From assembly GCF_013122565.1 (NCBI RefSeq), contig NZ_CP053258.1: 64,000 bases of DNA. One strand, given 5' to 3'. Positions 1 through 64,000 of the stretch are shown here, piece by piece. The notes beneath the pieces were generated by a model. The model did not search any database, had not been told where the DNA came from, and saw only the letters and a program-made list of their open reading frames with translations. Each line of letters starts with the position of its first letter. The stretch's first letter is position 1. Source of the DNA: Escherichia coli. Lineage in GTDB: Bacteria > Pseudomonadota > Gammaproteobacteria > Enterobacterales > Enterobacteriaceae. The position numbers and the translations under genes were made by a program.

Positions 1-378
1 TGTAACTATGCACAAATGTAGACTTTACGTAGGAAAGGGATTTTTTAACGATTATTAAACTATAAAAATCCGAATTGAACCGATTCACTTACCAATTTTG
101 TGATTTTTAATTCAGTTAAAACGAATTTAAATTCATTCTGCATATTGAGAGGGGTTGAGGCTGAGATTTACAAACGGTTTCTTTTTAAGCAACTCATCTT
201 CAACCATGCATAAAGCGGGTGCATTCGCTGCCGCATACCATTATTCTTGATCTGACGGAAGTCTTTTTGTAACAATTCAAACTTCTTTGATGTAAACAAA
301 TTAATACAACAAACGGAATTGCAAACTTACACACGCATCACTGCGTAGATCAAAAAAACAATCACCGCACGAGGTTTC
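1..378. promoter_or_regulatory. aroP upstream region (partial aroP-pdhR divergent intergenic region)
   Basis: Non-coding AT-rich sequence directly upstream of the aroP start at 379; no individual operator or promoter element was located by eye. Confidence 0.3.
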
Positions 379-1752
379 ATGATGGAAGGTCAACAGCACG
401 GCGAGCAGCTAAAGCGCGGCCTTAAAAACCGCCATATTCAGCTTATCGCGCTGGGTGGCGCGATAGGGACAGGACTATTCCTGGGTAGCGCCTCCGTAAT
501 ACAGTCCGCAGGGCCAGGAATTATCCTGGGTTACGCCATTGCTGGTTTTATCGCCTTTCTGATCATGCGTCAGCTGGGTGAAATGGTGGTCGAAGAACCT
601 GTCGCAGGCTCCTTTAGCCACTTTGCTTATAAATACTGGGGCAGCTTTGCTGGCTTCGCTTCTGGCTGGAACTACTGGGTACTGTACGTTTTAGTTGCCA
701 TGGCAGAGCTGACTGCTGTGGGTAAATACATTCAGTTCTGGTATCCGGAAATCCCAACTTGGGTTTCTGCCGCCGTGTTCTTTGTGGTGATTAACGCCAT
801 CAACCTGACCAACGTAAAAGTGTTTGGTGAGATGGAGTTCTGGTTTGCCATTATCAAAGTTATTGCGGTAGTAGCGATGATCATCTTCGGCGGCTGGCTG
901 CTGTTCAGTGGTAACGGCGGTCCGCAGGCAAGCGTTAGCAACCTGTGGGATCAGGGCGGTTTCCTGCCGCACGGCTTCACCGGGCTGGTGATGATGATGG
1001 CGATTATCATGTTCTCGTTCGGTGGTCTGGAACTGGTGGGGATCACCGCAGCAGAAGCTGATAACCCGGAGCAAAGTATCCCGAAAGCAACTAACCAGGT
1101 TATCTACCGCATCCTGATTTTCTATATTGGTTCGTTAGCCGTTCTGCTCTCACTGATGCCGTGGACCCGCGTTACCGCCGATACCAGTCCGTTTGTGCTG
1201 ATCTTCCACGAGTTAGGCGATACCTTTGTGGCGAATGCGCTGAACATCGTGGTACTGACTGCGGCGCTCTCCGTGTACAACAGCTGCGTATATTGCAACA
1301 GCCGTATGCTGTTTGGTCTGGCACAACAGGGTAACGCGCCAAAAGCGCTGGCGTCTGTCGATAAACGCGGCGTACCGGTTAACACCATTCTGGTGTCTGC
1401 GCTGGTTACAGCATTGTGCGTATTGATTAACTATCTTGCTCCGGAATCCGCATTTGGCCTGTTAATGGCACTGGTGGTATCCGCACTGGTGATCAACTGG
1501 GCGATGATCAGTCTGGCGCATATGAAGTTCCGTCGCGCCAAGCAGGAACAAGGCGTGGTAACTCGCTTCCCTGCTCTGCTTTATCCGCTGGGTAACTGGA
1601 TCTGCCTGCTGTTTATGGCGGCGGTACTGGTGATTATGCTGATGACCCCAGGAATGGCGATTTCGGTATACCTGATCCCGGTATGGCTGATCGTGTTAGG
1701 TATCGGCTATCTGTTTAAAGAGAAAACCGCCAAAGCCGTAAAAGCGCATTAA
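379..1752 (+). CDS. aroP: aromatic amino acid:H+ symporter AroP
   Basis: 457-aa ORF; translation (MMEGQQHGEQLKRGLKNRHIQLIALGG...) recognised as AroP, APC-family permease; length matches. Confidence 0.95.
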   Translation: MMEGQQHGEQLKRGLKNRHIQLIALGGAIGTGLFLGSASVIQSAGPGIILGYAIAGFIAFLIMRQLGEMVVEEPVAGSFSHFAYKYWGSFAGFASGWNYWVLYVLVAMAELTAVGKYIQFWYPEIPTWVSAAVFFVVINAINLTNVKVFGEMEFWFAIIKVIAVVAMIIFGGWLLFSGNGGPQASVSNLWDQGGFLPHGFTGLVMMMAIIMFSFGGLELVGITAAEADNPEQSIPKATNQVIYRILIFYIGSLAVLLSLMPWTRVTADTSPFVLIFHELGDTFVANALNIVVLTAALSVYNSCVYCNSRMLFGLAQQGNAPKALASVDKRGVPVNTILVSALVTALCVLINYLAPESAFGLLMALVVSALVINWAMISLAHMKFRRAKQEQGVVTRFPALLYPLGNWICLLFMAAVLVIMLMTPGMAISVYLIPVWLIVLGIGYLFKEKTAKAVKAH

Positions 1753-1761
1753 TCTCTCTAC

Positions 1762-1786
1762 GCCCTCACCCGTACAGGGTGAGGGC
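1762..1786. terminator. bidirectional hairpin between convergent aroP and ampE
   Basis: Perfect 10-bp inverted repeat gccctcaccc / gggtgagggc with 5-nt loop immediately after the aroP stop; lies between convergent genes. Confidence 0.5.
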
Positions 1787-1794
1787 AATAATAT

Positions 1795-2649
1795 TTACAC
1801 CAACGCCCCGTAAATCGTCAGTAGCGCAATCACCACCACGACCACGAACGAGGTTTTCTTCGCCATTGAAACCGCTGCCTTCGGCGTCTCCACCTTATCG
1901 ACATGCGGTTCACGCGCCAGAGAGAACTGCGCCAGACGCGTTAATACCTGATATTGCGAAGTACGGAAATCACCCAGCGAAGCAAACCAGGCCGGTAACG
2001 CTTTCTCACCATGACCGATCAAGGCATATACCACACCTGCAAGACGAACCGGCACCCAATCCAGTACATGAAGCACTGCATCAATGCCGGACTGTAAACG
2101 ATGATGCGGCGTCTGGTATCGCGCCAGCCAGTATTGCCATGCACGCAAGAACGCATACCCCATCAGCGTAACGGGTCCCCAGGTTCCCCCCACAATCAGC
2201 CAGAACAGCGGTGCAAGATAAAAACGAAAGTTAATCCACAGCAATGCATTTTGCAGCTCACGCAAATACTCACGTTCGTCGCAGCCTGCCGGGACGCCGT
2301 GAATCATGGTGAGTTCGCCAGCCATCGTGGCACGGGCATGGCTATCATTACGTGAAGCAGCTGTCAGATAAGCATGATAATGAAGACGAACTTTACCTGC
2401 GCCAATACACAGCAAACCAATCAGCAGCCACACCAGCAGCGTGGGAACGTTGAACAATACTCCCTGCAATGCGCGTAACAGTAAAAAAGTCACGCCCATC
2501 GCAATAATGGTCATGCCTAACGTGCGCCCGAGAGAAAAATGTTTCACCCGCCGAAAGAACGCTTCAAGACGATGATCAAGCTGCCAGTGCTCGCCCAACT
2601 TAAACAGGCGCTCGAAAATTAACACCAGTAAGGTTGTAAATAGCGTCAT
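1795..2649 (-). CDS. ampE: AmpE inner-membrane protein (ampDE operon)
   Basis: ORF 1795..2688; start placed at the internal Met ([16 protein letters not shown]...) giving 284 aa as remembered for AmpE; 4-bp overlap with ampD stop. Confidence 0.88.
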
Positions 2650-3197
2650 GTTGTCTCCTTGCTGACCAGCGCACGAAACCGTGCCCAATCAAATGCAGGA
2701 CCGGGATCGGTTTTCCGATCCGGCGCAATATCACAATGGCCCGTCATGTTTTTAGCGATATCCGGATAGCAATCAATCAGTGCCCGCGTAACCGCCGCAA
2801 GCTGTTGATACTGCGCATCGGTATACGCCAGCGTATCGGTGCCTTCAAGCTCAATCCCAATAGAAAAATCATTGCAGCGTTCGCGCCCCTGATACTGAGA
2901 GACTCCCGCATGCCAGGCACGTTTATCGAAAGGAACATACTGGACTATTTCACCATCACGGCGAATCAAACAGTGAGCGGAGACGCGCAAATGGGCGATC
3001 TCAGCAAAGAAAGGATGTACCTGCGGATCAATAGTTCCAGTGAATAATGCGTCGATCCACGGACCGCCAAACTCGCCTGGCGGCAGGCTAATATTGTGCA
3101 CCACCAGCAGGGTGGGTGTTTCGTCATCCGGGCGGCAATCGTAATGTGGTGAGGGAACGCGGCGCGCGCCAACCAGCCACCCCTGTTCTAACAACAT
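2646..3197 (-). CDS. ampD: 1,6-anhydro-N-acetylmuramyl-L-alanine amidase AmpD
   Basis: 183-aa ORF ([26 protein letters not shown]...) recognised as AmpD. Confidence 0.93.
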
Positions 3198-3224
3198 GCA
3201 GGATCTCCTTATATGTGGTGCTAA

Positions 3225-4178
<954 letters not shown>

Positions 4179-4380
4179 TTGCTGACAGATTTATCCGCTC
4201 CATCGCGGGCGGATAATCTCCCCTTCCCCAACTTTCTTCGTAACGCCTCGCAAATTTCTTGTCTTTCGCTGCAACGAAATAAAAAACCTCGGAAGCTGCT
4301 TTCCCGTTTCGTTTTTTGCCCCTCGCTTGTGCTGATGGCGTTTGCCAAAGTAGCGCCAACCAAATCAAGGAGCGAAACAG

Positions 4381-4821
4381 ATGGACAAGCAACGCGGTTT
4401 TACACTTATCGAACTGATGGTGGTTATTGGCATCATTGCCATTTTAAGCGCCATTGGTATTCCCGCTTATCAAAACTACCTGCGCAAAGCCGCACTCACC
4501 GACATGCTACAAACCTTTGTGCCTTACCGTACCGCCGTAGAGTTGTGCGCGCTGGAACATGGTGGATTAGATACCTGCGACGGTGGCAGCAATGGCATTC
4601 CCTCGCCTACCACCACCCGCTATGTTTCAGCCATGAGTGTGGCAAAAGGCGTGGTGTCGCTGACCGGGCAAGAAAGTCTCAATGGGCTAAGCGTCGTCAT
4701 GACGCCGGGTTGGGATAACGCAAACGGCGTCACCGGCTGGACGCGCAACTGCAATATTCAAAGTGACAGCGCATTGCAGCAAGCCTGCGAAGATGTCTTC
4801 CGCTTTGATGACGCCAACTAA
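4381..4821 (+). CDS. ppdD: prepilin-like protein PpdD (type IV pilin, cryptic)
   Basis: 146-aa ORF with class III signal/N-methylation motif (MDKQRGFTLIELMVVIGIIAILSAIGIPAYQNY). Confidence 0.9.
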   Translation: MDKQRGFTLIELMVVIGIIAILSAIGIPAYQNYLRKAALTDMLQTFVPYRTAVELCALEHGGLDTCDGGSNGIPSPTTTRYVSAMSVAKGVVSLTGQESLNGLSVVMTPGWDNANGVTGWTRNCNIQSDSALQQACEDVFRFDDAN

Positions 4822-4830
4822 GGAGCGGCA

Positions 4831-6216
4831 ATGAATATTCCACAGCTCACGGCCCTGTGTCTGCGTTATCAGGGAGTCTTGCTGGATGCCAGCGAAGAAG
4901 TGGTTCATGTTGCGGTGGTCGATGCCCCCTCACATGAGTTGCTGGACGCATTGCATTTCGCTACCACCAAACGTATTGAGATCACCTGCTGGACGCGCCA
5001 ACAAATGGAAGGTCACGCCAGTCGCACACAACAGACATTGCCCGTAGCTGTTCAGGAGAAGCATCAGCCCAAAGCAGAGTTGCTGACTCGAACGTTACAA
5101 TCTGCGCTGGCACAACGCGCGTCTGATATTCATATCGAACCAGCGGACAATGCCTACCGCATCCGCTTGCGTATCGACGGCGTATTGCATCCTTTACCGG
5201 ATGTTTCACCGGATGCCGGAGTCGCATTAACCGCCAGATTAAAAGTGCTGGGAAACCTGGATATTGCGGAACATCGCCTGCCGCAGGACGGGCAATTCAC
5301 TGTCGAACTGGCAGGAAACGCCGTCTCATTTCGTATTGCGACCTTACCATGTCGGGGTGGTGAAAAGGTGGTATTAAGGTTGTTACAGCAGGTGAGCCAG
5401 GCACTGGATGTTAACACGCTGGGAATGCAGCCGTTACAACTGGCGGACTTTGCTCATGCCTTGCAACAACCACAGGGACTGGTGCTGGTAACTGGCCCTA
5501 CCGGCAGCGGCAAAACGGTCACGCTTTATAGTGCCCTGCAAACGCTGAATACCGCTGACATTAATATTTGTAGCGTCGAAGATCCGGTTGAGATCCCCAT
5601 AGCCGGACTAAACCAGACGCAAATTCATCCGCGTGCCGGACTCACCTTTCAGGGCGTTTTGCGTGCGTTATTGCGCCAGGATCCTGACGTCATCATGATC
5701 GGAGAGATCCGCGATGGCGAAACGGCAGAAATTGCCATTAAAGCCGCGCAAACCGGTCACCTGGTGTTGTCTACCCTACACACTAATTCCACCTGCGAAA
5801 CGCTGGTACGTTTACAGCAAATGGGAGTCGCCCGCTGGATGCTCTCATCAGCGCTTACGCTGGTAATAGCCCAGCGTCTGGTACGTAAACTTTGCCCACA
5901 TTGTCGCCGCCAGCAAGGGGAGCCCATCCATATTCCAGACAATGTATGGCCGTCGCCGCTGCCCCATTGGCAGGCACCCGGTTGTGTACATTGCTACCAC
6001 GGTTTTTATGGTCGCACTGCCTTATTTGAAGTTCTGCCCATAACACCGGTCATACGTCAGCTTATTTCCGCTAATACCGACGTTGAATCGCTGGAAACGC
6101 ACGCCCGACAGGCGGGTATGCGAACGCTTTTTGAAAACGGCTGCCTGGCCGTGGAGCAAGGTTTAACCACCTTTGAAGAGTTAATCCGCGTACTGGGGAT
6201 GCCGCATGGCGAGTAA
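4831..6216 (+). CDS. hofB: type IV pilus assembly ATPase HofB (GspE/PilB family)
   Basis: 461-aa ORF with Walker A motif GPTGSGKT and C-terminal tetracysteine motif. Confidence 0.9.
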
Positions 6217-7408
6217 GCAACTCTGGCGCTGGCATGGCATAACCGGCGACGGCAATGCGCAAGATGGGATGCGATGGGCAGAGAGCCGTGCTTTGCTGCT
6301 CATGGCACTACAGCAACAGATGGTTACTCCACTAAGCCTGAAGCGAATTGCTATCAATTCTGCGCAGTGGCGAGGAGATAAAAGCGCGGAAGTCATTCAT
6401 CAACTGGCGACGCTACTTAAAGCCGGGTTAACGCTTTCTGAAGGGCTGGCTCTGCTGGCGGAACAGCATCCCAGTAAGCAATGGCAAGCGTTGCTGCAAT
6501 CGCTGGCGCACGATCTCGAACAGGGCATTGCTTTTTCCAATGCCTTATTACCCTGGTCAGAGGTATTTCCGCCGCTCTATCAGGCGATGATCCGCACGGG
6601 TGAACTGACCGGTAAGCTTGATGAATGCTGCTTTGAACTGGCGCGTCAGCAAAAAGCCCAGCGTCAGTTGACCGACAAAGTGAAATCAGCGTTGCGTTAT
6701 CCCATCATCATTTTAGCGATGGCAATCATGGTGGTTGTGGCAATGCTGCATTTTGTTCTGCCGGAGTTTGCCGCTATATATAAGACCTTCAACACCCCAC
6801 TACCGGCACTAACGCAGGGGATCATGACGCTGGCAGACTTTAGTGGCGAATGGAGCTGGCTGCTGGTGTTGTTCGGCTTTCTGCTGGCGATAGCCAATAA
6901 GTTGCTGATGCGCCGCCCGACCTGGCTTATCGCGCGGCAGAAATTGCTGTTACGCATCCCGATTATGGGTTCACTGATGCGGGGACAAAAACTCACGCAG
7001 ATCTTTACGATTCTGGCGCTGACTCAAAGTGCAGGCATTACTTTTTTACAGGGCGTAGAGAGCGTCAGAGAAACAATGCGCTGCCCGTACTGGATGCAAC
7101 TTCTGACACAAATCCAGCACGATATCAGTAACGGTCATCCCATCTGGCTGGCGTTAAAAAATGCCGGTGAGTTTAGCCCGCTCTGTTTGCAATTAGTGAG
7201 AACGGGAGAGGCCTCCGGCTCGCTGGATCTCATGTTAGACAACCTCGCCCATCATCATCGGGATAACACAATGGCGCTGGCGGATAACCTAGCAGCCTTA
7301 CTGGAACCGGCGTTGCTGATCATAACGGGAGGAATTATCGGTACGCTGGTGGTGGCGATGTATCTGCCAATTTTCCATTTAGGCGATGCGATGAGTGGGA
7401 TGGGATAA
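6206..7408 (+). CDS. hofC: type IV pilus inner-membrane platform protein HofC (GspF/PilC family)
   Basis: 400-aa ORF overlapping the hofB stop; polytopic membrane protein. Confidence 0.9.
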   Translation: MASKQLWRWHGITGDGNAQDGMRWAESRALLLMALQQQMVTPLSLKRIAINSAQWRGDKSAEVIHQLATLLKAGLTLSEGLALLAEQHPSKQWQALLQSLAHDLEQGIAFSNALLPWSEVFPPLYQAMIRTGELTGKLDECCFELARQQKAQRQLTDKVKSALRYPIIILAMAIMVVVAMLHFVLPEFAAIYKTFNTPLPALTQGIMTLADFSGEWSWLLVLFGFLLAIANKLLMRRPTWLIARQKLLLRIPIMGSLMRGQKLTQIFTILALTQSAGITFLQGVESVRETMRCPYWMQLLTQIQHDISNGHPIWLALKNAGEFSPLCLQLVRTGEASGSLDLMLDNLAHHHRDNTMALADNLAALLEPALLIITGGIIGTLVVAMYLPIFHLGDAMSGMG

Positions 7409-7436
7409 CGCTGGCGTGTTGCTCCACACCAGCGTT
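7407..7436. terminator. bidirectional hairpin between convergent hofC and guaC
   Basis: Inverted repeat aacgctggcgtg / cacaccagcgtt (one G-U position) with 6-nt loop between the two stop codons. Confidence 0.45.
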
Positions 7437-7442
7437 GGAAGA

Positions 7443-8486
7443 TTACAGGTTGTTGAAGATGCGGTTTTCTTGTTCCTGCACACGGATAAATGTGGTGCGC
7501 TTGGTCAGTTCTTTCAGGCGTGAAGCCCCAACGTATGTACAAGCTGAACGCAGGCCGCCCAAAATATCACGCGCGGTATTTTCAACCGGGCCTCGCAGCG
7601 GCAGCTTAACGGTTTTACCTTCTGCTGCGCGATATTCCGCAACGCCGCCAACGTGACGTTTCATCGCAGACTCGGAGCTCATGCCGTAGAACAGCATAAA
7701 TTTCTCGCCGTTCTCCTCAACGATGCGACCGCCGCTCTCTTCGTGGCCCGCCAGCATGCCGCCAAGCATGACGAAATCGGCACCGCCGCCAAAAGCTTTC
7801 GCGACATCGCCCGGCGTGGTGCAGCCACCATCGCTGACGATCATTCCGCCCAGACCGTGCGCAGCATCGGCACATTCGATTACCGCAGAAAGTTGCGGAT
7901 AACCGACGCCTGTTTTGACACGAGTTGTACAAACAGAACCTGGGCCAATGCCAACTTTAACGATATCGGCACCGGAGAGGATAAGCTCCTCACACATTTC
8001 ACCAGTCACTACGTTGCCAGCACAAATGGTTTTGGTCGGCCACGCTTCACGCGCTTTCGCAACGAACTGCACGAAGTGTTCGGAATAACCATTCGCCACA
8101 TCAATACAAACGAAGTTTAATGCCGGGTTCAGGTCGAGAATCTGTTTAGTTTTTTCGAAATCCGCATTTGACGTACCGGTAGAAACCATCACATGTTTCA
8201 GCACATCAGCGGAAGAATTGTTGATAAACGCTTGCCACTCTTCGACAGAATAGTGTTTATGCACAGCAGTCAAAATATCAAAAGAAGCCAGCGCAGAGGC
8301 CATAGAAAATGTGCCTACGGTGTCCATATTTGCGGCGATAATCGGCACGCCGGACCAGCTCTGACCTGAATGTTTGAAGGTGAATTGACGTTCCAGTTCA
8401 ACATCGGAACGGCTTTTAAGAGTGGAGCGTTTAGGGCGGATGAGAACGTCTTTAAAACCTAACTTCAGATCTTCTTCAATACGCAT
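7443..8486 (-). CDS. guaC: GMP reductase
   Basis: 347-aa ORF ([37 protein letters not shown]...), IMPDH/GMPR family. Confidence 0.95.
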
Positions 8487-8710
8487 GTGCGGATTCCTGG
8501 GGTTAATGGCTATAAGGGTAAGAGCGCAACTCCAGTGACGCTATCATACGCACTAATCAATGCGGCGCAAGACTGCGAAATTGTCTTTTTTTACGCTACA
8601 ATCCCATAAATTTACCTGGTAAATAGTGAGCGAACGTTTCATCAATTTCGCTTTCGTGCGCTCATTTTTAACGTTTTGATAATCATGATGAATTCCCGGG
8701 AATATAAATT

Positions 8711-10074
<1,364 letters not shown>

Positions 10075-10083
10075 GGAGTAAAA

Positions 10084-10281
10084 ATGTCAGAAACTATTAC
10101 GGTGAATTGCCCAACCTGCGGGAAAACGGTGGTGTGGGGTGAAATTAGCCCGTTTCGGCCATTTTGCTCCAAACGTTGTCAGTTGATCGACCTCGGAGAA
10201 TGGGCTGCTGAAGAAAAACGAATCCCCAGCAGTGGCGATCTTTCCGAAAGCGATGACTGGAGCGAAGAACCAAAGCAGTGA
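10084..10281 (+). CDS. yacG: DNA gyrase inhibitor YacG (zinc finger)
   Basis: 65-aa ORF with CPTCGK...CSKRC zinc-ribbon motif. Confidence 0.9.
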
Positions 10282-10300
10282 CATTTGTCTGATGCCGCAC

Positions 10301-10384
<84 letters not shown>

Positions 10385-10397
10385 AGACTTATCTGAC

Positions 10398-10787
10398 CTA
10401 CAGACGTTTAAGCTTCGCAATTACCGGTTCATTGGCTGGCGGAAAATCATCGGCATTAAGACCGACCAGCGACATCCACTTACCGGGTTGCCCTTCTTTA
10501 CCCCACGGCTCCCCTTCCCAGCTTTCGACCAGCCAGAACCACAGAGTTATATGCCTGTCCGGGAATTCATATTCCAGTTTTTCAAAGAGCGAAAAATGTT
10601 GTGGGGTAATCCCGACTTCTTCCTGAAGTTCACGCACCACCGCCTGTTCCGGCGTTTCGCCCATTTCAATTTTACCGCCGGGAAACTCCAGTTTATTCGC
10701 CATGTGCGCATCTGCTGCGCGACGCGTTATAAAGATTTCATTGTTCTCGTTGCGAATAATACCTACCGCAATTTGCAGCTTTTTCAT
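10398..10787 (-). CDS. mutT: 8-oxo-dGTP diphosphatase MutT (Nudix)
   Basis: 129-aa ORF with Nudix box (GGKIEMGETPEQAVVRELQEEVGI). Confidence 0.93.
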   Translation of the reverse strand: MKKLQIAVGIIRNENNEIFITRRAADAHMANKLEFPGGKIEMGETPEQAVVRELQEEVGITPQHFSLFEKLEYEFPDRHITLWFWLVESWEGEPWGKEGQPGKWMSLVGLNADDFPPANEPVIAKLKRL

Positions 10788-10846
10788 TGTCTTAAACCTA
10801 TAAAAAAGGCGCAGAATCCTGCGCCTTTTACTTCAACTGTTAGCTT

Positions 10847-13552
10847 TTATTGCAGGCGACCATGGCACTGCTTGTATTTTTTACCAGAACCGCACGGGCA
10901 AGGATCGTTACGTCCTACTTTGCGTTCACCGGTTTGCGCCGCCAGTGCAGCTGCGGCTGCAGAGTCGTCATCCTGATGGCTAAGCTGCTGCATTTGCGCT
11001 AAACGCTCGGCTTCCATACGACGCTGTTGTTCCAGCTCCTCAACCTCTTCAGGCATACGTACCTGAACTTTGCTCAGCGTACTGATAACTTCATATTTCA
11101 ACGACTCCAGCATCGCTGCAAACATGGAGAACGATTCACGTTTGTATTCCTGCTTCGGATCTTTCTGTGCATAGCCACGCAGGTGGATACCCTGACGCAG
11201 ATAGTCCATCGCTGCCAGGTGCTCTTTCCACAGGGAGTCAAGCGTTTGCAGCATGACGCCTTTCTCGAAGTGACGCATCATCTCAGCACCAACCACTTCT
11301 TCTTTACGCTGATACACTTCGATGGACTGCGCCAGAATGCGCTCACGCAGCGTCTCTTCATGCAGTTCGGGTTCTTTATCCAGCCACTCAGCAATTGGTA
11401 AATCGAGGTCGAAATCGTTCTTCAGACGTTCCTGCAGCCCCGGAATATCCCACATTTCTTCCAGCGACTGTGGCGGAATGTAGGCATCAATGGTGGCTTT
11501 GAACACATCTTCACGAATGCTGTTGATGGTTTCGCTCACATCGCTGACATCCAGCAGTTCGTTACGCTGGGAGTAAATGGCGCGACGCTGATCGTTAGCC
11601 ACGTCATCATATTCCAGCAGTTGCTTACGAATGTCGAAGTTACGGCTTTCAACTTTACGCTGGGCGTTGGCAATCGCTTTGGTCACCCACGGGTGTTCAA
11701 TGGCTTCGCCTGGCTTCATACCCAGTTTACGCATCATGCCGGATACTCGGTCGGAAGCAAAAATACGCATCAGCGCATCTTCCATCGACAGGTAGAAACG
11801 GGAAGAACCAGCATCCCCCTGACGACCAGAACGACCGCGCAACTGGTTATCGATACGACGGGATTCGTGACGCTCGGTACCGATGATATGCAGGCCACCT
11901 GCTGCCAGTACCGCATCGTGACGTACCTGCCAGTCGGCTTTAATTTTTTCAATTTGCTCTGCGGTCGGATTTTCCAGCGCGGCAACTTCTGCCTGCCAGC
12001 TACCACCGAGCACAATATCTGTACCACGACCCGCCATGTTGGTCGCGATAGTCACCGCAGCCGGATAACCTGCCTGAGCAACAATCGCCGCTTCGTTGGC
12101 GTGGAATTTGGCGTTCAGGACATTGTGCTTAATACCGGCTTTGGTCAGTTCGTTTGACACCAGCTCCGATTTTTCGATGGAGATAGTACCCACCAGCACC
12201 GGCTGGCCTTTCGCAGTACGTTCTTTGATATCTTCAATGATCGCCTGAATTTTTTCCGCTTCAGTCATGTAGACCAGGTCCGGCAAATCTTTACGAATCA
12301 TTGGACGGTTGGTCGGAACAACGACGGTATCCAGTTTGTAGATGGAGCTAAATTCGAAAGCTTCGGTATCAGCAGTACCGGTCATCCCCGCCAGTTTTTC
12401 ATACAGACGGAAGTAGTTCTGGAAGGTGATCGAAGCCAGCGTTTGGTTTTCGTTCTGGATCTGCACACCTTCTTTCGCTTCCACAGCCTGGTGCAGACCA
12501 TCGGACCAGCGACGGCCCTGCATGGTACGACCGGTGTGTTCGTCAACGATGATAACTTCACCATCTTTAACGATGTAGTCGACGTCACGGGTAAACAGCG
12601 CATGAGCGCGCAGCGCCGCCGTTACGTGGTGCATCAGCATGATGTTGGCCGGAGAGTACAGAGACTCCCCTTCATCCATGATGCCCTCTTTCACCAGCAG
12701 TTCTTCAATCAGCACCAGACCACGTTCGGTCAGGTTCACCTGGCGAGATTTTTCGTCCACCGAGAAGTGGCCTTCGCCCTGGAAGGTTTCGGAGTCTTCT
12801 TTTTCCTGACGGATCAGGTGCGGAATAATTTTATTCACGCGTTTATACATTTCCGAGCTGTCTTCTGCCGGGCCAGAAATGATCAGCGGTGTACGCGCTT
12901 CATCGATCAGGATGGAGTCCACTTCGTCCACCAGCGCATAGTGCAGTTTACGCTGTACACGTTCTTCAGGACTGAACGCCATGTTGTCGCGCAGGTAGTC
13001 AAAGCCGTATTCGTTGTTCGTACCGTAAGTGATGTCAGCTGCGTAGGCTTCACGCTTTGCCGGTGCTGGCATGCCCGGCAGGTTGATACCGACAGTCAGG
13101 CCAAGGAATTCAAACAGTGGACGGTTGTTTTCGGCGTCACGTTGCGCCAGGTAGTCGTTGACGGTAACTACATGCACACCTTTACCGGTTAGTGCGTTCA
13201 GGTAAGCAGGCAGCGTTGCGGTCAGGGTTTTACCTTCACCGGTACGCATTTCGGCGATGCAGCGTTCGTTAAGAACCATACCGCCGAGTAACTGAACGTC
13301 GAAGTGACGCATACCAAAGACGCGCTTACTTGCCTCACGTACCACGGCGAAAGCTTCCGGGATCAGATTTTCCAGCACTTCGCCTTTTTCCAGACGCGCA
13401 CGAAACTCTGCGGTTTTCCCTTTCAGTTCTTCGTCGGAGAGTTTTTCCATCTCCGGTTCCATGGCATTGATGATGTTGACCACTTTGCGCATCCGGCGCA
13501 GGGTGCGATCGTTACGACTACCGAAAACTTTAGTTAATAATTTGATTAGCAT
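10847..13552 (-). CDS. secA: preprotein translocase ATPase SecA
   Basis: 901-aa ORF with Walker motifs and C-terminal zinc-binding [14 protein letters not shown]. Confidence 0.97.
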
Positions 13553-13613
13553 AATAAAATCTCAAACGCCCCGCGTTGCGGAGTTAATAAAATGAAGTAA
13601 AGGTTTATTGTTG

Positions 13614-14294
<681 letters not shown>

Positions 14295-14356
14295 TCACCT
14301 GGCCGGAGAGAGTGCCAGATTTGCCAGTCGAATTTTATACGACAGTATAAATGTCG

Positions 14357-15295
<939 letters not shown>

Positions 15296-15374
15296 CTATC
15301 CAACCGAAGTGTACTATACATTCGGCGGGCCAGTTTAGCACAAAGAGCCTCGAAACCCAAATTCCAGTCAATTC

Positions 15375-16526
15375 TTAATCAGCTTGCTTACGCAGGAATG
15401 CTGGGATATCCAGATAATCCGGCTCTTTCGCAGTTTGCGGCGCATTGTCATTCACGACTTTAGCAACCGGCTTCTGCTCCTGGGTCAGCGGAGCCATCCC
15501 GTGCTGCTGGTAGCGATCCATCACTGGCTGCTGAACCTGCTTATTGGTCACCAGAGTGATTTCAGGACGTTTGTCCATGCCGATACCTGTCGCAACAACA
15601 GTTACGCGCAGCTCGTCATTCATATCCGGGTCAAGAGAAGTACCGATAACCACGGTCGCGTTGTCGGAAGCAAATGCACGGATGGTGTTACCTACCGTTT
15701 CGAACTCATCCAGACGCAGGTCGAAGCCCGCCGTGATGTTAACCAGCACGCCGCGCGCGCCAGACAGGTCGATATCTTCCAGCAGCGGAGAAGAGATAGC
15801 CATTTCAGCAGCTTCTTCCGCACGGTCTTCACCGCTCGCCACGCCAGAACCCATCATTGCGTAGCCCATTTCAGACATTACGGTGCGTACGTCTGCGAAG
15901 TCCACGTTCATCAAACCCGGACGAGTAATCAGTTCAGCGATACCTTGCACAGCGCCTTTCAGTACATCGTTCGCTGCGCCAAACGCATCCAGCAGGGAGA
16001 TACCGCGGCCCAGAACTTTCAGCAGTTTGTCGTTCGGGATAGTGATCAGAGAGTCCACATGCTTGGACAGTTCAGTGATCCCCTGCTCCGCGAATGCCAT
16101 ACGCTTCTTGCCTTCAAAGTTGAAAGGCTTAGTGACGACAGCAACGGTCAGGATACCCAAATCTTTTGCCACTTCAGCGACGACTGGTGCTGCCCCTGTA
16201 CCGGTACCACCACCCATACCCGCAGCAATAAAGACCATGTCTGCACCTTCCAGCGCCGCACGCAATGCATCGCGATCCTCATCAGCCGCATTGCGGCCAA
16301 CTTCTGGATTAGCGCCAGCGCCCAGTCCTTTGGTGATACCGCTACCGATTTGAATCGTCTGTCCAACCGCTGTTTTACGCAGCGCTTGTGCATCGGTATT
16401 TACCGCGAAGAATTCAACACCTTCAATGCGCTCGCGCACCATGTGTTCAACAGCATTACCGCCGCCGCCGCCGACGCCGATGACTTTAATCACCGCGTCA
16501 TTGGTAAGTTCCATTGGTTCAAACAT
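15375..16526 (-). CDS. ftsZ: cell division GTPase FtsZ
   Basis: 383-aa ORF with tubulin signature GGGTGTG. Confidence 0.97.
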
Positions 16527-16586
16527 AGTTTCTCTCCGATTTGTGCCTGTCGCCTGAGGCCGTAATCATCGTCGGCCTCATAAAAA

Positions 16587-17849
16587 TTAAAACTCTTTTC
16601 GCAGCCAACTATTGAGTCGCTTGATCCACGAGCCAACTGATGCTGTAACACGTTTTTCTACTTCAGCTTCACCGTTAAGATGTGACTCTTTCCCATAGTG
16701 AAGCAATCCCACCGCCGTCGAATAATACGGCTCCTGAGCATAATCCGTTAAACCGGTAATGTTCAGCGGCGCGCCGATACGCACTTGCGTATGAAACACG
16801 CGCTGAGCACAGGCTGCAAGACCTTCGATCTGCGCTGCGCCACCGGTTAATACAATGCCTGCCGCCAGGTGATGTTTAACCCCTTGTTGGCGAAGCTTTT
16901 CCTGCAACTGCAATATCTCTTCGTTGACCAGGTTGAGCAGCTCGGTATAGCGCGGCTCGATCACCTCTGCCAGGGTCTGACGTTGCAGACTCCGCGGCGG
17001 ACGACCGCCTACGCTCGGCACTTCCACGCTCTCATCTTTTCCAACGATGGAACCCAGCGCACAACCGTGGCGAACTTTAATCGCTTCGGCGTCGCTTGGC
17101 GGCGTGCCAAAGGCGTAAGCGATATCACTGGTCACGACATTGCCAGCATAAGGAATTACCTTAGTGTGGCGCAATGCCCCACCGGTATAAACGGCGATAT
17201 CCATTGTACCACCACCGATATCGACGACGCAGACACCCAGTTCACGTTCATCTTCCGTCAATACCGAATAACTTGATGCCAGTCCGGCAAATATCAGTTG
17301 GTCAACTTTCAGCCCACAACGTTCAACCGCTTTGACGATGTTTTTCGCCATATCGTTGTGACATGTGATCAGGTGCACTTTTGCCTGCATCCGCACGCCC
17401 GAAAGTCCTACCGGATTCTTGATCCCTTCCTGATAGTCAATCGCATACTCTTGCGGGATCACATGCAGCACACGATGCTCATCGCGCACACGCACCGATT
17501 TCGCGGTATGGACGACGTTTTCCACATCTTCTTGCGTCACTTCTTCTTCAGAAATAGGCACCATACCAATTTCATTCTGGCAGCTGATGTGCTTACCAGA
17601 AAGCGCCAGATATACCGAAGAGATCTGACAATCTGCCATCAATTCTGCCTGGTCAATGGCACGTTGTACGCACTTGACCACGGATTCGAGGTCGTTCACC
17701 CCGCCTTTATCCATACCACGCGACGGGCAGCTGCCCACGCCAATGATATTGACCATACCGTCGGGCAGAACTTCCCCTACTAAAGCGGCAACCTTCGCGG
17801 TACCAATCTCCAGTCCTACTACCAGTTTTCTGTCCGTCGCCTTGATCAT
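16587..17849 (-). CDS. ftsA: cell division protein FtsA (actin-like ATPase)
   Basis: 420-aa ORF; dcw-cluster synteny. Confidence 0.96.
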
Positions 17850-18676
17850 TGTTGTTCTGCCTGTGCCTGATTTTGTTGCTGAGTAGATTCCTCTGGCGGC
17901 AATGGCGCCCAGCCTACTGCCGCTCCAGAGTCATAACGCAAATCAACGTAGCTAATCCGTTTGCCATCGGTTTGCGCCTGCTGCTGTAAAACCGGATAAA
18001 GTTCTACAAAGCGAGCCAAACGTTTCATCGTATCGCCCCGGCCAAGATTGAGCTTAATATCGTTATTCAGCGTCAACTGCCAGGAACGCCGCGCGGTCAT
18101 CGCCGCTTCCTTCAGAGTAAATCTGTCCTTTGCCAGCATCTGCCCCATTTCGCGATAGCCCTGCAACACTTCATTGGCGCTGCCTTCCGGGCCATACAGC
18201 ATTGGAAGCACCTGCTTGCTGGTGCGATCTGGCGGCACGCTGAAGGTATTTCCTTCCGCGTCTACCATGTGTTGATCATTCCACCGCGCAATCGGCACAT
18301 ATTCAACCAGATGAATCTTCAATTCATCAGGCCACTGCTTTCTGACGCTCACCTGCTTAATCCACGGCAGGCGTTGTTCTATTTGCGTCTGGATGATGTT
18401 GACATCCTGGGTCATAAAGGTACCCGGCTCACCCAATGCCAGGATCGACTGCCGGATATCGTCATTACGCGTGTAATGGCGTTCACCGGTCAACACCAGC
18501 TTTGAGAGCGGCAGGCGTTGCGCATCTTCCATCCAGCCCAACACGACCCAGCCGCTCACCAACACTGTCGTTAAAACGGTCAGCAGGAAAAGGATCCCCG
18601 CCAGACGCGTTCCATTATTGCGGCGAGAAGAAACCTCTTCTTCGCTGTTTCGCGTGTTCAGAGCAGCCTGCGACAT
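17846..18676 (-). CDS. ftsQ: cell division protein FtsQ
   Basis: 276-aa ORF overlapping the ftsA start by 4 bp. Confidence 0.95.
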
Positions 18677-18677
18677 A

Positions 18678-21066
<2,389 letters not shown>

Positions 21067-21119
21067 TCTTTACGCCATTAACTTCTTAAATTCATACGAT
21101 GCAAAAGGCATCGCTACAA

Positions 21120-22187
21120 TTACGCCCGGGCGGCCCGGCTCACTTCATTTGCCACTCGCTCGGTGGCATCCGGAATGGATGCAGCGCGGGCGCGTTCTGC
21201 CATGGTTAATAAGGTTTCTCGCGACCACCCGGCCAGGGTGTTGGCGACAGCATCCACGCTAAGCTGTGGCTGCTCGATAATTTTGGCTGCGCCCGCTTTT
21301 TCCAGCGGTAGCGCATTCCAGTATTGCTGGCGGTCTTTATGTTGAAACGGCACAAACAACGCCGGTAGTCCTGCCGCGGCGATTTCACTCACCGTTAACG
21401 CACCGGAGCGGCAAACGACGACATCCGCCCACGCATACGCCGCCGCCATATCATCAATAAATTCAGTCACTTTATGCTGCGGTTGCCCCGCTTCGGCATA
21501 CGCCTGTTCAACGGATTGTTGCGAACCTTTGCCGCTCTGATGCCAGATAGTGACTGAATCACCCAGTTTCGCAGCAACCTGCGGCATTGTCTGGTTAAGA
21601 ATGCGTGCGCCCTGGGAACCACCCACTACCAGCACACGAACCGGACCTTCACGTCCAGCCAAACGTTGCTGCGGCAACGGTAGCGCCAACACATCGGTAC
21701 GCACCGGGTTACCCACCACTTCCGCATTGGGGAAAGCACCTGGAAACGCCTGCATCACTTTGGTGGCAATCTTCGCCAGCCATTTATTGGTTAAGCCCGC
21801 AATACCGTTTTGTTCATGAAGTACAACCGGAATGCCTAACGACCACGCGGCCAGACCACCAGGACCTGATACGTAGCCGCCCATACCGAGCACCACGTCA
21901 GGTTTGTACGCTTTCATAATCGCCCGCGCCTGACGCCAGGCATTGAAGATACGCAGCGGCGCAGCTATCAGTGCTTTTATACCTTTTCCACGCAGACCAG
22001 AGATACGAATGAAATCAATTTCGATGCCATGTTTTGGCACTAAGTCCGCTTCCATACGGTCGGCAGTCCCCAGCCAGCGAACTTGCCAACCCTGAGCCAT
22101 TAGATGGTGCGCAACCGCCAGTCCCGGGAATACATGTCCACCGGTTCCGCCTGCCATCACCATTAATCGCTTTCCTTGACCACTCAT
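21120..22187 (-). CDS. murG: lipid II synthase MurG (UDP-GlcNAc transferase)
   Basis: 355-aa ORF. Confidence 0.95.
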
Positions 22188-23428
22188 CGTGAACCTCGTA
22201 CAAACGCCTGCGCTTTCTCCAGACGCGTTTCATAATCAATACGCAACAGCATCATGATGGCTGTCGACATAATCAGTAAGCTCGAACCACCGTAACTGAT
22301 CAGCGGCAATGTCAGACCTTTGGTCGGTAACATCCCCGCCGCCGCGCCTACGTTAACCAGCGCCTGGAAGCTAAACCAGATGCCAATAGAACAGGCGAGA
22401 AAACCGGAAAAACGGTGGTCAATTTCTAATGCTTTACGGCCAATCGACATCGCGCGAAAAGCGACGAAGAATACCATTAAAAGTGCCAGCACCACACCGA
22501 CATACCCCAGTTCTTCGCCGATAATGGCGAAAATAAAGTCAGTGTGCGCTTCCGGCAGATACTCCAGTTTTTGTACCGAGTTACCTAAACCTTGCCCCCA
22601 AAGTTCGCCGCGACCAAACGCCATCAGCGATTGCGTTAACTGATAGCCGCTGCCAAAGGGATCTTCCCACGGGTTCCAGAATGCGGTAACACGGCGGATA
22701 CGGTACGGTTCGGCGAGTATCAGCAACACAACCGCTGAAATGCCCATACCGATAATGGCAATGAACTGCCACAATTTCGCTCCCGCCAGGAACAACATCG
22801 CCAGCGTAGTCACAAACAACACCACCACCGTACCAAGGTCTGGCTGTGCCAGCAGTAACACTGCCAACACCAGAATCACGCCCATCGGTTTCAGGAAGCC
22901 GCGCAGGTTATTACGTACTTCGTCGCCTTTACGCACCAGATAGTTGGCGATATAGCAAAACAGCGACAGTTTTGTCAGCTCCGCAGGCTGGATACGCAGC
23001 AAACCGAGATCGATCCAACGCGATGCCCCTTTAACCGAGCTCCCCACTACCAGAACGATCATCAGCAGGATGATAGATCCGAGCAGCATCGTGGCACTGT
23101 AGCGTTGCCAGAACTCCATCGGCAGACGCAGCGTAATGATCGCCAGAATGAATGCCAGGATCAGATAGACGCCATCACGCTTCGCGAAGAAGAACGGATC
23201 GTTGGTTAAGCGTTGCCCTATGGGCATTGACGCCGAGGTCACCATGATAAAGCCAATCGCCGCGAGGCCGAAGGTCAGCCACAGTAAGGTGCGATCGTAC
23301 ATGATCAGGCTGTCGGTATCTTTTTCCCGCGAGCCCATCACCCAGCCCTTTAGCGCCGTGGAGATCCAGACCAGGATACTGAATCCTGGCAGGCGCGGCA
23401 TTTTCAGGCGAGGGAGAGATAAACGCAT
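22184..23428 (-). CDS. ftsW: peptidoglycan glycosyltransferase FtsW (SEDS family)
   Basis: ORF 22184..23431; start placed at the second Met ([19 protein letters not shown]...) giving 414 aa. Confidence 0.93.
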
Positions 23429-24744
23429 CAACCTAACTCCTTCGCCAGACGGGCAAACTCATTGCCTCGTTGTTCAAAGTTCTTGAACTGATCAAGGCTG
23501 GCACAGGCCGGGGAGAGCAGAACCATATCTCCTGGTTGAACACGCGGAGCCAGCAAGCGCATCGCCTGTTCCATAGTTTCGGTTTGTTCTGCCACTTCCG
23601 GGCGTAACGCCGCCAGCTGCGCGCCGTCACGACCGAAACAATACAGACGTACGTTATCGCCATTCAGGTAACGCGCCAGTGGGCTAAAGTCCGCCGATTT
23701 ACCATCGCCGCCCAGCAACAAATGCAGCGTGCCGTCTACGTGCAGGCCATTCAGCGCCGCTTCCGTACTGCCGACGTTGGTCGCTTTTGAATCGTTAATC
23801 CAACGTACGCCGTTATGCTCCAGCACAACTTCAAAGCGATGCGGCAGACCAGTGAATGTGGTTAACGCTTTCAGGCTGCTGGCTCGCGGTAACCCTGCGG
23901 CATCTGCCAGTGCCAGCGCCGCCAGCGCATTGGTGTAGTTATGCTGCCCGGAAATTTTCATTTCTTTCACGTTCAGCACTTTCTCGCCTTTCACCCGCAG
24001 CCAGGTTTCGCCCTGCTGATGATTCAGGTGATAGTCACCCATGTTGACGCCAAAGCTGACGCAGCGTTCATCCGCACCGCGAATCGGCATTGTTAAGGCA
24101 TCATCAGCATTAACCACGCAAACTTTCGCGTTTTCGTAAATGCGCAGTTTTGCTGCACGATACTGTTGTAAACCAAACGGATAGCGATCCATATGATCTT
24201 CAGTCACGTTCAGAATGGTCGCTGCTACCGCCTGTAAGCTGGAGGTGGTTTCCAGCTGGAAGCTCGACAGTTCCAGTACGTACAGTTCGCACTCATCATC
24301 CAGCAGCATCAACGCGGGCAGGCCAATATTGCCACCCACACCAACGTTAACCCCCGCCGCTTTCGCCATTTCACCCACTAGCGTGGTGACCGTGCTTTTG
24401 CCGTTAGAACCGGTAATCGCCACAATCGGTGCTTGTGCTTCGCGACAAAACAGCTCGATATCGCCAACGATTTCGATTCCGGCATCAGCGGCAGCGCTTA
24501 AGGATGGATGCGCCAGTGCAATACCGGGACTGGCGACAATCAGATCTGCCGCCATCAGCCATTCATCATTCAGACTGCCCGTGTGGCGTTCTACGGCTTC
24601 GGGTAATTTATCCAGGCCAGGCGGTGTCATACGCGTATCCATAACGCGCGGCGTCACACCGCGAGCGAGGAAAAAGTCCACGCAGGAAAGCCCGGTGAGG
24701 CCCAGGCCGATAATGACAACATTTTTACCCTGGTAATCAGCCAT
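23428..24744 (-). CDS. murD: UDP-N-acetylmuramoylalanine--D-glutamate ligase MurD
   Basis: 438-aa ORF. Confidence 0.95.
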
Positions 24745-24746
24745 GA

Positions 24747-25829
24747 TTAACGTACCTTCAGCGTTGCCAGACCAATCAGGACCAGCATCAGCGAAATAAT
24801 CCAGAAACGCACAATGACGCGCGGTTCCGGCCAGCCTTTCAGTTCATAGTGGTGATGAATCGGTGCCATGCGGAAAATACGTTGTCCGCGCAGTTTAAAG
24901 GAGCCGACCTGCAGGATGACAGAAAGCGTTTCTACCACGAACACGCCCCCCATAATCACCAGCAGGAATTCCTGACGTAGCAGTACGGCGATAATGCCTA
25001 ACGCACCACCTAACGCCAGCGAACCTACATCGCCCATAAAGACCTGCGCCGGATAGGTGTTAAACCACAGGAAGCCCAGTCCTGCCCCGACTATCGCGGT
25101 ACAGACAATAACCAGTTCCCCGGCGTGTCGCAGATACGGTATGTGTAAATAGCTGGCAAAGTTCATGTTGCCGGTCGCCCACGCCACCAGCGCAAAACCA
25201 CCGGCGACAAATACGGTCGGCATAATTGCCAGACCGTCAAGACCATCGGTCAGGTTTACCGCGTTGCCAGTACCCACAATGACGAAGTAAGCCAGCAGAA
25301 TGTAGAACAGCCCCAGTTGCGGCATCACATCTTTAAAGAATGGGACCACCAGCTGCGTTGCGGGCGTGTCTTTGCCAACAAGGTACAGCGCGAAGGCGAC
25401 ACCCAGCGCAATGACCGACATCCAGAAATACTTCCAACGAGCGATCAACCCTTTGGTGTCTTTACGCACCACTTTGCGATAATCATCAACAAAGCCAATA
25501 ACACCGTAACCTACCAGCACCACCAACACGCACCAGACGTACGGATTGGACGGGTAAGCCCACAGCAGTACGGAGATCACAATCGCCGTCAGGATCATAA
25601 TCCCGCCCATGGTCGGCGTACCGCGCTTGCTGAAGTGTGATTCAGGACCGTCGTTACGCACCACCTGACCAAAGGAAAGTTTTTGCAAATGAGCAATCAT
25701 ACGCGGGCCCATCCACAATGAGATGAACAGCGCGGTCAGCAGGCTGACGATGGCGCGAAACGTCAGATAGGAAAAGACGTTAAAGCCGGAATAATATTTG
25801 ACCAAATGTTCGGCCAGCCAAACTAACAT
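24747..25829 (-). CDS. mraY: phospho-N-acetylmuramoyl-pentapeptide transferase MraY
   Basis: 360-aa polytopic membrane ORF. Confidence 0.95.
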
Positions 25830-27181
25830 GTCCCATTCTCCTGTAAAGCGCGTACTACCTCTTCCATGGCGGCACTACGTGAACCCTTAACTAAAATCGT
25901 AATTACCTGTTGCTCAGCAATCAGTGATTTAAGACGCGTAATTAACGCAGTTTTCTCAGCAAAATGTTCGCCAACGCCGCTGGCGGTGCTGATAGCATGG
26001 CTTTGTTTACCCACGCTTAACACGCGGTCAATACCAGCAGCTTTTGCCGCCTCGCCCACCTGTACATGACAGGCTTCGCTTTCAGCGCCCAGTTCCGCCA
26101 TATCGCCCACCACCAGCACGCGGTAGCCCGGCATTTCAGCCAGTACCTGAACAGCGGCGGTCATTGAACCGACATTGGCGTTGTAGGAGTCGTCGAGCAG
26201 CAACTGGTTTTCTGCCAGTTGGATGGGGAACAGACGGCCTGGAACAGCTTTCAGATTTGCCAGCCCCGCTTTGATAGCATCAAGCGTTGCGCCCACGGAC
26301 ATGGAGAGCGCAGCGGCTGCCAGCGCATTCGCAATATTGTGACGCCCCGGCAACGGCAGCAGAACATCCACGCTACCGGTTGGGGTTTGCAGGGTAAATT
26401 CCGTACCGTGCGAGGTCACATGGATATTGGTGGCGGTGAAATCGCTGTTGGCGGCATTGGGTGAGAAACGCCACACTTTGCGTGAGCCAATTACGCTCTG
26501 CCAGTTCAGCCAGTCGTTGTTGTCGGCGTTCATAATGGCGATACCGTTTTCCGGCAGGCCGCTAAAGATTTCACCTTTCGCTTTCGCGACCCCCGCAAGC
26601 GAGCCAAAACCTTCCAGATGTGCCGCTGCCAGGTTGTTGACCAGCGCCGCTTCCGGGCGAGTCAGACTCACAGTCCAGGCTATTTCGCCCTGATGGTTCG
26701 CGCCAAGTTCAATAACTGCGTAATCGTATTCCGGCGTTAAGCGCAACAGCGTCATCGGTACACCGATGTCGTTGTTGAGATTGCCTGCCGTATAAAGCGT
26801 GTTGCCGCACTGGCTTAAAATCGCCGCCGTCATCTCTTTAACGGAGGTTTTGCCGGAGGAACCTGTCAGAGCAACCACGCGCGCCGGAACTTGCTGGCGA
26901 ACCCATGCAGCCAGTTCACCAAACGCCAGACGCGTATCCTTGACGATTAACTGCGGCAGGTCGATGTCCAGCGGACGGCTAACCAGTAGTGCGCCTGCGC
27001 CGCCAGCTTTCGCCTGGTCGGCAAAATCATGAGCATCGAAACGTTCGCCTTTCAGGGCAACAAACAGGCAGCCCGGCGTCAGTTTTCGGGTATCAGTGGT
27101 TACAGCATCAAGGGTGATATCTGCACCTTGCAGTTCACCGTTGAGAATGTCGGTAAGTTGGCTAAGGGTTACGCTAATCAT
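25823..27181 (-). CDS. murF: UDP-MurNAc-tripeptide--D-alanyl-D-alanine ligase MurF
   Basis: 452-aa ORF. Confidence 0.95.
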
Positions 27182-28665
27182 GCAATCACCCCCAGCAGAC
27201 GCGCCACCGTGACGCGATCGGAGTAGTCCAGACGCTGATTGCCAACAATCTGGTAATCTTCATGGCCTTTGCCCGCGACAAGCACCACATCGTTCTCTTT
27301 AGCCTGCATAACGGCGCAAGTCACCGCTTCAGCACGGCCTTCCATCACTTTGGCATGTCCGGCATCTAACATTCCCGCCAGAATATCGTTGATGATGGCA
27401 CGCGGTTCTTCGGTACGCGGGTTATCGTCCGTCACCACCGCCACGTCAGCAAACTCTTCGGCAATTGCGCCCATCAGTGGACGCTTACCTTTATCGCGAT
27501 CGCCACCACAGCCAAAGACACACCACAACTTGCCCGCACAGTGCAGACGCGCCGCCTGTAAGGCTTTTTCCAGTGCATCCGGTGTATGCGCGTAATCCAC
27601 CACCACCGTCGGTTTGCCTGGCGCAGTGAACACTTCCATACGTCCGCAAACCGGTTGCAGACGCGCGGCGGTTTTCAACAGATCAGCCAATGGATAGCCG
27701 AGTGCCAACAGTGTCGCCAGCGCGAGCAGCAGGTTGCTGACGTTAAAAGCGCCCATCAGATGGCTTTCAATTTCGCCATCGCCCCAACTTGAGCTAAAGC
27801 GAATCGTCGCACCGCTGTCGTGATAGTTCACGTCGATCGCTTTTAACCAGCGTCCGTGACAGTTCGGATTGATATGATCTTCCATTGATACCGCAACCGC
27901 GTCCGGCAGTTTTGCCAGCCAGCGGCGGCCCACTTCATCGTCGGCGTTAATAATCGCCTGACCGCAATGATGTTCAGAATAAAGCAGCCATTTCGCAGCT
28001 TCGTAGTGTTCCATATCACCATGATAATCAAGGTGATCGCGGCTTAAGTTGGTAAAGACCGACGCTGCAAATTTCAATGCCGCCACACGGTGCTGTACCA
28101 GCCCGTGGGAGGAAACTTCCATTGCGCAAAAAGTCGCGCCCTGATCCACCAGCCCCGCCAGCTCGTGCTGAACATCGACTGCGGAACCGGTAGTATTTTC
28201 TGTCGGGATCACTTTCCCAAGCAGACCGTTACCAACGGTGCCCATTACCGCGCTGGTTTCGCCAAGCAGTTGGCTCCACTGCGCCAGCAGCTGGGTCGTC
28301 GTGGTTTTGCCGTTGGTGCCCGTTACGCCCACGAGACGTAAATTGTCAGAGGGTTCATGGTAAAAGCGGCCCGCCAGTGCAGATAAACGCTCGTTGAGCT
28401 GGCTGAGATAGATGACCGGTACGCCGTGCATTTCACGGATTTCACCGTCGGTCGCCTCATCTTTCGCCTCTGCAATAATGGCAGCCACACCTTGCGCTAT
28501 CGCCTGCGGGATATATCGACGCCCGTCCGCCTGATGACCTACTACAGCTACAAAGAGATCGCCCGCCGCAGCCACACGGCTGTCGAGTGTCATCTCTCGC
28601 AGTGCTCGCGAAGGTGCGTCTGGCACCCACGGAGCAAGAAGGTCGCGCAAATTACGATCTGCCAC
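27178..28665 (-). CDS. murE: UDP-MurNAc-L-Ala-D-Glu--meso-DAP ligase MurE
   Basis: 495-aa ORF. Confidence 0.95.
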
Positions 28666-30418
28666 CTGTCCCCTCGCCTTGATTAATCACAAATTCATTT
28701 TTATCGCCCGTTGTCAGCGCATCCGGCTCGATGTTCATGGTACGCAATACGCCGCCCATGATGGCACCAAAAACCGGCGCGGAAACGGCGCCGCCGTAGT
28801 ATTTACCCGCCTGCGGATCGTTGATAACAACAACCAGCGCGAAGCGCGGCTGACTCGCAGGCGCAACGCCTGCGGTATAAGCAATATATTTATTGATGTA
28901 GCGACCGTCCGGCCCGACCTTTTTCGCGGTACCGGTTTTAATGGCGATACGATAGCCTTTAATCGCCGCCTTCACGCCGCCGCCGCCCGGTAGCGCCACG
29001 CTTTCCATCATATGCACCACGGTGCGAACAATGGATTCCGGGAAGACACGTTCACCGGGAACCGGGGGGTCAACTTTGGTAATCGACAGTGGGCGATAAA
29101 TGCCGTAGCTGCCGATAGTTGCGTAGACTCGCGCTAACTGTAACGGTGTTACCATTAGCCCGTAGCCGAAAGAGAAGGTGGCCCTCTCTATGTCAGACCA
29201 CCGTTGTTTTTGAGGATATAAGCCACTGCGTTCTCCGACCAACCCCAAATTGGTCGCTTTTCCCAGTCCAAAACGTGAGTAAGTATCTACTAACGCTGAG
29301 GACGGCATCGCTAACGCCAGCTTGGAAACACCGACGTTACTCGACTTCTGTAATACCCCGGTCAGGGTTAATTCGCTGTAGCGTGCCACGTCTTTGATTT
29401 CGTGGCCGTTAATTCGATAAGGAACGGTATTGAGTACCGAGTTTTCCCGCACCACGCCACGTTGCAACGCGGTCATCACCACCATCGGTTTAACCGTTGA
29501 GCCCGGTTCAAACACGTCGGTGATGGTACGGTTACGCATCGCCTCTTTCGGCGTGCCACTCAAATTGTTAGGGTTGTATGATGGGCTGTTAGCCATCGCC
29601 AGCACTTCACCGGTGTTGACATCCACCAGCACGGCGCTACCAGATTCAGCCTTGTTAAAGGCCACCGCGTTGTTCAGTTCGCGATAAACCAGCGCCTGCA
29701 GGCGTTCATCAATACTCAGCGCCAGGTTGTGCGCAGCCTGGCTGTCAGTAGAAGAAATATCTTCAATTACGCGACCATAGCGGTCTTTACGCACAATGCG
29801 CTCACCCGGCTGCCCGGTAAGCCATTTATCGAAACTCTTCTCGACGCCCTCAATCCCCTGACTATCGACGTTAGTAAAGCCGATGAGGTGAGCAGTCACT
29901 TCGCCGGATGGATAATAACGTCGAGATTCTTCACGCAGATGAATCCCTGGCAGTTTCAGTTTTTTGATGTAGTCCGCCATGTCAGGGTTTACCTGACGCG
30001 CCAGATAAATAAAGCGCCCTTTCGGGTTGGCGTTAATGCGGGCTGAAAGCTGATCCAGCGGAATATTGAGCGCGTTAGCCAGCGCCTTCCAGCGGTCACC
30101 GACGCTGATACCGCCAGCGTCATGCACTTCTTTCGGATCAGCCCAAATCGCTTTTACCGGCACGCTCACCGCTAACGGGCGACCAGAACGGTCAGTAATC
30201 ATGCCGCGGGAGGTGGAAACTTGCTGAACGCGAAGAGAACGCATGTCGCCCTCTTTCACCAGCATATCCGGGGAGATAACTTGTAACCACGCTACGCGTC
30301 CGAGCAGAAAAGCCAGCGCCAGGAGAATACAGCCGCATAACAACGCAAAACGCCAACTGATAAAGTTGGCATGTTCTTCCTGACGTTTTGGTTTCTGCGT
30401 TTTCGCCGCTGCTTTCAT
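28652..30418 (-). CDS. ftsI: peptidoglycan transpeptidase FtsI (PBP3)
   Basis: 588-aa ORF with transpeptidase motifs STVK, SSN, KTG. Confidence 0.96.
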
Positions 30419-30433
30419 GCGTCGCGTTTATCC

Positions 30434-30799
30434 TTATTTTTGCACTACGATATTTTCTTGTGACGGATCAACATGCTGCATTTGCAGCTTTTCCGTGGCG
30501 ATCCTTTCCACCCGGCTATGGTCGCCGAGCGCATTCTCTTCAAGGATCAGGTTGCGCCATTCAATGTCTAAAGCATCTCGCTCCAGCACCAGTTGTTCGC
30601 GCTGAGCGGTCAGTAAACGGGTATGGTGCGCCGTGGTTACCACGGTTACCGCCGTCAAAATAATGCAAATGAACAGGCAGAGTGGCAGCTTCCCAAATCG
30701 CAAAAGATCGTCACCGATAACACCAGGCAATGCATGGCGCTCGTGGCTTCCCATCGATCCTTTAACTTTGCTTAGAGCTTCTGTCACTCTGCTGATCAT
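30434..30799 (-). CDS. ftsL: cell division protein FtsL
   Basis: 121-aa bitopic ORF. Confidence 0.93.
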
Positions 30800-31737
30800 G
30801 CGTTCGTCCTCTCTGCAATACGCAGAACTGAACTACGGGCACGAGGATTCTCAGCCACCTCTTCTTCGCCCGGCATTAACTTGCCTAGTGCTCGCAGCTG
30901 ACGGCCACCCAGTTTTTTGAGCTGCTCTTCAGTCATCGGTAACCCTGCCGGAACTTGCGGACCGCGGCTGTTTTCACGCATAAAACGTTTCACAATACGG
31001 TCTTCCAGCGAGTGGAAGCTGATGATCGAAAGCCGCCCACCCGGGGCCAGCACGTTGAGCGAGCTTTTTAGCGCCTGCTCTATCTCCTCCAGTTCACTGT
31101 TTACCCAAATGCGCACCGCCTGGAAGGTACGGGTCGCGGGATGTTTAAACTTATCTTTCACCGGCGTTGCAGCAGCCACGACTTCCGCCAGTTCTTTGGT
31201 GCGGGTCATCGGCTGTTCGCGGTTACGCTCGACAATGGCGCGGGCAATGCGTTTGGCAAAACGCTCTTCACCATAGGTTTTCAATACCCAGGCGATATCG
31301 GCTTCTTCTGCGGTTTGTAGCCATTCAGCGGCTGACTGCCCCCGGGTTGGGTCCATACGCATGTCCAGCGGACCATCGCGCATAAAGGAAAAGCCGCGCT
31401 CAGCATCATCAAGTTGCGGTGAAGAGACACCAAGATCGAGGAGAATGCCGTCGATCTTGCCGATAAGATCGCGCTCGGCAACGTATTCGCCCAGCGCGGA
31501 GAAAGGTCCGTGGATGATGGAGAAGCGCGGATCATCAATAGTCTTCGCAACGGCGATAGCCTGCGGGTCGCGATCGATCGCCAGCAAACGCCCCTCTTCG
31601 CCAAGCTGCGAGAGGATCAGACGTGAGTGACCACCGCGACCAAAAGTCCCATCAATGTAGATGCCATCAGGACGGATATTGAGGCCATTAACGGCTTCAT
31701 CCAGCAGCACCGTAGTATGTTTATAGTTTTCCATCAT
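30796..31737 (-). CDS. rsmH: 16S rRNA m4C1402 methyltransferase RsmH (MraW)
   Basis: ORF 30796..31866; start placed at the internal Met ([18 protein letters not shown]...) giving 313 aa. Confidence 0.92.
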
Positions 31738-31738
31738 T

Positions 31739-32197
31739 TTATAGAGACAAGTCCTGCAGTCGCTCCGATAAGTCTCCGGTAGCCAACTGCTCTGCGTCGA
31801 TATCTTCCTTGACCTGTTGATGCCAGGTTGTTTCATCCCACAGCTCAAACTTGTTGAACTGTCCAACCAGCATCACTTCTTTTGTCAGCCCGGCATGTTG
31901 CCGCAGTACTGGCGCGATTAACAATCGACCTGCGCCATCCATCTGACATTCGCTGGCATGACCTAACAGTAGGCGCTGCACACGGCGCTCAACCGGGTTC
32001 ATGCTCGACAGACGCGATAATTTTTGCTCGATAATTTCCCATTCAGGCAGGGGGTAAAGCAGCAGGCACGGGTGATGAATGTCAATGGTGCAAACCATTT
32101 GACCGGCAGCGTTCTCAAGCAGCTGTTCCCGATAACGGGTAGGCACTGATAAGCGCCCTTTGCTGTCGAGATTGACTAACGTTGCTCCCCGGAACAT
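31739..32197 (-). CDS. mraZ: transcriptional regulator MraZ
   Basis: ORF 31739..32233; start placed at the internal Met ([19 protein letters not shown]...) giving 152 aa. Confidence 0.92.
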
Positions 32198-32798
32198 GCC
32201 AGCCTCACCCCTTATTCCCACTTTGCCCCACAATTTCCCACTGAAAGGAGTTTACGGAGCGGAGGAAAAGCTTGTCAAGCCAGTCACAAGGCATACCGAG
32301 GTAAAAAACCCGATGTTTACGGCTAATATCAGCGTTGTTTATTTTACGTCCAACGTGCGCAGCAAATTAACGTTATGAATAGCTGTAAGAAAAAATCCCT
32401 CATCGTCATCACCGTTTTAAAATGACTCACTATTTTCCACAGCAAATATAAAGTGTCAGTTTGCGACGCGAGCGGCATTTTAGGACATATCTTCCCCGGT
32501 TAACAGTCCCTGTTGCGTCTGTGTAGCGCTTGATGCCAGCGGGTTTGCGCAAAAGCAAAGAAAAGTGCTTGTTAAATCGGCAATTCATCTCTGCATGTAA
32601 CAAAATAATGCAAAAACGCGCTGTCGATATCACTTAATTATTGTGAATTTCAGCTGGTGAGTTAATTAACGGGCGGGTTTAAAAGCATTTATCAATAATA
32701 GTCAGGAATAGTCTTATTTACTTTAAGGATATTGATGTCCAGTCCCGTACTCTACGCACCAGAGTGAAATTCACCTGGCGCGTATTTTTGTTCGCAGC
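32198..32798 (-). promoter_or_regulatory. dcw-cluster upstream region (expected Pmra promoter / MraZ operator)
   Basis: ~600-bp AT-rich non-coding region upstream of mraZ; placement from established knowledge of the locus, individual elements not resolved. Confidence 0.4.

Positions 32799-64000: not shown

Follow-up and report, generated by a model that had tools for sequence, protein, structure and literature searches.

Do three adjacent genes of Escherichia coli, ppdD, hofB and hofC, encode the core of a type IV pilus, and are they maintained by purifying selection although silent in the laboratory? We addressed this in a 64-kb stretch of E. coli DNA (the window), which is colinear with K-12 from 57.9 to 121.9 kb. 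This is a textbook locus, and the worth of revisiting it lies in correct annotation rather than in discovery. Its products form the core of the apparatus credited with DNA uptake in E. coli and its relatives and provide an adhesin in EHEC, and the locus has been re-engineered to yield protein nanowires (bioRxiv 10.1101/856302). We conclude with high confidence that ppdD-hofB-hofC encodes the inner-membrane core module of the type IVa pilus specified by the E. coli chromosome, inherited vertically within the Enterobacterales; we found nothing in the window that contradicts this explanation. An earlier reading made from the sequence only had reached much the same interpretation of this already known, ordinary locus, and our results support it with small refinements.

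Gene content of the locus

The open reading frame listing contains three genes on the same strand, all starting with ATG:

4381–4821, plus strand: ppdD, major type IVa prepilin of 146 aa with a 6-aa leader, predicted to be cleaved after Gly6
4831–6216, plus strand: hofB, hexameric assembly ATPase of the PilB/GspE family, 461 aa
6206–7408, plus strand: hofC, polytopic inner-membrane platform protein of the PilC/GspF family, 400 aa

Only 9 nt separate ppdD from hofB, whose AAGGAG Shine-Dalgarno sequence overlaps the ppdD stop codon, and the end of hofB overlaps the start of hofC by 11 nt; translational coupling at these junctions is probable. The sequence-only reading had described a compact operon of pilin, PilB-type ATPase and PilC-type platform genes, and its coordinates match ours exactly. 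The Pfam search that it had proposed as a check returned all the expected domains, N_methyl, T2SSE and T2SSF, at scores that chance cannot account for.

PpdD carries the class III (prepilin) signal that had been ascribed to it. Its N-terminus reads MDKQRG/FTLIELMVVIGIIAILSAIGI (the slash marks leader cleavage after Gly), with Gly-1, Phe+1 and Glu+5 in place (MDKQRG/FTLIE), and the GFTLIE motif from residue 6 leads into a hydrophobic helix at residues 9–27 (Kyte-Doolittle 2.72). The protein matches Pfam N_methyl (E=2.5e-10, 39.9 bits, cut-off 21.2), TIGR02532 (35.9 bits, cut-off 16.3) and the NCBIfam equivalog PRK10574 (269 bits, cut-off 138), and lies slightly below the cut-off of Pfam Pilin (21.6 bits, cut-off 22). 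Cysteines at mature positions 50/60 and 118/130 fit a globular pilin domain whose C-terminal region is bounded by a disulfide. The K-12 counterpart of PpdD is 100% identical, the mature PpdD sequence matches the subunit of the EHEC type IV pilus filament known by cryo-EM (PDB 6gv9) at 139 of 140 residues, and the full mature sequence also aligns to the NMR structure 6gms.

HofB covers Pfam T2SSE almost end to end (E=4.6e-147, profile positions 2–370 of 370) behind a shortened N-terminus that holds a partial MshEN domain (profile positions 24–86 of 90), and it exceeds the cut-off of its own equivalog, NF007755/PRK10436 (824 against 617 bits). The catalytic motifs comprise Walker A (GPTGSGKT at 222), the Asp box (EDPVE at 250), Walker B (VIMIGEIRD at 287) and the His box at 309, followed by two CxxC pairs, CPHC at 355 and CVHC at 385. 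Such a tetracysteine zinc motif marks assembly ATPases and is missing from retraction ATPases such as PilT. The nearest solved relatives are PilB proteins (5zfr, 5tsg and 3jc8, E~1e-104), matches to PilT-family proteins are far weaker (E 1e-36) and the pilT_fam score falls below its cut-off (181 against 319 bits), all of which bears out a PilB-type ATPase.

The platform protein was likewise correctly called PilC-type. HofC matches Pfam T2SSF in two stretches (E=8.7e-57, 190.9 bits in total) and the equivalog NF007861/PRK10573 (661 bits, cut-off 401), has three hydrophobic segments (about 167–185, 212–235 and 369–395) and finds its best PDB match in Myxococcus xanthus PilC (3jc8, E=6e-44). HofB scores below the PilB equivalog cut-off (TIGR02538, 487 against 676 bits) and HofC below those of PilC (197–207 against 700 bits), so the two proteins form a distinct enterobacterial subfamily. 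As HofB also scores below the GspE equivalog (TIGR02533, 457 against 630 bits), its sequence is best read as that of a PilB-like enzyme in a separate enterobacterial HofB subfamily, neither a strict PilB nor a strict GspE.

In RefSeq/PGAP, HofB is named GspE ('type II secretion system protein GspE'), a label that we consider misleading. HofB and HofC are 99.1% and 98.3% identical to the K-12 proteins. Residue A94 of HofB is strain-specific, with E in eight other E. coli, and the exact HofB protein is recorded for one E. coli genome only (QJU25528.1).

The complete type IVa pilus machine is not encoded together with these core genes. A prepilin peptidase, secretin, alignment proteins, minor pilins and a retraction ATPase are absent from the 64-kb window, no A24 peptidase follows hofC (convergent guaC is reached after 34 nt) and no other pilus genes are annotated in the colinear K-12 interval. 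As the cluster supplies three of the roughly 13 genes needed, a pilus is not buildable from it alone; K-12 holds the missing parts at separate loci (hofMNOPQ and ppdAB-ygdB-ppdC).

Control region and transcript boundaries

The following non-coding features surround the genes:

4187–4219, plus strand: stable hairpin close behind the nadC stop (4178), −16 kcal/mol, z=−3.9, equalled by 0 of 200 shuffles
4234–4255, plus strand: CRP-S (Sxy-dependent CRP) site TTCTTCGTAACGCCTCGCAAAT, assigned by motif, position and conservation
4269–4297, plus strand: candidate core promoter, with a −35-like CTGCAA (4269–4274), a 17-nt spacer and a −10-like GAAGCT (4292–4297)
4343–4351, plus strand: block TGnCAnAnT (TGCCAAAGT), invariant across 15 sequences
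4367–4372, plus strand: ppdD Shine-Dalgarno sequence AAGGAG, 8 nt 5' of the ATG, its GGAG core invariant in 15 sequences
7406–7437, unstranded: hairpin between convergent hofC and guaC, −17.8 kcal/mol, z=−3.0

The hairpin at 4187–4219 delimits the ppdD control region on its upstream side and is likely the 3' end or a stabiliser of the nadC transcript; having no T-run, it does not qualify as a classical intrinsic terminator. At the other end, the hairpin at 7406–7437 begins inside the hofC stop codon, close to the end of guaC (7443, minus strand), and is likely a two-way end of the hofC and guaC transcripts. A search for RNA families between 3900 and 8800 returned none at E≤1.

The 16-bp core of the CRP-S site (4237–4252, centre 4244.5) lies about 144 nt 5' of the ppdD ATG and has both diagnostic bases, C6 and G17, with a perfect right half-site and two mismatches in the left. 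It is the sole match to TGCGA-N6-TCGCA with two mismatches in the nadC-ppdD spacer; since such matches are not enriched across the window (34 observed, 48 expected), the evidence lies in its position. That position is kept across genera: in most of 23 related upstream regions the 16-mer with the highest score lies at −138 to −154, and the Serratia region contains a perfect match, TGCGAAGCCCCTCGCA. The site is unchanged from K-12, and the stretch from the nadC stop to the ppdD ATG differs from that strain at only four positions. A fragment shown to bind CRP by EMSA (PMC1635313) has primers that map to about 4167–4298 and thus encloses the site; the assignment draws on the motif, on where the EMSA primers map and on conservation.

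From the candidate promoter, ppdD transcription would start near 4304, so that CRP would sit at about −60. This class I geometry is consistent with the mechanism put forward in PMC1635313 and PMC6728893. Within CTGCAA, the TG.AA bases vary little or not at all in 15 Enterobacteriaceae, and the K-12 ppdA and ybaV promoters have CTG(C/T)AA 16 nt after the CRP-S core, as ppdD does (15 nt in hofM). A consensus sigma-70 scan of 4000–7700 found 0 promoters against 2.6 expected, as is expected of an activator-dependent promoter. A sigma-54 reading of CTGCAA was ruled out by eye, the GG at −24 being missing.

Several non-coding blocks are conserved over the interval from the CRP-S site to the ppdD ATG: CTGCAAC (4269–4275), GGAA..TTCC (4291–4305), a T-run (4313–4318), CCTCGC (4321–4326) and TGnCAnAnT, whose T4343, G4344, C4346, A4347, A4349 and T4351 show no variation among 15 genera-level sequences. 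The last resembles an extended −10 and might act as a second, proximal promoter with a start near 4358, or else as a leader element. In the ppdA, hofM and ybaV promoters, part of this layout reappears at a constant spacing from the CRP-S core. That the blocks form a second, undescribed control layer, either a docking site for Sxy or a repressor or an anti-Shine-Dalgarno leader, is a speculative idea with the odds well against it; if true, it might explain why pilus and competence genes are silent even with cAMP-CRP active. The blocks offer concrete targets for mutagenesis.

Of two RNA-level candidates in this region, one was rejected and the other found no support. A hairpin at 4290–4306, flagged on the minus strand by the consensus scan, had suggested a terminator or attenuator separating the CRP-S site from ppdD; the inverted repeat precedes the T-run on the plus strand, but the RNA folds only weakly (−5.7 kcal/mol, z=−0.37), and its counterparts from five other genera fold no better, so this candidate was rejected. 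A conserved leader structure or anti-Shine-Dalgarno helix was suggested by pairing of the T-run with the Shine-Dalgarno sequence in the single-sequence minimum free energy fold, where z is only −1.59; RNAalifold on 15 leader sequences (−0.47 kcal/mol, one compensatory change in seven predicted pairs) did not support a structure, nor did it reveal any RNA structure supporting the TGnCAnAnT block.

Conservation, synteny and selection

The locus was found in 5,424 of 5,426 complete E. coli genomes, annotated ppdD, gspE and hofC, with a best identity of ~99.3%, and the block was always 3,028 bp long in 39 full-length E. coli matches sampled widely among them. That modest identity had raised the suspicion of a Shigella origin, which was dropped because the exact HofB protein belongs to an E. 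coli genome; the lineage is simply one that this collection does not contain. Among 24 Enterobacterales loci examined, every one has the ppdD-hofB-hofC triplet, 21 keep the full order ampD-nadC-ppdD-hofB-hofC-guaC-coaE, and in 22 guaC fills the slot of pilD on the opposite strand. A non-enterobacterial gammaproteobacterium (locus L026) has pilA-pilB-pilC-pilD-coaE-zapD-yacG; it was chosen as comparator because two Pseudomonas-like loci (L068 and L079) proved to be other T2SSE systems without linkage to coaE and were set aside. It appears that pilD was lost from an ancestral pilABCD-coaE arrangement.

All three genes are under purifying selection, with dN/dS of 0.06–0.12 within E. coli and 0.04–0.08 against E. 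albertii. The dS of hofB and hofC (0.09–0.10) is about twice that of the flanks (0.044–0.048). PpdD is the most conserved of the three proteins across genera, with PpdD/HofB/HofC identities of 92/77/68% in Citrobacter and 84/64/59% in Kluyvera. Nine of ten sequences compared have all three genes intact; the exception is M70, a UPEC strain whose hofB is interrupted by a nonsense codon, which indicates that the system is dispensable in some lineages.

These values qualify the term 'cryptic', which the sequence-only reading had applied to the cluster: it holds in the sense that the genes are unexpressed in the laboratory according to the literature, and fails if it implies decay, since dN/dS of 0.04–0.12 is not that of a decaying relic.

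Expression and proposed working

For induction by Sxy and CRP, pilus assembly and HofQ-dependent DNA uptake we draw on published work, which agrees with the earlier description of the cluster as known but generally silent in E. coli (PMC1635313, PMC3330819, PMC2649431). In K-12 the ppdD transcript is undetectable until Sxy is over-expressed, which induces it 90-fold; induction is abolished in crp and cyaA mutants, so both CRP and cAMP are needed (PMC1635313). PpdD was made by none of 72 ECOR strains; the processed 15-kDa protein appears once sxy is induced, and DNA uptake depends on the HofQ secretin, part of the same machinery (PMC3330819). No type IV pili were seen in UPEC (PMC2649431), whereas EHEC does make these pili, named HCP (PMC2920817).

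In the working that we propose, ppdD transcription would require cAMP-CRP and Sxy (TfoX) at the weak CRP-S site ~144 nt upstream, and the operon would be silent in the laboratory because Sxy is scarce in ordinary growth. PpdD prepilin would enter the inner membrane, where GspO or PppA, encoded elsewhere, would cleave it after Gly6 and methylate Phe1. ATP hydrolysis by the HofB hexamer would act through the HofC platform to lift pilins from the membrane and add them at the filament base, with the minor pilins PpdA, PpdB, YgdB and PpdC priming the filament and HofMNOP with the HofQ secretin passing it through the envelope; K-12 encodes these partners at other loci. The induced machine may then take up DNA and, in some pathotypes such as EHEC, form adhesive pili, a split of labour that we infer.

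Alternative explanations

The alternative that survives best, though we think it unlikely, holds that the operon is selected chiefly for adhesion and virulence (a 'haemorrhagic coli pilus') rather than for DNA uptake, with Sxy/CRP-S control secondary. Immune and phage pressure usually drives rapid change in major pilins that are exposed and adhesive. PpdD shows the opposite of what adhesion predicts, being better conserved across genera than HofB and HofC. Long PpdD (HcpA) pili of EHEC O157:H7 do mediate adherence, invasion and cytokine induction (PMC2920817), and kidney colonisation by UPEC falls on loss of hofQ (PMC2649431); but the operon is a member of the conserved competence regulon and has its CRP-S site in commensals as well as in plant or environmental genera (see also PMC1635313), and roles in DNA uptake and adhesion can coexist.

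A functionless remnant of an abandoned pilus system would account for the lack of expression in 72 ECOR strains and K-12 under standard conditions (PMC3330819, PMC1635313), for the departure of pilD from the operon and the hofB pseudogene in M70, and for the doubled dS of hofB and hofC, as expected of weakly expressed genes. Purifying selection largely refutes this reading, to which we give next to no credence: dN/dS is far under 1 in all three genes, their frames are intact, and near-universal presence, constant length and the triplet in 24 Enterobacterales loci are joined by conservation of the CRP-S site and the other non-coding blocks. Sxy-induced processed PpdD and hofQ-dependent DNA uptake, both published (PMC3330819), also speak against it.

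Equally implausible is a part of a type II secretion system in which PpdD is a pseudopilin pushing out secreted proteins: the GspE label, the T2SSE and T2SSF domains common to both systems, a HofB match to solved GspE/EpsE nearly equal to that with PilB (E 1e-100 against 1e-104) and, as far as the summary in PMC2649431 goes, assembly of PpdD by the Klebsiella Pul system are outweighed by scores below the equivalog cut-offs of GspE, GspF (261 against 424 bits) and GspG (29 against 89 bits), by GspC/D/H-M genes not being adjacent, by a PpdD that, despite its weak Pilin match, is almost residue for residue the subunit of a type IV pilus filament of known structure, and by synteny with gammaproteobacterial pilABCD-coaE and partners, HofMNOPQ, that are PilMNOPQ homologues.

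Comparison with known systems

Among known systems, ppdD-hofB-hofC stands closest to the K-12 and EHEC locus (hcpABC; b0108–b0106 in K-12), which has the same gene order, lengths, 9-nt gap and 11-nt overlap. In K-12 it is likewise flanked by nadC and guaC, and differs from ours only in alleles; hofB and hofC DNA is 97.1–97.8% identical, and the changes are mostly synonymous.

With the type II secretion proteins GspE, GspF and GspG, the locus has in common the folds of ATPase and platform protein as well as a signal of prepilin type; it differs in falling under all Gsp cut-offs, in having no other gsp genes nearby and in encoding a true pilin as its filament subunit.

The pilABCD operons of other gammaproteobacteria (Haemophilus, Vibrio and the pilA-pilBCD of Pseudomonas) show the same order of pilin, ATPase and platform genes and the same motifs, with the coaE-zapD-yacG linkage common to the E. 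coli locus and the L026 operon, and control by CRP-S and Sxy as in Haemophilus (PMC1635313). Unlike those operons, the E. coli locus is without pilD and has guaC on the opposite strand in its slot, its HofB is about 100 N-terminal residues shorter than PilB, aligning to the PilB profile from position 167 onward, and its major pilin is unusually conserved.

Gene content and operon structure

The pilus genes lie on the plus strand and fill exactly the stretch proposed in the sequence-only reading, with nadC in the same orientation upstream and guaC convergent on the downstream side:

4381-4821, + strand, ppdD, pilin (146 aa)
4831-6216, + strand, hofB, assembly ATPase (461 aa)
6206-7408, + strand, hofC, membrane platform protein (400 aa)

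With a 9-nt gap between ppdD and hofB, a ribosome-binding site (AAGGAG) that overlaps the stop codon of ppdD and an 11-nt overlap between hofB and hofC, the layout is the compact three-gene operon that had been described.

The domains suggested for checking (N_methyl, T2SSE and T2SSF) are all present. PpdD matches Pfam N_methyl and, slightly below the cut-off of 22 bits, Pilin (21.6 bits); its sequence shows two Cys pairs, a hydrophobic helix at the N-terminus and, bearing out the proposed class III signal, G|FTLIE as prepilin cleavage motif. Mature PpdD and the subunit of the EHEC type IV pilus solved as 6gv9 are identical at 139/140 positions. HofB combines T2SSE (E=4.6e-147) and a partial MshEN N-domain with complete motifs (Walker A, Asp box, Walker B, His box and two CxxC), and HofC has two T2SSF repeats and three hydrophobic segments; the closest solved structures are PilB ATPases and Myxococcus xanthus PilC, respectively. 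The proposed PilB-type and PilC-type assignments thus hold by domain and solved relatives, although no PilB, GspE, PilC, GspF or GspG equivalog cut-off (NCBIfam) was attained by the three proteins. The cut-offs of their own equivalogs (that of HofB is named 'GspE' by NCBI) were all exceeded by wide margins. On these scores HofB and HofC resemble PilB and PilC but belong to an enterobacterial subfamily of their own. Identity to K-12 is 100% for PpdD, 99.1% for HofB and 98.3% for HofC. Clustering at 90% protein identity placed HofB (461 aa) and HofC (400 aa) in one cluster, so cluster-based counts need care.

Upstream region and Sxy control

The nadC-ppdD spacer (202 nt) differs from K-12 at four positions, none of them in its sole good candidate for a CRP-S (Sxy-dependent CRP) site. 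Two further blocks of the ppdD leader are invariant in the cross-genus alignment:

4234-4255, + strand, CRP-S candidate TTCTTCGTAACGCCTCGCAAAT, with the diagnostic bases C6 and G17
4321-4326, ppdD leader, invariant block CCTCGC
4343-4351, ppdD leader, invariant block TGnCAnAnT

CRP-S-like 16-mers are not enriched across the window, so the evidence for the candidate is its position. In most of 23 related upstream regions the best-scoring 16-mer sits at -138 to -154 relative to the ATG, a Serratia genome has a perfect TGCGA-N6-TCGCA core, and the candidate lies inside a DNA fragment with published CRP binding (Cameron and Redfield primers, PMC1635313). Sxy induces ppdD 90-fold, an effect lost in crp and cyaA mutants (PMC1635313).

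A consensus scan of 4000-7700 found no promoter, including no consensus sigma-70 core promoter for ppdD, and its six terminator-like matches are at chance level (4.7 expected from shuffles). CTGCAA, 16 nt after the CRP-S core, is kept across genera, and a CTG(C/T)AA block has the same offset in the K-12 ppdA and ybaV promoters and is one nucleotide closer in hofM. This pattern fits a candidate class I promoter with a weak -35 element, in which, we infer, CRP would sit near -60, in agreement with PMC1635313 and PMC6728893. The ppdD and ppdA promoters are also alike over about 60 nt, TTCTTCG..ACGCC...CTGCAACG..TAAA..CGGAAG.TGC (window 4256-4372; L091, K-12 ppdA), and in both an A-rich hexamer follows the CRP-S core at a distance of 27 nt. 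Attenuator and leader-structure readings of the upstream region were tested and found no support. The residual novelty is small and lies in these conserved promoter and leader blocks.

Expression and missing machinery

No prepilin peptidase, secretin, PilMNOP homologue, minor pilin or retraction ATPase was found in the 64-kb window, nor is any annotated in the colinear K-12 interval (57.9-121.9 kb); K-12 encodes these parts at other loci. Induction of sxy yields processed PpdD and hofQ-dependent DNA uptake, and without induction PpdD was detected in 0 of 72 ECOR strains (PMC3330819). EHEC does produce PpdD pili, named HCP (PMC2920817), and hofQ contributes to kidney colonisation by UPEC (PMC2649431).

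Selection and divergence

Nei-Gojobori dN/dS values, estimated on the window together with E. albertii and eight E. coli strains, place the pilus genes under clear purifying selection (0.06-0.12 among E. coli, 0.04-0.08 in comparison with E. albertii; 0.01-0.035 for the flanking nadC and guaC). Synonymous sites in hofB and hofC have diverged about twice as far as those of the flanks, consistent with weak expression. Occasional lineage-specific loss is shown by UPEC strain M70 (L085, NZ_CP080118.1), where hofB is an annotated pseudogene with a nonsense codon at position 380, and ppdD and hofC are intact. The cluster had been called cryptic, which stands as to silence in the laboratory but not as to decay; a better description is a laboratory-silent operon maintained by selection.

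In exposed type IV pili, the major pilin usually evolves fastest. Here the order is reversed, PpdD being consistently more conserved across genera than HofB and HofC (window against loci L002-L025 and L059), with PpdD/HofB/HofC identities of 92/77/68% in Citrobacter, 92/67/56% in Pseudocitrobacter and 58/44/39% in Yersinia. This suggests that the filament rarely meets immune or phage selection.

Distribution and locus history

The locus was already known, and our analysis confirms the original observation and supports its interpretation. The block, labelled ppdD, 'gspE' and hofC in RefSeq, is present in 5424 of the 5426 complete E. coli genomes and is exactly 3028 bp in all 39 full-length matches from a spread sample. 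The window runs colinear with K-12 at about 57.9-121.9 kb in the opposite direction, with identities of 97-98.6%; the nearest of the 5426 complete assemblies to its first 25 kb reaches about 99.3%, with none closer, and its exact HofB protein is recorded for one E. coli genome only (QJU25528.1).

Two insertions relative to K-12 were also observed. One of about 1.28 kb (51184-52460, between thiQ and yabI) carries a 326-aa ORF (51375-52355, + strand; Pfam DEDD_Tnp_IS110 and Transposase_20) that matches over its full length the IS621 transposase, an IS110-family 'bridge RNA' recombinase (PDB 8wt6, E=1e-218). The other, of about 1.5 kb (46183-47726, between sgrR and sroA/thiB), carries a 278-aa pentapeptide-repeat protein (46684-47520, - strand; Pfam PF00805, E=7e-21).

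All 24 enterobacterial loci examined (Escherichia, Citrobacter, Enterobacter, Kluyvera, Leclercia, Serratia, Dickeya, Brenneria, Erwinia, Pantoea, Yersinia, Edwardsiella and Tatumella) have the pilus triplet, and 21 have the whole order ampD-nadC-ppdD-hofB-hofC-guaC-coaE. The non-enterobacterial gammaproteobacterial locus L026 reads pilA-pilB-pilC-pilD-coaE-zapD-yacG; the gene between its pilC and coaE encodes a bona fide A24 peptidase. Given this order, the enterobacterial operon is best read as descending from an ancestral pilABCD locus from which pilD was lost and in which guaC has taken the pilD slot.
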